In this document: positions 1 to 57,801 of the stretch, one piece after another | How positions within the stretch are numbered: position 1 is the first letter of the stretch | Layout of the letters: the number at the start of each line of letters is the position of its first letter | Virus record (IMG/VR): IMGVR_UViG_3300032080_000129 | Coordinates: 1 to 57,801 of that record | DNA from: a virus | Lineage: Duplodnaviria; Caudoviricetes | DNA length: 57,801 nt | Reading direction: 5' to 3' (one strand) | Position numbers and translations under genes: made by a program | The notes under the pieces: generated by a model | The model's database searches: none | What the model saw: the letters and a program-made list of their open reading frames with translations, nothing else | Told to the model about the DNA's origin: nothing

Positions 1-1272
1 CTATCGGGTTGCGCGGACGGTCTTCACTCGTTCGGCGAGGAACGAGTCGAGCTGCTCGCGCGCGCGATCCATCTCGCCCGCGAGGACGTGGGTGTAGCGA
101 TTCAGGGTGATCGCAGCCGCGCCTCGCTGGCGCTCCGGAGTGGAGTGCCCCATCCACTCGCTCGCCACCTTCGGGCTCACTCCGGCATGGTCGAGCCAGG
201 TGGCGCAGGTGTGCCGACACTCCTGGAGGTTGATCGGCACCAGAAGCTCAGGCCGGCGCTCTTGCTTGCGAGCGGTCTTCCTCTCGTCGGAGTTGACCTC
301 CTCCCAGGCTTCGCGGCAGCGCCGCAGATAAGGACCGGTAGCCATCTCGCCTGACCGAGAAGCACGCAGCGGCGGACAAACTTTGCCGGCGGTCGGTCGC
401 CCCTGCCGGAGGCGAGCCGTGCGGAGGATGATCAGCAATGGTCGGACGATGGGAACAACGCGCGTCGCTGCCTCCGACTTGCCGCCGCCGGCCGCCTTGT
501 CAGCGAGCAGAAGCAAGCGCTTGTCGAGATCGACCTCCGCCCAGGTCAATCGACGGATCTCCGCTGCCCGGGCAGAGGCGTAGGCAGCCAACGCGAGGGG
601 AACCTGGTCGGCGTCGTCAAGAGCCTTCAGCAGCCCTCTTAGCTCTCCGGGCGTCGCCACCCGATCTCGCGGGGTCGAGTCGTTAGCCGGCAACTGGACA
701 TGGGCGCCGGGGTCGGCCGTGGTGAACTCCCGCTGGCGCGCCCACCGATAGAGACTGTTTAGTGCGTAGACCCGTGAGCGGATCCGCGACGCCGAGATCA
801 TCCCCAGCCATTCGTCGACCGCGTGCTGAACGTCGCCGCCGCCGACGTCGTCCAGCCGCCGGTTTGACCACTCATCCGGGAGATGACCCAGCGTCAGACG
901 GAGATCCGCCGCGGCCTCATCGCGATAGGGCATCCCCTTCTTAGTCAGGGCCGTGCCATCGGTGACGGCGACCCTGAACCTCTCGATCGCCGTCTCAAGG
1001 CGCATTGAGGAGGTTCCAACCGGCCGCCCCATGCGGAGAGAGGCAGCTAGATCGGCCCGAGCGTTGCGCGCCTCGACGGCTTTGGGATGGTGCTGCGTCT
1101 TCCGGGTTCGCTTGAAGCGCTTGTCGTAGACGACGCCGAAGTAGGAGGGCCTGCAGTCACACCGGCCATCCCTCCGGCCTTCGCTAAGCGCGACGCTCAG
1201 CGCGCAGCCTTCGCGATGCCTGGCGTAGACCCCTTGGAACTTCGTCTTCGTGTCTCGGCCGGCCACCTTCAC
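1..1272 (-). CDS. int: Tyrosine recombinase (phage integrase)
   Basis: Catalytic motifs ARAAEI (R), GKS (K), QECRHT (HxxR with H->Q), MGHS, RYTH (Y). Start taken at the GTG overlapping the xis stop (GTGA); the track start at 1287 is also possible. Confidence 0.95.
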   Translation of the reverse strand: MKVAGRDTKTKFQGVYARHREGCALSVALSEGRRDGRCDCRPSYFGVVYDKRFKRTRKTQHHPKAVEARNARADLAASLRMGRPVGTSSMRLETAIERFRVAVTDGTALTKKGMPYRDEAAADLRLTLGHLPDEWSNRRLDDVGGGDVQHAVDEWLGMISASRIRSRVYALNSLYRWARQREFTTADPGAHVQLPANDSTPRDRVATPGELRGLLKALDDADQVPLALAAYASARAAEIRRLTWAEVDLDKRLLLLADKAAGGGKSEAATRVVPIVRPLLIILRTARLRQGRPTAGKVCPPLRASRSGEMATGPYLRRCREAWEEVNSDERKTARKQERRPELLVPINLQECRHTCATWLDHAGVSPKVASEWMGHSTPERQRGAAAITLNRYTHVLAGEMDRAREQLDSFLAERVKTVRATR

Positions 1273-1454
1273 GCGGCAGCCTGACACTTCTGCGCCTGAT
1301 CATCCACCCACCTCTCGAGATCCCGGGGCCGATAAAGCCGCAGTTGCCCGGAATAGACGCAGGGAAGGTGGGGCTGAATGTGCCGCTCGAAGTGCCGCAG
1401 GCTCACCCCGCAGTTTTCCGCCGCTTCCTTGCGCGTCACGAGAAGTCGCCCCAC
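1269..1454 (-). CDS. xis: Excisionase-like HTH protein
   Basis: LLVTRKEAAENCGVSLRHF...RLYRPRDLERW pattern; directly upstream of int. Confidence 0.85.
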   Translation of the reverse strand: MGRLLVTRKEAAENCGVSLRHFERHIQPHLPCVYSGQLRLYRPRDLERWVDDQAQKCQAAA

Positions 1455-1457
1455 GCT

Positions 1458-1610
1458 CTACTCCATCCCCTCAGACTCAGTAGAGGTGGCTAGGGCTAGC
1501 TCCGTTGCGAGATCGTTCCAGGCGTCCTGCTGCCGGTCATGGAGGTCAAGCCACGTCGGGGGGATCGCCTGTAGGCGGCACCACCGTTCGTAGAGCTCGC
1601 GCCCGGTCAT
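1458..1610 (-). CDS. Small hypothetical phage protein (50 aa)
   Basis: ATG at 1610 preceded by GAAGGAAG; ATGA overlap with the upstream frame. Confidence 0.65.
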   Translation of the reverse strand: MTGRELYERWCRLQAIPPTWLDLHDRQQDAWNDLATELALATSTESEGME

Positions 1611-1817
1611 GCTTCCTTCTTCCGGGTCCGCAGTTCCTCGACCATGCGCTTTGCGGTCGCGACGTGCTGGCGACAGGGGTAGAGGTACTGTGCGGTGCCG
1701 ACCTTCTTCCCGGTGCGGTAGATCTCGATGGCCTCGACGCCCGGCCTCCCGCACCAATCGCACCTTCGCTCGGCGGGGGGGGGCAGGTTTACCGAGATGT
1801 GCGCCTCCCAGGCTCAT
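1607..1817 (-). pseudogene. Small Zn-finger-like protein (CDWC...CRQH) frameshifted at a C9 tract
   Basis: Removing one C from the run at 1775-1783 gives MSLGGAHLGKPAPPAERRCDWC...PCRQH...KKEA*, with ATGA overlaps at both ends. Confidence 0.65.
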
Positions 1818-2344
1818 CGCCCCTCACCGCTCTCGCTCGACTTGGATTTGCTGGGTGAGGACCAGATGACGAGGCAGCAGCCGAAGGGGGGGCGCGAGTT
1901 CGGAGCGACCGAGTCAGCCCCGGGCGGGATGAAGCGCATGCGGCCGGGAAGGAACTCGACCGTCAGAGAGCCGTTCCGCCTTCCGGGCTCGATGAGCGTT
2001 TGCCACCAAACCTGCTCAGTCCGGTTGGCGGGGAGCAACATCACCACGAGGTCCGCGCCGGAGTCCCAGGCCTTTTCGACCCACGGGGCGATGTCCGAAT
2101 ACGGCGGATTGCACCAGACCCTCTCGCCGCTCCAGTCCTGCGCCAAGCCGTCGTCCTCGAGCGTGTAGAAGCGAGGAAGCTTCGCGTTCTCCTTCGAGGC
2201 CGCCACGTCGACCGTGAACCGGAACCGCTCGTGCAGGGGTGCGAAGACCTCGGGCGTCGTCTCCCGATCGTCAACGAAGGGGTTGGCCCCCCGCTTCCCT
2301 ACCTGCTGGCGGTGGTTTCGGGCTTTGAAGCCGACGAGGCTCAC
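1814..2344 (-). CDS. Phage DNA N6-adenine methyltransferase (Dam-like)
   Basis: DDRETTP, DVAA, DGLAQDW, VWCNPPYS motifs. Confidence 0.92.
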   Translation of the reverse strand: MSLVGFKARNHRQQVGKRGANPFVDDRETTPEVFAPLHERFRFTVDVAASKENAKLPRFYTLEDDGLAQDWSGERVWCNPPYSDIAPWVEKAWDSGADLVVMLLPANRTEQVWWQTLIEPGRRNGSLTVEFLPGRMRFIPPGADSVAPNSRPPFGCCLVIWSSPSKSKSSESGEGR

Positions 2345-2628
2345 CCCTGCTCCCCCTTTGAGTCACCGCTCGACTCCAGTGCTTCTTTACCTAGCTGGGT
2401 GAGGCGGTGGACTTCGCAGGGGCCGAAGTAGCCCTCTGCTTTGCGGGCGGACAGATGCCCCGAGGCAACCAGCCGCTCGATTCGTAGCCGTGCGTTCTTG
2501 AGGTAGATGTCCTGCGCCAAAGCGAGGTGCCAGACCGTCGGTTCTTCCTGCATCTCGTCGCCGACGTAGACGCTTTCGAGGCTCGAAACGATCCGCAGCG
2601 TCTCTACCTGGCTCGGTCGAAGTGCCAT
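2341..2628 (-). CDS. Hypothetical protein, possible winged helix
   Basis: Coupled to neighbours; ends HRLTQLGKEAL like a wHTH wing. Confidence 0.6.
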   Translation of the reverse strand: MALRPSQVETLRIVSSLESVYVGDEMQEEPTVWHLALAQDIYLKNARLRIERLVASGHLSARKAEGYFGPCEVHRLTQLGKEALESSGDSKGEQG

Positions 2629-3050
2629 CAGTGGTCACCGCCTGACTTGCTGGGTAGAGAGTCGGCGAAGTCAGAGAGGCGCTGCGACAGGGACCGGGCG
2701 TCGTCTTCGCCATCGCCGAGGACGTAGGGCAGGCACCGCAGAACTAGGCCAATCTCCTTCTCGCTGAGGAGGTTTGGGGGGGTCGCAGGGCGAACGCCCG
2801 CCTCCCGCTGCTTGTCGATCGCGTCCATGCGCCACTCGTTGATCTTGTCCTCCTCAACGACGCCCGCTAGCTCGGGAGGCAGAGCGCGCTCAACGTCTTC
2901 GACCGCCTCCGCCAGCATTTCCATCGTCGGGGCGGCGTTCGGTTCCGCACTCAGCGCCTCGGAGAGGATCGGCAGGATGTAGCGGAGCTCGAAGGCCCGC
3001 TGCGCAGACATTCGAATCGTCACCTGCTGCATGGGATCGAACCCGCCCAT
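2628..3050 (-). CDS. Hypothetical phage protein
   Basis: TGATG overlaps on both sides. Confidence 0.7.
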   Translation of the reverse strand: MGGFDPMQQVTIRMSAQRAFELRYILPILSEALSAEPNAAPTMEMLAEAVEDVERALPPELAGVVEEDKINEWRMDAIDKQREAGVRPATPPNLLSEKEIGLVLRCLPYVLGDGEDDARSLSQRLSDFADSLPSKSGGDH

Positions 3051-4042
3051 CAGCCCTCACCGCTCTTGTCGTCTGAGGAGGGCTGGGTAAGGGGATTGCA
3101 GTTGGAGCAGGCGGCCCATTCGGAGCCTTCCCAGATGACGCCCTGCTCGCATTCCTCGCACTCCCGGTCGCGGGCCTCCAAGGTCTCGACGTGCCAGGGG
3201 TCGCTGCTGCCTCCATCGCGGGCGCAGATCCCTTCCGGCTTCGCGGGGTCGGTCGAGGCGCAGGTCGGACAGTGCCCCTCCTCTACCCCGCCTTCCTGTC
3301 CATCGGAGGGCTGCTGGCGGCCGTACTCGTTGACAGGGTGATCCGGGTGGTCCGTGCAGCCAGGGCAGCCGCTCGTGCTGAGGTTGCCGCCGTGGACGCA
3401 GCGGGTCGCCGGCAGTTTGCATTCGTCGCAGAGCCACCGGGTGTCATCGCAGGTCGAGCATCCGGGTTGATGGTTCCCATCCGAATCGGCGCTGACGGGA
3501 GGTGCCGAGGTGGAAATGGAGACCTCGGCATGGAGCTCGGAGCCTCCGTGCCTGTCCCCACAGGTGTCAGCGCCGACTCCGACGGGTCGCTGGGAGAAGT
3601 CGTAGAGTGCGTCCGAAAGCTCAACCGTCAGCAGGTTCCGGGAGAGCAGGAAGTTGTTCAGCCCCTCCCTTACCTGCTCCAGCGTGTACCTCGGCTCCTC
3701 CTCTACCTGCTGGGGAAAATGCGTGGAGCCCTGATTGAGCCGGGCGGTTTCGCCAGGCATTCCCGCTTTCGCGGCCTCCTCGGCAAGCTCCTCGCTCGCG
3801 TCCACCACCACGGCGGTGAGCCTGTCGACGTTGGCTGCTTCCTCTACCTGTGCGGTGAAGTAGCGACGGAGCATCGGGAGGGCGTCCTTGATTCCTTGGC
3901 GCCATCGCGCTTTCTCGTCGGGGCTGGCTTCCTCCCAGATGCCAGGGAAGCGGTCCTCCATCGCGCCCTCCATTGCCTTCTTCGCTGCTCCATCCAGGAT
4001 GTGGAAAGGGACCTCCTCGGTGATCTGCTGGGGGTCGGTCAT
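3050..4042 (-). CDS. Mosaic hypothetical protein with several CxxC modules
   Basis: 330 aa; multiple CxxC pairs separated by repeated QVEE / GGVEEG / TQP linkers. Confidence 0.7.
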   Translation of the reverse strand: MTDPQQITEEVPFHILDGAAKKAMEGAMEDRFPGIWEEASPDEKARWRQGIKDALPMLRRYFTAQVEEAANVDRLTAVVVDASEELAEEAAKAGMPGETARLNQGSTHFPQQVEEEPRYTLEQVREGLNNFLLSRNLLTVELSDALYDFSQRPVGVGADTCGDRHGGSELHAEVSISTSAPPVSADSDGNHQPGCSTCDDTRWLCDECKLPATRCVHGGNLSTSGCPGCTDHPDHPVNEYGRQQPSDGQEGGVEEGHCPTCASTDPAKPEGICARDGGSSDPWHVETLEARDRECEECEQGVIWEGSEWAACSNCNPLTQPSSDDKSGEG

Positions 4043-4278
4043 GCTGCACGCTCCAGTTCGGCGACGGGCTGAATATGGGCGCGCTGGAAGTAGCCGATGT
4101 AGCGGGTGTATGCCGGGGGGATCGCCTGGGCCAGGCCCTCGACCGTCATCCAGTCAATGCCCATCGCCTCGCGCCATTCCTCAGCACCGTTGGCCCGTCC
4201 AAGCTCCCGCTCCCTGCCCTTGGTCGCCCCACCCTGCTTGCAGTAGGCATCAACGAGAATCAGCTTCCCCTCAGCCAT
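4039..4278 (-). pseudogene. Internally deleted DNA cytosine methyltransferase-like gene
   Basis: N-terminal LVDAYCKQGGA (motif I-like) joined directly to C-terminal AMGIDWMT...AIPPAYTRYIG; no PC catalytic motif. Confidence 0.7.
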
Positions 4279-4520
4279 TACGGGGTCTCCTCGTGCTGGG
4301 TAGTGGTGGTAGCTAGCTCAGGGCGGCAGGTCTGACAGAGGCGCGGCGCGAGCTTCCAAGCGTCCTCGCCGGTCCAGATCGTGTACTCGGTCTGGTCGGG
4401 AACCAGGCGCCCGCAGCGGGTCCGCTCGACGGCCGGGTAGTCGCTTCCGTCGGCCATGTGCAGACGAGAGAAGCCGCGGTACTTCTTCAAGTGCCAGACG
4501 ACCGCACGCTCAGCCATCAT
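4278..4520 (-). CDS. Hypothetical protein (H...TRCG...CQTC)
   Basis: Coupled ORF; start chosen after GAGGGG. Confidence 0.6.
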   Translation of the reverse strand: MMAERAVVWHLKKYRGFSRLHMADGSDYPAVERTRCGRLVPDQTEYTIWTGEDAWKLAPRLCQTCRPELATTTTQHEETP

Positions 4521-4881
4521 CTCCATCCCCCTCACCTGGAAGGTCAGTCCAAGGACTGGTGAAGGTGCTGCCATCTGAGAAGGTGGCGATGGCGCGGGAC
4601 TGGAGCCAGCACGCCTCGATGTGGCAACCGGCCTCTTCGGTCCCTCGCACGATTTCCTCGGCGAGCCGGCGGTCCTTCGTCCCCCCGCCCGGAACGACAT
4701 TGGGCTGGTGCGGGTATTTGGCGACCACCCGGTATTCGGTGACCTCCTCTACAGGTGGAGAGTCGAGTGCGGCACGGAGGACGGTGAAGACCTGGCTGCG
4801 GGCGAGTTGCTGGGAGCGACCAGCGCCCCTCAGTGCCTCCTCGGCGATCTCCTGATCCAGCCGGAGCACCAGGTCAGCCAC
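4510..4881 (-). CDS. Hypothetical phage protein
   Basis: GTG after AAGGGAG; overlaps neighbours. Confidence 0.6.
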   Translation of the reverse strand: MADLVLRLDQEIAEEALRGAGRSQQLARSQVFTVLRAALDSPPVEEVTEYRVVAKYPHQPNVVPGGGTKDRRLAEEIVRGTEEAGCHIEACWLQSRAIATFSDGSTFTSPWTDLPGEGDGDDG

Positions 4882-5179
4882 GATCGCTCCCTTCCTTGGC
4901 GAAGTCGGAGAGGCGCTCCAGTAGGGCATCCATGGCTCGTTTCTCGCCAGCGGTTGCGGCGCCGATAGTCAGCAGCCGCGCCTCCTCCTCGCTCAACACG
5001 TTCGGCGAGTCGGCGGGGATGTAGCGCTCATAGCCGCGCATCTGCCCGTGCTTGCTCTCGGCGCCCTGGCGGTCGGTGGCATAGACGGCGGGGCGTCCGT
5101 CGGGTTCGCCGAGCGGCCGTGGACCGAAAGCGACGAACGCCTCCCGCTTCATCCCCTTGTTGCTCTGCTCAGCGGGCAC
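4874..5179 (-). CDS. Hypothetical phage protein
   Basis: Coupled ORF in the leftward array. Confidence 0.6.
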   Translation of the reverse strand: MPAEQSNKGMKREAFVAFGPRPLGEPDGRPAVYATDRQGAESKHGQMRGYERYIPADSPNVLSEEEARLLTIGAATAGEKRAMDALLERLSDFAKEGSDRG

Positions 5180-5393
5180 GATCCTCCAATCGGGCGCCGA
5201 CGATGCGAGCGGAGTGACCGGCGATGGCCCAGGCGTTATCTGCTTCGCGAACGCCGATGCCTAGGGCGACCTCGCCCCGGATCTGCTCCTGCAGGATCTC
5301 CCAGAGGTCCAGGTCGTACTCCTCCAGCGAGGCTCGCATCCCCTCGGTACTGATCCCCTCGACCGCGATTTCAAGCACCAGTCGCTCAGCCAC
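5169..5393 (-). CDS. Hypothetical phage protein
   Basis: Coupled ORF with RBS. Confidence 0.6.
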   Translation of the reverse strand: MAERLVLEIAVEGISTEGMRASLEEYDLDLWEILQEQIRGEVALGIGVREADNAWAIAGHSARIVGARLEDRAR

Positions 5394-5610
5394 GTCCCTC
5401 TCCTTTGTCCTCGGTGTGTGCCGGGAGTTCGCCGTCTTTCCTCAGCGAGGCGCGGCAGTGCTGGCAGGTGACGATCTCGGGCGAGGAGTGATTCGCGACC
5501 TCAACCCAGCGGTTCGTGCTGGATAGGGCGCCGCAGAGAGTCAGGTCGAAGCCCGGAGCCGCGTGGATCTTCCGAGACGGTCGATATTCGACGGTGCGGA
5601 TCGAGGCCAT
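5386..5610 (-). CDS. Small Zn-binding-like hypothetical protein (H..TLCG..VTCQHC)
   Basis: Coupled ORF; Cys/His pattern. Confidence 0.6.
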   Translation of the reverse strand: MASIRTVEYRPSRKIHAAPGFDLTLCGALSSTNRWVEVANHSSPEIVTCQHCRASLRKDGELPAHTEDKGEGRG

Positions 5611-5711
5611 TAGCGCGGCCCTCCGAACGTCCAGAGCGTCAGTCGCACCCAGCCGTAGAAGATCGCCAAGCAGACCGGCAGCGCTATGGCCAGTTCAACG
5701 GCCGGACTCAT
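5610..5711 (-). CDS. 33-aa single-pass membrane peptide
   Basis: MSPAVELAIALPVCLAIFYGWVRLTLWTFGGPR; ATGA and TAATG overlaps fill the gap exactly; below the track cutoff. Confidence 0.6.
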   Translation of the reverse strand: MSPAVELAIALPVCLAIFYGWVRLTLWTFGGPR

Positions 5712-5989
5712 CCCTGGCCCTCGCTATCGGTGGAGGGGAAGGCGGCGTCGAGGGCTGCAGCGATGCCCTGTTCAACGATGGGGCGGTAGTGGTCGGCGGT
5801 GAAGTCGTCGTAGACAAGCTCGGCGGCCTCTGCGGCAGCTTTGAGCGCTTCCTTGCTCTTCAGCGAATTTCTTACCTCGCTGAGGGCGACGACCTCGACC
5901 CGCTCACTCTCGGCTAGCTCTGACCCCTCGCATCGAAATGGTCCGTGGTCGAACCGAAAGCCGAGGCCGGTGATCGTCCATCGCCTCAC
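5708..5989 (-). CDS. Hypothetical phage protein
   Basis: GTGA overlap. Confidence 0.6.
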   Translation of the reverse strand: MRRWTITGLGFRFDHGPFRCEGSELAESERVEVVALSEVRNSLKSKEALKAAAEAAELVYDDFTADHYRPIVEQGIAAALDAAFPSTDSEGQG

Positions 5990-6348
5990 GACTTATCCTC
6001 CGATTCCGGGGGGAACTGCTCAATGGCACGAGCGACGCCCTCCGCAATGCGAAAGGTGCGTAGCCGCTTGTCGATCCGGCGCTCGCCCCTGGCCTGCTCT
6101 TCGAGGTCCGCTTGCAGCTTCTCCAGCCGTTCACGTAGCTCCCGGACGTAGGAGGAGCCGGGGAGGAGCGGGGTGAGGTCAGCGAGGAAACTCCGGGCGT
6201 GGTCGAGCTTCGACGCGCGTTCCTCGTCGCTCAGCTCCTCCCAGCTCGGGAGGTTGTCAGCGAAGGTGCGCAGCGACCAGAACTTCTTCGCCAGCTTTTC
6301 GACAGCCTCCTGTGGCTCGGCCGGGGACTGCTTGCCGGGGGCGGCCAT
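5986..6348 (-). CDS. Hypothetical coiled-coil protein
   Basis: Coupled ORF; PSWEELSDEER motif. Confidence 0.65.
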   Translation of the reverse strand: MAAPGKQSPAEPQEAVEKLAKKFWSLRTFADNLPSWEELSDEERASKLDHARSFLADLTPLLPGSSYVRELRERLEKLQADLEEQARGERRIDKRLRTFRIAEGVARAIEQFPPESEDKS

Positions 6349-6485
6349 CAGAGCACCCCCAGTTCGCTCAGGATTACGCCGACCGGGAAGGCGACAAGGA
6401 CGATGACGATCAGGCCGATCAGGAACGCCCGGACGAAGTTGACGGGATCAGCGAGCCAGCGGTCGAAGTCGTCGCGCCAGTTCAT
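6348..6485 (-). CDS. 45-aa membrane protein
   Basis: MNWRDDFDRW...AFLIGLIVIVLVAFPVGVIL; overlaps at both ends. Confidence 0.6.
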   Translation of the reverse strand: MNWRDDFDRWLADPVNFVRAFLIGLIVIVLVAFPVGVILSELGVL

Positions 6486-8428
6486 CGGCCGTCCTCCTGC
6501 TGCTCGGCCTGTACCACGACCCGAAGAAGCTCACGCGCAGCCGGTAAGTCGTCGTCTTCACCTCGGTCGCGTATCGCTCCGAGTAGAGCCTGAGCATGGT
6601 GCGCCCGCAGCGGCGTGAGCAAGACGATGCCTCGACCCGGCTCGTCTCCATTCCGTAGCTCTTCGAGTCGTCCATTCTCATTGCGCTCGAACCAGAGTGG
6701 GTGATCGCAGTCCTGTACCTCGACCTGTGGTGAGGGAGGCTGGGTCGAGGCGGCGGGTTCATCGCAGCGGTCGCAGCGTTCTTGCTTGGCGCAGTCGCAC
6801 TCGGGCGTCTGTTTCGGATCTCCCGAGGCGTCAAGCCAACGGCGGGTCCGTTCGTAGGCAGACATCTCGCCCTCGTCAGCGATCCCCTCCTCCACCCCGC
6901 CGCTGTTCCCCGCCGCTTCCTTTTCGGCGAGGGCCTCGAGGAGGTCGGCGGTCGCTCGGCGAGCCGTGTGAAGGTCGGCAGCGTCGTCGGTCCCGAGGGC
7001 TCCGGCGATCGCGATGGCGAACCGACACAGGTTGCCGCTGTTCCCTGGTACTGGCTGGGTGGCCGGACGTAGGACAAGCTCCAGCCCCATCCGCTCCGTC
7101 GCTGCGGCGAGGTGCTCGCCCTGGTCGGCGAGATCTTCCACGTCCCTTTCGACGCGGCCGATCAGGTTCTGGCGCGTTTCGTTACGGTCGTCCCTGCCGA
7201 AGAGCGCAGCGACCCGGTGAGTCGGAAAGACGACCTTCTCCCCGCTGTTCCCCGGTGACTCGGGCTGGGTGGAAGCGGTAGTGACGAGACGCGCCAGAAC
7301 GCCGCGCACGTACTCCTCGCCCTCTTTGGTCACATAGCAGAAGCCCTCGTCGGTGATGTCGCGGCCGGTCGCCAGCAGACCCTCGTCCTCAGACTCGTCC
7401 GCCGCCAGGTCGTCGGGGAGAAGCCCGTCGTCGTACCAGCCGAGCGCCAGCACCTTCAGCGCTTTCGCGACCTCCTCCCCCAGTAGCTCGGGGGTGGACT
7501 GGCAGTCCGACCGAAGGTGGGGGCGCAGCTTGCCGATGATGTGCTCGAAGGCAAGGCACACCCCTTTCTTGCCAGGCGTCCCCCGTATCTCTTCTACGGT
7601 GCGTTCCAGGTCGGAGATGACGTCGACCACAGCCGCCTCCAGCCCGCACCGTGGTACCTCAGGGTCCGCCTCGGGCTGGGTAAGGAGGGTGGAGACTCGG
7701 CGCAGGTAGGCAGAGTCGTGCCGGAGCGCTTCACGGGCGAAGAACTCGATGCCCTCGTCCTTCGAAAGCACCTCCAAGGTTCCGCCGATCCGGTGGAGTT
7801 CGTCGCCGAGCTCGTTAGCCAGGAGCGCGAAGCCCTCCTCCCCGTCCTCCCCTACCTCAGGGTCCTGCTGGAGCGGGGTGGAAGAGGCCTGGGGAAGGGC
7901 CTCGCGGAGTTGGTCAACGAGTTCGCCGAGTCGATCGGCTTCGGACTCCAGTCGCTCCTTTTCCCGAAACTCAGACGGGGTGATGTCAGTGCAGTTCTCT
8001 TCTTCGGCGAGCCCGGTCGCGCAACTCCGGCGACGACAGACCTCCTCGTCAAGCTCCTCGACCACCTCCCTTACCTGTTTGTCCCTCTCAGAGAGAGCGG
8101 CACCGACGGAGGCGATTACCTCGGCGCCACCTTTCGCGAGCTTCAGGGCTTCAGCTAGAGCGGCCTCGGCTTTCTCGGCGCGGTCCTCCATCCGCCCGTA
8201 GGCGAGCTGGTAGCGATCGGCGTGCTTGCTCTGTTCGTCCCGCTGGCGCTCTACCTCACCTAGCTTCTGTTCGGCTTCTTTGAGGTAGTCCAGCTCGACT
8301 AGAACGGTGCCGCTCTCCGGCAGCGGGTACATGCCCTTCGGGAGCAGGTGGTACGCGCTGCCGGCGCCGACGAGTTCGAACTGCTGGAGCTCCGGTACCG
8401 TGCCCTCCTGGCTCTGGGGGTTAGACAC
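6482..8428 (-). CDS. Large modular hypothetical protein (about 648 aa)
   Basis: Start at GTG 8428 after AAGGAGG; modules separated by repeated TQP / GNSG / DPEV linkers. Confidence 0.75.
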   Translation of the reverse strand: MSNPQSQEGTVPELQQFELVGAGSAYHLLPKGMYPLPESGTVLVELDYLKEAEQKLGEVERQRDEQSKHADRYQLAYGRMEDRAEKAEAALAEALKLAKGGAEVIASVGAALSERDKQVREVVEELDEEVCRRRSCATGLAEEENCTDITPSEFREKERLESEADRLGELVDQLREALPQASSTPLQQDPEVGEDGEEGFALLANELGDELHRIGGTLEVLSKDEGIEFFAREALRHDSAYLRRVSTLLTQPEADPEVPRCGLEAAVVDVISDLERTVEEIRGTPGKKGVCLAFEHIIGKLRPHLRSDCQSTPELLGEEVAKALKVLALGWYDDGLLPDDLAADESEDEGLLATGRDITDEGFCYVTKEGEEYVRGVLARLVTTASTQPESPGNSGEKVVFPTHRVAALFGRDDRNETRQNLIGRVERDVEDLADQGEHLAAATERMGLELVLRPATQPVPGNSGNLCRFAIAIAGALGTDDAADLHTARRATADLLEALAEKEAAGNSGGVEEGIADEGEMSAYERTRRWLDASGDPKQTPECDCAKQERCDRCDEPAASTQPPSPQVEVQDCDHPLWFERNENGRLEELRNGDEPGRGIVLLTPLRAHHAQALLGAIRDRGEDDDLPAARELLRVVVQAEQQEDGR

Positions 8429-8648
8429 GGTCGGCCTCCTTTTCTTCGACGGCCGTGATTGCGATGTCGGCGGCTTCTTTCCATTCGGCCGCGGTCTCGG
8501 TGCTCTCCCACATGCGGCGCGCGGTCGCCCAGACACGGGCGCGAAGCTCGGCGGGGACCATGTACCAGTGCTGCTTGCACATGAGCTGGCCGCTGCGGCG
8601 TCCTTTCGGGCAGCCGTCGATCGGGCAGCGGTTCGGGTTCTCAGGCAT
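8421..8648 (-). CDS. Small Zn-finger-like phage protein
   Basis: CPIDGC...MCKQHWYMVP. Confidence 0.7.
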   Translation of the reverse strand: MPENPNRCPIDGCPKGRRSGQLMCKQHWYMVPAELRARVWATARRMWESTETAAEWKEAADIAITAVEEKEADRV

Positions 8649-8904
8649 TCGCGATCAGCCCCCAGACCCACTCGGCGAAGTGCTCGCCTGGAACGGTGTA
8701 GGTGCCGCCGTCCGCTCGCGCGAGGGTCACGAACGAGCCCTTGGCTTCGACCTCGCCGCGGAACTCCTCGAAGTCGAACTCCTCGTGCTCGTCGGGCGAA
8801 GCGAACAGGTAGCCAAGGGCCTCGGCGGTCGCCCGGCTCAACCGGTGTTCCATTCGCTCCTCAGCCTCTACCTGCTTCTGTACCTGGCTCTGGTCAGGCG
8901 GCAT
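8641..8904 (-). CDS. Hypothetical phage protein
   Basis: Coupled ORF. Confidence 0.55.
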   Translation of the reverse strand: MPPDQSQVQKQVEAEERMEHRLSRATAEALGYLFASPDEHEEFDFEEFRGEVEAKGSFVTLARADGGTYTVPGEHFAEWVWGLIANA

Positions 8905-9184
8905 CGCGGGCCTCGACTTTGCTGGGTAGGGTCGGGGCAGCAAGACGAAAGCAATCCTCGATTCGCTCGACGCCGATGAGTTCGTCTAACGCCGCCATCA
9001 CGGAAGCCGCGGACCGACCGGAAGCCGCACAGATCGCCGCAACGTCCAGAGGGGTGTCAACGTCTGCTAGGGCATCGAGGACCGCCGCCCTCCGGCTGGC
9101 CCGCAAACGCTCTGCCTTGGTCGGGCCGGTGCGAACGCGAACGACCGGCACCTTCTCCACCTGCTTCTCAGGGCTAGTGGTCAT
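8894..9184 (-). CDS. Putative HTH DNA-binding protein
   Basis: AVLDAL...LDVAAICAASGRSAASVMAALDEL; AAGGA RBS. Confidence 0.6.
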   Translation of the reverse strand: MTTSPEKQVEKVPVVRVRTGPTKAERLRASRRAAVLDALADVDTPLDVAAICAASGRSAASVMAALDELIGVERIEDCFRLAAPTLPSKVEARDAA

Positions 9185-9428
9185 GGTTGGTTCCTTTTGC
9201 GGCCGGCGCCGGGCAAGAGCCATCGCGGGCCGCGCGTTCGGCTTCTCGGAGGTCCCCAAACAGCAAGCCCTCGTAACGAGCAGCCAGCGAGGGATGACGA
9301 CTGCGGCTCCAGCACCCCTTAATAGCGTCGTACTGCTCTCTGAGAGCCTCGACGCGATCCCCCGGCGAGATTTCGTCCCGCCCGAAGGTGGGTATCGCAA
9401 CGCGGGTAATCTGCTTGGTGCTGCTCAT
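9174..9428 (-). CDS. Hypothetical protein, first gene after an internal promoter
   Basis: AAGGGAG RBS before ATG 9428. Confidence 0.6.
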   Translation of the reverse strand: MSSTKQITRVAIPTFGRDEISPGDRVEALREQYDAIKGCWSRSRHPSLAARYEGLLFGDLREAERAARDGSCPAPAAKGTNHDH

Positions 9429-9489
9429 AGGGCTGACTCCCTTGAGTAGGAGGGCTGGACGTTGGCGCGTCGCGAGCCCTGTTTGCTTG

Positions 9490-9541
9490 ATGGCACATAC
9501 GATACCACAGTGCCGGTTGCACATGCGCTACCATCCCCGCT
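9490..9541. promoter_or_regulatory. Divergent promoter pair with candidate operator
   Basis: Minus strand extended -10 TGG-TATCGT (9499-9507); plus strand -10 TACCAT (9529-9534) 7 nt before GTG; GGCAC..GTGCC inverted repeat and GCACAT direct repeats. Confidence 0.5.
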
Positions 9542-9700
9542 GTGACCCAGAAGGCAAAGCGAGCCGCCACCACCGTTCGCCTCCCCCAGGACATGCTCCC
9601 CTTGATCCAGCGAGAAGCCGACGAGGTAGGCGTCTCCAAGAACGAGTGGATCGCCCTGGTACTCGCCGCCGCAGTCGGCTACAGGCTGCCTAAGAAGTAG
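9542..9700 (+). CDS. Ribbon-helix-helix (Arc/CopG-like) regulator, 52 aa
   Basis: MTQKAKRAATTVRLPQDMLPLIQREADEVGVSKNEWIALVL: TTVRLP strand followed by the helix-GVS-helix signature; below the track cutoff. Confidence 0.78.
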   Translation: MTQKAKRAATTVRLPQDMLPLIQREADEVGVSKNEWIALVLAAAVGYRLPKK

Positions 9701-9708
9701 GCCAGCCA

Positions 9709-9939
9709 TCAGCCTTCCTTTCCTTCAGTAGGGGAGTCGATGAGGAGGAGTTCGGGGCAGCGGTACGAGGGCGGCTGCACGTAGAAGGGTTGGCCGGGCG
9801 CGTTCGGGAAGTCGGCGAGCGCGACGAAGCCGAACTGCTCGACCGCCGTGCCAGTGAACGTTCCGTCGCCACCGCCAGCGGTTTCCACCCGAGCCCCTAC
9901 CGTCAGCTCATGCCCCTGCTTGTCGTTGATGCGGGGCAT
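9709..9939 (-). CDS. Hypothetical phage protein
   Basis: AGGAG RBS. Confidence 0.6.
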   Translation of the reverse strand: MPRINDKQGHELTVGARVETAGGGDGTFTGTAVEQFGFVALADFPNAPGQPFYVQPPSYRCPELLLIDSPTEGKEG

Positions 9940-9941
9940 CT

Positions 9942-10265
9942 CTAGTTGGTCTCCTGCTGGGTGGAAGCGGCGGGCTCAGGCGCCGGTTTCCGAACGACGA
10001 GAAGCTCGAAAGGCACCGGATGTTTCAGGTACGTCTCAGCGAGCCCAAGCAGCCACATGCCAGGCGAGTAGGAAAACTCCACCGGGTCTTCGTCGCCGTT
10101 CTTCCAGCGGATGACCCACTCGTCGCTGCTGATCGCCAAGCGCGCCACCTGCTGCGCACGGTCGCGGGCTTCGTAGACGAGGATGGTTCCCTCGGCGCGT
10201 TCGGCCCGCTGCCGCATCGCGTCAAGCTGGCGCTCCAACTCCTGAACCGCTGCCGAGACCTTCAT
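9942..10265 (-). CDS. Hypothetical coiled-coil protein
   Basis: GGAGG RBS. Confidence 0.6.
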   Translation of the reverse strand: MKVSAAVQELERQLDAMRQRAERAEGTILVYEARDRAQQVARLAISSDEWVIRWKNGDEDPVEFSYSPGMWLLGLAETYLKHPVPFELLVVRKPAPEPAASTQQETN

Positions 10266-10562
10266 CTACTCGACCTCCTGTTTGAAGGAGGCGAGGGCAG
10301 CTCGGGCTACTTCATCGGTGCGGTCCTGAGCGGCAGAGTTCGTGAGATCGTCGTCGTTGTAGATGCCGACGATCTCCTCCAGGGCCTGAACCAGTCCCTG
10401 TATGGAGGTCTCGGGGAAGTACTTTTCGCCTTCGTTCTGGCAACCGCAAACGCAATTCGGGAATGCGCTCATGTCACTCGGTCGGCGGGAAGGGTCACGG
10501 CGCGTCAGGTGCACCACCGGCCACCCCGCCTCTTCTGCTTTGCGGGGATGGTTTGCCATCAC
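10266..10562 (-). CDS. Hypothetical phage protein
   Basis: Coupled ORF. Confidence 0.55.
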   Translation of the reverse strand: MMANHPRKAEEAGWPVVHLTRRDPSRRPSDMSAFPNCVCGCQNEGEKYFPETSIQGLVQALEEIVGIYNDDDLTNSAAQDRTDEVARAALASFKQEVE

Positions 10563-11125
10563 GCCGCTGCCTTTCGGAACGGGCTCTCGAGCTCCAGGCG
10601 AGCCAGGACGCCGCGGTTGGGGTACTCGATGTCAAGCCGTTCGCAGTGTTCGATCAGCTCCCGATCCAGCTCCTCGAAGTAGATGCGCTCGCGCTTGGCG
10701 GTGACGGCTGAGTGGAAGCCGGGGCAGAGCGGCGCCCCGATGATCGGGTTGTAGACGAGCTTCAGCAGCTCCTCGCGCGGCAGGTCGCCGAAGATCCGCC
10801 TCCACCACTGAGCTTCGATCAGGTGATGAGACTGGAGCTCGCCGCCGGAGCACTGGTGGCCCTCTCGCAGTTCGCGCGCCCAGCAGACCTCGCCGCTGCA
10901 GACCCGGTCGTGGAATTCTTCGGCTGCCGCTGCCTCCAGGGGCGTGTAGGTGCGCAGGCGACCGTTGTTCCTCGACGCCTTCTTGCGGGCGTTTCGCTCC
11001 ATGCCGGTGATGAACCGCCGCCAGCATTCGGGGCAGTTCGCCTCATCGGGCTCCGGGTTCATGTGCCGGGTCTTGTAGTACTCATTGCCGTCGATCTGGC
11101 AGCCGTAGGGGCAGTAGAGCTTCAT
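10559..11125 (-). CDS. Putative HNH-like / Zn-binding nuclease
   Basis: C..C-SG-ELQSHH...PLCPGFH pattern. Confidence 0.5.
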   Translation of the reverse strand: MKLYCPYGCQIDGNEYYKTRHMNPEPDEANCPECWRRFITGMERNARKKASRNNGRLRTYTPLEAAAAEEFHDRVCSGEVCWARELREGHQCSGGELQSHHLIEAQWWRRIFGDLPREELLKLVYNPIIGAPLCPGFHSAVTAKRERIYFEELDRELIEHCERLDIEYPNRGVLARLELESPFRKAAA

Positions 11126-11517
11126 CCCGCAGCCCTCCGCGCCGAATCGGTCCTAGCCCTGTGGCGGCGGGAGCGTGCGCGGCGACGACTGACAGCGCTC
11201 TCCTCCCACTCGGCAAGCCGTTCGGCGATGACAGTCCGCTTGCGCTTAGTCAACTTTCCCACGAGCACGTAGAGGGAGGTATGGGTCTCCTGCATCAACC
11301 GCTGGTGAGCGCGCCACTGGTAGCGAGGAATCGCCTTACACAGTTGCTCCAGCCGCATCTCCCGGAGCCAGTCGGGGATCTCGCCCATCAGGATCTCGGC
11401 GACCTTCACGTCTCCGGCCTTGATCGCTTTCTTCAGGCCGGCCCTTGCAAGTCGGACCTCGTTGGCGGTTGCCAGGGCTTGCATCCACTGCTCGGGATTC
11501 GGGTTTCGAGTTGCCAT
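11122..11517 (-). CDS. Actinobacterial integration host factor (mIHF/sIHF)-like protein
   Basis: ALATANEVRLARAGLKKAIKAG...IP...VGKLTKRKRTVI resembles the aIHF H2TH fold. Confidence 0.72.
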   Translation of the reverse strand: MATRNPNPEQWMQALATANEVRLARAGLKKAIKAGDVKVAEILMGEIPDWLREMRLEQLCKAIPRYQWRAHQRLMQETHTSLYVLVGKLTKRKRTVIAERLAEWEESAVSRRRARSRRHRARTDSARRAAG

Positions 11518-12003
11518 CTAGCGCTCACCCCCGGCGGCAGTCAACTCACGGCTAACCGTCTCCCTAACCTCAGCCAGATCCCGCAGCTTCTTCTCGAAGA
11601 GGCCGGTGATGTTCGGGGCGCGGTCCTGGCCGGCGACGATCTCTCGCGCTTCCTTCGCCGCTTTGCGGCACAGGTCGGGGTCAAACTCTGCGACCAGCTG
11701 CCGGATGCGATCGCGTCGGGGTAGTGGCCAGTCGTTGCCGAAATCGTTGGGGGACAACCAGCGGAGCCCAGCCGTCAGGTGGTGAATGACCTCTCGCTGC
11801 ACAGAAGACGTAACGTCTGCAGGACTTCTTTTGCAGTTAAGAGGAAGGTATGCATGCAGCCCTGACCCTTGCTGTTTCTCTGCACTCTGGACTCTGGACT
11901 CTGTACTGGCATCCCTAACGCATGCGGCTTCGCATCGCCCATTGCATATGCGGTTGCATTGCGACGGCAGTGCGCTGTAGATGCGTTTGCATTGCGTTCG
12001 CAT
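11518..12003 (-). CDS. Putative C-terminal part of a replication initiator
   Basis: TGATG overlap with the YdaU-like gene; QCKRI/QCNRI and ESRVQS low-complexity linker typical of phage initiators. Confidence 0.5.
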   Translation of the reverse strand: MRTQCKRIYSALPSQCNRICNGRCEAACVRDASTESRVQSAEKQQGSGLHAYLPLNCKRSPADVTSSVQREVIHHLTAGLRWLSPNDFGNDWPLPRRDRIRQLVAEFDPDLCRKAAKEAREIVAGQDRAPNITGLFEKKLRDLAEVRETVSRELTAAGGER

Positions 12004-12004
12004 C
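11885..12004. repeat. Iteron-like repeats (candidate origin)
   Basis: ATGCG[G/T]TTGCATTGCG at 11948 and 11981 (33 bp apart), a related copy near 11922, and CTCTGGA tandem repeats near 11886. Confidence 0.45.
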
Positions 12005-12380
12005 AGGCGGCCTTCGCTTCTTCTTCGGCAACCCTGCGCAGCCGCTCTCGCTCCCAGCGCGCCTCGGCCGCCTTCCGTGCCGACTCCGATTTGCCCAGAG
12101 CCTCGGTGCGGACGTCCTCCATCTTCAGGTTGACCAGCCCGCCATCGCCGTTTGGGTGCCACTTGTGGGCGAATGCCGGCCACAGTTTTTTTAGCCGCGA
12201 CGGCGAGGAAGAAAGGAAGCGGGCGTTCGCCGCCACCTCGGCGAAGATCGAGCCTCGCTGCCAGGCGATCAGGAGCAGCTTCCAATAGGCCCCGAACTCC
12301 TCGTCGGTAAGCCCCATCTCCATAGCGTCCGCGAGAGCGTCGTCGACCCAGAGCTTCATGTAGGGGAGTTCTGATGGCAC
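12003..12380 (-). CDS. YdaU/DUF1376-like replication protein
   Basis: LPYMKLWVDDALAD...LTDEEFGAYWKLLLIAW...LVNLKM. Confidence 0.8.
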   Translation of the reverse strand: MPSELPYMKLWVDDALADAMEMGLTDEEFGAYWKLLLIAWQRGSIFAEVAANARFLSSSPSRLKKLWPAFAHKWHPNGDGGLVNLKMEDVRTEALGKSESARKAAEARWERERLRRVAEEEAKAA

Positions 12381-13184
12381 TCACCGTCCCCCGCTTGCAG
12401 TCGTCGCCAAAGGCGGCATCTCGTCATAGGTGCGGCCGTCGAGCAGGCGCCCGTTGGACTCAGGGCGGGGTCCACCGTTCTGCTTGTGGAAGAAGGCGAC
12501 GCCTTCGACCGCGCACTCGCCGCGAAGGTCGGCGGCCCACGCGGGATCGAAGGAACGGTGGCCAGGGCCGGACTCCCCGCCCGTGATCAGCCAGTCGATA
12601 TCGGTGAGGTCGAGTTGGCGGCCCTCGTAGCCGTCCCGCCATTGGCCACCCGGCGCATCGCAGACCAGCGGACCCAACAGCGACTCGGCCGAGATGAATC
12701 GAACCGCCGCCGGCACTTTGCGAAGCAGATCGGCCCGGTACACCCACCGATGAGTCTCAACGGTCACGCCCAACCAGACGTTCGGATACCCGTCGCCCCA
12801 GTCGGCGGGAAGCCTGGTCGGAATCAGGCGGGGGCGCTTGGTGAGGATCTGGTAGGTCGACTCCGGCGTTTCGCGGATGACTCTCCACGCCTCGTCGCGC
12901 CACTCGTCGGCCGCCGGGTGAAACCAGTCAGACCAGGAGCAGGTGAAGACGAGGTGGCGCCCGCGCTCAGCGATTGCCGCATCGCGCTCGCGCTTCCAGG
13001 AAGTCTTCCGCAGGGGCGCGTAGAAGGTGGCGTCAGCGCAGCGCTGCACGACTTCGGGGTCACGCCCGTAGCGGCGCTGATCCCGGAACATGTAGCACTC
13101 GTCGCAGCCCTCGCTGACTTTGTCGCAGCCTCGCCAGGGGTTCCAGGTCGAGTCGGTCCACTCGATGACCGAGCGCTCGCCCAT
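12381..13184 (-). CDS. DUF5131 (phage Gp37/Gp68) radical-SAM-like protein
   Basis: IEWTDSTWNPWRGCDKVSEGCDECY, YQILTKRP, NVWLGVTVE, GGESGP, FFHKQ. Confidence 0.92.
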   Translation of the reverse strand: MGERSVIEWTDSTWNPWRGCDKVSEGCDECYMFRDQRRYGRDPEVVQRCADATFYAPLRKTSWKRERDAAIAERGRHLVFTCSWSDWFHPAADEWRDEAWRVIRETPESTYQILTKRPRLIPTRLPADWGDGYPNVWLGVTVETHRWVYRADLLRKVPAAVRFISAESLLGPLVCDAPGGQWRDGYEGRQLDLTDIDWLITGGESGPGHRSFDPAWAADLRGECAVEGVAFFHKQNGGPRPESNGRLLDGRTYDEMPPLATTASGGR

Positions 13185-13513
13185 CAGACCCCGGCTCCCG
13201 TGGTGGCTTTGTGAGACACGAGGTCGCCGAACGTCTCGTCAACTCGCGAGCAATCGTTGTGGTCATCGGCCGGACCACCGCTGAGCGTTTCGAAGATCGA
13301 CCGGCTGTGGTCCGCGCTCGAGGTCCAGAACTCCAGCCACATACCGGTGAGGTCGAAGCGGATCAGCACGAAGTCGCCGCGCCCGTCGGTTCGGTCGATC
13401 CAGCCGTAGACGTCTACCCCGCCTTCGTGGTTTTCCAGATGACGATCCCAGCGAACCAGCGGCAACAGGTTCAGCGTCTGCGCAATCCGCTGCTTGGTGA
13501 TCGGACCCATCAC
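13184..13513 (-). CDS. Hypothetical phage protein
   Basis: Coupled ORF. Confidence 0.65.
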   Translation of the reverse strand: MMGPITKQRIAQTLNLLPLVRWDRHLENHEGGVDVYGWIDRTDGRGDFVLIRFDLTGMWLEFWTSSADHSRSIFETLSGGPADDHNDCSRVDETFGDLVSHKATTGAGV

Positions 13514-14445
13514 GCCGCCTCCCGATCCTGCATCCGTTCCAATGACGATTCCTCTAAGCCAGGAAGAGGGGCGGGCTCAGCATCGGCGGGAAGAGAGGCG
13601 CTCAGACTCGCCCCACCCGGACCTTGCGTATCGCGGGACACCGATGCTGAGCCCTCGCCCGAAACAGCAGCGACCAAGGAGTCGCCACACCTACCGCTGC
13701 TGTTTCCGACGAGCGATTGATCGGGCGAGGTACCGCCGGGGGTCGCTTTGACTGCCCCCGTCCCATCCATCGGGGGCTGGCCGCGACCCTCGGCGGTACC
13801 CTCGCCCGAAACGATGCTGGCCACGCCCGAGGACGCTCCTTCAGGACCAGCACCGTTTCCGACGAGCGTTTGAATCTCCCCGACGGACTCATAATCCGTC
13901 CGGGCACCGAACCTTTCTTGGCCCTTCCGGGTGAAGATGTAGACGCCTGACTTCGCGCCCTTCCTCGCCGCGATCGTCGACTTGCGTCGTTCCTTCTCCT
14001 CGATTAGGCCGCTGCCGGCGAGGGAGCCGAACTGTGCGGTTGCGAGTCGTCGGCACTCCTTTACTTCGCCTTCGGGGTAGAGGTCGATCAGGTCGTCGGC
14101 GAAGCACTCCCCGGTGGTTTTGATCCGGTCGATGATCGCTTGGCGGATCAGGCCGCTCAAGTCGCGGTTGTGTTTCTTGGTGGCTTGCTGATCGCGGACG
14201 GTCTGGAGTGGATGGCCAGTCGGGTCTACGTCGGGTCTGCCGTGCCGCTGGAGCCTCTTGGCGCACGCTTCGCTCCGGTACACCGCATCGGACCGGAGTC
14301 CCAGCAGAGAAGCGCGGCAGCCACAAGCGCACACGGGCTCCCCCGGGCCGCCGCAGACCGGGCACCGTTCGTTTTCGCCGACCTCGATGCTCCATTTGCC
14401 GTGGTGCGGGCAAACCAGATGACGCTTCGCGTTCGGCGGGGTCAC
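13510..14445 (-). CDS. Hypothetical protein with N-terminal Cys clusters and a possible wHTH
   Basis: CPHH, CPVC, CACGC; low-complexity tail. Confidence 0.65.
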   Translation of the reverse strand: MTPPNAKRHLVCPHHGKWSIEVGENERCPVCGGPGEPVCACGCRASLLGLRSDAVYRSEACAKRLQRHGRPDVDPTGHPLQTVRDQQATKKHNRDLSGLIRQAIIDRIKTTGECFADDLIDLYPEGEVKECRRLATAQFGSLAGSGLIEEKERRKSTIAARKGAKSGVYIFTRKGQERFGARTDYESVGEIQTLVGNGAGPEGASSGVASIVSGEGTAEGRGQPPMDGTGAVKATPGGTSPDQSLVGNSSGRCGDSLVAAVSGEGSASVSRDTQGPGGASLSASLPADAEPAPLPGLEESSLERMQDREAA

Positions 14446-14921
14446 TCGACTCCCCCGGTGTCCGGAATGGAGAAGTCAGGATGCTGGGAGGCCATGTGGC
14501 GCCGCACGTTTTTGAAGCTGCGATTGCAGCAAGGGCAGACGCCAGCCTTGATGCGCTTGAGAATCCGATCACGTTCGTTCCGGGCGCGAGTGGCCGCGGC
14601 CTTCTGCGCCCTCCGGCTTGCCTCGCTCTGATCAAGCTGGGCGGTGAGCCTGGCGCTTCTATCCCGCTGAGCCTCCAGGCGCAGACGAAGATCCTGCTCC
14701 TCGCTTAGACCCGAGTAGCGCCAGGAGTGTCCGAAGGGACAGCAAACTTCCCAGTGCTTGCCGGGGTGAGCGGCGCTGTTGTACTCCTGGGCCGACTCGT
14801 TGAAGGACTTCGGGATGGCGTAGGTGACGTGGCACGTCGGGCACTCGACTACATCCAGGGTCGTGGATGCGCTGAAACGCTTTCCCTCGGCTGCGCTGTA
14901 GATCGTCCTCGAAGCGGCCAT
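14442..14921 (-). CDS. Zn-finger / coiled-coil phage protein
   Basis: CPTC..CPFGH, coiled coil, CPCCNRSF...HMASQH C2H2 finger. Confidence 0.75.
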   Translation of the reverse strand: MAASRTIYSAAEGKRFSASTTLDVVECPTCHVTYAIPKSFNESAQEYNSAAHPGKHWEVCCPFGHSWRYSGLSEEQDLRLRLEAQRDRSARLTAQLDQSEASRRAQKAAATRARNERDRILKRIKAGVCPCCNRSFKNVRRHMASQHPDFSIPDTGGVE

Positions 14922-15961
14922 TACGCCACGACCTCGGTGTTCCAGATGGTGTCCGGCGTCGTCGGCTCAGGCTTGATCGCTTTCCAGATCAGATCCTCGT
15001 AGGGCTTGCCATCGAGCATCCGGAAGAGGACGGCGGTGTTGCCCCCGCACCGCTTGAAGTATTCGGCAATCTCGCGCCGGTCGTCCGTCGGCGGCTTCCC
15101 CTCAAAGAGCGCCTGAGCGGCGGCGACCTGCGCCCGGAATTCGTCGCGTAGAGAGGCGGTGGTCGAGTCGACCCAGGCGAAGATCTCGTCAGGGATTCCG
15201 TCCAGTTCGCTGACCGGATCCTGACCAGCGGCAAGTGCCTCCCAGATACGGCGGGCATTGATCCCGGTGACAATTCGATGCAGCCGGACGTACTCGGCGT
15301 GCTTGATCTTCACTCGCAACCCGGAGGTGAAGGTGACCACGTACCCCTCACAGTTGGGGCGGTCTTGGTCAACGAGTTCCTCGAAGCCGAGGTAGTGGCG
15401 CTCCGCCTTCTCCCCTGGCCAAGCACCGTGCATGTGCGGGCGGTCTTCAGCAGTCAGGTTGTCGAGCACTGCCAGGAGGACGAGTTTTCGGTCGCCGCCG
15501 TAATCGACGACGATCCGGTTAGCCGGGTAGACGATCTCGAAGAGGGCGGTTTCGCCGCGGTGCCAGGCAGCGCCGTGTTCGTGAAGGATGCGCGTCCCTT
15601 CGATTGCCTGCTCGCTGGTGAAGCTCCCACGGGTGGCGAGCCGCCATTCGTCGCCCAGCGGGTAGGCAATCCCGAGGGAGCCATCGACCTTCTCGGCGAC
15701 AGTGAACGTCCCCAATTCCGAGGTGTTCAGATCCGGGAGTTCGTGCAGGTTGAAGAACTTCGGGAACGGGCGAGCAACTACGGCTCCCTCGACATCAAGG
15801 ATCAGGCCTCGACACGCGAGCGTCTCTGGAGTCCAGTGCTTCTCGAACTGGGTTCGCTCCGTGTAGTTGTAGATCCACAGGTCGGCCTCGGGGTGGCGCT
15901 GACTTCGCAGCCATCCCTCGGCGACCAGCGCGTCTAGGCGCTCGCGGTCGAACTTGTTCAC
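14921..15961 (-). CDS. T4 Rnl1 (RnlA)-family RNA ligase
   Basis: CRGLI, RPFPKFFN, motif I EKVDGS, FEIV, EGYVV, RVKIK. Confidence 0.92.
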   Translation of the reverse strand: MNKFDRERLDALVAEGWLRSQRHPEADLWIYNYTERTQFEKHWTPETLACRGLILDVEGAVVARPFPKFFNLHELPDLNTSELGTFTVAEKVDGSLGIAYPLGDEWRLATRGSFTSEQAIEGTRILHEHGAAWHRGETALFEIVYPANRIVVDYGGDRKLVLLAVLDNLTAEDRPHMHGAWPGEKAERHYLGFEELVDQDRPNCEGYVVTFTSGLRVKIKHAEYVRLHRIVTGINARRIWEALAAGQDPVSELDGIPDEIFAWVDSTTASLRDEFRAQVAAAQALFEGKPPTDDRREIAEYFKRCGGNTAVLFRMLDGKPYEDLIWKAIKPEPTTPDTIWNTEVVA

Positions 15962-16206
15962 CTCGCCGCCCCCGCAAGCTCAAGAGCCTCAGCCCGATCA
16001 ACCGCCAAGCACTCCTCGCAAGGCTCCTGTCCCAGACGAGAGAGACCGAGGGAGAAGATCCGCCCAGACGCCTCACCCGTGTCGAAGTCCAGTTCCTTAC
16101 CGCAGCGGGACACCGAGATCCGGTGGCGGCCGATGACGCGCACCAGCTTCTCCTCGACATGGATCAGCCCCGTGTCCCGCTCGGCTACGTAGATGGTGCG
16201 GGCCAT
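15958..16206 (-). CDS. Hypothetical protein
   Basis: Coupled ORF; H..RCG..CEEC. Confidence 0.6.
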   Translation of the reverse strand: MARTIYVAERDTGLIHVEEKLVRVIGRHRISVSRCGKELDFDTGEASGRIFSLGLSRLGQEPCEECLAVDRAEALELAGAAR

Positions 16207-16436
16207 CAGTCGAGCTCCTTTGCTCGCCAGCAGGCGCCGTCGAGTTCCGCGAGTCCGGCGCGCTCGAGGACGCGGAGCTGGTAGCTGATGCTCGCCAGCG
16301 GAATGTCAACGAAGGGTTTCTGCGCGCCGATCAGCGTCAGACTCATCGGCCTCTCCGCCTTGCACAGAAGTTCGTAGAGCTTCATGCCCGTCTCGTTTTT
16401 GAGGGCCTCCTGCTGCTTGTGGGAGTGGTCGACCAT
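16206..16436 (-). CDS. Small ArsR-like HTH protein
   Basis: ALKNE...LASISYQLRVLERAGL. Confidence 0.7.
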   Translation of the reverse strand: MVDHSHKQQEALKNETGMKLYELLCKAERPMSLTLIGAQKPFVDIPLASISYQLRVLERAGLAELDGACWRAKELD

Positions 16437-16840
16437 CAGGACGACACCTCCTCAAGGTCATCGCCGAGTGCGGAGATCAGCTCGCCCGCTCGGACCGCGG
16501 CGTTGGCCGCTGCGTCAGGAGACCCCGCGACCGACATCGCCACCAGCTCGACGGTGAAGACACCAAGGCCGGTACTGAGGTCGGGCGCTTCGAACCCCGA
16601 TCCGTACTTGACAAGCGCCTTGGCGGCGCCCTCCTTTCCTCCGAACAACTCGTAGAAGGTGCGGCGAGACGTGCGGGCCGATTTGACGATGTCGCCGATC
16701 GACGCGGCCAGGTAGCCCTTCGCGCAGATGGCATGGGCCAAGCCGTCGAGGATCCGCCGGCGCTGGTTCTCCTCGACGAACTCCCTGGGCAGACCGTGGC
16801 GACCGGGGGGCAGGGTGCAGAGAAGCGGGGTGGTATACAT
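16436..16840 (-). CDS. TetR-family HTH protein with shortened C-terminus
   Basis: LPPGRHGLPREFV..NQRRRI...GY...SIGDIV..ARTSRRTFYELF..KE. Confidence 0.85.
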   Translation of the reverse strand: MYTTPLLCTLPPGRHGLPREFVEENQRRRILDGLAHAICAKGYLAASIGDIVKSARTSRRTFYELFGGKEGAAKALVKYGSGFEAPDLSTGLGVFTVELVAMSVAGSPDAAANAAVRAGELISALGDDLEEVSS

Positions 16841-17775
16841 CAGCCGACCACCGCCTCGGTGGCAGCCTCAAGCTGGGCGTCCATCTCGCGCGCCGTCTTC
16901 CGACCATCACGGGCCTTCGCTGCAGCGCCGTTGATCTTCCCGGCAAACCGGTAGGTCTCCAGCGCGGACTCGAAGCTCTCTGGAGTGCCCTCCGCCTTGA
17001 AGAACTCGTAGGTGCCGTCGTCAAAGACCTGGAGGATCGCCGCCCAGTTGGACTCGCCAAACCCAGATTCCTCGGCGAGCAACGGGTAGCCCCCACCTAC
17101 CTGGGCATGTGCGGCGCAGGAGATGAAGCCACCAGTCTTCAGGTCGATGACGCCGGGACCTTTGGCTGAGTGGCAGGCGCAGGAGGACCGATCACATTCG
17201 GCCAGTAGACGACCGCGGAAGTCAAGCCGGCCCGCAACCCGCAAAGCCTCCGAATAGACGACTTGCTCGACCTGGGCAGCCTTCGGTTCGTGGTCGAGGA
17301 AGAACTGCGAGACAGCGAGGGCGCGTTGCAGCTCCCGTTCGTTGAACCGGTTGAAGTCCGGAACCGGTCGCCCCATAGCAAGCGCTTGGAAGGCGAGCAC
17401 GTGGACGTTCGTGCCTTCGTCGCCCGCCTTGTCTCGGATCTGGTCATAGGTGAGACCGTGGTCTTCCAGCTCCTTCCACATGCGGTCGGGGCTGGTGAGC
17501 CACGCCGCGAACTCAGAGCTCTCGGCCAGATAGAGCTGAGCGACCCCAAGGAGCTGGGTCCGCGCCGCCCAACGCAGCAGGTTCTTGGGGTCATAGTCGA
17601 GCGTCTTGACTGCCGAAGTGACACCCGTCAGCCGCGTCCCCTTCCGGCCCGTATCCGGATTATGCCTCCAGTAGGAGTGATCCTGTTTGGGGTCGGTCGG
17701 GTGCTTGTCGATGTACCAGAGCTTCTGCCCGTTCGGGAGTAGCACCAGCTCTTCGTAAGGAGCCGGGGCGCTCAT
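16840..17775 (-). CDS. PD-(D/E)XK exonuclease (RecE/Cas4-like)
   Basis: GVTS, GTNVH, VE, AGRLD, IDLKTG, Q..GY. Confidence 0.8.
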   Translation of the reverse strand: MSAPAPYEELVLLPNGQKLWYIDKHPTDPKQDHSYWRHNPDTGRKGTRLTGVTSAVKTLDYDPKNLLRWAARTQLLGVAQLYLAESSEFAAWLTSPDRMWKELEDHGLTYDQIRDKAGDEGTNVHVLAFQALAMGRPVPDFNRFNERELQRALAVSQFFLDHEPKAAQVEQVVYSEALRVAGRLDFRGRLLAECDRSSCACHSAKGPGVIDLKTGGFISCAAHAQVGGGYPLLAEESGFGESNWAAILQVFDDGTYEFFKAEGTPESFESALETYRFAGKINGAAAKARDGRKTAREMDAQLEAATEAVVG

Positions 17776-18617
17776 TCCTCTCCGCCCTTCTTCTCGGCCG
17801 GCGCGTCGACCTCAGCCTCGGTCTCCTTTTTCGAGATCCAGCGTTCGAACTTTTCGGCCTGCTCGTAGGTGAGGCCGGCGATGCCTTCGACGGCACCTTT
17901 CTTCGTCGAGCAGTCGCCTACGTCTTTGCCACCAGCGGCGTGCGAAGCCGCCAACCGGAAGGCCTCCTTCGCGGCGGGGACCTTCCAAGCTCGATCGACG
18001 AGCTTGGAAGCGATGCCCGGGCCTATCTCGGCCGGGCTCGCGGGCTGACCGTTACCGGCCCCTTTTGACGCCTGCTCGGCAATCTGCTCGTTGACGTCGG
18101 GGTCGAGGTCAGCGGCTCCCAGGTAGATCTCGTAACCCGGTCCGACGCGAGCAAACGCCGGCTTCGCAGCGTTGGTGTAGGAGCCCTTGTAGACGTTCCC
18201 CGTGGTTGAGCCGCGATCGACTCCGCCGTAGCTGGAGCGAGAAAAGAGGGGCTTCTCGGGCGTGCCGACCGTAACCGTGACCCGCGCCAGCTTTCCCTCG
18301 TTGAAGTACTCCTCGTCGGCGAACCACCAGAGGGGCGTCAAGACGTTGTCCATGCGGTCGATCTGAACCTGCACCGCCCGCACACCGGTGGACTCGTAGG
18401 GCTTCCCCTTCTCAAGCCTCGGGACGTATTTGATGAAAGCCGAGGGGATCGGTTCTCTCAACAGAGGCCGCAGTTTCAGGAACAGCTCGGGATCCAGCTC
18501 GGTAGCCGCGCCTCGAATCTCCGCTGCCTTTGCGGCGATCACAGCCTCAGCCTGCTTGGCCTCGGCGAGTGCCTCGGGCGTCGGGTCACTCGTCGCCTTT
18601 TTGCCTTGAGCGCTCAC
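17772..18617 (-). CDS. Rad52/Sak-like single-strand annealing protein
   Basis: IDRMDNVL..W, KGSYTNAAKPAFARVGPGYEIY; adjacent to the exonuclease. Confidence 0.7.
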   Translation of the reverse strand: MSAQGKKATSDPTPEALAEAKQAEAVIAAKAAEIRGAATELDPELFLKLRPLLREPIPSAFIKYVPRLEKGKPYESTGVRAVQVQIDRMDNVLTPLWWFADEEYFNEGKLARVTVTVGTPEKPLFSRSSYGGVDRGSTTGNVYKGSYTNAAKPAFARVGPGYEIYLGAADLDPDVNEQIAEQASKGAGNGQPASPAEIGPGIASKLVDRAWKVPAAKEAFRLAASHAAGGKDVGDCSTKKGAVEGIAGLTYEQAEKFERWISKKETEAEVDAPAEKKGGEE

Positions 18618-19012
18618 GACCCGTACTCCTCAGCAAGCTCGCGCTGGATATCCTCGTGGTCCAGAACCATCAGCCCCACTTTCAGGTGAAGGTCAGCCGC
18701 GCCTTTCCTGCCGCGGTTTTGGTCGAGCACCGGCTGAACCCGTCGCATCAGCTCCTCGCGGACCTCCTCCAACGATCGAGCGACACGCGCAACGTCTTCG
18801 AGTTCCATCGGCTCGCCGGGCCGTACCTCTTCGCGGGCTCGCTCGTAGGCAGTGGGCAGGGCGAGACGCAAACCGGCGTCGGCTCTTTCCCGAGCCTCGA
18901 TCAACTCCAGCTCGGGTATGTTGGGTACAGCCATGGATCCACCTCCGTGGCTCGCGGGCCGGGACGCTGCTACGTCGCCGGTCCTGTTTTGTTGAAGGTC
19001 TCGGGGGTTCAT
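18614..19012 (-). CDS. Hypothetical protein
   Basis: ATGA overlap. Confidence 0.6.
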   Translation of the reverse strand: MNPRDLQQNRTGDVAASRPASHGGGSMAVPNIPELELIEARERADAGLRLALPTAYERAREEVRPGEPMELEDVARVARSLEEVREELMRRVQPVLDQNRGRKGAADLHLKVGLMVLDHEDIQRELAEEYGS

Positions 19013-19386
19013 CGCCGCGCCTCACGCAGGGAGCGATGCACGGCGGCAGCGAGTTCGGCAAGCCCCGGGTCTGAGCCGCCCCATTCGACCCGCCAGTCAC
19101 CTAGGTCATCGACCAACGGACGGAGGTCGTCCGTCTCCTCAAGGATCTTCATCCCGTCTAAGGTCAGATCAGAGAAAGGAGTCGGGCAGGAGCAGCCAGT
19201 GTCGGCGGCAGCCCGTAGCTCACCTGAATCGACGTTCCGCCAGATGACGATCTGTGCGAATTCGTAGGAACCCGCCCAGTCGTACTCGGCGAGGATCGCC
19301 CAACCCGCCGGCGGGTCGTAGTAGGGAGACTCGCCATATCTGGCGTAGCCGCCCTCATCGCTGATCCCTTCGCGCCAGGCCATCAA
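19009..19386 (-). CDS. Conserved actinophage-type hypothetical protein
   Basis: SYEF...DTGCSCPTPF motif. Confidence 0.7.
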   Translation of the reverse strand: MMAWREGISDEGGYARYGESPYYDPPAGWAILAEYDWAGSYEFAQIVIWRNVDSGELRAAADTGCSCPTPFSDLTLDGMKILEETDDLRPLVDDLGDWRVEWGGSDPGLAELAAAVHRSLREARR

Positions 19387-19619
19387 GCAGCCCTCCCGTA
19401 GCGCTCATCGCTCGGCACCCGGGCATTCCCGCCACCGATCACCTGGAAGGGAGCGTCGAGTTCCTTGGCCGCATGGAGTTCGGCACGCCGGCGCCGTTCA
19501 CGCTCCTCCGCGCGCCTGGCCGCAGCCATCACGACGACAAAGCCGACGGACGCGAAGGTCGAGATGGCGAGCCAGATCAGCCCGGCCTCGATCAGGGAAG
19601 AGACTGCGAGCACCATCAC
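19383..19619 (-). CDS. Small membrane protein
   Basis: N-terminal hydrophobic helix. Confidence 0.6.
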   Translation of the reverse strand: MMVLAVSSLIEAGLIWLAISTFASVGFVVVMAAARRAEERERRRRAELHAAKELDAPFQVIGGGNARVPSDERYGRAA

Positions 19620-19716
19620 GCGCTCACCGCCTCTCGGCCTTCAACCAGAAGGCACCAGGCCATGAGGTCGACTAGGGGTCGCAGTGTCCAGCTAAGGAAG
19701 ATGAGGGCGAGCGGGT

Positions 19717-20049
19717 TCACTTCTGCCCACGCTCCGCTAGCTCTATGGCGCGGTCGTACATCGCCATCGTTGCGGCGTGTCCCAGCCGGTCATTCACGAC
19801 ATGAACCGCGGCGCCGTGCCGCTCGCGAGCAGCTTCATCAAGCAACTCGACGGCCTCTGGGTAGAGCCTGTCGCTCTCGAACTCAAGGGTCCCGAGAGCG
19901 CAGAAGCTGAACGCTTCCTCGTAATCGCAGCGGTTCCCCTCACGGTCGCGCGCACTCACGCCCTGCGCCAACCGCTCCGGATCACTGATCCGCTCCTTCG
20001 CTGCCCGTAGTACCTCTACTACCGAGCGCTCAGTGGTTGCGGTGGTCAT
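19717..20049 (-). CDS. DUF6197-like protein
   Basis: FCALG...VND..GH...YDRAI. Confidence 0.65.
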   Translation of the reverse strand: MTTATTERSVVEVLRAAKERISDPERLAQGVSARDREGNRCDYEEAFSFCALGTLEFESDRLYPEAVELLDEAARERHGAAVHVVNDRLGHAATMAMYDRAIELAERGQK

Positions 20050-20282
20050 CGCGGTCGCCGATCTCGCTCGACCTTGGCGTAGGCGTCCTCAAGAAAGTCG
20101 GTAACCCGAGCGCCAACCGCGAGCAGTAGATTGGCAAGAGCCAGGAGAACGAAGACACCAGCCCACGTTGCGAGAAACCAACCGGACTCTCGACCGGTAG
20201 CGAGCTGGTAGACGAGCCCACCCGCCACCGCCGAATAGAAAGCGCTCTGAATGAAGAGCCAGATCCGCTCGCCGTTGCTCAT
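20046..20282 (-). CDS. Two-TM membrane protein
   Basis: Two hydrophobic segments. Confidence 0.65.
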   Translation of the reverse strand: MSNGERIWLFIQSAFYSAVAGGLVYQLATGRESGWFLATWAGVFVLLALANLLLAVGARVTDFLEDAYAKVERDRRPR

Positions 20283-20527
20283 GAAGCCACCCCCGCCAGC
20301 TCAGCCTCATAGGCAACGAAGGTCAGACACCGTTCCCAGTCGTGGTATTCCACCTTGCCTTCGTGGAGTTCTTCGACGATCTGGGAGAGGGTCATCGACG
20401 CCGGCACGTTGGCCTGCGACTCGAAGATCTGGGCGGCCTCCTCGACCGTCTCGCACTCCCACTTCTGGTCTTCCCTGCCGTTGAGCTGGGGACCGCCGTC
20501 GTAGATGGCCTCCACTACATAGGTCAT
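20279..20527 (-). CDS. Hypothetical protein
   Basis: ATGA overlaps. Confidence 0.65.
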   Translation of the reverse strand: MTYVVEAIYDGGPQLNGREDQKWECETVEEAAQIFESQANVPASMTLSQIVEELHEGKVEYHDWERCLTFVAYEAELAGVAS

Positions 20528-21255
20528 GCGGCCACCCTCTTTCGGCCGCGTCTCCGGGCAGGGAAGTGATGGCCCGCTTGGCGCAAGCGCTTAATCCGCG
20601 AGTAGACCGAGCTGATGGAGGCGTAGCCGGTGAACTCGGCGATCTGCTCAAGGGTCAGCCCTTCGCTCCACAGTTCTTCCAGGTACTGCGGTGATGCGAT
20701 CGGCGCGGCCGCCCCTTGCGGATCAACAGGGTTCGGCGGAACCTCAAGACCGAGTCTTTCGGCCCGGTCGAACATGCCGTTGACTGAGGCCGCGCTGGTG
20801 CCAAGGCGGCTGGCGATCTGATGGTTAGTCAGACCCTCTGAGCGCCAAGCGATGATCTGTTGGCGGCGCTCTTCCCGAACATCGGCGTCGCCACCGAGCC
20901 GCCGTAGGGGCAGGTTGGTCTCGCCGCGTTTTCGCCACGCGTGAACCAGGCTGGTGACCGAGTGCGAGGAAAGCCCTTCACCAATCTCCTCCGCGATCAA
21001 CCTGGCCGGCAGGCCTTCCCGCCACTTTTCCTTTATCTGACGGTTGCGCTCTCCGTATTTCGCCTCGTGCTTGCAGTCGCCGCACAGGTCATCGGGGGTC
21101 GCCGTACCGTCGTAGACGTCGGCGCTGCACTCCCGGCAGATCGCGGTGTACTGAGTTCGACGGCGGCAGCGCTGGCTGCACCAGATCCTCTTGCCGCGGG
21201 TGCCCGTGAGGTCCACGTCGCAATCGCGGCCTCGGCAGACCCGACGCTCCCCCAT
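20524..21255 (-). CDS. Zn-finger plus tandem HTH regulator
   Basis: C..C/WCS..C and CREC..CGDC followed by three W.EGL..I(A)E HTH repeats. Confidence 0.75.
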   Translation of the reverse strand: MGERRVCRGRDCDVDLTGTRGKRIWCSQRCRRRTQYTAICRECSADVYDGTATPDDLCGDCKHEAKYGERNRQIKEKWREGLPARLIAEEIGEGLSSHSVTSLVHAWRKRGETNLPLRRLGGDADVREERRQQIIAWRSEGLTNHQIASRLGTSAASVNGMFDRAERLGLEVPPNPVDPQGAAAPIASPQYLEELWSEGLTLEQIAEFTGYASISSVYSRIKRLRQAGHHFPARRRGRKRVAA

Positions 21256-21258
21256 GAC

Positions 21259-21495
21259 CTAAGCCACCTCCCTAGAAGAAGCTCCGGTGGGGATGCGATC
21301 CCAACCCATGAGCCACGAGGGCTCGACTCCGAGGAACTCGGCAACTAGTGGAGCGAGGTCGGCGGGGATCGTCGCCCCGTTGGCCCACTTCCGGACCGTG
21401 TCTTCAGTCCGCTCGATGGCGGAGGCGACTTCGCTGCGGGACCTGCCCGCCGACACCATTGCCTCCGCCAGCCGGTTCTTCGGGGGATTGACCAT
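21259..21495 (-). CDS. Cro-like XRE HTH
   Basis: NRLAEAM..GRSRSEVA...TVRKWANG..P...LGV.PSWLMGW; heads the early operon; TACGGT 6 nt upstream suggests a leaderless transcript. Confidence 0.85.
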   Translation of the reverse strand: MVNPPKNRLAEAMVSAGRSRSEVASAIERTEDTVRKWANGATIPADLAPLVAEFLGVEPSWLMGWDRIPTGASSREVA

Positions 21496-21512
21496 GGACC
21501 CACCGTAGCAGG

Positions 21513-21545
21513 TTCCAGAATCTCATTCCAGACTTCTTTTCTGGA
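21513..21545. promoter_or_regulatory. Candidate cI/cro operator
   Basis: TCCAGA-N7-TCTGGA (21527-21545) plus an extra TTCCAGA half-site at 21513, between the divergent HTH genes. Confidence 0.55.
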
Positions 21546-21585
21546 TCTATTCTCTTATGTGCGGATTTGGTTTACCGTTGCGGCG

Positions 21586-21828
21586 GTGGCGACCGGATTG
21601 ATAGAAGCGCTCGCAGCGGCAGCGAAGCGGGCGAGGGAAGATGCCGGCGTCAGCCGCAGCGAGGTCGCGGCCCGTGTTGGAAAGACTGAAGACACGATCC
21701 GAAAGTTCGAGGGCGCGCAGACCTTCACTGCCTTGAACGACATCATCGATGCCTATGAGGAGACGACCGACTCGTCCCTACTGGACCTGCTCTCCGAGGC
21801 TGAAGCCACCCTCAAGAGAAAAGGCTGA
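21586..21828 (+). CDS. Immunity repressor-like XRE HTH (80 aa, no peptidase domain)
   Basis: KRAREDAGVSRSEVAARVGKTEDTIRKFE; divergent from cro; TACCGT 7 nt before GTG. Confidence 0.8.
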   Translation: MATGLIEALAAAAKRAREDAGVSRSEVAARVGKTEDTIRKFEGAQTFTALNDIIDAYEETTDSSLLDLLSEAEATLKRKG

Positions 21829-21980
21829 CCCGACTCCAGTTCGTCTTCGAACTCGTCTAGGGCGGGCTGCCAGACCGAAGCGGGACCGAGCCGCTTCCGA
21901 TGACGACGAACATCGGCCAAGAGATCGTCGAGCACGTCTCGCTCGGTCCCGCTTCCGTCGGCTGAACCCCCCTCCTGCAC
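21753..21980 (-). CDS. Small protein overlapping the repressor 3' end in antisense
   Basis: Strong GGGAGG RBS before GTG; no recognisable family. Confidence 0.45.
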   Translation of the reverse strand: MQEGGSADGSGTERDVLDDLLADVRRHRKRLGPASVWQPALDEFEDELESGQPFLLRVASASESRSSRDESVVSS

Positions 21981-22097
21981 CCCTTTCCTCCCCTGCCGGT
22001 CCGTTTAACTTTTAGGCGCTTAACTAGACAGCGCCTTTGGAGTGGCAGAGGGTTCCGAACTGCCGACCTGCTTGTCAAGTGTTATGCGCGCCGTTCG

Positions 22098-22703
22098 TCA
22101 ACGTTTGTCCGGCGCCGGCACCTTGAAGAGGCCGAAGCCCGAAGAAATGTGGACCGCGCCGCGGCCTTCGGCACTTCGGCGTTCGGCTGACCGCTGCTCG
22201 ATTTGGTCCATCCCTTCCCGGGCCTGTTCGTAGAGTTCCAGGGCTTCATCTAAGCCCCGTTCATCGACGACCCGCCGAGTCCGCGACATGTGGAACTTGT
22301 CATCCTTACCTAGCGTTCCCTGCTTCCACGCCAGCACGTAGTCATCGAGCTGCACCTGCATGAACTCGCCTAGAAGGTGCTCGGCGAGAACCGGGTCGTC
22401 GGCGACGAGCTGATCCCACTCATCCGTTTCGATCAGCGACCGCTCAGTTGCTTTGTAGAACTTCTCGGAGGGCTTCCCGGCGTTTCGGCGCTCCTCGACC
22501 ATTTCGGCGCACCCGAGCTTCACCAGCTCTTTCGTGTGGTAGTTGACGTTGACCAGATCCTTCCGACCGAGCTTGAGGTGCCGCGTCATCTCGGCCGGAC
22601 TGGCGGTGCGCTCGGTCAGAATTTTGAAGATGGCGGCACGCAGAGGATGCTCCATCGCCTTCAGGCGATTCTGGCTTGCCTTGCGCTCGGTTCTGGTCGC
22701 CAC
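22098..22703 (-). CDS. ArsR-like winged-HTH regulator with C-terminal domain (copy 1)
   Basis: KAMEHPLRAAI..ASPAEM..NYH..L..GC; C-terminal GTL..D.FHMSRT..VDERG; start at GTG after GAGGGG (track start 22748). Confidence 0.85.
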   Translation of the reverse strand: MATRTERKASQNRLKAMEHPLRAAIFKILTERTASPAEMTRHLKLGRKDLVNVNYHTKELVKLGCAEMVEERRNAGKPSEKFYKATERSLIETDEWDQLVADDPVLAEHLLGEFMQVQLDDYVLAWKQGTLGKDDKFHMSRTRRVVDERGLDEALELYEQAREGMDQIEQRSAERRSAEGRGAVHISSGFGLFKVPAPDKR

Positions 22704-22748
22704 GGTCGCCCCCTCAGTGCTCCGATTGGCTTGAAGGTACTTGTTCAT

Positions 22749-22790
22749 AGCGCAAGATGTCCACTAAGCGCATGAACGTCCTCTAGCGCA
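22749..22790. promoter_or_regulatory. Three AGCGCA repeats at an exact 18-bp period
   Basis: Copies at 22749, 22767, 22785; spacers share GTCC[A/T]CT. Confidence 0.55.
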
Positions 22791-22839
22791 GTCATCGTTT
22801 CTTCCGCCTTCCGAGATCGCGAAAGGGGGTGAGGACCAG

Positions 22840-22899
22840 ATGACCATGGCGAAAACCGACGAGGTAATCCCGGCCGTAAAAATCGGCAAGACTGGCTGA
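22840..22899 (+). CDS. 19-aa peptide MTMAKTDEVIPAVKIGKTG
   Basis: AAGGGGGTGA RBS 7 nt upstream; homologous peptide at 55854; followed by hairpins. Confidence 0.72.
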   Translation: MTMAKTDEVIPAVKIGKTG

Positions 22900-22903
22900 G
22901 CTG

Positions 22904-23014
22904 CTGTCCGCCATCGGCGGATAGGTTTCGCGCGGCGCTGACATGGAGGTCTGTTCTCCTGTTGGTGCAAGGCCGGGTGCTCGCTGTTTGCCGCAGCGAC
23001 CCCGGCCGCTTTTC
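22904..23014 (+). terminator. Hairpins downstream of the peptide gene
   Basis: CTGTCCGCC-ATC-GGCGGATAG and GGCCGGG..TCGCTG/CAGCGA..CCCGGCC-GCTTTTC. Confidence 0.5.
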
Positions 23015-23240
23015 AAGTTCCGGTCGCGACTATAGCGCCTGAGTACCGGAGCGGTTCCTGAACAACAGCAAGTAGGGATAGCTGCTTTGGGGTTCGACGG
23101 TGGAGCTCCGTCGTCAGCCGATGGCATGAGCGACTCGATGGCCGAGTGGGAACATCAACCCTGCGGAACGCTCAATGTCGGCAACGGCCAGGCTCCAGGG
23201 GTCAGCAGGGGCGACTTCAGTTGTAGCGGCTACAGGCTCA

Positions 23241-23465
23241 TCAAGGACCGGAGGCAAGTTCTGAGGCAGTTCGTGCCGCCTCGGCGCTCAGAGCCAAGGT
23301 GACGACAGCGACCTCCTCGGGCGTCACACCATCCTCCACTACGTAGTCCCGAGGGCCGTCGAGCGAGTAGGAGGCGACCAGCTTCCAGTCATCTCCGCAC
23401 TTCACGTAGGCGCCATTGCGTATGCCGCTTCCGGTGCGACTCAGACGAACGACCGTGCCCTCCAT
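23241..23465 (-). CDS. Hypothetical protein
   Basis: Directly after the holin-like gene. Confidence 0.5.
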   Translation of the reverse strand: MEGTVVRLSRTGSGIRNGAYVKCGDDWKLVASYSLDGPRDYVVEDGVTPEEVAVVTLALSAEAARTASELASGP

Positions 23466-23651
23466 TCAACTGCCGCCTTCGGGAGTCGACCAGCCTATCG
23501 CAGCGAGGCCTGCGGTCAGCACCACGGCGCCGAGCTCTTCGCGGTCGAACTCCCCGGTCGCCACCCAGCGGGAGGCGATGAAGAACAGCCCGGCCACGGC
23601 AGGTACCAAGACCTTGGGAACGGGGATCAGGGGCTTCAGCCTCTCAGCCAT
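23466..23651 (-). CDS. Holin-like two-TM protein
   Basis: 61 aa, two hydrophobic segments, downstream of the endolysin. Confidence 0.65.
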   Translation of the reverse strand: MAERLKPLIPVPKVLVPAVAGLFFIASRWVATGEFDREELGAVVLTAGLAAIGWSTPEGGS

Positions 23652-23805
23652 TCGTGGCCTCGCAATCCGCGGTCTCGGAGGCGACATCGAGCACCGTTCC
23701 CGGTGCAAGAGGCTGATCGCTCCCCTCGCCGATCATTTCCAGCTCATAGAGCGGCGGGTCGGTCTCTCTCACAGAGGCGATGCGGTACTGCGCAGGCTCG
23801 TTCAT
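23644..23805 (-). CDS. 53-aa acidic hypothetical protein
   Basis: GAAAGG RBS; MNEPAQYRIASV...; below the track cutoff. Confidence 0.5.
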   Translation of the reverse strand: MNEPAQYRIASVRETDPPLYELEMIGEGSDQPLAPGTVLDVASETADCEATNG

Positions 23806-23868
23806 CGTCGTGCCTTTCTGGAGAAGGGATTCACGGTCCCTCTGGGCGGCTGATCCAATTGCGCATCG

Positions 23869-24693
23869 TCAGCTCCAGTCGGGGCGGGCCACGATGCCCC
23901 GGTCGAACTCCGACAGCGAGCGGACGTTTTCGGCCACCTCACCGCCGTTGGACTCCTGGCCACCGGCCGTGGTGTTGCCGCCGAGGCAGCGGACCTGGCC
24001 ATTGCGGGGCCGCTCGGCGACAACCTCGATGTGCTTGCCGCCCCACAGGCAGGCGAGGTCACCCGGGCGGGCGTCCTCGGCCTTGACCGCCTTCAGGCCA
24101 TTGACCCCGGCGATCGCATCCGCGGTGATGTAGGGGGCGAAGCCGAGCCGGATTCGGTTCGGGATCTTCGCCCCGCCCAGCTTCACCACCACCCAGCAGG
24201 CGAAGCAGCCGCACCAGAAGACCGGGCCGGTGTAGCCGGTGAAGCGGATGAACTCCTCCACCTTGCCGCCCCAGTTCGAGCCCTCCGGCTGCTCCTTGAT
24301 ACCGATCAGCTCGCGACCCCGCGCCACCGCCTTCTCGCCGGCGTCCTTCGCGTAGCGTTTGCGGAGCTTCTCCCGGTAGTCCTTCCGACGGCGGCCGGCT
24401 GCCTCCTCCTCATCGGTGCGCTTGCGGCCGCGGATCAGCTTCTGGGTGCCTTCCGAGATGGTGCCGTTGCGGAGCTTGTCGTGCGCGTCCCCGCAGATAC
24501 CAAGGCAGTAGGCGATGTCAGCGGCAGCCTCAAAGGTCTGGCCGCCGAGGTCACCGTCGACCTTGATCTGCCGGTCGATCTTGAAGTGCTCGAACCGCTC
24601 GTTGATCTGCCCCTGCAGCGCCCTGACATCGGCACCAGAGAGAATCGGGGAGTGCAGCGACAGGGGTCGATGCACCTCTTTGCGGTGGGCCAT
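23869..24693 (-). CDS. Endolysin: peptidoglycan-binding plus CHAP domain
   Basis: GADVRALQ..VDGDLG..T; FWCGCFA, PGDL, HIEVV, GGNT. Confidence 0.88.
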   Translation of the reverse strand: MAHRKEVHRPLSLHSPILSGADVRALQGQINERFEHFKIDRQIKVDGDLGGQTFEAAADIAYCLGICGDAHDKLRNGTISEGTQKLIRGRKRTDEEEAAGRRRKDYREKLRKRYAKDAGEKAVARGRELIGIKEQPEGSNWGGKVEEFIRFTGYTGPVFWCGCFACWVVVKLGGAKIPNRIRLGFAPYITADAIAGVNGLKAVKAEDARPGDLACLWGGKHIEVVAERPRNGQVRCLGGNTTAGGQESNGGEVAENVRSLSEFDRGIVARPDWS

Positions 24694-24781
24694 GGGCGGC
24701 CCTCCTTTCGAATCGGGGTCGATGGATGCCCGCCAGTGCGCCCGAGTGGGCGGAGGGCGAGCAGGACTCAGGAAGAGGGAG

Positions 24782-25255
24782 CTACTTGGCGACGGGAATC
24801 TCGTTGGCGAGGATTGCGCCGACGGTGTTGTGCAGCAGGCGTTTCAGCTCCTCGCCGTAGCCGAACCGCTCGGCGTTCTGGTCGATGGAGCGACGAATGT
24901 CCCCGTCGTCGTGCCGGCGGGTGGCGGCGATCCAATCGCAGAGCATCTCCGTGAGCTGGATCAGGTTCATGACCCCGATGCCTTCCATGAAGTGCTCCGG
25001 GTGGTGATCGTTGTGAGCGTAGTGGTGCCGGAGACCCTCCCCCATCTCGGCGAGGAAGCCCTTGTACTCGTCGCTGCCGTAGGTGGAGTCCTTGAGTTGC
25101 GGCGTCACCCGGTCGAAGACTTCGACCTCGGGCGGCTCCAGCTTCGAGCGGTCATGGCGATGCGCCCGTTCCGTCAGGTCGCCCGCTACACCGAGCAGAA
25201 GGCCGCGCACCTGGGCGATGTGCTCATGGGTGTCCGGCCGTGAGTCGTAGGCCAC
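24782..25255 (-). CDS. DUF5662-like HD-type protein
   Basis: HDRSKL, HHYAHNDHHPEHF, EMLCDWIAA. Confidence 0.8.
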   Translation of the reverse strand: MAYDSRPDTHEHIAQVRGLLLGVAGDLTERAHRHDRSKLEPPEVEVFDRVTPQLKDSTYGSDEYKGFLAEMGEGLRHHYAHNDHHPEHFMEGIGVMNLIQLTEMLCDWIAATRRHDDGDIRRSIDQNAERFGYGEELKRLLHNTVGAILANEIPVAK

Positions 25256-25337
25256 GGTGGTGGCTCCTTTCGTTGCTATTGGCGCCGCGCTTACAGGCGG
25301 CGAGGATCAGGGGGGGAGCTGGGTGTAGGGTCAAAGC

Positions 25338-25565
25338 GTGACTGATTCGCACGGGCCTTACGTGATTCGCCTCTTCTTTGATGACCCTGAAGGCATGGAG
25401 GAGACCGAGGCGATGGCGGGTCCATTCGCCGACGGAACCGAGGTCGCCGCCGCGCTATTGGGCGCTGGCTTTCGATGTAAGTCCGACAACGAGGACCCCA
25501 CCGAGGTCTGGTGGGACGGGGCATCGACGGTGCAGGTCATCCCCTTGACTGCTGCACTGCCGTAG
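25338..25565 (+). CDS. Hypothetical protein (counter-oriented insert)
   Basis: Plausible composition; no family. Confidence 0.45.
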   Translation: MTDSHGPYVIRLFFDDPEGMEETEAMAGPFADGTEVAAALLGAGFRCKSDNEDPTEVWWDGASTVQVIPLTAALP

Positions 25566-25632
25566 CTGCTGCCCGCGCAAGCGCTCCAGCAGAATTCAGC
25601 GCTCCGAGACTCCTGCGTACTACCTTCGGTAG

Positions 25633-25872
25633 ATGGCCATGAGGAGAGGCCGAGGACTCTGGATCTGCCCCGACTGCGGGACGATGCGATCGTTCCGCTT
25701 CAGCTCCATGCACTACCCAGCAGATACGAGACACGAGTACTGCGGAGGAGAGCCGATACCTCTCGAAGAACCTCCTCCCCATCCAAAGAAGACAGAGCGC
25801 CTTGCTTCTGAAAGCCGGGTGGAGCGAGGGAGGCTGAGACCGGGTCCTGAAGGTGGCGGGAACGGGCGGTAA
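25633..25872 (+). CDS. Small Zn-ribbon-like protein
   Basis: WICPDCG...HEYCGG. Confidence 0.45.
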   Translation: MAMRRGRGLWICPDCGTMRSFRFSSMHYPADTRHEYCGGEPIPLEEPPPHPKKTERLASESRVERGRLRPGPEGGGNGR

Positions 25873-25882
25873 GGTGCTGGGA

Positions 25883-26245
25883 ATGGCAGATTGGATTGTG
25901 ATCGATGGGTTGGATCTCAGCGCGACGGGGCCTACGGTCACCATCGAGGCAGGGACCAGTTGGGGGCGGGCGCTCGACAAGGTCGGCGCGAGCTTTCACA
26001 TCGAGCACGTCCCTGACGAGGCCGAGGAGCGAAGGATCAGCGCCGAGGCAGCGGAGTTCCTGCGGGACTACGAGTTCGAGGAGGCCGGGTCGGTCCTCGC
26101 CATTTTCTGGCGCTACCACTCCCTCGAAGCCGAAGAGTTCGACACGGTCGAGGAGGCCGAGCGCTTCCTTGAGAGCGGCGAGGAATATGGGACCTTGTCG
26201 GGCGAAGCCATCGTCACCGGCGACGAGATCACGGTCCTGCCATGA
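25883..26245 (+). CDS. Acidic hypothetical protein
   Basis: AAGGTG RBS; N-terminus similar to 48125..48430. Confidence 0.65.
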   Translation: MADWIVIDGLDLSATGPTVTIEAGTSWGRALDKVGASFHIEHVPDEAEERRISAEAAEFLRDYEFEEAGSVLAIFWRYHSLEAEEFDTVEEAERFLESGEEYGTLSGEAIVTGDEITVLP

Positions 26246-26481
26246 AGACCCTTCGCGAGACGGCCGATGAGTTCGCCGCCGCGATCCGCAGGGACCCCAC
26301 CTTCAAGTGGTTGTCGACCGGCGGCAACGTCTTCTATCCGCCAGCTGCGATCTTCCTCATCGCTCCGCTCGTGGCGGCGGCCACCGGCCCGACGACCGGC
26401 ATGCACATCTACGCCTACATCTCGATGTTCGTGCTCGGCCTCGTCTGCCTGGTCTTCGCGGGGTTCAGCGAACCGCGCTGA
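26242..26481 (+). CDS. Two-TM membrane protein
   Basis: ATGA overlap; two hydrophobic helices. Confidence 0.65.
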   Translation: MKTLRETADEFAAAIRRDPTFKWLSTGGNVFYPPAAIFLIAPLVAAATGPTTGMHIYAYISMFVLGLVCLVFAGFSEPR

Positions 26482-26484
26482 TCC

Positions 26485-27210
26485 TCATCGCGTCCTCACA
26501 CAGACCCCAGCCACCACCTGAACACAGACATCAAGATCAGGGAGGTTGGCGCCGGGGGCTTCTACTTGGACGTCGGCTTTGGCTACTGGCGGAGGGACGA
26601 CGGGCGGAACGGTGATCGGCGGGCCATCGCCTTTCGATGGTGAAGGCGTAGACGGCGCTGCAGTCGTCGGGGCGGCCGCGGGCGCCGGGTTGCTGCCGGT
26701 GTCCGTCGGCGTCGACGGTTGTCCGCTACCGCCCTTGCCCGGCGTGGCCGGTGACCCCTCGCCGCCTTTGCCTGCCGCAACATCCTCCCCGCCGCCCTCA
26801 GTACGGGGGCCGACCTGCTGAGAGCCGTTAGGACCAAGCTGCGAGGCATCACCTTTCGGACCCTGATCTGCTCCGACGCGCAGGCGGACTCGGTTCTTCT
26901 CTTGGTCGACGAATTGCTGCGGACAGTTCTTCCCGCGCTGGTCCGTCACCCGCTGGTAGGAGATGCAGGGCCCTTTGATTGGCTCGGCTCGAGCTATCGC
27001 CTGCCGCAGCTCGGCGCACTCCGCACTGGAGGGGTCCTGACTACAGGCGGTCTTCGCCACGAAGGTGGACTGCGAGTAGAGGCCGAGGCCGAGGAACAAG
27101 GCGATCGTCAGTGCGGCAGAGACCCCTGCCGAGACGAGGATCGCGGTCGCCGGATTCGCGGACATCCACCAGTACGCGGCATTCGCTCGGTGCTTTACCT
27201 GTTCTTTCAC
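26485..27210 (-). CDS. Membrane-anchored protein with Cys pairs and a Pro/Gly/Thr-rich stalk (lysis-associated?)
   Basis: N-terminal TM; GTGA overlap at 27210. Confidence 0.7.
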   Translation of the reverse strand: MKEQVKHRANAAYWWMSANPATAILVSAGVSAALTIALFLGLGLYSQSTFVAKTACSQDPSSAECAELRQAIARAEPIKGPCISYQRVTDQRGKNCPQQFVDQEKNRVRLRVGADQGPKGDASQLGPNGSQQVGPRTEGGGEDVAAGKGGEGSPATPGKGGSGQPSTPTDTGSNPAPAAAPTTAAPSTPSPSKGDGPPITVPPVVPPPVAKADVQVEAPGANLPDLDVCVQVVAGVCVRTR

Positions 27211-27290
27211 GTCCAGAACCTTTCGATCGCGATAGCCAGGCCAAAGAGGGTCAGCGCCCAGGTGAAAGGCCACTCGTCCCAGCGGCTCAT
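27207..27290 (-). CDS. 27-aa membrane peptide
   Basis: MSRWDEWPFTWALTLFGLAIAIERFWT; ATGA/GTGA overlaps at both ends. Confidence 0.55.
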   Translation of the reverse strand: MSRWDEWPFTWALTLFGLAIAIERFWT

Positions 27291-27481
27291 CTGAACGGAA
27301 ACACCCTGTCGATTCCCTGGCCCGCCCAGAACAGGGCCAGAACCACCAGAGCCCCCAGCAGCTCCGCGTCGATGGTCTGGGTCTTGATCTGCGAGTAGGC
27401 AGCGAGCACCAGCAACACCACCGTGATCAGCTTGGCCATCGCCGGCGATGACTTTCGCTCGGGCTGAGAGTCGGGGGTCAA
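27287..27481 (-). CDS. Holin-like two-TM protein
   Basis: GAGAGG RBS; two TM segments after the tail genes. Confidence 0.6.
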   Translation of the reverse strand: MTPDSQPERKSSPAMAKLITVVLLVLAAYSQIKTQTIDAELLGALVVLALFWAGQGIDRVFPFR

Positions 27482-27509
27482 TCAACAGGGTCCTCTCTGG
27501 GTGGGCAAA

Positions 27510-29240
27510 TCAGGACAGGGCAAGGGTTTGGATGTCGGCTTGGAGCCGCTCGAGCAGCGCCTGCAGACCTTCGGGCGGTGCGTCGAGGTCGACGGTTGCC
27601 GTTCGGGTGTTGTGCTCGTAGCTGCGCCGCACGATCCGCCGGTAGCTCGGGTCGGCGGCATCGGGGAATCGCACTTCGTCGCCAGCGCGGACCTGGGAGA
27701 CCGGGCGCATGACGCCCCGGTCGTCCATGACGTAGCCCGAGAGGGTGGCCGATCCGGAGCGGTTCAGGCGATTGGCTTCCCGCAACCAGATTTCGCCGAC
27801 TTCGATCATCCGCGCGGGGGTGCTGATCCTGCGCAGATCGAGACGATCCATTCGGTCGACTCCCGCCCTCACCGCCGGGTGGTCGGGGTCGGTGATTTCA
27901 AGTGCGTCGGTTTCCACCGTGGCGCCCGAGCCGATCGGCCCTACCGAGAGCGTCCGGCCATCGACATCCTGCGCGGTGACGAGGATCCTGTCCCAGGACC
28001 GAGCCGCATCGAAGCCCTGTTCCTGTAGGCCCGAGGGTCCGGCGTAGGCCTGCCAGCGCCGACCATAGGTTCCCGGCCGCTTCAATTTGAATCGCTTCTT
28101 CTCTACGAACCAGTCCAGCAGCTCGTATTTCGTCAGCTCCTGCACCACCTGCGACATGGGGCCGGGGTCTGAGAACCAGGCCTGCTGAACGATGTAGCCG
28201 GTGTCTTCGAGGTCTTCGTCCCGGGCTTCGAGCTCGGTGAATTCCGGAATTGCCCAGCCCAGCATCGGGGCCACAGTGAAGCCGACATCGGGCCAGGTGC
28301 CTTGCAGGGCCAATCCGTGGCGGCCTATCACCTTGAGGTTTTGCAGTCGGAAACGCTCGGCGTAGGGATCGCCTTCGGCCGCACCGAGATAGGCCGAGAT
28401 GAATCGGACGAAGCGCAGCCCTGCCACCGCCGAGGAGACGACTTGCTGCAGCGCGGTCGAGGCGTTGTGATCGGTGCCCGTGACCGTCTCGACTATGCCG
28501 TCTGCCGACAGACTGGCGCGATGGAGAAAGCTCGCATCGGGGGAGGCGGAGCGCCCAAGAAAGTCGTAGAGCACTTCGGCGATGTCGACGCCGCCCGAGT
28601 CATAGACGAACTCGTTCCACTCCACCTTGCCGGCCTTCAGGTGGTTGTAGGAGAAGGTCAGCGAGGGGCGCACTTCCCCGGCGGCAGCGTCAATGCTGGT
28701 CGATATCCCGCTGAGATCCGCGCCGGCCCCGATCAAGGCGGCCTTCAGTGCGGCTGACGGTTCACCGCATTTGCTGAGGTCGCCGTCGATGAACCCCGGC
28801 CCGATCAGAGCGCTGTTGTCTTCGAGTGCCTTGGACCACCCGACCGCCTCAGCGGTGATCGACACGCGGTCGCCGTCGGACTCCGGCGTCTTGTCGAGCC
28901 GGTAGTTGGCGACTTCCTCGACCCCCGGCCCGTAGACCGTGATCGCACTGAAGGGAGCGAGATCGGGGAATGACTCGCGGGGGTTGCGCGCCAGCAGGAC
29001 CGAGCCTTCCTTGTCAAGCCCGGGCATCTCATCGACCAGGCGCATATCGCTCGCGACGTTCTCGGTCAAAGGCTCATCTGCTGCCCAGCGGGAGGGTCGC
29101 CCGTTAGGTGGATCAATGCGCCAGGCGAGATCATCAGGTGGGTACTCGCGGACGATGGCTACCCGAGCAGGGGCGACAACTTCAGCGGGTTCGCCTAACG
29201 TCCCCGAGCCCAGGGTCCCGGTGCCAAGGGTGCCGGGCAT
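27510..29240 (-). CDS. Minor tail / baseplate hub-like protein
   Basis: 576 aa in the tail cluster; VRAGDEV..IV...TVDLD C-terminus typical of hub proteins. Confidence 0.7.
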   Translation of the reverse strand: MPGTLGTGTLGSGTLGEPAEVVAPARVAIVREYPPDDLAWRIDPPNGRPSRWAADEPLTENVASDMRLVDEMPGLDKEGSVLLARNPRESFPDLAPFSAITVYGPGVEEVANYRLDKTPESDGDRVSITAEAVGWSKALEDNSALIGPGFIDGDLSKCGEPSAALKAALIGAGADLSGISTSIDAAAGEVRPSLTFSYNHLKAGKVEWNEFVYDSGGVDIAEVLYDFLGRSASPDASFLHRASLSADGIVETVTGTDHNASTALQQVVSSAVAGLRFVRFISAYLGAAEGDPYAERFRLQNLKVIGRHGLALQGTWPDVGFTVAPMLGWAIPEFTELEARDEDLEDTGYIVQQAWFSDPGPMSQVVQELTKYELLDWFVEKKRFKLKRPGTYGRRWQAYAGPSGLQEQGFDAARSWDRILVTAQDVDGRTLSVGPIGSGATVETDALEITDPDHPAVRAGVDRMDRLDLRRISTPARMIEVGEIWLREANRLNRSGSATLSGYVMDDRGVMRPVSQVRAGDEVRFPDAADPSYRRIVRRSYEHNTRTATVDLDAPPEGLQALLERLQADIQTLALS

Positions 29241-30586
29241 CAGTTGAGAAGCTTCAGGGTGGCACTACAGATTTCGAAGCCCGTTCCATACTGATCGGCT
29301 TCGATTTTGCGAGTGCTTCCGGAGTCCTGAAACACTCCGACCTCGAGGTAATCACCTGCTTTCGATTCCAGATGCATTGCCGAGAATGGGACCGCTCGGC
29401 CGTTGCGCCCGGAAAAGCTGTGCTGGTGCTGGAAGAGCGTGTTGTTGGAGCCCCCGTTCAGCGTCACAAACGCTGAACGCTCTCCCGTGGTGACGTTTTC
29501 GTCGTCGAACATCAGGCTCCCGAGAAGGAGCCAATCTTGTTCGGGAATTGGAAGAAGAATCCGGGTCGGGTTTTCGGCCGACCAGCAGCCCCCGATGTTC
29601 AGGCCGAGGGACCCGCCTGCATCACTCCAAGGGACTTTCACAGCTTCCGAGTTCGGCACCGACAAGGACGCGGTGCGCCGCAGCTTGCACTTGATCCGAG
29701 GTCCCGCTGCCGGAGCGAATGCCAGGGCGGTGATGTTCAGCGTGATCGTGGCATCGGTGGTCAACTGCCACGCCGAGTTTCGGTTGACTTCGCCCTCTGA
29801 GACCGTGATCAGCATTCCGGGCCGCGCCTTTTCAGAGGAATCCATCTCGGAGGCGCGTTCCATCGACCATTTGGACCCTGCGCCTCCAAGCGCCAGAACT
29901 TTGTAGAAGCCGTTATTGGCTCCCGTCGCCTCGTTCTTGACCAGGACGTAGTCGCCTACGGAGGGAGCCACCGAGTCGATCGTGGCGATCGCTCCGTTCG
30001 CATTGGCTTCGAGTTTGTTCCCGGTCCGGGTGTTGGCTGCCAGGGCGGCGACGGTTGCCAGCCGAGCGGCGGGCGAGGTGCTGCCCGAGCTAGGCGTTGC
30101 CCATTTGACGCCGGCCGACTGGGCTGAATCAGCGGTCAGCACCTGCCCGTCGCTGCCCACCGCGACCCGGGCAACCGTGTTGTCGGCGGTGCCGGCGAGC
30201 AGGTCGCCCTTTGCGTCGACCAGAGACTTTGGGATCAGCAGCCCGGTCGCCGTATCGACGTAATTCTTGACTGCTTTCTGGGTCGGGTATTTGGTATTCG
30301 AGTTGGCGGCGAGGGTCCCGTCGGTGTCCTTGTTGGACAGAAGCTCGCGCAGAGTGGTCGCTGCTTCCGCAGCGGAGATTCGGGCTGCAACCGTTGCGCT
30401 CGCACCCTGCGGGTTGGTGCCAAGGGTGCCCTGTACCTGCATCATCGCTGAGTCGACGTCGTTATGGAGCCCGGCGTGGAACCCCTCGCCTTCGGGTTCC
30501 CCGGCTTTGGGTTCTCCGGTGTCGCTGCGGTCCCGACCTTCGAGATCAGTAGGCAGCGTGTCGAGAGCTGCGGGGTAGGAAGACAC
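29240..30586 (-). CDS. Tail fibre / receptor-binding protein
   Basis: YP..LD, KGDLL, G.DGQVL, GD.VLVKN....NG.Y repeats; C-terminal beta-sandwich. Confidence 0.8.
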   Translation of the reverse strand: MSSYPAALDTLPTDLEGRDRSDTGEPKAGEPEGEGFHAGLHNDVDSAMMQVQGTLGTNPQGASATVAARISAAEAATTLRELLSNKDTDGTLAANSNTKYPTQKAVKNYVDTATGLLIPKSLVDAKGDLLAGTADNTVARVAVGSDGQVLTADSAQSAGVKWATPSSGSTSPAARLATVAALAANTRTGNKLEANANGAIATIDSVAPSVGDYVLVKNEATGANNGFYKVLALGGAGSKWSMERASEMDSSEKARPGMLITVSEGEVNRNSAWQLTTDATITLNITALAFAPAAGPRIKCKLRRTASLSVPNSEAVKVPWSDAGGSLGLNIGGCWSAENPTRILLPIPEQDWLLLGSLMFDDENVTTGERSAFVTLNGGSNNTLFQHQHSFSGRNGRAVPFSAMHLESKAGDYLEVGVFQDSGSTRKIEADQYGTGFEICSATLKLLN

Positions 30587-30666
30587 GTTGAAGCGGCCCC
30601 TTTCAAGGCGTTGGAGTTCTCGGCTGCGGCGCGGCGCTCGGCCGCGAGTAAAAAGGCCAGCCCCTA

Positions 30667-30729
30667 CTAGGAGGCTTTGGCGAAACTCGCCAAGCCAGTA
30701 GTAGTGCGGGGTAGCTGAGTCGCCTTCAT
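30667..30729 (-). CDS. 20-aa peptide MKATQLPRTTTGLASFAKAS
   Basis: GAGGT RBS; homologous in DNA and peptide to 32511..32576. Confidence 0.55.
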   Translation of the reverse strand: MKATQLPRTTTGLASFAKAS

Positions 30730-31128
30730 CAGCGATACCTCAGATCTGCACAAGCTCTACCCCAGAACAAAAAAGCCGGTGTTTGCGGGGATGTCGCTCT
30801 GGACCCGCGAAGGCTTTGCCGCCCGAGGCTACAGGGTGTGCCCCAGCCTTTTTTCGTGTGGCACACCGGCAGATCTGCCGGTGGCCCCGAATTGCGCGTT
30901 GTCCCCTAAAGGAGACAAGTTGCATTCTCCACTTGCGATTCTAGAGCGGAAAACTTTGGTGAAAACAATTTTGACCTCGTTTGGTCTGCCCCTCGGACGC
31001 GCCAACGTCGCGGGGGGCTTCTTTGTGGTTGGCAAGGGGAAATCTATGGGTTAGATCGGACGTTAAACCGCTCTAGAAAGCGGAATTAGGTATCCCTTCC
31101 CCGAAATTTCATTAACAACAAGGACCTC

Positions 31129-31149
31129 TTAAGGATCGGCTATCCTTAA
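31129..31149. promoter_or_regulatory. Perfect inverted repeat before the ATPase gene
   Basis: TTAAGGAT-CGGCT-ATCCTTAA, 12 nt before the ATG. Confidence 0.5.
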
Positions 31150-31161
31150 AGGACTCCTGTT

Positions 31162-32415
31162 ATGACCCAACCTTTGGGAAAGAACCCGTTTCGACCCGGT
31201 GTCGGCACCCGCCCCCTCCATTTGGCGGGTCGCGATCAATCGATGCGGAGGTTCCGCTCCATGCTTCGGGCCGCGCCAGAGCAGCCAGCAAACATGCGGC
31301 TGACCGGACTTCGCGGGGTGGGTAAGACCGTCCTTCTGGGCGAGTTCCAGTCGATCGCGGAGAGCAACGACTGGGCGAGCGCCGTCTTGGAGTTCCAGCC
31401 CGGCCACAACCGGGAGGATCAGATGGTGAGCGCCCTCCTGAACATTGCGCAGGATTCGAAGATGCGGCTCTCGCGGATTGAGCGAATCAAGAAAGCCATC
31501 GGGGGCGCTGTTCGCAATGCGGGAACCCTCGGCATGGGGTGGGAAGAATTCCAGGTCACCTACGACCCGATGGTCGAACAGCAGCGAGAGGACATAACCA
31601 AAGCACTCTTTGAAGTGGTGGAGATGGCAGTGCAGAAAGGACGGACCGGGTTCGTCCTTCTGCTCGATGAGGCGCAGGTAATCCGCGACGAGACCAAACG
31701 CGAGGGCGAGCACCCCCTCTCCCTGTTGATCTCGTCAATCGTCGCATTGCAGCGCCGGGAGATTCCTCTCGGTCTTGTCCTGTGCGGACTGCCGACCTTG
31801 ACCGGCAACCTGCTCAAGGCCCGCTCCTACACCGAGCGGATGTTCCGGGGCGAGGAGATCGGTTCCCTTGAGGAGGGAGACGCGAGGGAAGCGTTTGACA
31901 AGCCGCTGGCAGAGGCAGGGGGACACGTCACCGCTGATAAGGACCTCATCAGCCGCGTCGTTGATGAGGTTGAAGGCTACCCCTACTTCATCCAGCTTTG
32001 GGGCGCTGAGCTTTGGGACGCAGCCGAGATCGCGGAGGTCGATCACCTCTCGACCCGTTTGCTGGATGTGGCGCGACCCGAAATCTACAGCCGTCTCGAC
32101 CTTGACTTCTACAACCCGCGCGTTGAAACCCTGACCCCCGCAGAGCAGGACGTTCTACTGGGAACGGCCGATGCGGACTATCCGCCCTTGGTGGTCTCAA
32201 AACTCAACGACGCGATCAACAAGACGCCTACCAACGTCAACGTCCTTCTTGGGCGGCTGGTGGACGCAGGGGTTCTGTATCGACTCCGCAAAGGCGAGTA
32301 CGACTACACCGCTCCTAGGTTCCGCGACTACTTGGTGCGCCGCACTCGTTCTGCTCGCGCCAAAGAAGCGACCCGCAGCGACACGCCTGCGGGCATCGAA
32401 CAGACGCTTTTCTAG
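31162..32415 (+). CDS. AAA/STAND-like P-loop ATPase with C-terminal wHTH (moron)
   Basis: NPFRPG, LAGRD, Walker A GLRGVGKT, Walker B LLLDEAQ, GYPYFIQ, RLVDAGVLY. Confidence 0.9.
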   Translation: MTQPLGKNPFRPGVGTRPLHLAGRDQSMRRFRSMLRAAPEQPANMRLTGLRGVGKTVLLGEFQSIAESNDWASAVLEFQPGHNREDQMVSALLNIAQDSKMRLSRIERIKKAIGGAVRNAGTLGMGWEEFQVTYDPMVEQQREDITKALFEVVEMAVQKGRTGFVLLLDEAQVIRDETKREGEHPLSLLISSIVALQRREIPLGLVLCGLPTLTGNLLKARSYTERMFRGEEIGSLEEGDAREAFDKPLAEAGGHVTADKDLISRVVDEVEGYPYFIQLWGAELWDAAEIAEVDHLSTRLLDVARPEIYSRLDLDFYNPRVETLTPAEQDVLLGTADADYPPLVVSKLNDAINKTPTNVNVLLGRLVDAGVLYRLRKGEYDYTAPRFRDYLVRRTRSARAKEATRSDTPAGIEQTLF

Positions 32416-32510
32416 CCGACGCCCCTCTCGCGGGGGGTGAGAGCCATCCATGGGGTCAGCGGTCCGAATGACCTTCCATGGGGTAGACCCGACCCGAACA
32501 GGAGGTATCC

Positions 32511-32576
32511 ATGATTCAGCTACTCCCGCAACCCCGCTTGGCTAGTCGCGTGGCGCGTTTCGCCAATCCCTCCTAG
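32511..32576 (+). CDS. 21-aa peptide MIQLLPQPRLASRVARFANPS
   Basis: AGGAGGT RBS; homologous to 30667..30729. Confidence 0.55.
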   Translation: MIQLLPQPRLASRVARFANPS

Positions 32577-32690
32577 GCGGCCCGGTAGGCACAACAGGGT
32601 GGTCGGGTCCGGCTCGAGCTGGATAAGATGCCGTCCGTTGAAGCGCGCACAAACCCGCTGCGCGCCTACCCTGAGGGAGGATCCCGAAAG

Positions 32691-32909
32691 ATGAACCGCT
32701 TTGTGGCCATATTTGCCCTAACGCTTGTTGGCGTTGTGCTCGGCCTGGGGGTCGGCCAAGTTACTTCTGCCGACTCAGCTTCGAACTACACCGACCGCCT
32801 GATCTTGCGGGAGCTGAAGGAAATCAACGAGCAGCTAGACGCAATCAAGTACAACACGGGGGCCGTTTGCCAGGACGCCTCCAAGGGCTTTTCGTGCCGA
32901 AAGTTCTAG
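32691..32909 (+). CDS. Small secreted/membrane protein
   Basis: GGGAGG RBS; signal-peptide-like N-terminus, short coiled coil, C-terminal Cys pair. Confidence 0.7.
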   Translation: MNRFVAIFALTLVGVVLGLGVGQVTSADSASNYTDRLILRELKEINEQLDAIKYNTGAVCQDASKGFSCRKF

Positions 32910-33005
32910 CGCGGGTCGCCCCGAAGGCGCTACCCTTGATCGATCAATCAAGCGCCCCGGCGACGCTCCAACGTCCCGGGGCATGGCACCAAGGAGAATG
33001 AGTCC

Positions 33006-33365
33006 ATGATGCACCTCAGAAAGCTATCGGTAGTCGCTGGTGTGGTCGCTCTATCCCTCGTCTGGCCGGGGTTGGCTGCGGCCGACGCTGAGCGCCTGAC
33101 TTTTCCTGTGGCCAAACAGGCGATGACGCGCTACGCCGAGGAAGAAGCTGCAGGTCACCCAAACGACACCTATCGCATCTACAACTGCCGCAGGCGGTCC
33201 GGCACGATCATCTGGTGCGCGATCCGCTGGCGCTATCCGGCCGCCCGTGATGAACCTGGCGCGACCGGTTACTACGTACTGCACACCCGAACCGTTGCGC
33301 AATCGAAAACCGAATGCCTCACGGTCTGGGAAGTCCTATGGGAAGACAAGAGGTGCGTCGGCTAG
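33006..33365 (+). CDS. Secreted protein with four Cys
   Basis: AAGGAG RBS; signal peptide ending AAA-D; stop overlaps the convergent tail gene stop (CTAG). Confidence 0.7.
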   Translation: MMHLRKLSVVAGVVALSLVWPGLAAADAERLTFPVAKQAMTRYAEEEAAGHPNDTYRIYNCRRRSGTIIWCAIRWRYPAARDEPGATGYYVLHTRTVAQSKTECLTVWEVLWEDKRCVG

Positions 33366-35284
33366 CTCGCCTCACGGGCGAAGAGGACGCCATCTCTGCT
33401 GAAGGTCTGCAGGCTAAGCCCAGGAGCGGCTCCATCCGGCAACTCGGTTAGGTCCCCCGCGCTCGGGATGGCGATCGTCCGGGTTTGTCGTTCCTCCAGC
33501 CCACCCGCCGGGGTAAACGGGAGAAAGCCGTCTGGGCCGAGGTGGCCCCAGGCATCCGCCGTTGGATGCTGGCGGACGACGCCATCTGATCGAACTTCCA
33601 GCGATCGTGAGGTGAAGCAAACCTTGTCTTCATCGCCCTGTTCGGTGTAGTAGAGGGTGAGGCCCATCCGGTCAACACGGGCTTCGCGTTCGGTGCCCGT
33701 CGCCTTCTCAAAAGCGAGACCGAACCCGAAGTCTTCGGCGTTCGTCTGCGCTCGGGTTACTTTGAGGGAGGCGAGATCCTCTGCGGTCCACTCGTAGATG
33801 AAGACTGCGTCAGAGACGGGCCACCCGCCAGATGGGTACTGGGCCTTGTTGGGACCGACGGGGACTCCCCCTATGAACAGATGCACCGAATGATCCCCGA
33901 ACTGCAGGCCGCCTTCGGGGGAGGATTTCTCCACGATGCCGACCGCAGAAACAGGGCGAGCCCCGACCGGAAGGGCGAAGCCATGCTGGAGCGCCTTCAG
34001 GTAGTTGGAGATGGTTCCGGCGCCCGAGACTTTGATGCTGGCGTACGAGTTGTCACTGGCTTTGGCGTTGGCAGGGCTCGTCCATGCCACCGTGCCCATC
34101 GAGGCATCACTGGTGACTGAACCTGGAGCATGCGTTTTCTGCGCTTCAGCAACCGGGGGCTGTTCCGGCTCGCGCAACACCAGGTATTGCTCGCTGGATA
34201 GCGGATAGACATCCCTTATTCGAAGTGCCCCTGAGCCCCCTGGAGCCCAAGCAGTCAGTTTCCACTCCCAGCGCTGATCCCCCAGCAAGGCCTCTTCGGC
34301 TCGGGGCACCCCGAGGAAGACGGGGATCCAGGCACCTACTGCCGGGGTCGAGATGATCGGTAGGGACTCATCCCAGCGGGTGGCGCCCAGCGCCCGCGAC
34401 AGGAGCTGCAGTCGAATGCCACCCGGTTCACTGCCTTGGTCGAGGATCCGCATCCACATCGGCCGCGGGCCGCGATGGGTCATGTGTCCCTCGCCGACGA
34501 TCTCGGAACTAAGGATCGTCATCCGCCCCGCCGTCAATGCCGTGTGTTGAACGACTTCGGCTCCTTCGACGGTTTTCACTTCCGCCCCACCCTTCGGCGT
34601 CAGATTCTTCGCCAAGTAGTGAAGCTGGGCCGTGGGGTCCGCGAGATCGTCCGGGGCATAGATGCACTCGCGCGAGAAGATCAGGCCGCGCAGATCTTCG
34701 GAGCCCGTGTTTTCGAACCGCCCGCACCAGAGACCTTTGGCGCTCCCCTGACTAGCCGCCTCCGTCGAGAGGAGGTGGCGCGCTCCGGCCGCCGTGGTGA
34801 AAGTTCCGGCTTCGCGCTCTTCGGTCGAATAGCCGGTCGGCCAGCGGGTCGCCGTAAGCACCACGTCCGGTGCATCCCGACGGTGCGCAAAGAGCCATCC
34901 TTGCAGGCCCGAGATCGAAAGCGTGTGTCGCAGAACCTTGTAGCCGATCGAGCCTGCGAACCCGCCGTCTTCATCGAAGTCCCGGCGTATCCAGCCACCG
35001 TGTTCCTGGATCGTCCCCACCTTCTGCTGGAGCTTGTGAGCTGCCTCGGCGAGGGAGACCTCCCCCTCCTCCTTGACCCGGATCGGGATGCGGATCTGCA
35101 CGCCTTGGCGGTGCCCGTCCGAGGAGGTTTCCCCTTCGGCCTGGCGCACCATCTGCGGGGTGATCTGGGACTCGCCCCAGTCGACGCCCTCGGCGCGGAT
35201 CTGGAGGCCGAGCTGGTCCAGGGCCAGCTCCACTCGCTCGGGAATAAACTCGACCGGGTCGAGCACACAAGTCTCTTCAGCCAA
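33362..35284 (-). CDS. Minor (distal) tail protein
   Basis: 640 aa immediately after the tape measure gene. Confidence 0.75.
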   Translation of the reverse strand: MAEETCVLDPVEFIPERVELALDQLGLQIRAEGVDWGESQITPQMVRQAEGETSSDGHRQGVQIRIPIRVKEEGEVSLAEAAHKLQQKVGTIQEHGGWIRRDFDEDGGFAGSIGYKVLRHTLSISGLQGWLFAHRRDAPDVVLTATRWPTGYSTEEREAGTFTTAAGARHLLSTEAASQGSAKGLWCGRFENTGSEDLRGLIFSRECIYAPDDLADPTAQLHYLAKNLTPKGGAEVKTVEGAEVVQHTALTAGRMTILSSEIVGEGHMTHRGPRPMWMRILDQGSEPGGIRLQLLSRALGATRWDESLPIISTPAVGAWIPVFLGVPRAEEALLGDQRWEWKLTAWAPGGSGALRIRDVYPLSSEQYLVLREPEQPPVAEAQKTHAPGSVTSDASMGTVAWTSPANAKASDNSYASIKVSGAGTISNYLKALQHGFALPVGARPVSAVGIVEKSSPEGGLQFGDHSVHLFIGGVPVGPNKAQYPSGGWPVSDAVFIYEWTAEDLASLKVTRAQTNAEDFGFGLAFEKATGTEREARVDRMGLTLYYTEQGDEDKVCFTSRSLEVRSDGVVRQHPTADAWGHLGPDGFLPFTPAGGLEERQTRTIAIPSAGDLTELPDGAAPGLSLQTFSRDGVLFAREAS

Positions 35285-35290
35285 CTACCT

Positions 35291-38200
35291 TCACCTCCCT
35301 CCAGGGGTCAGTCGTCCGGTGACGACCGCATCGCGGGCCGTCTTCTCTACGTAGGCTTTCGTCCGGCGGTCACCCAGGAAGACCTCCACCGGATCTCGGG
35401 TGTCGCCCTCCTTCTGCACGATGTCGCCGTTGATGACGATTCGCGGTTCCCCGCCGCCGCTCAGCATCTCGGCCGATTCCGAAGGGTTGAAGACCCGCGC
35501 CGGGCCTTGAACGACCTCGGGCTTTCCGGTCTCGCCGGCGATCCCCCACTGCCCCGCCCCGATGTAGCCGCCGGTGGCGAACATCCCCGCGTAGCGACCA
35601 CCGGGGTAGGAGGCCTCGAAGTCGCGAATGGTGGTTCGCTGGGCCTCGGAGACGAGGAATCGCTTGCGGTAGTCGACGTTGAGCTGCGCTTCCAATTCCT
35701 TCAGCTCGGAGATCCCCGAGGTCGCATCGCCCACCTTCAGGGCCAGTTCCCGAATCGAGTTCTGGATCTCGAAGATGCGCCCGCCGAAAGCGCCGGCCTG
35801 CGGTTCAGAGGGCAGCGAGCCCAGGATCCCCTGCGGACCCGAGAGGCCCTGGATCTCTTCCAGCTCCCCCGCCCACGTTTCGTCGCGCATCGTCGTCGCG
35901 TTGGCGATCGCTTCCTCGAGCAGCGGGACCTTGTAGGCGGCTTTCTTGTACTGGGCGTAGGTGTTCGAGGGAACGCCAGCAGCGTCCTTGCCGGGCTTGC
36001 CTTTTTTCCCTTTCCCCGACCCGCTTTTGCCGCCCCCGGCGAAGTATTCGAGGACGCCGCCGAGCTGCTTTTTCCCTTTTCCGGCCGGAGCGACCACGCC
36101 TTTGTCGACGCCAACGTTCAGCGCTTCGATGTCGGCGATCTGCCGCTGGAAGTTCCCGATTTCCCGGGTCGCCGTCTCCTGGGCTCGCACCGTCGTGTTG
36201 CGCCAGGCCAGCAGTTGATTCAGCTGGTCTCCATAGGCCCCACGCTCCAGCCCTACGTAGGCATCGGTGACGTTTTCGGGCTCCAGGCTGACGAGTTGCG
36301 AGGCGTATTCTTCGCCCACGTCGGCGTTTCGCCGCAGGCCCGCCAACTGCGCTACGAGCTCGGGGAAGGCCGCACGTTTGCTGATTTTCCCGGCGACCCT
36401 CGCCTTGACCGCTTCGACGTGCTTCTTCTGCCGTTCGATGGTCTTCTCGCGCTGCTCTCGCCCGCGCTCCTGAGCTCGCTCCATCGCTTTCTCCAGGCTG
36501 CGGAAGTTCGACGGGTCCTGCCCCGTGATCTCGCCGTGGCCTTTCGCGTACTGGGCGAGGCTGGAGAGAACGTTGACCGCCCCCTGCGGTTTGGTCTGCG
36601 CCGCGGCCCGCTGCACGGCGTCCAAGACGTGGGCCCGCTCATCCTCCTCGAAGATCCCTGCGCGCCCCCAGAACTTGATCAGGCGCCAGAGCTTCGACTG
36701 CTTGGCTGGCAAGGACTTGGCTCCGTTGGCTTCGTCTTCGAGGGTTCGCAGGCGCTTTTCGTAGTTGGCCTTGCGCTGCTTGCCTTCGGCGGCTTTTTGC
36801 TGGCCGCCGGTAAGCCCGGCACTTTCCATGTCGGCCCCGGTCATAAGCCGCATCGCTTCCCTTGCGCCGTTCATCCGGTCGCTCATCGCTTTGACGCCCG
36901 AGCGCTCCCATTCGGTGTCGAAGAACTTGGCGGCTGCCGCCGCGCTCGGCTGGGAATTCAGCCCACCCTTGAGCCTTGAAGCCGGTTCGGGTCCGGACCA
37001 CATGAATTCCTGTTGGAAGGGGATGCTCGTCCAGGAAACGCCCTGGGACTCGGCCTGGGCCAGAAGCTGTTCCTCGAAGAAGTCGAATCCATATAGCCCT
37101 CGTCCACCGGTTCCGATCGACGCCGGATTCCACAAGGACTCGCGCCAGGCATTGCCGATGACCCCGGCGGCCCCCTTGTAGTTCAGCCCCCTACCGAGCA
37201 GATCCTTGCCGATGGTCAGGGCGACATTCTCCTGGGCCGGCGTGGCGTTGATGAAGCCCCCATCGGCGAGCTTTTGAATCAGCCCGCCGAGCTTGAAGAA
37301 CGCGATGTGGTTGTGCAGGCCCGAGCCGTAGTCGTGGATGTCGTTCTCGGTCACTCCGGCGATGTGCTGAGACACCCACGCCTGCATCGCCGTGCTCGGG
37401 GGAACGAAGTCGAACGCTCCCGGGTTGGCGGCGGTCCCCCGCATGTGCGAGGAGGTCGGCGAGCCGTTGGCCGCGGCATTCTCGGCCGCCGATCGCCAGT
37501 CTGAGGAAATCGAGGAACCGAACTTCTGCGCCAGGAAGTTGGCAACGGTGTAGGTATGGGAATCGACCCATGCGTTGTCGCCCAGCTGCTTCATTCCTGG
37601 AGGCGGGCCGATGAAGGCAGCGCCGTTGCCACCCCCCGCCGTTGACGTTTTCGGTCGCTGCTTCTCAACGAAGTCCCGAGCGGCGTTCCAGGCCAGGCTC
37701 GCCGCGCCCTGCCCGAGGTCTCGGAGCGGACCAGCAGGTCCCGCCATCTGCGGCTTGCCGTGCAGCCCGCCCTTCTGAAAGCGCGGCACCGCTGCGTTGC
37801 GAGCTTCGAGGTTCCGCTGGCCGTAGGCCCGCACTTCCGGCGGCAGGTAGACCCGCTCGCCGGGCTCAAGCGCCACAGGCGTCAATCCGCCTTTCTGGAA
37901 CGGCAGCGCCTTAACGGCTTCGCGGTTTTCAACGAAACTGCCGACCGGCAAGACGGTGCGGTAGGTGTCTCCCGAACCGGAGCCGGGGACGATAAAGCCG
38001 CCGGTCTGCTTGCTCTGCTCACCAGTGATCGTGTCGATGACGTCGCCGGCCGCTCGACCGATGGCGCTCCCTCCGGCACCGACGGTCTTCACCGTGAAGT
38101 CGACCCCCTTCTTCACCCCGAACGCAGAGAGGATCGAATCGACGTTGACTCCAAGGTCGCTGAGGTATCCGGACACAGCGGTAACTAGATCGGCGAAGAC

Positions 38201-41056
38201 CCCGGCTACGGCCCTTGCTCCCCTGCCTGCTTCCTTGGTGATCTGGTTACTCGTCTTGCCGAACCTCGTAACTAGGGAAGATTCGAGTCGCGCCGCGGAG
38301 CCTTTGACCAGCCTGCCGTCTGCCTCCATGCGGCGAGCCATCCCGATCATCGCGTCCTGGGCGGCTTCGCGAGCGCCTTTGGGCATCTTGTTGAGCGTCT
38401 TGATCTGAGCCGAGATCTGGCGGTTGTTGATCTTGCCGACCTCCGCCCAGCCCACCGAGAAGCCGCGGGCGATGCCGAGGGGGTCGCGCCCTTCGAACAG
38501 GCGCTGTTTCCGGGTCAGCGAGCGGATCATCTTCAGACCGACGTCGGTCTCGATCACGCCCTGGCGCATGCCCGCCCGAATCGCATCGATGCCGGCGCCC
38601 ATGTTCTGCGCCATTGCCTGGCGCCATTTTTCGGGGTTCTCCGCCCAGACTTCGTCGATGCCGGAGACGTTCTGCTGCATCACCGCGTGGATGTCCGTGA
38701 CGCGCGAGACGGCACCGGAGTGCAGGAGATCGAAACCCTTCTTGTAGGTGCCGATCGTTTCGACCCCGCGCTCTATCACCCTGTTAACGAGGTCAAGCTT
38801 CTGGCGGACGGTGTCCAGGGCCTCCGTGCTCGCTCCCTGCCCAGTCAAGTGCTTGAGTTCTTCTTGGAGTTCTGCGCGGAAGCCACGAAGACCCGAGCGC
38901 CCAACCCATTCCGGCGCCGACACCTTCACCCCCGCTAGTTCTCCAGGCGAATGAACAAGTTCCCCCTGGGAACCAAGGTCCATGCCTCGCATCATGTCCT
39001 TGATCTCTGGGAGGCGCCGATGCAGTCCTGCGAGGTAGTCCTCGGCGAGCTGGTCCCCCCAATCGTCGTGCGAACCCGACAGGAAGGTCGACACTCCCGC
39101 GCCAAGCGCCGCGCCGATCGCCGTACCAATACCAGGGGCAATGGCACTGCCCACGGCGGCCCCCACGCCCGCGCCTTCAAGAGCCACCCCGATTCTCTGC
39201 CCCGTATTTCCACTGACGATTTCCTTCGTGATCCCACCTACTAGCAGTCCTCCGAGCCCCCAGGTGGCCAGCCCGGTCATGGCTCGGGTGCCCGCACCTT
39301 TCAGCGCCGAGGCCATCTGAGGTCCAGCGGTGCGGATGTTGGATGCAAAGCTTCTGACGAACGAGCGGCTGCCGGCTTTCCCTCTACTGGCCATCTCTTT
39401 CTCGAGGTCCGGCAAGGCGTAGAGGCCACTCATTGCGGAGGACCCCGCGGCGATCTGGGCGGCTTCAGCTTCGGCCCGGCGAACCGAGGTTGAACCCAGC
39501 CAGTAGCGCGAGCTGGCGGCCGGGGCCGCACGAGAGGCAGCCGCTCCTGCAGCAGCCGCAGCGGTAACGGGAGTGGCCGGCGCGGCAGTAGCCGCAACCG
39601 TCTCGGCCATTCCCCTGGCGACCCCTAGCCCCATCAGGCGACCGATGGCTTTACCCGTCGCCAGCAGAGCGCCCTTTCCCCCTACGGCACGAATCACGAG
39701 CGCGACGGAGAACAATTTGCCCCACACGTTCAGCTCGCCCCAGGCACCCAGAATCCCCTTAACCAGAGCGCCAACGAACTGCGGCCCTGCCTTCACGGCC
39801 GCAGCCGTGCCCTTCTCCACCAGCTCGGGATAGATGTCGGCCGCCGCGTCGATAGTACGCTCGGTAATCAGGTCGAGAGACTTCAGGAACTTCTCTTCGC
39901 CCGAAAGGCTTCGGTCGTCGAAGATCGCTGAGACCTCGCGCGCCAGGTCGGTGGCGGCGTCGGTGGTGCCCTCAAGTGAAGGTCTGATGGTCTGGTAGAC
40001 CCGGATCCCCAGCGTCTCGGCCGCGCCCTGCATCTCTTCCAGCGAGCCCTGGAAGTTGTCCATTTTCTTGCGGGCGACTTCCTGGGCCGTCCCCTGCTTG
40101 GCGTTGGCCTGTTCCAGAGCGCGAATCGCTTTGGGCGACGATGCATAGAGAGCGTTGAGGGTTCGCACACCATCGGTGCCGGCCAAGATCGCGAGCGTCT
40201 TTGCCCTTTCGGATTTCGTCATGTCCTCGGTGGCCACCCGCAGTTCCCGCGAGATCCCTGCGCCGCGTTTCAGTTCACCGTTCTGGTTCTGCCAGTGAAT
40301 CCCTAGTTCCCTAGCAAGGTTGGCCTGTTTCTCGGTTGGTTTTAGGAGCTGGATCAAGGCGGTTTTCATCGAGGTGCCGGCGTCGGAGTTCTTGATCCCC
40401 GATTCCGCCAGCGCCTCCAGCACGGCGACGGTTTCGTTCATCCCGTAGCCAGCCAGCTTCGCCACCGAGCCACCCTGTTTAAGGGCCATCGCGAAGTCGC
40501 TGACATCGGCCGTGGTGCGATTAGCGGCCGTTGCCAGCATGTCGGCAATCGACACGGCTTCCTTGCCGCCGAGCCCAAACAGCTTCATCGAGTTGACCGT
40601 GGTTTCGGCTGCTACGCCGAGTTCAAGCTCGCCTGCCGCGGCCAGCGAGAGCGATGCCTGCACCCCGCCGCCATAGATCTGTTCGACTGACAGGCCGCCC
40701 TTGGCGAGTTCAGTCTGTGCTTCGCTGACCTCTCGAGCGGTGAACGCCGTGGATTCGCCGAGCTTCAGCGCTTGGCGTTCCAGGACCGCCATCTGCTTGC
40801 CACTGGCTCCAGAGACCGCCCCCAGGGAGTCGATCTGGCGTTCGAAGTCCATCCCGACCTTGGTGGCCGCAACGAGTGCCGCGCCCGTACCCACTGCCGC
40901 CGCCTTGACCCCGAGTTCGAGGCCTCGGCCCATACGCTGCCCGGCCTTCGCCGTGCGTTCCAGGCCTGCGTGGGTCGTAGCAAGACCCGCGTTCGTCTTG
41001 TTGATTCCCTTTGCCTGGACGAGGACGCTGAGGACCGCGGTCGGCACGGCGTTCAT
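35291..41056 (-). CDS. Tape measure protein (TP901-type) with peptidase M15-like and phage tail lysozyme-like domains
   Basis: 1921 aa; DFE...VSGA...ALKLG.ST.FTA.EV N-terminus; SDWRS..SSH..AFD..HNHI; GAAGVIGNAWRES.WNP. Confidence 0.95.
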   Translation of the reverse strand: MNAVPTAVLSVLVQAKGINKTNAGLATTHAGLERTAKAGQRMGRGLELGVKAAAVGTGAALVAATKVGMDFERQIDSLGAVSGASGKQMAVLERQALKLGESTAFTAREVSEAQTELAKGGLSVEQIYGGGVQASLSLAAAGELELGVAAETTVNSMKLFGLGGKEAVSIADMLATAANRTTADVSDFAMALKQGGSVAKLAGYGMNETVAVLEALAESGIKNSDAGTSMKTALIQLLKPTEKQANLARELGIHWQNQNGELKRGAGISRELRVATEDMTKSERAKTLAILAGTDGVRTLNALYASSPKAIRALEQANAKQGTAQEVARKKMDNFQGSLEEMQGAAETLGIRVYQTIRPSLEGTTDAATDLAREVSAIFDDRSLSGEEKFLKSLDLITERTIDAAADIYPELVEKGTAAAVKAGPQFVGALVKGILGAWGELNVWGKLFSVALVIRAVGGKGALLATGKAIGRLMGLGVARGMAETVAATAAPATPVTAAAAAGAAASRAAPAASSRYWLGSTSVRRAEAEAAQIAAGSSAMSGLYALPDLEKEMASRGKAGSRSFVRSFASNIRTAGPQMASALKGAGTRAMTGLATWGLGGLLVGGITKEIVSGNTGQRIGVALEGAGVGAAVGSAIAPGIGTAIGAALGAGVSTFLSGSHDDWGDQLAEDYLAGLHRRLPEIKDMMRGMDLGSQGELVHSPGELAGVKVSAPEWVGRSGLRGFRAELQEELKHLTGQGASTEALDTVRQKLDLVNRVIERGVETIGTYKKGFDLLHSGAVSRVTDIHAVMQQNVSGIDEVWAENPEKWRQAMAQNMGAGIDAIRAGMRQGVIETDVGLKMIRSLTRKQRLFEGRDPLGIARGFSVGWAEVGKINNRQISAQIKTLNKMPKGAREAAQDAMIGMARRMEADGRLVKGSAARLESSLVTRFGKTSNQITKEAGRGARAVAGVFADLVTAVSGYLSDLGVNVDSILSAFGVKKGVDFTVKTVGAGGSAIGRAAGDVIDTITGEQSKQTGGFIVPGSGSGDTYRTVLPVGSFVENREAVKALPFQKGGLTPVALEPGERVYLPPEVRAYGQRNLEARNAAVPRFQKGGLHGKPQMAGPAGPLRDLGQGAASLAWNAARDFVEKQRPKTSTAGGGNGAAFIGPPPGMKQLGDNAWVDSHTYTVANFLAQKFGSSISSDWRSAAENAAANGSPTSSHMRGTAANPGAFDFVPPSTAMQAWVSQHIAGVTENDIHDYGSGLHNHIAFFKLGGLIQKLADGGFINATPAQENVALTIGKDLLGRGLNYKGAAGVIGNAWRESLWNPASIGTGGRGLYGFDFFEEQLLAQAESQGVSWTSIPFQQEFMWSGPEPASRLKGGLNSQPSAAAAAKFFDTEWERSGVKAMSDRMNGAREAMRLMTGADMESAGLTGGQQKAAEGKQRKANYEKRLRTLEDEANGAKSLPAKQSKLWRLIKFWGRAGIFEEDERAHVLDAVQRAAAQTKPQGAVNVLSSLAQYAKGHGEITGQDPSNFRSLEKAMERAQERGREQREKTIERQKKHVEAVKARVAGKISKRAAFPELVAQLAGLRRNADVGEEYASQLVSLEPENVTDAYVGLERGAYGDQLNQLLAWRNTTVRAQETATREIGNFQRQIADIEALNVGVDKGVVAPAGKGKKQLGGVLEYFAGGGKSGSGKGKKGKPGKDAAGVPSNTYAQYKKAAYKVPLLEEAIANATTMRDETWAGELEEIQGLSGPQGILGSLPSEPQAGAFGGRIFEIQNSIRELALKVGDATSGISELKELEAQLNVDYRKRFLVSEAQRTTIRDFEASYPGGRYAGMFATGGYIGAGQWGIAGETGKPEVVQGPARVFNPSESAEMLSGGGEPRIVINGDIVQKEGDTRDPVEVFLGDRRTKAYVEKTARDAVVTGRLTPGGR

Positions 41057-41152
41057 CCAGGCTCCTTTCGTGGGTCGGGGGTAAGCGGTGGGCGGGACCG
41101 GCAGCGCGCGACCTGGCCGAAAGGCTTGCTCGCGGCTGCCGGTCCATCAGGG

Positions 41153-41299
41153 TCAGGAGGAGCTGCGTTCGGCCTCACGGCACCGAACGTTGTTGAAGGC
41201 CTTCCAGTAGTCGAACTCGGTCTCGGACATTCCCGAGCCGGGCGGAAGACCTTCTAGTTCGCCGACGGTCTTGTGCAGCCGCTCGGCGAGTTCGAACAT
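41153..41299 (-). CDS. Tail assembly chaperone extension (gpT-like)
   Basis: MFELAERLHKTVGELE...MSETEFDYWKAF; frame stays open upstream into the chaperone 3' end. Confidence 0.7.
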   Translation of the reverse strand: MFELAERLHKTVGELEGLPPGSGMSETEFDYWKAFNNVRCREAERSSS

Positions 41300-41312
41300 G
41301 AAGCGGAGGTCG

Positions 41313-41681
41313 CTACTCGGAGTCGTGAAACTCGGCCTCGCGCTTGGCGGCCTCCTCCTTCTTGTCGCCGCCGAGCTTGCCGGCGACGTCCAGCACCTTG
41401 TCGACCTTCGAGGCCGGCCACTTCGGGAGGAACTTCCGGACCTCTTTGACCGAGAGGTTCGGTTCGCGGACGGCGTGGGCGAACATGCGGCACTGGAACT
41501 CCATCACGTCGCCGACGTTGCCGTCCTCGTCGAGCAGGCCCTTGAGCAGTTTCGCCCGTCGGCCAGCCTCCAGCTCGCGGACCAGAACGTCGCCGCCGAG
41601 CTCCTCGTACTCGACCTCCTCCTCGCGGAAGCTGAACGTCTCGTGAGCAGCGTTGATCTGCTCTGGGGTAAGTCGTGGCAC
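41313..41681 (-). CDS. Tail assembly chaperone (gpG-like)
   Basis: Between major tail and tape measure genes; EELGGDVLVREL. Confidence 0.85.
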   Translation of the reverse strand: MPRLTPEQINAAHETFSFREEEVEYEELGGDVLVRELEAGRRAKLLKGLLDEDGNVGDVMEFQCRMFAHAVREPNLSVKEVRKFLPKWPASKVDKVLDVAGKLGGDKKEEAAKREAEFHDSE

Positions 41682-41696
41682 TTAAGGCGCTCCTTT

Positions 41697-42161
41697 CTAG
41701 ATTTCCGCCAGGAAGGCGTCGAGTTCGGCTTTGCTTTCGAATTCTTTGTAGCCGTGACGGCTGCCGTTTTTGAGCTCCAGCGTCATCGACTCCGGCTCTC
41801 CGACTTTGGCGCCGATCGGCGTGTATTTGTAGAGTTTCGCGACCATCACCATCGCCGGGTTGGCGGCGCTGATTTCTTCGTCGTCGGCCTTGACGACGAG
41901 GGGGAACGGCGCCCCGCTATCGAAGAGCGGTTTGCAGGTCTCGTGAATCGATCCCCCGGACCGGTCCTGAAATACCTGAACGGTGGCGGTTGCGGTCTTG
42001 AGACCCGTGCTCTCCTCCGAGTAGCCGCCACCCTGAAATCCAGTGACATCGTGCTCGGCGGAGCTGATCTCGATCCTCACTTCGTTGGACGAGTTCGAGA
42101 TATCGACACCGTCGATTTCGATCGCCGCGTCCAGAATCGGCTGCTTTGGTTCGGCAGGCAT
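41697..42161 (-). CDS. Major tail (tube) protein
   Basis: DVTGF.....TGLK, NP, GAKVGE pattern and position. Confidence 0.85.
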   Translation of the reverse strand: MPAEPKQPILDAAIEIDGVDISNSSNEVRIEISSAEHDVTGFQGGGYSEESTGLKTATATVQVFQDRSGGSIHETCKPLFDSGAPFPLVVKADDEEISAANPAMVMVAKLYKYTPIGAKVGEPESMTLELKNGSRHGYKEFESKAELDAFLAEI

Positions 42162-42196
42162 TGCCTACTCCTCCTTCGTGTTGGTTGCCGCCGGGC

Positions 42197-42466
42197 TCAG
42201 CCGGCTGGGTTGGCGGCGGCCTTGATCGCCTCGATAACCTCGTCCTTGTTGGCGAGGGTGTCGGGGCTCTTCACGCCGGCGATCTCCGCGAGTTCGTTCA
42301 GCTCGTCGCGGGTCTTGTCGGCTAGGCCGTCTCCGTCTTGTGCGAGGGCGATCCCGCCCCGGTCGATGGCGCGCTGCGCCGTCTCCTCGGGTAGGTCTGC
42401 CTCGAATTCCTCTCCCGGCTTGTGCCCGAACTGCGGCAGAGTCCCGGTGACGACGTACTTCGCCAA
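42197..42466 (-). CDS. Small structural-region protein with C-terminal Rho-N/HeH-like domain
   Basis: LADKTRDELNELAEIAGV....NKDEVIEAI. Confidence 0.7.
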   Translation of the reverse strand: MAKYVVTGTLPQFGHKPGEEFEADLPEETAQRAIDRGGIALAQDGDGLADKTRDELNELAEIAGVKSPDTLANKDEVIEAIKAAANPAG

Positions 42467-42476
42467 GGTCGTCCTC

Positions 42477-42836
42477 CTATTGCGTTACGACAACCCACTC
42501 GGCGCCGAGCACCGGGCCGTCTTTGGTCGGGTAGGTGCGCCAGCCGCTGGCGCTCACGATCTTGATTCCGCGGACAAGGCCGCCCAGGGTCTGGTCGCCC
42601 CGATAGAGGTAGTCGGCGACTGAGTCATCCTCGTTGGGGTCAAGTAGGTGGTCGAGTGCCTTCTGCACCTCGTGGTCCGCAGGGTCGCCGAGGTAGACCC
42701 GGACAAGCATCAGCGGCGAGGTCAACTGGCCCTTGAAGGTCTGCGGTGGCTTCTGGTCGCCGGTGATCACCTCTGCGGTCAGCTCGGCTGGTAGAGCAGC
42801 GCGAAGTGCCTCACGGATCTCGGTGAGTCGGGACAA
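42477..42836 (-). CDS. Tail completion/terminator-like protein
   Basis: TTG after GAGGAG; IREAL..., DQTLGGLV, GAEWVV. Confidence 0.7.
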   Translation of the reverse strand: MSRLTEIREALRAALPAELTAEVITGDQKPPQTFKGQLTSPLMLVRVYLGDPADHEVQKALDHLLDPNEDDSVADYLYRGDQTLGGLVRGIKIVSASGWRTYPTKDGPVLGAEWVVVTQ

Positions 42837-42853
42837 CAGGAACTCCTCTCGGG

Positions 42854-43267
42854 CTAGGTGAAGATTCGGTAGATGCCGCCGCGGTGGCGCCACTGCTCGC
42901 CGTTGGTCGTCTCGCCGTAGCGGACGGGTGACTCGCGGAGGATGTGAAGGCGTCGGCCGTTCGGTAGGGCTAGGCGGGCGCGGTGCAGCAGTTCCTTGCA
43001 GCGGGCATCGATCGCCTCGACCGTCGAGAGCGCCGATCCCCGACCGACGCCCTTGACCTGCCAGAGAGCGCGTTCGTTGCCCTCGTCGCCGAAGACCCAC
43101 TGCTCGGTACCGGCTTGGTGGCTGAAGATGACGTAGGGAGGGTCGCTTCCTGCCGGGGCCGCTCCCTCGTGGATCCCGTCAGGTTCGCCGAGGAGCGCTT
43201 GAAGGTCATCGTCGCCCGCGAGACGGGAGTAGATCGCGGCGCGCACCGGATCGGGTGCCGGGGGCAC
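42854..43267 (-). CDS. DUF3168-like tail terminator
   Basis: AIYSRLAGD..L.ALLG...AP....PYVIF. Confidence 0.8.
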   Translation of the reverse strand: MPPAPDPVRAAIYSRLAGDDDLQALLGEPDGIHEGAAPAGSDPPYVIFSHQAGTEQWVFGDEGNERALWQVKGVGRGSALSTVEAIDARCKELLHRARLALPNGRRLHILRESPVRYGETTNGEQWRHRGGIYRIFT

Positions 43268-43270
43268 CGC

Positions 43271-43408
43271 TCAGTCCTCCTCGCCGCAGCCGTGCGGCAC
43301 AAGTCCCTCGTCGAAGCAGGTCAGGCACCCGTCGCACTCGCCGTCGCAGTCCGGGCACTCCTCGTAGAGGAGGTCGGGGTCGAGGATGGGGACCGTGTCG
43401 AGGCTCAC
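43271..43408 (-). CDS. 45-aa Cys-rich protein
   Basis: ECPDCDG..CLTC..GLVPH; GTGA overlap. Confidence 0.55.
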   Translation of the reverse strand: MSLDTVPILDPDLLYEECPDCDGECDGCLTCFDEGLVPHGCGEED

Positions 43409-43608
43409 GCCAACGCGGTGTTGCCGTCGTCGTCGCGAGCGGCGAGTACTGGCGCCAGCCACGCGGGCGGCGAATCGCAGTCGTAGATGACGAGGGCGCC
43501 GTCGATGATGGCCCAGCCCTCTACGTTGTGATGCTCGGTGCAGGAGGCAAGCGCCGCCTCCTGATCCTTCGACGCAAGGATCTCTTGCAGGCGTTGCTCG
43601 GGGATCAT
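43405..43608 (-). CDS. Hypothetical protein
   Basis: ATGA overlap; AAGGAG RBS. Confidence 0.55.
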   Translation of the reverse strand: MIPEQRLQEILASKDQEAALASCTEHHNVEGWAIIDGALVIYDCDSPPAWLAPVLAARDDDGNTALA

Positions 43609-44042
43609 CGTTTCTCCTTCGCTTTTGGCCACTCGATGAGGGGCAGGCTGGGTGCAATCGCGTCAGCGAGGCCGTCAACGCCGAACTCCACATTGCGGCG
43701 GAAGTTGGCCATCAGCAGCTCATAGGTCGCTTGTGAGAACCCGTCCTTCGCATCGACTCGGACGATTTCGCAGGCCGGGTTGAGGTGGGCGTGGATCAGC
43801 TCGTGGACCACCGTGTGACGGATCTCCTCGGCTGGCTGCACACGGGTCGACTCGATGAAGGTCAGGTAGGCGAGCTTTCTGCCATCGACGCATTCGATGG
43901 AGGCCACGGGTTGATTCAGGCCCCACGGCAGAGCGATCTCCGGCTCGCCGATCCTGACGATGAACTCCCAATCCATCAGGGCGAGGCGGTCAGCGACCAG
44001 ACGGACATAATCCGCAAGACGTTGGGTGTCGGGTTTCGTCAC
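43605..44042 (-). CDS. Putative zincin metallopeptidase
   Basis: TVVHELIHAHL plus a downstream Glu. Confidence 0.7.
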   Translation of the reverse strand: MTKPDTQRLADYVRLVADRLALMDWEFIVRIGEPEIALPWGLNQPVASIECVDGRKLAYLTFIESTRVQPAEEIRHTVVHELIHAHLNPACEIVRVDAKDGFSQATYELLMANFRRNVEFGVDGLADAIAPSLPLIEWPKAKEKR

Positions 44043-44356
44043 CCGTAAACCTCCGCCATCCCGGCCATGAACGGCGCACGCGCCTCCTCGACCGAGGGAG
44101 CGAGCATCGGCTGCGGCTCCATGTGGACGGTGCCCAGCTCGTTGAAGATCGTGTGCTCAACGGGGTTGTAGACGGTGCCCTCCACCGCGCCCGTCATCTC
44201 GCCAGTCCAGCCGTTGCGCATCTGGCCCTTGTCGACCCGGGAGCGCAGCTTGCAGCCCGCCTCAATATCGAAGACCGTCTTCTCGACCACCAGCTGCGCA
44301 CGCGCCTCGGCACCCGCGATGATCGCCGGGATGCGACTCTTCAGGATTGCCGTCAC
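44039..44356 (-). CDS. HK97 gp10-like tail component
   Basis: VDKGQMRNG, FNELGT.HM.PQPML.P. Confidence 0.88.
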   Translation of the reverse strand: MTAILKSRIPAIIAGAEARAQLVVEKTVFDIEAGCKLRSRVDKGQMRNGWTGEMTGAVEGTVYNPVEHTIFNELGTVHMEPQPMLAPSVEEARAPFMAGMAEVYG

Positions 44357-44724
44357 AGTGCCTTCACCTCCACCCTGCGGGTTGCGTTGAGCGCCCCGAA
44401 CTCACGGAGCGCGGTGATCGAATAGGTGACGCCGTTGACCTCGCAGCGGTCTGAGGCGCTGACTTCGGTCCCGGATGGCCAGGCCGTGACATGGGTCGAT
44501 GCCTCGTTCAACTGATTCCCACCGGTGGAGCTGGCGCCGGTGCGGCCGATGACTGCAATCGAGCACGGCAGCTCCGGCCCCGGGGTGTAGGTCTCGTCGT
44601 GACTGCCGGCGCCGTCGGGTTTGCGCTCGTACCGGACGATGCGCCCGGTGTCGAGCAGCTGTTCCTCGGCATCGCTGCGGATCTCCGCCATCTCGGCCGG
44701 GGTGACGCCATCCCTCAGCGCCAC
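44353..44724 (-). CDS. Head closure protein
   Basis: DGAG..., P.GTEV...DR....GVTY.I; position. Confidence 0.8.
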   Translation of the reverse strand: MALRDGVTPAEMAEIRSDAEEQLLDTGRIVRYERKPDGAGSHDETYTPGPELPCSIAVIGRTGASSTGGNQLNEASTHVTAWPSGTEVSASDRCEVNGVTYSITALREFGALNATRRVEVKAL

Positions 44725-45299
44725 CAGGACCAGGCTCCTCGCCGCGAAGCTCGGCGGCGTCCGTCAGTGCGTCGTAGGCTCACGGAACCCGCGAGCGCCT
44801 TCCGGCCGAACTCTCGCGCCTGCTCGAGCAATTGCGCGTGGCGCTGGCTCCGCTTCAGCGACTGGCCGTCGACCGTGATGTCATAGCCCGCCTTCACCGC
44901 AGCGGCCCAGTCGGTCAAGACCTCGGCCGCAGCGACGTTCAGGTCATAGGCGAGACCGGTGAGAAGCAGGGCGTAAGTCGAGCGGTCAGTGTCGAACGTA
45001 ATGTGGCCATCCGGGTGAACCGTCGCACCCGGAACCGCCACCCCGCCACTATCGATGACGCTCGCTGCCTCGGCGTCGAGGGTGCCTCGCACTTCGGCCT
45101 GGGCCTCCCGCACTTCCAGCATTCCGGTGGCTCCGCGGGTAAACCGCTTGACGACCGGAGCCTGCACGAGCCGCTGGCTGACGTGCTTGTCGAGGACCGC
45201 TTGGAGCTGCTCATCGCTCCAGTAGGCGGTGCCCCCGATTTCGTACTGATCCTCCTCGACCGCAACCTTGCGGCGCAGTGCGTTAACGATCTGGGTCAC
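44715..45299 (-). CDS. Head-tail adaptor protein
   Basis: WSDEQLQ..LD, YDLN.AAAE, DGQSL.RSQ. Confidence 0.75.
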   Translation of the reverse strand: MTQIVNALRRKVAVEEDQYEIGGTAYWSDEQLQAVLDKHVSQRLVQAPVVKRFTRGATGMLEVREAQAEVRGTLDAEAASVIDSGGVAVPGATVHPDGHITFDTDRSTYALLLTGLAYDLNVAAAEVLTDWAAAVKAGYDITVDGQSLKRSQRHAQLLEQAREFGRKALAGSVSLRRTDGRRRASRRGAWSWWR

Positions 45300-45398
45300 A
45301 GCGCCTCCTTTCGGTCGTGGGTGCTGATCGCCGCGCCCGGGGTGCGACCCCGGGCTCTCCCATACGGGTGCATCGCTCGATGCTGCGCGGCTGGGGAA

Positions 45399-45776
45399 CT
45401 AGTCGTCCGTCGGGGTGCCCGGGTTGGACGCCTCGACGATGGCGGACTTGACCTCGTCCTTGTTGGCGAAGCCCTCGGGGTTCTGAACGCCCGCTTCGTC
45501 GGCGATCTTGTTCAGCTCCTCGCGAGACTTGCCCTCCAGGTCGTCCAGGTTCGTCCGGGCGCCGTCGGAGCGGGTCTTCCCGCTCTGGGGCGTCGGCTTC
45601 TCCTGATCCGGGGTCGTTTCCTCAGGCGCCGGCGTGCGCTTGCCCACCGACTCGTAGTCCTCGTCCCGAGCAAGCACCTTGTCCTGCTCGGTTCCCACGT
45701 AGGCGCCGAAGGTCTCTTCGGTCTCCTTGTGGCGGTACTCGTTGACCTCGTCAGAGGCCTTGGTCTTACGTGCCAT
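45399..45776 (-). CDS. Post-capsid protein with Rho-N/HeH-like domain
   Basis: LEGKSREELNKIADEAGV....NKDEVKSAI. Confidence 0.7.
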   Translation of the reverse strand: MARKTKASDEVNEYRHKETEETFGAYVGTEQDKVLARDEDYESVGKRTPAPEETTPDQEKPTPQSGKTRSDGARTNLDDLEGKSREELNKIADEAGVQNPEGFANKDEVKSAIVEASNPGTPTDD

Positions 45777-45789
45777 CTAGATCAGCCTC

Positions 45790-46662
45790 CTATTTCGCGA
45801 CGTGGGCGAGGGCGAGGGTCTCGGGCTCCAGGACCTTCACGCCGTAGACCTCCAGGCCCTTGACGGCGTCACCGAAGCGGCGCTCGGGGCGGAACGCCTC
45901 CTGCTGGACGATCTGCCCGGCGAAGGTCGTGGAGTAGTTACCGGCCCCCGCGAGGACCTTCCAGTTCGGAACCGGCGAGCCGCCCGAACCCGGAGAGTCT
46001 GGGGTTGCCGTGGTCCGCAGGACTTCGAACCCGGCCAGTTTCCCGATCGAGCCGGTGCGGACGATGGTGACATCGGACTCGATGTAGCGGGGGTCCAGCA
46101 GGATCTCCGCCTCGAGGTCCGGGTTGATCACCATCCACAGGTCGCTCAGGTCGGCATCGTTGTTCTCGATCTGGCGCCGCAACTCGACTGCCAGCTCGTA
46201 GGGGGTGAAGTCCCCGGAGCCGTCAGCTTTCACATCTACCGGCGTCGCGTCGGTCCCGACTTTGTTGATCGTCGAGGCCGCGGCCTGTTTCGTGGCGGCG
46301 TGACGATCGATCGTGCCGGCCATTCCGCGGCCGGCGCGTTTGCCGAACTGATCGAGCAGACCGACATTGGCCTGTGCTTCGTTGACGTCGTCGACCATGA
46401 CGTTGAAGTACTTGTGCTGGTCGACCACGAGGGTCTGGGTCGTCCCGTCCGGTTCTTCGGGCGCGTCCATGTCTTCACCGGGCGCGTAGTCCTTGATCGT
46501 CGGGTCGCCGATCTTGTTGATGTGGACGGTGTCGCCCTCTTTTTCGATTTCGCCGACCCAGTCGCGGTTGGCGATCTCGGGCTGGGCATAAACGAGGGTG
46601 GCGTCCAAGTGCCGCTGCAGGCGGGCCGACCACACCTCGGGGATGAACTGATCGATAGCCAC
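45790..46662 (-). CDS. Major capsid protein (P22 gp5-like family)
   Basis: FIPEVWS, NRD..GEI..GDTVHI, FGDAVKGL.VYG.KV. Confidence 0.92.
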   Translation of the reverse strand: MAIDQFIPEVWSARLQRHLDATLVYAQPEIANRDWVGEIEKEGDTVHINKIGDPTIKDYAPGEDMDAPEEPDGTTQTLVVDQHKYFNVMVDDVNEAQANVGLLDQFGKRAGRGMAGTIDRHAATKQAAASTINKVGTDATPVDVKADGSGDFTPYELAVELRRQIENNDADLSDLWMVINPDLEAEILLDPRYIESDVTIVRTGSIGKLAGFEVLRTTATPDSPGSGGSPVPNWKVLAGAGNYSTTFAGQIVQQEAFRPERRFGDAVKGLEVYGVKVLEPETLALAHVAK

Positions 46663-46728
46663 GGGGGCTACCTCCCTTCGGGGATGTAGTTATCTGGCTG
46701 CCCGGGCGCCACTTGGAGCGCGGGATTG

Positions 46729-46801
46729 GGCGGCGCTTGCCGCCGACTTCAGGTGATGGGGAGGCGGACGGGAGCGGCGCTTGCCGCTCCCGTCTTGCCT
46801 C
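46729..46801. repeat. Two hairpins with identical core GCGGC-GCTT-GCCGC
   Basis: 46729-46744 and 46761-46801, between scaffold and capsid genes. Confidence 0.6.
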
Positions 46802-46807
46802 TCAAGA

Positions 46808-47653
46808 TCAGGACTTCAGGCCAGCGAGTGCCGATTTCGGGATCTTCCCTTCGTCGAAGAGCTGGTTGAAGCGATCGGTTTCGGTTTTTGCCATCTTCGC
46901 GACAGCTTCCGGGGTCAGCTCTTTGGAGCCACGTTTGCGGTCGGGGGCACCGCCGGGGTTCTCAGGCGGTTTCGTGTTCTCGTCATCCGGGCCCGCAGCG
47001 GCTGCCTTGAACTCGGGAAACTCCTCAAGCACCTCTTCGACGGCGCTTTGGGCGCCCTGTACCTCGCGCTCATCGTCGATGGTGATGTCTTTGCGCTCGA
47101 CCAGACGAAGGAGCCGGCGATGTTTTTTGACCGGCACGTCCAACTCACCCGCCGCGTCTCGGATCGCTTCGTTGATCAGGAGGTTGTCGGCCACGGTCCG
47201 TTCCCGCTCCGCTGCGGCGCGGTTTTCCTCGCTCTCGCGTTTTACCGTCTCCTGCTCGGTCTCTTGAGCCTGGCGCAGTTCGTCCGCTTCCTCTTTGCGC
47301 TTCCGAGCCTCGGCTTTGGCCGCTTGCTCGGCGTTGCGGGCGTTCTCGACGGCGCGTTCGGCCTTCGCCTGATCGAACTCGCCGTCCCATTTCGGTTTGC
47401 GCTGCTCGGCGTCTTCCTCGGCTTTGCGGGCCTCTTCTTCGGCGTCTTCGCGCTCTTCCTCGGAGCGTTGTGCAGTTGCTTCGGCCTCGGCCTGTTCCTC
47501 CTCGGGAGTTTTGTCGCCGCCGGCCATCTGCGGCAGGAAGGCGCCCTGGGGGGTGACGGTGGCGCCGCTCAATCCCCCGGCGAGGGGCTTCAGTGCGAAG
47601 GCACGCTGGCGGATCACCGCCCATAGGACGATGGCCAGAAACTTCAGGGACAT
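46808..47653 (-). CDS. Capsid scaffolding protein
   Basis: Acidic coiled coil directly upstream of the capsid gene; start uncertain. Confidence 0.82.
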   Translation of the reverse strand: MSLKFLAIVLWAVIRQRAFALKPLAGGLSGATVTPQGAFLPQMAGGDKTPEEEQAEAEATAQRSEEEREDAEEEARKAEEDAEQRKPKWDGEFDQAKAERAVENARNAEQAAKAEARKRKEEADELRQAQETEQETVKRESEENRAAAERERTVADNLLINEAIRDAAGELDVPVKKHRRLLRLVERKDITIDDEREVQGAQSAVEEVLEEFPEFKAAAAGPDDENTKPPENPGGAPDRKRGSKELTPEAVAKMAKTETDRFNQLFDEGKIPKSALAGLKS

Positions 47654-47889
47654 TCGGATACGACGAGCTCTCCGCACTTGCGGGTGCCTCCTTGGGCATA
47701 GCGGCCACCCCGCCCTTGCGGGGAGCCTGTATCGAAGAGGTGCGGGCAGGCAGCGGGTGCGCGCCGCGCCTGCTGGGTGAGCAGGGGCTCCCATCAGCCT
47801 GCGCTCCCATCAGCCTGCCCTGTGGAGTGGGGCATCTGTCATCGCCCGGGAGATGCTGGTCTTCCCCTCCGGCGCCTCTACAGCGCCAG

Positions 47890-47977
47890 CGGAGCGACAG
47901 GGACTCGAACCCCGAAGGCGACTGACGCCGCCCTACGCGCTTAGCGGGCGCGCTCCTCGTCCTGCCGGACTCGCTCC
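47890..47977 (-). tRNA. tRNA-Ser(GCT), atypical
   Basis: Acceptor GGAGCGA/TCGCTCC, G73, T arm CGGGG-TTCGAGT-CCCTG, 8-bp variable arm, anticodon loop CCGCTAA; no encoded CCA. Confidence 0.75.
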
Positions 47978-48124
47978 GTGAAGATCAGATCGGTTCGGCC
48001 CGGTGAGGGCTCCGAGACGAGCGGCTGATCAGGCACAGGAAGTTCGAGGCTGACCGGCCCCGCGAAGACCGGCGACGTTTTCGCGCCAGCCGTGTACGGA
48101 CTCCGTGAATGGTGACAAGGTGCT

Positions 48125-48430
48125 TCATTTCCAGTAGGCCTTCCGCTCCCACTCGCCGTAAGCGCGATCCCCGAGACCTTCCCAGAAAGCAGCGAGGCGG
48201 TTGAAGGGGCGCGCGGCGCGGTAACAGCGTCCCGCCCACCGGTCGAGCAGGCGCATCCGTAGCTGCCTTTCGACGCTCGCCTGTTCCTCGGGCGAGCGAT
48301 ACTCCATGGTCTCGAAGGCGTCGGGGTCCACAGTCACCCGCTGGCCCTCGCCGGATAGATCGAGGCCGTCGATGACGACGTAAGGTCCGTCCTTCACAGG
48401 TTCCACCGTACCACTGCAACCCGCCATCAA
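48125..48430 (-). CDS. Hypothetical protein
   Basis: Overlaps the MuF stop; VIDGLDLS motif. Confidence 0.6.
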   Translation of the reverse strand: MMAGCSGTVEPVKDGPYVVIDGLDLSGEGQRVTVDPDAFETMEYRSPEEQASVERQLRMRLLDRWAGRCYRAARPFNRLAAFWEGLGDRAYGEWERKAYWK

Positions 48431-49461
48431 CCGACCCCCAACTCGCTCAGCGTCGCCACCCGCTTTCCCTCTCCCCAGCGAGCCGAACGGGTGTCCCGCA
48501 CCATCTCCTCAAGGGTCACCTCCCCGCGCTCGTAAGCGTCGAAGCGAGAGCGTCCGAGGATGCTCAGACGGTCGGCCTCGGGAAGCGAGGCGAAGCGCTG
48601 CGGGCCAGCAACGATTTCCGGTCGAGCATCCGGAAGGTTGAACCCGAGTTCGCGCCAGCTCAGCGTCTGCGGCAGCGCCGTGCAGCGGCAGCCGGGGTGG
48701 GAGGCGAGCGTTTCATCCAGCGTGTGTTCGGAGCCGTGTTCGGCCGAGCACACCGGGCAGGCGGTGACCTCGGCGATCCATATCCAGCCCTTCACGACCG
48801 AGGACCGGCGGTACTGCTCGAAACTCGTTTCCCGGTAGACCCTCATCACCTCGGTGCGGCTGATCACCATGGCGCGGTTGCGGGCGATGCCCGAGGCCTT
48901 GCGCACGTCGGCGGCGATCGTCCTGACTGGCGCTCCCCGCGCCACCCCGCTCATCAGTGCGTCCTTGACCTTCTGGGTCGTGTCGGGTGCGATCTCGGCG
49001 AGCAGGCGGCCGAGCGGCTGGCCGTGGGCGGCGTTACGAACCAGGCGTTCCATCTGGTCCGTCGGCAGCCGCTTGAAGCTGTCGGCGACCATTGCCTCGG
49101 CGGACGCCGGCGCTGGGCCCAGGACCGCGGCGGTCAGCTCCGGCGCATCGGCCAAGGCCCGCGCTGCCGCTTCTTTCTTCGTCCCGAGGATCGTCTGGAT
49201 GCAGGACTGGAGGTAGTCGAGCGTGTTCTGCTCGTGCTGGGCAATCAGGGCGCGGTAGCGCTCCTCGGCTGCGAGCCAGGCCGGGCGAACCTCGATGCCG
49301 GCGGCGCGTGCCTCCTCGATCCGTTTCGTCAGCGGCGCCAGGTGGCGGTTCAAATCCTTCAGCACCGCTTGGTAGGTCCGGGCCACCTCCGACATGCCGT
49401 TCGACTCGATCTGCATGAGCCGGCGGCGGCGCTTGGCGATCTCCCGCTCGGCCCTGCTCAT
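48427..49461 (-). CDS. MuF-like minor head protein
   Basis: ISRTE, W.W, CPVC...HG, HPGCRC. Confidence 0.9.
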   Translation of the reverse strand: MSRAEREIAKRRRRLMQIESNGMSEVARTYQAVLKDLNRHLAPLTKRIEEARAAGIEVRPAWLAAEERYRALIAQHEQNTLDYLQSCIQTILGTKKEAAARALADAPELTAAVLGPAPASAEAMVADSFKRLPTDQMERLVRNAAHGQPLGRLLAEIAPDTTQKVKDALMSGVARGAPVRTIAADVRKASGIARNRAMVISRTEVMRVYRETSFEQYRRSSVVKGWIWIAEVTACPVCSAEHGSEHTLDETLASHPGCRCTALPQTLSWRELGFNLPDARPEIVAGPQRFASLPEADRLSILGRSRFDAYERGEVTLEEMVRDTRSARWGEGKRVATLSELGVG

Positions 49462-49784
49462 GCTGCGATTTCTCCAGCCTTCGCCCTCTCGATGCTCTCG
49501 ACCTGACGGATCTTCTCGTAGTCCTCATGTCGAAGCGGGACACTGGCGAAGGTACCCTCGTCGTCAAGGTCAGCAGCGCCGATCCCCAACCCTTCGCGTT
49601 GAAGACTGAACCAGCCAGCGCCCTTACGAGAAGGCCTGACTGAAACGATCAGCCAGCAACTCCCCGTGTCCGGATTGATCGCGATTTCGCCCTCTTCCGG
49701 AGGATCGTGGTAGCCGTTCTCTTCATCCCAGCCGACCCACCACGTAGAGCGGGTGACGAGGCCGGGGGTGCAGCCGCGCGCCAC
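49458..49784 (-). CDS. Hypothetical protein
   Basis: ATGA overlap with MuF. Confidence 0.55.
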   Translation of the reverse strand: MARGCTPGLVTRSTWWVGWDEENGYHDPPEEGEIAINPDTGSCWLIVSVRPSRKGAGWFSLQREGLGIGAADLDDEGTFASVPLRHEDYEKIRQVESIERAKAGEIAA

Positions 49785-49794
49785 CGCTACCTGC

Positions 49795-50136
49795 TCAGAC
49801 CCGATAGGCGCGGAATTTCAGCTCGGCCGAGGCCACATCTACATGCACCTGACCGCCTTTCTGACGGAAGGCCTCATTGGCCTCGATGCGGATGAGCCTC
49901 GTCGCTTCTTTCGGCACCGTGACTTCGAGCTCGTTGATGTCGACGCCGCCAACCTCACCGGGGGTTTTCAGGGTGACGACGCGGCCTTCGGTGGTGCCGA
50001 CGTTCTGGCACTCCAACAGCACGGCGCCGCCACCGGGCTTGACGAAGTGGTCTTCGGCAGGGACGCCGGTGACCTGCGCCGGCGGCGTGGTGCCTTTGAC
50101 GGTGACGGGGGTGACAGGGATCTCGACGCGGGGCAT
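49795..50136 (-). CDS. Small beta-rich protein, possibly virion-associated
   Basis: AAAGGA RBS; located in the head cluster. Confidence 0.65.
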   Translation of the reverse strand: MPRVEIPVTPVTVKGTTPPAQVTGVPAEDHFVKPGGGAVLLECQNVGTTEGRVVTLKTPGEVGGVDINELEVTVPKEATRLIRIEANEAFRQKGGQVHVDVASAELKFRAYRV

Positions 50137-50183
50137 TCAGGGGTCCTTTCGGTCAGGGTCAGGTCATCTAGGGCGGGGCTTTT

Positions 50184-51587
50184 TCACTCGTCTTCGAAGG
50201 TGCCTTCGCGGAGAGCTTTGGCGGCCGCTTCTGCTCCGTCCTCTGCCTCCTCGGCCATCCGCTTCTGCTCCTCCTCCCAGTCGTAGCCGCGCTTCTCGGC
50301 GATGGTGCGGCGGGAGACGACCTTCATCCGGATCTCCGACTCGTCTGCTTCTGCGTCGGCCTTGGGATCGGAGGGGGTCGAGTCGGGCCAGCCGAGGGAG
50401 ATCGTCCAGCCTTTCAGCCCCCGGAGCTCCAGGATCCGGCGGGCGATCTCAGAGATCACCCAGCCGTAAGTCAGGTGCTTGGTGCCGGTGCGCTCCGAGA
50501 GGGGCTCGTACTCGACCTTGAGCGCGACACCGGTGGTCGGGCCAGCGTTGCCCGTCTCCCCCAGCGCCACCTTGGGGATATGCGTTCCCTCGAAGAGCGA
50601 AGTCTTCAGTTCCTTGAAAAGTTCCATCGCCGAGGTGAGTTCGGCGACGACGAGCTGGCCCAGCTTGGCTTTCTCGTTCGGTATCGCCAGCAGTTCCCCG
50701 ATGCCGACTTCTAGCGCCTGGAGCTTGTCAACCGTCTCGCCGAAGATCACAGGTACCGGATGGCCCTGCAGCCGCAGCATCCGCCGCATATCGGAGGCGA
50801 CCGACTCCAGCTGCTCGATCATGTCGAGCACCGGCGGTGAGAGATCGGCGCGGCCGTAGAAAGTGTTCGGGGACGGGAGGTTCTTGCCCTCAACGATCGG
50901 CGCGAAGTCGTAGTCCCAAGCGTCCTGATCGAGGACGACCCAGTCGTTCGCGTCCTCGTTGTGCTCCTCCAGCACGATGGTCCATGACGAGGGCTTCAGC
51001 GGTTCGTTGGGCTCGATCCGCCACCGCCGAACGACGCCGAGCCCGGTTTCCTCGTCCACCGTGGTCCACTGGACGAAGTACCGCTTCAGGACGCCGACAT
51101 CGTTCTCGTCCCACTCGGCAGAGCAGTTGGCCGGGTCGAGAACTGAAACGCGCCCGGTTTTGTAGAGGCGCACCCAGACGTGTCCGCAGATCCCGCCATT
51201 CGTCGCGAGGTCGTGCAGGTCGAGGCCGCGCCGCATCGGTGGCCAAGCGGCGTCTAGCTCTGCAGTGGCGCGCGCCGTCTGCGCCTCGGCGTCCTGCTCA
51301 GTCTCCTCAGGTTCCTCCCCCTCCTCAACCGCCGCCTCCGCTGGCTCAGGAGGACTCGGCTGGAAGGACACCCCGCCGTCTTTACCGAGCAGGAAGGAGA
51401 CGCCCTTGTCGACGATCAGCGCCGGGTAGTCGAAGCGGATGTTGTCGTCGTGGCCCTCGTCGGTATCGAGGTACGTGGGCCCTTCGCCGTCGTAGGCCTT
51501 CCACGCCCGCGCGTACTCGTTGAGTCGCCGGGATTCGTCTTGGGCGACGAGATCGGCGATGTGCATTTCAGAGGCGGTAAGCGGCAC
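50184..51587 (-). CDS. Portal protein (SPP1 gp6-like)
   Basis: YDG, LIVDKGVSFLLG, GRADL, TGVALK; follows terL. Confidence 0.9.
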   Translation of the reverse strand: MPLTASEMHIADLVAQDESRRLNEYARAWKAYDGEGPTYLDTDEGHDDNIRFDYPALIVDKGVSFLLGKDGGVSFQPSPPEPAEAAVEEGEEPEETEQDAEAQTARATAELDAAWPPMRRGLDLHDLATNGGICGHVWVRLYKTGRVSVLDPANCSAEWDENDVGVLKRYFVQWTTVDEETGLGVVRRWRIEPNEPLKPSSWTIVLEEHNEDANDWVVLDQDAWDYDFAPIVEGKNLPSPNTFYGRADLSPPVLDMIEQLESVASDMRRMLRLQGHPVPVIFGETVDKLQALEVGIGELLAIPNEKAKLGQLVVAELTSAMELFKELKTSLFEGTHIPKVALGETGNAGPTTGVALKVEYEPLSERTGTKHLTYGWVISEIARRILELRGLKGWTISLGWPDSTPSDPKADAEADESEIRMKVVSRRTIAEKRGYDWEEEQKRMAEEAEDGAEAAAKALREGTFEDE

Positions 51588-51608
51588 GTGTCTCCTTGGT
51601 CACGGCGC

Positions 51609-53189
51609 TCAGCGCCAGGGGTGGTTCTTGGTTCCGGATGCGGGGCCGGGGGCGTTGGCGAGCCAGGTCATCGCTTGGCTCATCGCGTCAACCTGGTCGT
51701 CGTGAGCGCCGTTGTCGAAGATCGCGTGCTCGGAGATGAACTCGCCAACGCTGGTCTGCTCGTAGCCCAGGGGGGCCGGGATGAACTCGCCTTCGGGTAG
51801 GTAGACGTTTCCGGCCTCCACGATCGGTTCAGCGGCCGAGGCTCGCACCGTCTTGCCTCCTTCGGGCGGGACAGGCAGCATGCCGGGAATCTCGGCCTTC
51901 AAGGTGTTGATCACCGCCGGCCCGTTGGCCTTGTCCTCTACGAGCTTGGCCGAGGCGGGTTTCCACTGCTGGAGTGCCCTGACAGCCGCCAGGGACTCGG
52001 TGAAGCTCAGCCGTTTACGGATCTGGCCGAGGAGGAAGCGGTTGGCGCCATGGGCTCCCCAGACCTGACCAACGACGTAGCTAGACGCCTCGGTCTGGCT
52101 GTCTGAGAACCGCATGTCCCACGAGTGGATCACGCGGTCGAAGGGTGGAAGCGTTTCCCAGCGCTTCCACCAGTAGCGCTTGAACATCCCGCCCTCCAAG
52201 GGAGCGGGACGCTGCTGCATTTGGCCGGCGTAGCCGTAGCTGCCCAATCCCTTTGCCAGCTCGGCCAGCCGCTCGGGCGAAAGGCGTACCGGCTCCAGCA
52301 ACTCGTCCTCCTCGGTGCGAGGATCGCCGGGGAGTTCGCGGCCAGGCTTCACCACCACCTTGGGTTTGCCGTCCACCTCCTCAACCACCTCGCGATCGGG
52401 CAGCCGTACATGGTCGGGGTAGGTGAACGGATGGCCAGGCTCGTACTCGGCGGGAAGGCAGAGGTGGTGCCAACCGCCCTGGGCGAGCAGGTGGCCGGTC
52501 AGATCCTCCTCGTGTAGGCGCTGCATTACGATCACGCCTGCCGCCTCGGCGTTGTTGAAGCGGGTGGTCATCGTCTCGTCCCACCATTTGTTCGCGGCTA
52601 GGCGCTCAGCGTCGGAGCGGGCCTGCTTCGCGTTCAGCGGGTCGTCGATGACGATGCGATCGCCGCCCTCACCGGTCGCGATCCCTCCCACCGAGGTGGC
52701 AAGCCGCATCCCGGTCAGCGTCGTCTCGTACTTCTCCTTGGCGTTCTGGTCGCCGGTCAGCTCCCAGGGGTCCTCAGAGAGCAGGGAGAGCAGCCCCTGG
52801 TAGCCGACGCGCTCAAAAAGCGTGCCCTCTTCCCTTGCGCCTTGTGACTGAATCAGGCGCCGGCAGCGAACGGAGTCACGAAGGCTGAGGCTCTGCGCGT
52901 AGGTGGCGAAAAGCCAGCGCAGGTGCCCGGCGTCGAGCCATTCCCAGCAGGGCCAGAACACCGCGGTGGTCAGGCTCTTCATCGTCCTCGGAGGAACGTT
53001 GACGATCAGCCGACGCAGTTCCCCGCGCCCTACTGCTTCAAGGTGCTCGGCCAGCACGTCGATGTGCCAGCCGTGGATGAAGGGCGTGGCGGGCTCGACT
53101 ACCGGCCAAGCCTCACGGATGAAGGTCGAGAGGCGGCGCCGGCAGCGCTCGGCGGTTAGTTCATCGCGAGACGGAAGCCGGGTGAGCAC
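51609..53189 (-). CDS. terL: Terminase large subunit
   Basis: PPRTMKS Walker A, IVIDDP Walker B, QRLH, HDDQVDA nuclease motif. Confidence 0.95.
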   Translation of the reverse strand: MLTRLPSRDELTAERCRRRLSTFIREAWPVVEPATPFIHGWHIDVLAEHLEAVGRGELRRLIVNVPPRTMKSLTTAVFWPCWEWLDAGHLRWLFATYAQSLSLRDSVRCRRLIQSQGAREEGTLFERVGYQGLLSLLSEDPWELTGDQNAKEKYETTLTGMRLATSVGGIATGEGGDRIVIDDPLNAKQARSDAERLAANKWWDETMTTRFNNAEAAGVIVMQRLHEEDLTGHLLAQGGWHHLCLPAEYEPGHPFTYPDHVRLPDREVVEEVDGKPKVVVKPGRELPGDPRTEEDELLEPVRLSPERLAELAKGLGSYGYAGQMQQRPAPLEGGMFKRYWWKRWETLPPFDRVIHSWDMRFSDSQTEASSYVVGQVWGAHGANRFLLGQIRKRLSFTESLAAVRALQQWKPASAKLVEDKANGPAVINTLKAEIPGMLPVPPEGGKTVRASAAEPIVEAGNVYLPEGEFIPAPLGYEQTSVGEFISEHAIFDNGAHDDQVDAMSQAMTWLANAPGPASGTKNHPWR

Positions 53190-53195
53190 ACGCGC

Positions 53196-53765
53196 TCAGG
53201 CCTCCTCAAGCTTCGCTGCGATCCGCTCCAGCGCATCCAGCTCGTTGTCGTCCAGCTTTTCGAGGTCAACCTTGACCCGCTTCTCGATCTTGCCCGAGTG
53301 GTTGACATCGACTCGATCGCGGTACTTCTCCGGGCGCCGGGACTTCAGCATGAACTCCAGGAGGCGGTCGCTGTAGCTCTGCACATCCGTGACGTGTTTC
53401 CCCGCCGAGACCAACGGGGTCGTCACACCCTCAACCGCGCGACGATAGGCCTCACGCTCCATCGCCTCGGTCGATTCCTCCTCAGCGTCGGCCCAAGCCA
53501 GTGCGAAGTCCTCATTCCGCTGCCGCTCGGCGTAGACGGTATTGCGCGAGATCCCCATCAGTTCGCAGGCGGTCGAGACCATCCCGCACCAGCGGAAGGT
53601 GTCCAGCCACTGCTCGCGAGACCAGCGCTCATCACGCGGGCGCGTTGCAGTGTCCTGAGCGTCATCGTGTGGATGGCGCCCGCAGCGATCGCTTCCCCTC
53701 TTCGGGAACGCCGTGCAGGGCTTGCCGTCCTGGCGCTTTCCGGTGCACCGCTTCGGCTCGCTCAC
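53196..53765 (-). CDS. terS: Terminase small subunit
   Basis: HTH (VSTAC..GISRNTVY), EAYRRAVEG, YSDRLLEFMLK..RPEKYR. Confidence 0.85.
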   Translation of the reverse strand: MSEPKRCTGKRQDGKPCTAFPKRGSDRCGRHPHDDAQDTATRPRDERWSREQWLDTFRWCGMVSTACELMGISRNTVYAERQRNEDFALAWADAEEESTEAMEREAYRRAVEGVTTPLVSAGKHVTDVQSYSDRLLEFMLKSRRPEKYRDRVDVNHSGKIEKRVKVDLEKLDDNELDALERIAAKLEEA

Positions 53766-54190
53766 GACTCTCCCCCTTCCTGCATCCGCAGCGCCTTGCG
53801 CATCTTCCTGACGACCGCGCTTTTGCTCGCCTCCCCTACCGTGGGGCAGTCGCGGGCCTCGATCTCAGCGGCTGCGGAGCGGCAGACCTGGGCGTGAAGC
53901 CGGAGGCGGTCGCCCTTGCGTTCCCGGGACTTGGCGCGTGCCTTGGCTCGGTTGCCGTTGGCTCCGGCGGCGATCCGGTCCTTCCGCTCGGCCTCCTGCT
54001 CGAACTCCTCGGCGGCTTGGCGCAGATCCTCTGGAGTCTTATCGAGCGACCCCTGGTCTTCGGCGATGACCCGCAGGGCCTCCTCTCGGTCTGGGGCCGA
54101 CACGCTGCCACTGACCAGGCGATGGCCGTCGTGTTCAACGGCGATGTCGAACTGAAAGTCACTCAAGGCACTTGCCTCCTTGGCGGGCAC
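53762..54190 (-). CDS. Hypothetical protein
   Basis: GTGA overlap with terS. Confidence 0.55.
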   Translation of the reverse strand: MPAKEASALSDFQFDIAVEHDGHRLVSGSVSAPDREEALRVIAEDQGSLDKTPEDLRQAAEEFEQEAERKDRIAAGANGNRAKARAKSRERKGDRLRLHAQVCRSAAAEIEARDCPTVGEASKSAVVRKMRKALRMQEGGES

Positions 54191-54242
54191 TTGCTCGCCG
54201 GGTCGTGTGGTTGCCGGGCCTCTTGGCCTCGGCGATTCAGAA

Positions 54243-54437
54243 CTACGCGGTGCGCCAGCGGACGACAGGTGGGCCTTCCCCGTCGTGTCCTGCGTCGACT
54301 CGCCTGCTCACCCGGCCTTCGCCGTGGAGCGAGTTGAGGGTCGGGACAACCTCTCGCGGGGTGGGATGACCGAGACGTTCCGCGAGCTGCAAGGCGGTCA
54401 TCTCTCCACTGAGCGCATCGAGGATGCTGGACTCCAT
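54243..54437 (-). CDS. Small wHTH-like protein
   Basis: GGAGG RBS; ILDAL..EMTALQLAERLG. Confidence 0.6.
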   Translation of the reverse strand: MESSILDALSGEMTALQLAERLGHPTPREVVPTLNSLHGEGRVSRRVDAGHDGEGPPVVRWRTA

Positions 54438-54580
54438 CGGGCCTCCCGTCTCGTAGCTGGTTAGAAGACTCGCCCTGCACCGGTCATCACGGCTCCCTCG
54501 GGAGCGCCGGGGTCAGGGCGGTTACTGCGCGGCCACCGTTTCCTCAGCAACGCCGAAGCGAGGCTGGTCCAGGGTGGCGC

Positions 54581-54657
54581 TGATGGCGGGGGCCAGATTT
54601 GAACTGGCGACCTCAGCGACATGAGCGCTGCGAGCTACCTGGCTGCTCTACCCCGCG
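54581..54657 (-). tRNA. tRNA-Met(CAT), initiator-like with altered anticodon arm
   Basis: CGCGGGG/CCCCGCC acceptor with C1xC72 mismatch, GAGC/GCTC D stem, CAGCG-CTCATGT-CGCTG, GCCAG-TTCAAAT-CTGGC, ends A-TCA. Confidence 0.88.
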
Positions 54658-55021
54658 GTGAAGACTCCCGACGCCCGTCCCTCTGACAGGAAAGCGCCGG
54701 GGGTGGATAGCGGTGAGTCGCAAGGGCGGGCAGGGGGTCGCCTTCGCGGTCTGAGCTATCCGTGTGAGGGTGCCTCTAGCCGAGCGGGCTGCGAGGCGTG
54801 ATCGTCTGCGGGCGCACGTGTCCCACCTCGATCAGGGGCTGATACTACACGTCAGCCACGGACGGATCTTCTTCGTCGGGGAAAATCGGGTAGTGGGTCA
54901 GTTTGAACCGCGGGGCTCGCAGGAGGCGCCAGAATGCCCCAGGCCGATAGAGAACTCGGCAACTATGTATCCAGAGCACGTAGGGCCAGGCAGCGCTGAC
55001 GCCTGAGCCCTGACGGTGGGG

Positions 55022-55681
55022 TTACCTGGGCATGGACGGCGACTCGAAGGCCAGTGCCCCAGACGTAGCCGTGAAGGTCGGCGTGCCGTCGTCCTCGCCT
55101 CGCTCATGCCTCCGGACGATGGAGGCGGCTTTGATCCCCTGCGCTCGCTCTAGCGTCTCGGCTTGCAGATCCCGCAGTTCTTTCCAGCCCTGCTCATCCA
55201 GCTCCAAAGGCACCCAGCTCAAGTGGCGGTCGGGGCGCTTGTCGAAGGTGCCTTGGTAGATGGCTCCCTCGGCTCGCGCTATCAGCATCTGCAAAGTCGA
55301 CCGCGAGATGCTTCGCCGCTGCTCCAGGCTCAGCGCCTTGAAGTCCTCGTCGGTATGAAGCGCCAGCATTTTGCTTCGGTAGACGTGCTCGCTGGCGCCG
55401 CGTCTCGGGATGGTCTGGGTCAAGACGATGCAGTCGGCTTTCGCAAGCTCCTTGAAGTGATACGCGATGTGCGAGAGCGCGTTTTTCTCGTCCCCTTCGA
55501 AGTCGAAGCCGGGCGGCAGTAGTCCGCGCCGGAGGAACTGGATCGGGCTGAGGTCGCCTTCGCAGAGAGCTTCCAGAATTCGGACGCGGATCGGGTGTTT
55601 CAGCGCTTGGCAGACCGACTGCTCATTGGGGGAGCGCCTGTCCGCTCGACTCTTTCCAGCCTTCTGTGACCCCTGGTTCAT
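55022..55681 (-). CDS. ArsR-like winged-HTH regulator with C-terminal domain (copy 2)
   Basis: ALKHPIRVRIL..LSP..AYH..L..C; GTFDKRPDRHLSW..LDEQGW; AGGAGG RBS before ATG 55681. Confidence 0.85.
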   Translation of the reverse strand: MNQGSQKAGKSRADRRSPNEQSVCQALKHPIRVRILEALCEGDLSPIQFLRRGLLPPGFDFEGDEKNALSHIAYHFKELAKADCIVLTQTIPRRGASEHVYRSKMLALHTDEDFKALSLEQRRSISRSTLQMLIARAEGAIYQGTFDKRPDRHLSWVPLELDEQGWKELRDLQAETLERAQGIKAASIVRRHERGEDDGTPTFTATSGALAFESPSMPR

Positions 55682-55773
55682 ACAGCCCCTCCTGAGCACT
55701 TCAATCGTTTAGATCGCGAGAACCTATCCGATTGTGCGGTTGAGTTAAACGCTATTTGCGGCCGGGGTCTTAG

Positions 55774-55813
55774 TTAGTAGAACCACTTCTATTAGTAGAG
55801 GTAGTTCTATTAA
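55774..55813. promoter_or_regulatory. Tandem 18-bp palindromic repeats
   Basis: TTAGTAGAACCACTTCTA|TTAGTAGAGGTAGTTCTA|TTAA. Confidence 0.65.
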
Positions 55814-55853
55814 CAGCCGGGTTCCCCAGACGACGGGAAGGGGGTGAACTCGG

Positions 55854-55913
55854 ATGAAGATCATCGGCAGCGTGCCGGTCCACCCGGCCGCGTCCATCAA
55901 CAAGGGGGGCTGA
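55854..55913 (+). CDS. 19-aa peptide MKIIGSVPVHPAASINKGG
   Basis: AAGGGGGTGA RBS 6 nt upstream; homologous to the 22840 peptide; followed by GC hairpins. Confidence 0.72.
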   Translation: MKIIGSVPVHPAASINKGG

Positions 55914-56038
55914 CCCTCCCCAGCCCTTTAGGTGGCCCCGGCGCTCGATTCGGGCCGGGGTCGCCATGTGAAGTCGAATCTGAGGCAGGGGGCTTGGCGA
56001 CCGCCCCTGAGGACGCGCCGCCTGCTCTCGTTGGCTTG

Positions 56039-56575
56039 CTAGGCGAGGGAGCGCTCGCGTGCCATCTCTACGCCCCATTCAATGTCTTCGAGTGAGGGCG
56101 GCTCTTGCGAGATGAACACCGAGTGATACGGGATCTCCTCGCCCTCTACGGTCAGTTCGTAACCGGGGAAGGCGTGGGAGAGATTGCGGAGGTCCGTCGC
56201 GTCTTCATCCCAATGCTTCTGGATGACTTCATCGACAAGGGCCAGTTGATCGCTGGTCATCCAGTCGATCTGGGCCTTGCGCTTGGCGACGATCCTCCTC
56301 TGTCTGTACATGTACCTGCCGACCTCTTGAATCTCGATTGATCCCGAGTCCTTGAGGTCGCGCTCAGCGAGCAACTGCTCATCGGCGAGCGGCCCGTGAG
56401 GCTTCTTTCGGTAGCACGCGCCAGTGATTGACTCGCCGAACTCGGCATGGGCGCCGAAGTCGCTGAGGAACAGCAACTTGGCGAGCTTGACGCGCCCGAA
56501 ACGGGGATCGTCGCTCGACCTCTCAGCGAGGTAGAGGATCAACTCCCGCGTCTTCTGTATGGATTCTTTAGTCAT
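56039..56575 (-). CDS. Panacea (DUF4065/SocA-like) domain protein
   Basis: LILYL, KLAKLLFLSDF, SITG..Y.K.PHGP, L.NLSH. Confidence 0.85.
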   Translation of the reverse strand: MTKESIQKTRELILYLAERSSDDPRFGRVKLAKLLFLSDFGAHAEFGESITGACYRKKPHGPLADEQLLAERDLKDSGSIEIQEVGRYMYRQRRIVAKRKAQIDWMTSDQLALVDEVIQKHWDEDATDLRNLSHAFPGYELTVEGEEIPYHSVFISQEPPSLEDIEWGVEMARERSLA

Positions 56576-56762
56576 TAAACCCCCACATCTGGATCTTTTG
56601 TTTTGTACCACACTGATGCTAGCGGACACTGCGGGCGGGCTTAGCAAAGATCCCGCTTGACGCAGGAGGCATTTCTCGCGGCGCCGCCGATGCCGTCCGA
56701 AGGCGTGAGTACAACATGGCCTGTTCCTGTCGTCCGCTTTCGGGATCGACGCTTCAGGTAGG

Positions 56763-56800
56763 CCCCTCCGGCGGGACCCGGGGGGGTCTACTTCTTTTTG
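56763..56800 (+). terminator. Intrinsic terminator-like hairpin
   Basis: CCCCTCCGG...CCGGGGGGG followed by CTTCTTTTT. Confidence 0.5.
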
Positions 56801-57147
56801 GGCTCTACAAGCTGGCTTGGTATCTCCACTTCAAGTTTGTGGCACCGCGGATAGCGGACCCAGACGACAGCTTGCTGGTGGTCGCTTCTTCCCTGATGAT
56901 CAATCGTAAAAAGAAGGCCGTGAAAGAAGCCGTCGATAGCGTCGTCACCCAGGTTGCGCCGACGCTGAACTACGAGTCGTCCTTCCTGCCGGCCCTGTGC
57001 GATCCCTGTCTCCAGGTAGCCGACTACTGCACTTGGGCGCTCCAGCGGAAGTACGAGCAACTGGAAGACTCCCGCTCCTACGATCTCGTCAAGCATCTGA
57101 TCCGGTCGGAGTGGGAGCCGTTTCGCCTCGGCACTCGGCGCTACTAA
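56800..57147 (+). pseudogene. 5'-truncated DUF3800-like gene
   Basis: C-terminal LQVADYCTWALQRKYE (QxxD) present; N-terminal DES motif and start absent. Confidence 0.7.
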
Positions 57148-57154
57148 AGGGGCC

Positions 57155-57226
57155 GGAGAGGCCCGGACTGGCTAGCCGTTAGGCAGAGCCCCCAGGACCC
57201 TTTCGCCAGCGTGGGAATCACTCTCC
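57155..57226 (+). ncRNA. Candidate structured RNA 3' of the DUF3800-like gene
   Basis: Nested pairings GGAGAG/CTCTCC, CTGGC/GCCAG, GCC-GTTA-GGC. Confidence 0.35.
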
Positions 57227-57279
57227 GTACCAAAAGGTAGTCAATGCATCGGCGGAAAGCCAGCCAATTTTAGGGGTTC

Positions 57280-57528
57280 CTAATCCAGCAGCGCCGCAAT
57301 CTCTTCCAGAGACCAGATGTGATCAGCAACGCCGGCAGCCATTGCCGGGGTGCGCGGGTAGCGCTCCTTCAACGTCCTGTGCGGGCGAGCGAAGTTGTAG
57401 TGCATGAAGTGGAGGCTGACCGCGTGGGCCAGGTTCTCGACTTTGCGGCTGAAGCCATTGGTGAGCCGCGTGAACCGCCGCATCCCCATCCGCATGGTCA
57501 GGTTCTGGCGCTCGACGTAGCTGGTTGA
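57280..57528 (-). mobile_element. IS1-family transposase C-terminal remnant
   Basis: STSYVERQNLTMRMGMRRFTRLTNGFSRK.ENL..AV.LHFMHYNF.R.H..L...TPAMAAG. Confidence 0.85.
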
Positions 57529-57801
57529 GTAGAAGTCACAGGCATCGGCGATGGCCTTCACTAGCTCGCGGGGGTCGGCTTCCAGCCCCGTCATCACCCT
57601 CACGACCGTGTCCAGCCTGGGGCAGGAATCGCCTCGCTCCATGCGCGAGATCTCGGCCTGGTGGACGGACAGCCTCTCGGCGAACTGTTCCTGATTCTGC
57701 CCCGCTCGCCGGCGTGCGTTGAAAACGAAGCGGCCGAACTCCGCTGCCGCCGCCGCCCGATATCGCTGATTCCCATCGGGCTCAATACCCTCTGCCTGCA
57801 T
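57529..57801 (-). CDS. XRE HTH domain fused in frame to the transposase remnant
   Basis: FG.....RRRAGQNQEQFAERLSVHQAEISRMERG...PRLDTV. Confidence 0.75.

Follow-up and report, generated by a model that had tools for sequence, protein, structure and literature searches.

Two very short open reading frames (ORFs), each lying divergently beside the gene of a winged helix-turn-helix (wHTH) regulator, raise the question of what their peptide products do and how they relate to the regulators next to them. Both units are located in one stretch of DNA from a virus record, which was analyzed over its full length of 57.8 kb and is herein termed the window. The units are referred to as module 1 and module 2.

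Architecture of the two modules

The gene of peptide 1 (22840..22899, plus strand) consists of 19 codons and a stop codon, and the peptide, which ends in K-T-G, is classed as an orphan member of the family of proposed RiPP precursors associated with ThiF-like adenylyltransferases (TLATs). The gene of peptide 2 (55854..55913, plus strand) likewise has 19 codons and a stop codon, with K-G-G at the end. The Shine–Dalgarno regions of peptide 1 (22823..22832, plus strand) and peptide 2 (55838..55847, plus strand) are both exact matches to AAGGGGGTGA; homologs of peptide 1 carry GGAGGTGA or GGGGGTGA at this place. This 10-nt sequence has just two exact copies in the whole window, each directly 5′ of a peptide start, and with up to one mismatch it gives seven matches in the window versus 3.37 expected. 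The preliminary description of this DNA had listed a 19-codon ORF with a common 10-nt ribosome-binding site (RBS) for both modules, and these were found in the sequence as described. The C-terminal pattern V-x-P-A-x-x-I-x-K-x-G, which had also been named, is common to peptides 1 and 2 on side-by-side reading. According to the ORF list, no same-strand gene follows the peptide in either module, and the ORFs of both modules include no signal sequence and no transporter, export, or processing gene.

The regulator of module 1, wHTH1 (22098..22748, minus strand), has 216 residues and is, from its ORF, its homologs, and its fold, an ArsR-like winged-helix protein with a helical C-terminal domain. Its paralog in module 2, wHTH2 (55022..55681, minus strand), has 219 residues and matches the family HMM with an E-value of 2e-58. 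An upstream GTG at 55699 offers an alternative start of wHTH2, from which the protein would comprise 225 residues. An alignment of 191 positions shows the two regulators to be 26% identical (E 1e-9), which confirms the divergent paralogous wHTH gene reported beside each peptide. The label "ArsR-like" finds no direct backing in Pfam, where HTH_20 reaches 18.8 bits on wHTH1, under the cut-off of 27, and wHTH2 has no domain match; it stands on the fold matches, on PF12840, which is precomputed on many of the 96 homologs of wHTH1, and on the Atlas clusters matching the wHTH family, which carry HTH_20 and HTH_5. Clusters of HTH_20 proteins of about 200 residues are common in Actinomycetota in the same Atlas. 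PHROGs holds no family for wHTH1 or wHTH2, and wHTH1 found no tblastn match among 50,697 phage records.

The AlphaFold2 (AF2) model of wHTH1 (pLDDT 81.8) consists of a wHTH followed by long helices, including residues 108–142 and 163–194. Foldseek relates it with a probability of 1.0 to NolR, SmtB, CzrA, and HlyU; 4g6q, titled as a protein of unknown function, ranks first (E 2.8e-5), and Phr, 1uly, 2cwe, and 2p4w are matched as well. Herein, the C-terminal domain is modeled as a long helical hairpin that resembles the dimerization parts of Phr/PH1932-type ArsR proteins. As judged by fold, homologs, and clusters, wHTH1 and wHTH2 are ArsR-type (HTH_20) wHTH regulators. They have the wHTH, the helical C-terminal domain, and the overall fold in common with the Phr/PH1932-type and Kfla_6221-type ArsR proteins of about 200 residues; no description of any of these proteins includes a peptide gene paired with it.

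The intergenic region of module 1 contains three direct AGCGCA repeats (22749..22790, with copies at 22749, 22767, and 22785 and a spacing of 18 nt) as a candidate operator, and AGCGC blocks are kept in homologous divergent intergenic regions. In module 2, the candidate operator is an A+T-rich, imperfect inverted repeat of 19 nt (55773..55814), the arms of which (55773–55791 and 55796–55814) are 84% complementary. A sigma-70 consensus scan detected no promoter in the intergenic region of module 1. On the other side of the peptide genes, the preliminary description had placed a hairpin in both modules. This was clear for peptide 2, which is followed by a G+C-rich stem-loop of 12 pairs (55931..55965, plus strand; −29.3 kcal/mol, z −3.8), a candidate terminator or transcript stabilizer. 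Behind the stop codon of peptide 1, there is only a short stem-loop of six pairs (22907..22921, plus strand; −21.1, z −0.9), which is not better than shuffles and makes a weak terminator candidate. Homologs of module 1 show stems of 10–13 pairs at the matching place, and a stem-loop at z ≤ −2 lies 3′ of the stop codon in 14 of 20 peptides. Two terminator-like sites inside wHTH1 do not exceed the shuffle count.

Conservation of the peptide genes

Divergent 19-codon ORFs with a GGAGGTGA or GGGGGTGA RBS occur at all eight homologous loci that have upstream DNA. Under a strict filter (RBS plus 17–20 codons), 22 of 59 upstream windows are positive versus about 1.8 expected, which is a more than tenfold enrichment; the background amounts to 22 such ORFs per 454,776 nt, which corresponds to 0.03 for each window of 630 nt. 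The scan upstream of wHTH homologs for divergent short ORFs, which the preliminary description had proposed, thus turned out positive in both forms. Across the whole family, a family peptide is encoded in the unit divergent from approximately 31 of the 59 wHTH genes, and approximately 28 of these genes lack a detectable one. The latter include seven or eight with a methyltransferase gene and then an ORF of 5–15 codons, and 20 with other neighbors. In the wHTH clade that holds module 1, the peptide is present in 10 of 10 members. Regulator and short peptide thus form a genuine, conserved, and coinherited unit, as had been suspected, and one that has not been described as such in the literature consulted. 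A search for related loci with a narrower alignment yielded three genome, zero viral, and seven metagenome loci.

The block from the RBS to the stop codon is the best-conserved stretch of the intergenic region and shows third-position changes. Start, RBS spacing, stop, and the length of 18–21 codons are kept without frameshifts despite strong nucleotide divergence. The substitution-rate coding signal is modest: in 11 close sequences, pN/pS is 0.60 in frame, whereas frame-shifted reading gives 0.83 and 1.45, and in all 20 diverged sequences the in-frame value is 0.97, like the shifted frames. Both 19-codon ORFs are real and conserved and not products of chance.

The peptides of the family are 18–21 residues long and combine a conserved N-terminal part with Pro at position −9, an invariant Lys at position −3, and a small last residue. 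Among the 37 tabulated peptides, Lys −3 is found in all 37 and Pro −9 in 32, and the last residue is G in 21, A in six, S in six, T in three, and N in one. Peptide 1 stands outside this table and has both residues at these positions as well. Similar peptides accompany sister regulators (K-G-G with K-G-G, K-Q-G with K-Q-G); for example, wHTH2 is sister to the regulator of an orphan cassette, L027, of genome G001 with a support of 99/96, and both peptides end in K-G-G. In an exact look-up of family members of 20–21 residues, five of five were absent from a collection of 15 billion proteins, and gene callers seem to miss genes of 18–21 codons of this family.

Link to ThiF-like adenylyltransferases

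In related genomes of the Solirubrobacterales, a family peptide of 18–21 codons precedes the TLAT gene by 0–70 nt at 15 of 16 TLAT loci. At 12 of these 16 loci, a gene for a class-I SAM methyltransferase comes before the peptide, and a gene of the same wHTH family is divergent from it. On a profile made from orphan peptides only, some of the enzyme-adjacent peptides reach 45.7, 38.3, 24.7, and 20.2, compared with 2.5 for the top match outside peptide ORFs. Weaker enzyme-linked peptides (1.5, −5.0, and −6.1) lie within this background, and their homology is judged from position, length, and the Lys/Pro pattern. By profile, length, RBS, Lys −3, and Pro −9, the window peptides are homologs of the enzyme-adjacent ones. 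The regulators of orphan and enzyme-linked peptides belong to one family and are interleaved on the tree.

The TLAT itself matches Pfam ThiF with an E-value of about 1e-48. Its best solved relatives in phmmer are MccB (1e-34) and PaaA (4e-28, from residue 23 and with the N terminus included). The AF2 model (pLDDT 89.1) aligns in Foldseek to MccB and PaaA over 344–363 columns, i.e., over the full length, with TM values of 0.71–0.81, and to ThiF and MoeB over the C-terminal 269 columns only. By sequence and model, the TLAT is an enzyme of the MccB/PaaA type, in which an N-terminal peptide-binding domain is joined to a ThiF adenylation domain. Of 151 genomes of the order, 11 have the TLAT, and each of these also belongs to the 34 genomes with the wHTH; none of the 15 TLAT matches is more than 1.6 kb away from a wHTH match. 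A tblastn search of the TLAT against plasmids returned partial matches to the ThiF domain only.

The closest known arrangement is that of microcin C, in which a very short peptide gene likewise stands immediately 5′ of the gene for a ThiF-like adenylyltransferase that includes an N-terminal domain for peptide binding, and the enzyme of which, MccB, is the best solved relative of the TLAT. In the mcc operon, the precursor gene is followed by a hairpin (mccA–mccB), and the stem-loop after the precursor gene in the present family matches this layout. The differences lie in the peptides and their setting. McC precursors end in Asn, which is required for the phosphoramidate; here, Asn is the last residue in one of the 37 tabulated peptides, the others ending in G, A, S, or T, and the window peptides end in G. 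The C-terminal Asn of the microcin C class is thus not a trait of the family. Moreover, the peptides have 18–21 residues whereas McC precursors mostly have seven, the regulator is ArsR-like, and the window is without the enzyme. Tailoring of the methyltransferase type is found in some mcc clusters according to the accessible part of PMC12596934.

As far as the available text of PMC12250964 goes, precursors of known TLAT RiPPs are typically short, for example, the 7-residue MccA and the 21-residue EnfA. Enterofaecin (EnfA/EnfB) resembles the present family in this short precursor and in its leader motif with a C-terminal core (same portion of PMC12250964). In ThiF-like RiPP enzymes, the C-terminal carboxylate is activated and a nucleophile within the peptide closes the ring (PMC12250964 and PMC12150305, in the parts at hand). 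In contrast to the present family, EnfB, GrcB (thiolactone), IndF (indolylamide), and PaaA (pantocin) belong to Firmicutes or Enterobacteria, and the cores are WWIVI, Glu-Cys, and Trp-Ile. The accessible portions of PMC12250964, PMC12596934, and PMC12150305 make no mention of a family from actinobacteria, of Lys as the nucleophile, or of an ArsR-type regulator paired with the precursor, and the terms "lactam" and "actinobacteri" have zero occurrences in that of PMC12596934. The TLAT group is an uncharacterized actinobacterial branch of the ThiF-like RiPP enzymes. It may already be included in the similarity network behind PMC12150305, which, by the available part of that paper, comprises 27,400 RRE–ThiF fusions.

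Orphan cassettes and the role of their peptides

The 57.8-kb window contains no TLAT and no related methyltransferase. The same situation recurs in the family, where wHTH and peptide are kept together without the enzymes in 20 orphan cassettes, which form several clades of their own on the regulator tree. Two genomes are rich in such cassettes: G001 has 12 full-length wHTH paralogs and one MccB-like TLAT, and G002 has 10 wHTH paralogs and one TLAT without a neighboring peptide or wHTH. Hence, there is exactly one TLAT in each. Maturation of orphan peptides in trans is plausible.

Integrase (1–1287) and terminase genes (51609–53765) mark the window as carrying a prophage, and a tRNA-Met gene found by Rfam (54584..54657, minus strand) is the probable boundary between the phage genes and module 2; tRNA is all that Rfam identifies in the window. 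Because no att repeat was found within the window, the ends of the prophage were inferred from integrase, terminase, and tRNA-Met. Module 1 is placed as a moron, with the immunity genes of the prophage on one side and the end of the late operon on the other. Past the tRNA-Met gene, module 2 is probably outside the prophage and not phage-borne. The HTH proteins neighboring module 1 have 78 and 89 residues and HTH domains only, in agreement with the earlier statement that no autocleavage domain is encoded there. By its position, module 1 may be connected to the lysis–lysogeny decision. Pfam on the small genes adjoining the cassettes revealed nothing useful.

Because peptides of the same family stand directly upstream of MccB/PaaA-like TLATs, the favored reading takes the peptides for RiPP precursors, with the wHTH as regulator of the cassette and the modules of the window as orphans; a probability of roughly 0.6 is assigned to it. 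Each module would be a self-contained two-gene cassette, in which the ArsR-type regulator is divergent from a very short mRNA consisting of RBS, 19 codons, and stem-loop. The wHTH would act as the transcription factor of the cassette by binding the repeats of the shared intergenic region as operators. A TLAT would adenylate the C-terminal carboxylate of the precursor, and a nucleophile would capture the activated C terminus; the side chain of the invariant Lys is a guess for it. For the window peptides, maturation would require a TLAT encoded elsewhere in the host and acting in trans, and the cassette would be expressed from the lysogen.

Trans-acting precursors are known, ProcA/ProcM being an example. 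A dedicated paralogous regulator for each orphan precursor is not needed in such simple systems, which leaves room for the peptide as a cognate ligand: unmodified or matured by the TLAT, it would bind its own paired wHTH and alter how this protein binds DNA. This extends the preliminary description, in which the peptide was taken for a cognate ligand or co-regulator of the C-terminal domain. In the extended form, every cassette would work as a peptide-sensing circuit of its own, through which the prophage copy could report the presence or density of phage. Although compatible with the precursor reading, such autoinduction is unlikely. It would account for the persistence of the regulator–peptide unit in the 20 enzyme-free cassettes, for the joint divergence by which sister regulators have similar peptide ends (K-G-G; K-Q-G), and for the separate regulator paralog per peptide in G001 and G002, where one enzyme serves many cassettes; signaling roles are also suggested for TLAT RiPPs of Firmicutes in the accessible part of PMC12250964. 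However, codivergence is expected from plain linkage, the Phr/PH1932-like helical hairpin of the C-terminal domain has no evident pocket in the model, and the most conserved regulator motifs are common to paralogs with differing peptides. The lack of a signal peptide or export gene in the cassette also speaks against it.

Rgg/SHP, ComR/XIP, and AimR/AimP are similar in that a short peptide gene adjoins, and often is divergent from, a regulator gene, with paired variants, and arbitrium (AimR/AimP) also in that one cassette is carried by a temperate phage, next to its immunity region. They differ from the cassettes described here, which come without export genes, processing genes, or signal sequence, and the peptide family of which is tied to a modifying enzyme. 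The wHTH has no TPR, as the preliminary description had noted: there is none in Pfam, and the model shows the wHTH and three long helices. By its predicted structure, it is thus not a TPR-type peptide-binding receptor of the RRNPP class. In a more specific form of the ligand idea, a single host TLAT matures many precursors, each of which is sensed by its own ArsR-type regulator, and the prophage copy, located beside the immunity genes, signals or senses lysogeny by means of this host enzyme; the product would perhaps contain a small ring that joins the invariant Lys to the activated C terminus. This is speculative and improbable. If true, it would be arbitrium-like, but with a RiPP as the signal and a non-TPR receptor, and the receptors would be ArsR-type proteins, for which peptide sensing is not known.

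It is similarly doubtful that the orphan peptides are unmodified small proteins, or decaying remnants of enzyme clusters kept by linkage to a useful regulator. The window is without the enzyme, and the several separate clades of orphan cassettes would allow an old enzyme loss. Nevertheless, length, RBS, Lys −3, and Pro −9 are kept across regulators as distant from the family profile as E 1e-30, which indicates selection on traits in common with the enzyme-linked peptides, and each orphan-rich genome has its one TLAT. That the conserved element is a noncoding or cis-regulatory RNA (leader or attenuator) with an incidental ORF, or that the ORFs occur by chance, is highly improbable, since the stem-loop after the ORF and the weak coding signal over diverged pairs are outweighed by the missing downstream gene on the same strand in both modules, by start, RBS spacing, stop, and 18–21-codon length being kept while nucleotides diverge, by conservation at the amino acid level (Lys 37/37, Pro 32/37), and by an Rfam result of tRNA only alongside the more than tenfold ORF enrichment.

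Two further assignments were discarded. A daptide system does not fit, as the methyltransferase reaches 51–56 bits on the daptide methyltransferase model versus a cut-off of 175 and a Thr end is not the rule. A leader peptide or antibiotic attenuator is countered by the lack of a following same-strand gene in the window and by homologs that precede a peptide-modifying enzyme.

With the orphan-precursor reading, a family of 18–21-codon genes linked to an actinobacterial branch of ThiF-like RiPP enzymes is added. The invariant Lys −3 together with the small last residue suggests a chemistry not listed in the consulted parts of the 2025 TLAT RiPP reviews. A peptide with its TLAT is a kind of system already known. 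Dispersed regulator-plus-precursor cassettes, up to a dozen per genome with a single enzyme, are unusual for RiPPs. One of them resides on a prophage as a moron and offers a testable case of whether precursor genes spread on their own, and the cassettes as such offer one of whether an ArsR-type protein senses a peptide product.

Two regulator–peptide modules in the provirus

The 57.8-kb provirus record (G+C 64.5%) contains two modules, each built from an ArsR-like winged-helix (wHTH) regulator gene and a peptide gene divergent from it. In module 1, the ORF for the 19-residue peptide 1 (22840–22899, plus strand) lies 91 nt from the start of the wHTH1 gene (22098–22748, minus strand; 216 aa). 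Module 2 consists of the peptide 2 gene (55854–55913, plus strand; also 19 residues) and the wHTH2 gene (55022–55681, minus strand; 219 aa). The architecture proposed in the preliminary description is borne out: the two regulators are paralogues (26% identity, E 1e-9), both peptides have the common C-terminal pattern described there, and the RBS is common to both, with exact AAGGGGGTGA occurring twice in the whole window, once ahead of each peptide gene. The downstream hairpins noted at both genes hold for peptide 2, which is followed by a strong stem-loop; the stem-loop of peptide 1 is short and does not exceed what shuffled sequence gives. As candidate operators, module 1 has three AGCGCA repeats spaced 18 nt apart, and module 2 an inverted repeat of 19 nt.

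The integrase gene occupies positions 1–1287, and the early genes are encoded on the minus strand. A pair of small HTH genes facing each other (21259–21828) is followed by module 1 and then by the end of the late operon, which encodes a CHAP-like lysin, tail and head proteins, and the terminase (51609–53765). In position and autonomy, module 1 resembles a moron. The prophage probably ends at the tRNA-Met gene (54584–54657); no att repeat was found in the window. Module 2 is located beyond this tRNA, beside a SocA/Panacea antitoxin-domain gene (56039–56575, minus strand; E 7.9e-10) that is convergent with peptide 2 and for which no toxin partner was identified. Further features include a 243-aa early protein (20524–21255, minus strand) with HTH_23 and GcrA-like matches and two repeated HTH regions, encoded directly after a 78-aa HTH_3 gene, and an 89-nt tRNA-Ser (GCT; 47889–47977, minus strand) amid the phage structural genes, called by ARAGORN and below the Rfam gathering score. 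The ~340 nt between peptide 1 and the late-operon end (22900–23240) contain no convincing ORF and are not conserved in homologous loci.

Conservation of the regulator family and of the peptide genes

In the AF2 model of wHTH1 (pLDDT 81.8), an ArsR-type wHTH precedes long helices and an extended conserved segment; the regulator contains no TPR domain, in agreement with the preliminary description. Its fold matches comprise a Kribbella protein whose function is unknown, repressors of the ArsR/SmtB type, and Phr/PH1932, and its neighbours in the Atlas are HTH_20 proteins of ~200 aa, a type common in Actinomycetota. No PHROG family matches either wHTH, and wHTH1 has no match in 50,697 phage records. 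A large protein collection holds 96 homologues of wHTH1, those with names being Solirubrobacterales. The family is patchy in this order (34/151 genomes) and rare among genomes sampled from the phylum (6/301), and two Solirubrobacterales MAGs carry 12 and 10 near-full-length paralogues. In several loci (L006, L008–L011), a wHTH gene is directly followed by a second paralogue, and in L024 two copies are fused into one 504-aa frame.

Ten homologous loci were retrieved, of which eight include upstream DNA. In all eight, a 19-codon ORF preceded by a GGAGGTGA or GGGGGTGA RBS lies divergent from the wHTH gene and encodes a similar peptide, the outcome that the proposed upstream scan had looked for. 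Conservation in the aligned intergenic regions is highest from the RBS to the stop codon, with many third-position changes; 3' of this block follows a G+C-rich stem-loop showing compensating changes. When 59 wHTH genes preceded by 350 nt of DNA or more are screened strictly (strong RBS, 17–20 codons), 22 of the upstream windows give a match; 454,776 nt from other parts of these loci yield 22 such ORFs, a background of 0.03 per window. Among 11 close sequences, pN/pS is 0.60 in frame and 0.83 and 1.45 when the frame is shifted; for the full set of 20 diverged sequences, the value of 0.97 is uninformative. A stronger argument for coding is that start, RBS spacing, stop, and a length of 18–21 codons are kept without frameshifts, and that conservation reaches single residues. 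Counted from the C-terminal end, 37/37 tabulated peptides have Lys at -3, and 32/37 have Pro at -9; peptide 1, which stands outside these 37, has both. The pair of regulator and 19-codon peptide is a real, conserved feature.

Enzyme-linked relatives and dispersed cassettes

A profile built from orphan peptides, meaning those whose cassette lacks an adjoining ThiF-like adenylyltransferase (TLAT), retrieves further members of 20–21 codons away from the regulator. These lie directly 3' of a class-I SAM methyltransferase gene, often overlapping its stop codon, and directly 5' of a gene for a 355–400-aa ThiF-family protein. A family peptide is found 0–70 nt upstream of the enzyme gene in 15 of the 16 enzyme loci, and the methyltransferase precedes it in 12. 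Wherever the flank is available, the wHTH gene is divergent from the enzyme operon, the sole exception being L086 (convergent). The best solved relatives of the enzyme are MccB and PaaA, N-terminal part included, and its AF2 model (pLDDT 89.1) superposes on both over the full length; ThiF and MoeB cover the catalytic domain only. Hence, the enzyme is assigned as a peptide-modifying TLAT fused to a peptide-binding RRE domain.

Some loci show further features. In L064, a NUDIX/NADH-pyrophosphatase-type gene (2593–3471) directly 3' of the TLAT may serve in tailoring or self-protection. Seven wHTH loci (L043–L045, L048, L050, L055, and L056) are without the 20-codon peptide; here, the methyltransferase is followed by an ORF of 5–15 codons with a strong RBS, encoding products of the type M-S-I-I-Q-P, V-I-I-Q-P, or a triple I-I-R-P repeat, and then by PF14350 Beta_protein and M42 peptidase genes. 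These ORFs may represent a second, ultra-short precursor type. Another gene of this peptide family lies on the same strand ~490 nt downstream of the first in L009 (22–81) and L010 (1916–1975), with an 86-aa gene without Pfam match in between.

The TLAT occurs in 11/151 Solirubrobacterales genomes, all 11 among the 34 with a wHTH, and each of the 15 TLAT matches has a wHTH match no more than 1.6 kb away. The cassette-rich MAGs G001 and G002 have exactly one TLAT each. That of G001 has its own peptide and wHTH alongside; that of G002 has neither within 8 kb, and at least eight regulator-plus-peptide cassettes are located elsewhere in this genome, away from the TLAT. The 57.8-kb window contains no TLAT and no related methyltransferase.

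On a tree of 59 wHTH sequences, module 1 belongs to a clade of 10 regulators that has full support, 10/10 being from orphan cassettes. The sister of module 2 is an orphan cassette of G001 whose peptide likewise ends K-G-G. Regulators of enzyme-linked and orphan cassettes interleave on the tree. The cassette is hence passed on as one unit.

The peptides as candidate RiPP precursors

Known TLAT-class products comprise microcin C, pantocin A, a thiolactone, a cyclic imide, and an indolylamide, and their precursors may have no more than 7 to 21 residues (PMC12250964; PMC12596934; PMC12150305). The peptide/TLAT/methyltransferase system probably works like such a RiPP pathway. The preliminary description had suggested that each peptide acts on its own wHTH regulator. 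This partly overlaps with the precursor reading and would explain the private regulator kept by every orphan precursor; joint inheritance of the cassette fits specific recognition but equally plain linkage, and we consider the suggestion unlikely. A microcin C system is ruled out because the C-terminal Asn is lacking, and an RRNPP or arbitrium system because a TPR receptor is lacking. The texts consulted were found to describe neither a TLAT family from actinobacteria with such a peptide motif, nor an ArsR-type partner, nor dispersed regulator-plus-precursor cassettes; a supplementary similarity network may hold the enzyme group.

In the precursor reading, the wHTH would control the divergent promoters, and the short peptide mRNA would terminate at the stem-loop. 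The peptide would be the substrate of a host TLAT adenylating its C-terminal carboxylate. The activated end would then be captured by a nucleophile, the obvious candidate being the invariant Lys at -3, and the product tailored by the methyltransferase. A single TLAT with scattered cassettes, as in G001 and G002, is what maturation of dispersed precursors in trans would lead one to expect.

Follow-up and report, generated by a model that had tools for sequence, protein, structure and literature searches.

Two homologous units of ~98 nt that point outward on either side of an ATPase gene in a tailed-phage sequence are very probably the terminal inverted repeats of one 1.9-kb mobile insertion cassette of IS1182/IS5-like, passenger-carrying origin. 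The sequence analyzed, hereafter called the window, is the whole 57,801-nt stretch of IMG/VR record IMGVR_UViG_3300032080_000129 (Duplodnaviria; Caudoviricetes). The initial annotation had seen in these units a hidden peptide family and had offered several interpretations of it: peptides modulating the STAND-like ATPase, leader or attenuator peptides, type I toxin-antitoxin-like RNAs, or the ends of an inserted element. The last of these was borne out by the paired outward ends, the transposase-bearing relatives, the retained upstream remnant and a presence/absence difference at a related genome locus (L005), while the other three were not supported. The element and its parts are as follows.

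30667..32576: predicted whole non-autonomous element (mobile insertion cassette), 1,910 bp including CTAG at each end, delimited by an outward-pointing inverted pair of terminal motifs
30667..30764, minus strand: probable left long terminal inverted repeat (copy 1), with two GGGGTA-type repeats and the terminal GAGTTTCGCCAAAGCCTC plus CTAG
32479..32576, plus strand: probable right long terminal inverted repeat (copy 2), with an outward 21-codon ORF and GAGG 5 nt before its ATG
30667..30670: CTAG of the left junction, target-site duplication or outermost bases of the repeat
32573..32576: CTAG of the right junction, its TAG being the stop codon of the mini-ORF
30974..31086, minus strand: putative remnant of the transposase-upstream region (promoter/5' leader), recognized by blastn to autonomous relatives
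31045..31161, plus strand: ATPase upstream region, conserved with chromosomal ATPase loci
31162..32415, plus strand: passenger ATPase gene, encoding a 417-aa AAA_16 P-loop NTPase with a C-terminal winged-helix region

The two units exist as first described, at 30764-30667 on the minus strand and 32479-32576 on the plus strand, ~98 nt long and 72% identical, and every sequence motif named in the initial annotation was found in place. Their ungapped alignment covers 100 nt at 72% identity (E 3e-10 by blastn against the window), and a repeat search returned them as the longest inverted pair in the window (75 nt, 71%). Neither nhmmer nor blastn found a third copy of the ~98-nt unit in the window. 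The spaced motif TGGGGTAGA-N14-GAGGTATC has exactly two matches in the window, at 30734-30764 (minus) and 32479-32509 (plus), with 0.08 expected in shuffled sequence and none of 100 shuffles reaching two; TGGCGNGTTTCGCCAA also matches exactly twice, at 30677-30692 (minus) and 32551-32566 (plus), with 0.16 expected and two of 100 shuffles reaching that number. The two ORFs translate as originally written (MKATQLPRTTTGLASFAKAS and MIQLLPQPRLASRVARFANPS, each followed by a stop). Both the TGGCG/CGCCA palindrome and the GACCCGACC/GGTCGGGTC complementarity of copy 2 are present, the 3' arm of the latter lying at 32602-32610, outside the repeated unit, in a flank that no homologue shares.

The unit is a member of a dispersed family. 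A covariance model built from three copies located it at unrelated places in four of five ATPase-bearing genomes and matched 6 of the 151 genomes of the order sample (Solirubrobacterales), and the pattern GAGTTTCGCYANNCCCTCCTAG occurred in at least 120 stretches of soil metagenomes and in 3 of viral origin. The metagenome and viral counts given here (123 loci, 134 loci and the sets derived from them) are counts among the matches listed, and that the last 22 nt do not vary in the metagenome set is a product of the search pattern and no evidence of constraint. These last ~22 nt (GAGTTTCGCYANNCCCTC plus CTAG) are the terminal inverted repeat of an IS1182/IS5-like family of DDE transposons. At least two matches to the terminal motif occur at 36 of the 134 loci among the matches listed, and at 33 of these 36, the window included, they form outward-pointing inverted pairs (minus, then plus) spaced 125 nt to 4.3 kb apart. 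An IS1182/IS5-like transposase is encoded at 45 of the 123 terminal-motif loci among the matches listed. When viral contigs were scanned for exact matches to two window-specific motifs, one motif gave a single chance match (L002, with no unit there) and the other none. A different origin, the 5' end of an IS481-family IS, was raised by L085, where the unit is fused in frame to an IS481-type transposase, and was rejected. The other five near-identical IS copies in that genome have a left end of their own and match residues 19-332 only; L085 is therefore read as an IS truncated at its 5' side at the CTAG of the unit.

Elements of ~2.6-4.3 kb in this family each encode one DDE_Tnp_1 (plus DUF772) transposase of 316-387 aa together with a different passenger: PIN, a DNA methylase-Mrr fusion, MerR-DUF433, SHOCT, DUF6941, a methyltransferase or DUF2335. 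Twelve whole transposases, from 12 elements, matched Pfam PF01609 with E values of 1e-15 to 4e-25; L116, L136, L139, L150, L154, L161, L167, L168, L174, L182 and L221 carry it, and L184 has a PF01609 fragment only (E 5.7e-6). PF05598, the DUF772-type N-terminal domain, was found in eight of those transposases. The best NCBIfam model was IS1182 (E 1e-37 to 2e-41), with NF033551 scores of 129-142 bits against a cut-off of 270, below every curated cut-off, and the IS5 models gave 25-73 bits against cut-offs of 110-275. Because all these scores are sub-cut-off, the family assignment is loose, and the relatives are filed as IS1182/IS5-like and not as members of either family.

The ends of these relatives are asymmetric. 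Among the matches listed, the long end (~98 nt) lies 5' of the transposase and points away from it at 20 of the 21 loci holding both, and the gap between the two, 105-2,890 nt, forms the cargo slot. Each of the 17 bounded elements listed starts with CTAGGAGG. Sixteen of them have CCTCCTAG as their end, the exception being L161, whose right boundary as set is ...CCCCTCCTA followed by TAG; no further direct repeat was found outside the CTAG in these 17. Miniature inverted pairs of ~125-165 nt and ~450-660 nt, with no ORF or a single short one, also occur (L118, L119, L138, L148, L198 and others). In the compact copy L182, the transposase ORF enters the terminal repeat and ends in ...LAKLCLSFARPS-TAG (LSFARPS-TAG), which accounts for the "SFAxPS-stop" shared by the two peptides of the window: the mini-ORFs would end this way by reading the terminal repeat in the frame used by the last codons of the compact relative's transposase. 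Comparison of the loci shows a three-part plan for the autonomous copies. Past the 3' side of the transposase gene lies a short end of ~20 bp; the long end, ~98 bp, is on the 5' side, pointing away and holding two GGGGTA-type direct repeats ~23 nt apart plus the same ~20-bp terminus; and a slot is available for cargo genes, the whole element sitting between CTAGs. The GGGGTA repeats and the terminus are putative transposase-binding DNA.

The window element fits this plan with some parts missing. A profile search with nhmmer placed terminal-motif matches at 30696-30667 (minus) and 32548-32576 (plus), and the two window ends match the motif with E values of 5.5e-7 and 8.8e-6. In the left long end, an outward ORF of 20 codons is preceded by GAGG, 8 nt ahead of its ATG; the right long end shares 85% identity over 103 nt with the metagenome copy L146. 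Both ends of the window element are long, whereas the autonomous copies examined always have one long and one short end. Between them, the segment 30974-31086 is 72-76% identical over 109-113 nt to L159, L165 and L161 by blastn, with shorter matches to L171, L131, L168 and L180, and at all seven loci the matching sequence lies directly upstream of the transposase start. In this orientation, a transposase would read leftwards; none follows, and tblastn with two family transposases as queries gave no match in the window at E<=1e-5. Adjoining the segment is the sole promoter-like site that the scan returned (TTTTCA-16-TAGAAT, minus strand, 30965-30938). No match was obtained for the 210 nt at 30765-30973.

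On the other side of the remnant, blastn homology to the ATPase loci L003, L004 and L005 begins at 31045-31065. The ATPase (Pfam AAA_16, E 1.3e-9) is the only Pfam-bearing ORF inside the element and has 2,409 homologues, some of them named ArsR/MarR-type regulators by their source. It reads toward the right long end, as do the passengers of L136, L150, L154, L167 and L168. Scanned against defence-system and NCBIfam models, the ATPase and the two small ORFs downstream of it gave weak, sub-threshold matches only (STAND_TPR, E 0.004; FxSxx_TPR, 19 bits against a cut-off of 300). An FxSxx-COOH motif was also considered for the peptides and dropped, as most of them end F-A-(N/K/R)-P-S, which does not fit. 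The element sits in a divergent intergenic region between a tail-fibre-like gene at 29240-30586 reading leftward and a small membrane-protein gene at 32628-32909 reading rightward. Under the proposed model, the window copy would hold the ATPase in the cargo slot and would have kept the transposase-upstream region, lost the transposase and come to have long ends on both sides, landing at a CTAG between the tail-fibre-like and membrane-protein genes. Its movement would have relied on a transposase supplied in trans.

A sister cassette at L005 provides evidence of insertion for such an element. There, the ATPase cassette extends from a short inverted terminus (3707-3726) to a long end (5267-5363) and constitutes a 1.77-kb presence/absence difference, absent from eight of nine syntenic sites in related genomes. 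The flanking genes are 8-68 nt apart in five of these nine loci, the other three aligned loci hold other inserts (357 and 847 nt) or align in part, and none of the nine has the ATPase. The relatives are 77-89% identical to L005, a divergence that blurs the exact junction. CTAG may be a 4-bp target duplication, which is the reading that we infer, or part of the repeat. For the window itself, a blastn search of phage records with 29000-34000 yielded nothing beyond a 92-nt match at chance level, and scans of viral contigs with the ATPase and the minor tail protein returned neither relatives of the provirus nor an empty site. We infer insertion of the element at the window site by analogy with L005 and with the family as a whole.

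MIC231 of Bacillus cereus is an example of a mobile insertion cassette, and IS5 duplicates CTAG-type 4-bp targets. Passages of PMC3281130 define mobile insertion cassettes as IS-mobilised elements without a transposase and tabulate an IS1182-family element with a 4-bp duplication. The window element resembles these cassettes in having IS-type inverted repeats around a non-transposase passenger, no transposase and a presumed mobilisation in trans. It differs from MIC231 in that its ends are ~98 bp long with internal direct repeats, its origin is IS1182/IS5-like and not IS4-family, and its host is a Solirubrobacterales provirus. IS derivatives carrying passenger genes are termed transporter ISs (tIS) in passages of PMC9330008, and L136, L139, L150, L154, L167, L168, L221 and others correspond to this type, with one DDE transposase and one or two passengers within one inverted-repeat pair; the window copy, in contrast, has no transposase. 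The relatives share with the IS1182 and IS5 families the DUF772 plus DDE_Tnp_1 architecture and the palindromic CTAG at both junctions, but are 2.6-4.3 kb long, carry cargo, have asymmetric ends and score below the curated cut-offs. The family resembles MITEs in including inverted pairs of ~125-165 nt and ~450-660 nt; at 1.9 kb and with a gene inside, the window element is a cassette and not a MITE. The literature searched contained nothing on this transposon family, on cargo-carrying IS1182-family elements or on the end sequence.

The mini-ORFs could nonetheless have a role of their own within the long transposon end. It is possible, though doubtful, that they yield translated products of 20-21 aa or act as regulatory mini-ORFs built into that end, an outward ribosome-binding site and a short ORF stopping on the junction TAG serving to keep outward transcripts translated and flanking genes expressed. 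This view supplements the transposon-end reading and does not replace it. Among the matches listed, an in-frame start lies 3-12 nt after the second repeat in 32 of 72 non-identical long ends. The start is kept in 30 of 35 ends whose second repeat is GAGG, against 2 of 27 with GGGG, and within the 3-12 nt interval 33 starts are in the frame of the terminal TAG and 7 in the other two frames. Its spacing takes two alternative values, 5 or 8 nt, one codon apart, and the start is kept even though the codons that follow it have diverged to give over 20 different N-termini. Variation in the C-terminal half is greatest at third codon positions (entropy 0.61-0.71 against 0.23-0.48), and the two ORFs of the window each face a flanking gene, at 80 nt (tail-fibre-like) and 51 nt (membrane-protein).

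Other features of the long ends weigh against translation. Such a start is absent from 40 of the 72, including the genome copies L005, L091 and L095, and the copies share descent, so that the starts counted are not independent of each other. The CTAGs of the repeat itself are stops in every frame except frame 0, the N-terminal half shows no third-position excess, and the L005 copy faces a convergent gene. Retention of the ORF in the GAGG class is, however, far above chance. We also note that a plain DNA-repeat reading leaves the 30 of 35 starts retained in this class unexplained.

Outward expression signals at IS ends have precedent. Promoters directed outward from IS termini are documented in passages of PMC9330008, including those at both ends of IS1237, an IS5-family element. 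The long ends described here are comparable: their last ~100 bp hold outward expression signals, and both ends of the window element face a flanking gene; the conserved signal, however, is a ribosome-binding-site-like GAGG plus a mini-ORF, and a sigma-70-type scan detected no promoter in either unit. The stronger proposal that the long end is a portable translation module, made of an outward ribosome-binding site and a 20-21-codon ORF that takes its stop from the junction CTAG, is unlikely. If it were true, translation up to the edge of the element would cover outward transcripts with ribosomes and could hand ribosomes to the next gene, and the element could sit in operons or promoter regions without silencing its neighbours.

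It is improbable that the two units are solo ends or miniature elements inserted independently on either side of a resident ATPase moron, the ATPase not being cargo at all. Solo-looking long ends do occur in genomes, as do the miniature pairs of ~125-165 nt, and its two long ends make the window element atypical. However, the ATPase is bracketed likewise at L005, where all 1.77 kb are present or absent together; the pair encloses the transposase-upstream remnant, whose position and orientation with respect to the cargo and the right long end are the canonical ones; and the outward-pointing arrangement is that of 33 of the 36 multi-match loci.

Structured RNAs, whether small RNAs, type I toxin-antitoxin RNAs or 5'/3' UTR elements, are a very improbable account of the units. 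Local palindromes are found in individual copies, several copies have stems at similar places by eye, and copy 1 folds mildly better than shuffles (z -2.2), but copy 2 folds no better than its shuffles (z +1.6) and no relevant Rfam match was obtained at E<=10. RNAalifold on 67 copies left four invariant pairs only, at -1.1 kcal/mol. A consensus fold drawn from three copies had been tried and was lost in this alignment. The TGGCG/CGCCA hairpin showed no covariation beyond shuffles: 73.1% pairing at the palindrome against 71.7% in shuffled columns, with 11 double-change cells against 8.2. The type I toxin-antitoxin reading has neither an Rfam match nor a consensus structure behind it, and the peptides are not hydrophobic but polar, not membrane-like.

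A role of the units as genes for ATPase-modulating peptides, or for leader or attenuator peptides of the ATPase, is scarcely credible: the gene is flanked by two copies in the window and by one full and one partial copy at L005, but the proposed linkage failed when checked, with no unit within 4 kb at 79 of 80 ATPase-encoding genome loci (L005 being the one exception) and no ATPase at any of the 123 unit-bearing metagenome and viral loci among the matches listed, both window ORFs read away from the ATPase, the L005 copy adjoining the ATPase has no start codon and nothing downstream to regulate, and a leader or attenuator would again have neither an Rfam match nor a consensus structure.

The hidden peptide family was thus a false lead, and the units are best regarded as transposon-end DNA. 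If they are the ends of a mobile insertion cassette, the ATPase moron would have reached the tail-gene region of the prophage as the cargo of a transposase-less cassette and not by phage recombination. The outward mini-ORF conserved at the long end is a minor oddity of these elements, and one that can be tested. The IS1182/IS5-like cargo transposon family of soil Thermoleophilia appears to be undescribed in the literature searched, and the nature of its slot cargo (PIN, methylase-nuclease, MerR-DUF433 and STAND-like proteins) suggests that it may carry defence or toxin-antitoxin-type genes back and forth between chromosomes and phages.

The window record is a 57.8-kb provirus with a G+C content of 64.5%, in which the majority of genes lie on the minus strand. 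A plus-strand block, formed by an ATPase gene and two small ORFs, sits between a minor-tail-like ORF and a tail-fibre-like gene. Two minus-strand tRNA genes, tRNA-Ser(GCT) at 47889-47977 and tRNA-Met(CAT) at 54584-54657, are also present in the provirus.

Genes around the plus-strand block
29240-30586, minus-strand gene set: tail-fibre-like protein
31162-32415, plus strand: AAA_16 ATPase, 417 aa, with a C-terminal winged-helix region
32628-32909 and 33006-33365, plus strand: two small ORFs in the same block as the ATPase
33362-35284: 640-aa ORF without a family match, taken as the minor tail protein
35291-41056, minus-strand gene set: tape-measure protein

All the motifs listed in the initial annotation were present in both of the ~98-nt units flanking the ATPase gene, at 30764-30667 (minus strand) and 32479-32576 (plus strand). 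The two long motif patterns each had two matches and no more in the window, where shuffles would give 0.08 and 0.16. The units were 72% identical over 100 nt without gaps (blastn E 3e-10), and repeat and homology searches of the whole window found no third copy. TGGGGTAGA and GAGGTATC proved to be two copies of one GGGGTA-type direct repeat, ~23 nt apart.

The units had been read as a peptide family linked to the ATPase, a linkage that did not hold up: a unit lay beside the ATPase at one of 80 ATPase-encoding genome loci (L005), and the ATPase was encoded at 0 of the 123 motif-bearing metagenome and viral loci among the matches listed. Homology to the window at the 80 loci was restricted to 31045-32416, the gene and ~100 nt upstream. 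Close homologues of the ATPase number in the thousands, chiefly in Solirubrobacterales and Gaiellaceae bins. Proteins 56-62% identical to it were also encoded at L047, L049, L051, L056, L057, L059, L060 and L067, in Saccharimonadales, Myxococcales, Acidobacteria and Binatia bins, a cross-phylum spread that suggests horizontal transfer, or mis-binning.

A covariance model built from three copies uncovered more units, distant from the ATPase, in 4 of the 5 ATPase-bearing genomes, and in a 151-genome sample of the order, six genomes held units. A 22-nt pattern representing the 3' end of the unit matched 3 viral and at least 120 metagenome stretches. Laid side by side, the copies share a core consisting of the last ~22 nt and CTAG, preceded by the window-type ~75-nt region (together, the long end) in 74 of 135 instances (72 non-identical) among the matches listed. 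An HMM of this terminus matched two or more times at 36 of 134 match-bearing loci (among the matches listed), and 33 of these 36, the window pair included, held inverted termini pointing outward, 125 nt to 4.3 kb apart. Seventeen bounded elements could be delimited: all begin CTAGGAGG and 16 end CCTCCTAG, the right boundary set for L161 reading ...CCCCTCCTA then TAG, and an additional flanking direct repeat was found at none of the 17.

The elements of 2.6-4.3 kb encode a protein of 316-387 aa that has DDE_Tnp_1 and, in most cases, DUF772; its top curated model is IS1182, at a score under that model's cut-off. This transposase was encoded at 45 of the 123 motif-bearing metagenome and viral loci among the matches listed. 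At 21 loci among the matches listed, a full long end occurred together with a near-complete transposase; in 20 of them it lay 5' of the transposase and pointed away from it, the 105-2,890 nt between the two forming a cargo slot. The passenger differs from element to element (PIN; MerR-DUF433; SHOCT; DUF6941; methyltransferase; DUF2335; or a DNA-methylase-Mrr fusion together with a PIN-like gene). The cargo mix of the autonomous transposons at metagenome loci L136, L139, L150, L154, L167, L168 and L221 seems enriched in toxin-antitoxin or defence-type genes, which hints that the AAA_16/winged-helix ATPase is of the same sort. Termini were also seen tail to tail through one shared CTAG (…CCCTCCTAGGAGGG…) or back to back 13 nt apart (L122:1305-1343, L147:843-888, L188:4181-4236), as if elements insert into one another's junction CTAG.

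In the window element, positions 30974-31086 are homologous to the stretch immediately 5' of where the transposase begins in L159, L165, L161, L171, L131, L168 and L180, in an orientation where the transposase would read leftwards; no transposase was found in the window. To the right follow the ATPase upstream region and the rightward ATPase, which is separated from the right long end by 63 nt; this half is the canonical cargo-side layout. To the left, 210 nt without any match and a second long end replace the transposase and short end. Since the upstream remnant and cargo side are kept and the transposase is absent, the window element is very probably a derivative that has lost its transposase: a mobile insertion cassette spanning 1,910 bp and bounded by CTAG on either side. 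Its units are outward-pointing inverted termini of the same type as in transposase-bearing elements, which upholds another suggestion of the initial annotation, ends of an inserted element; we consider it very likely that they are the ends of a transposon with the ATPase as its cargo. Judging from sequence, excision would leave a single CTAG between the leaders of the tail-fibre-like gene and the membrane-protein gene.

An inverted pair, TCTAGAGCGG / CCGCTCTAGA (30941-30951 and 31071-31082, ~120 nt apart), borders the transposase-upstream remnant. Its second copy falls within 33 nt that match the metagenome transposon locus L141 at 94% identity and are also conserved 5' of chromosomal ATPase genes (L003-L005); the pair could be an operator common to cargo slot and ATPase. 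The 210 nt without matches contain a perfect 20-nt palindrome, CACCGGCAGATCTGCCGGTG (30864-30883), adjoined by a T-rich terminator-like hairpin at ~30828-30858.

In the sister cassette in L005, a full unit follows immediately 3' of the ATPase stop, and the gene is preceded by an inverted 20-nt copy of the terminus. Among nine syntenic loci from related genomes, its flanking genes were 8-68 nt apart in five (L236, L239, L240, L241, L235), separated by unrelated inserts in L237 (357 nt) and L233 (847 nt), and matched on the right-hand side only in L234 and L238; the ATPase was present in none of the nine. Because the flanks lie close together in five of these loci and the ATPase is absent from all nine, this synteny comparison identifies the 1.77-kb segment bounded by inverted termini as an insertion in L005, with edges that are not base-exact given the divergence of the relatives. 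The spot is a variable intergenic site in relatives (L233:2535-3381, L237:2464-2820), and the 847-nt insert of L233 appears to encode a hydrolase-like protein.

Could the long ends nonetheless carry a translated outward mini-ORF? Of 72 long ends, 32 contained a start codon that is in frame with the junction TAG and lies 3-12 nt past the second repeat; within that interval, frame 0 accounted for 33 start codons and the remaining frames for 7. An in-frame start was retained in 30 of 35 long ends with a GAGG-type second repeat, despite widely diverged N-terminal codons, vs 2 of 27 of the GGGG type; in the 27 units where this repeat reads GGGGT, 25 have no start codon after it. Ten units have other forms, four of which (TAGG type) appear to retain a GTG-started ORF. 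However, the copies share descent, frame 0 is the sole frame in which the CTAGs of the repeat are not stop codons, and the search pattern itself dictates the final 22 nt. The full L005 unit has ACA ATT at the position of the start codon of the window copies. The SFAxPS-stop common to both peptides is the terminal repeat in the transposase frame, since in L182, a compact element of 1,970 bp, the transposase ORF enters the terminus and ends ...LAKLCLSFARPS-TAG. Weighing the excess of start codons against descent, the CTAG frame and the pattern-fixed 22 nt, we rate a translated mini-ORF as possible but unproven, and on balance unlikely. An IS481-family IS is present in six near-identical copies in one Solirubrobacterales genome (L085:575-1609, minus strand, and L098-L102), each at CTAG. 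The L085 copy has lost its first ~115 nt and abuts a long end at that end's junction CTAG, so that the mini-ORF of the unit reads in frame into the transposase (MNQLPERSHAQSGVGSFANPS-NAPFGPKGRL...); prior to this insertion the unit TAG lay ~10 nt 5' of an aconitase-like gene start.

The attenuator and type I toxin-antitoxin RNA readings found no support, as Rfam gave no relevant match for the units, RNAalifold on 67 long ends (5 of 72 poorly aligning units, L153, L156, L169, L173 and L187, being omitted) returned just four invariant pairs at -1.1 kcal/mol, and the proposed hairpin was paired in 73.1% of cells vs 71.7% in column shuffles.

PMC3281130 defines both mobile insertion cassettes and MITEs as transposase-less elements mobilised by IS; the window element fits the former definition. 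Its transposase-bearing relatives fit that of transporter ISs, which PMC9330008 defines as ISs bearing passenger genes; the same paper documents outward promoters at IS termini. No description of this transposon family was found in the literature searched. The element kind is already known, and the family is probably undescribed. The repeated units that drew attention to this locus are real, and their interpretation as peptides is corrected to one of transposon ends carrying an ATPase as cargo.
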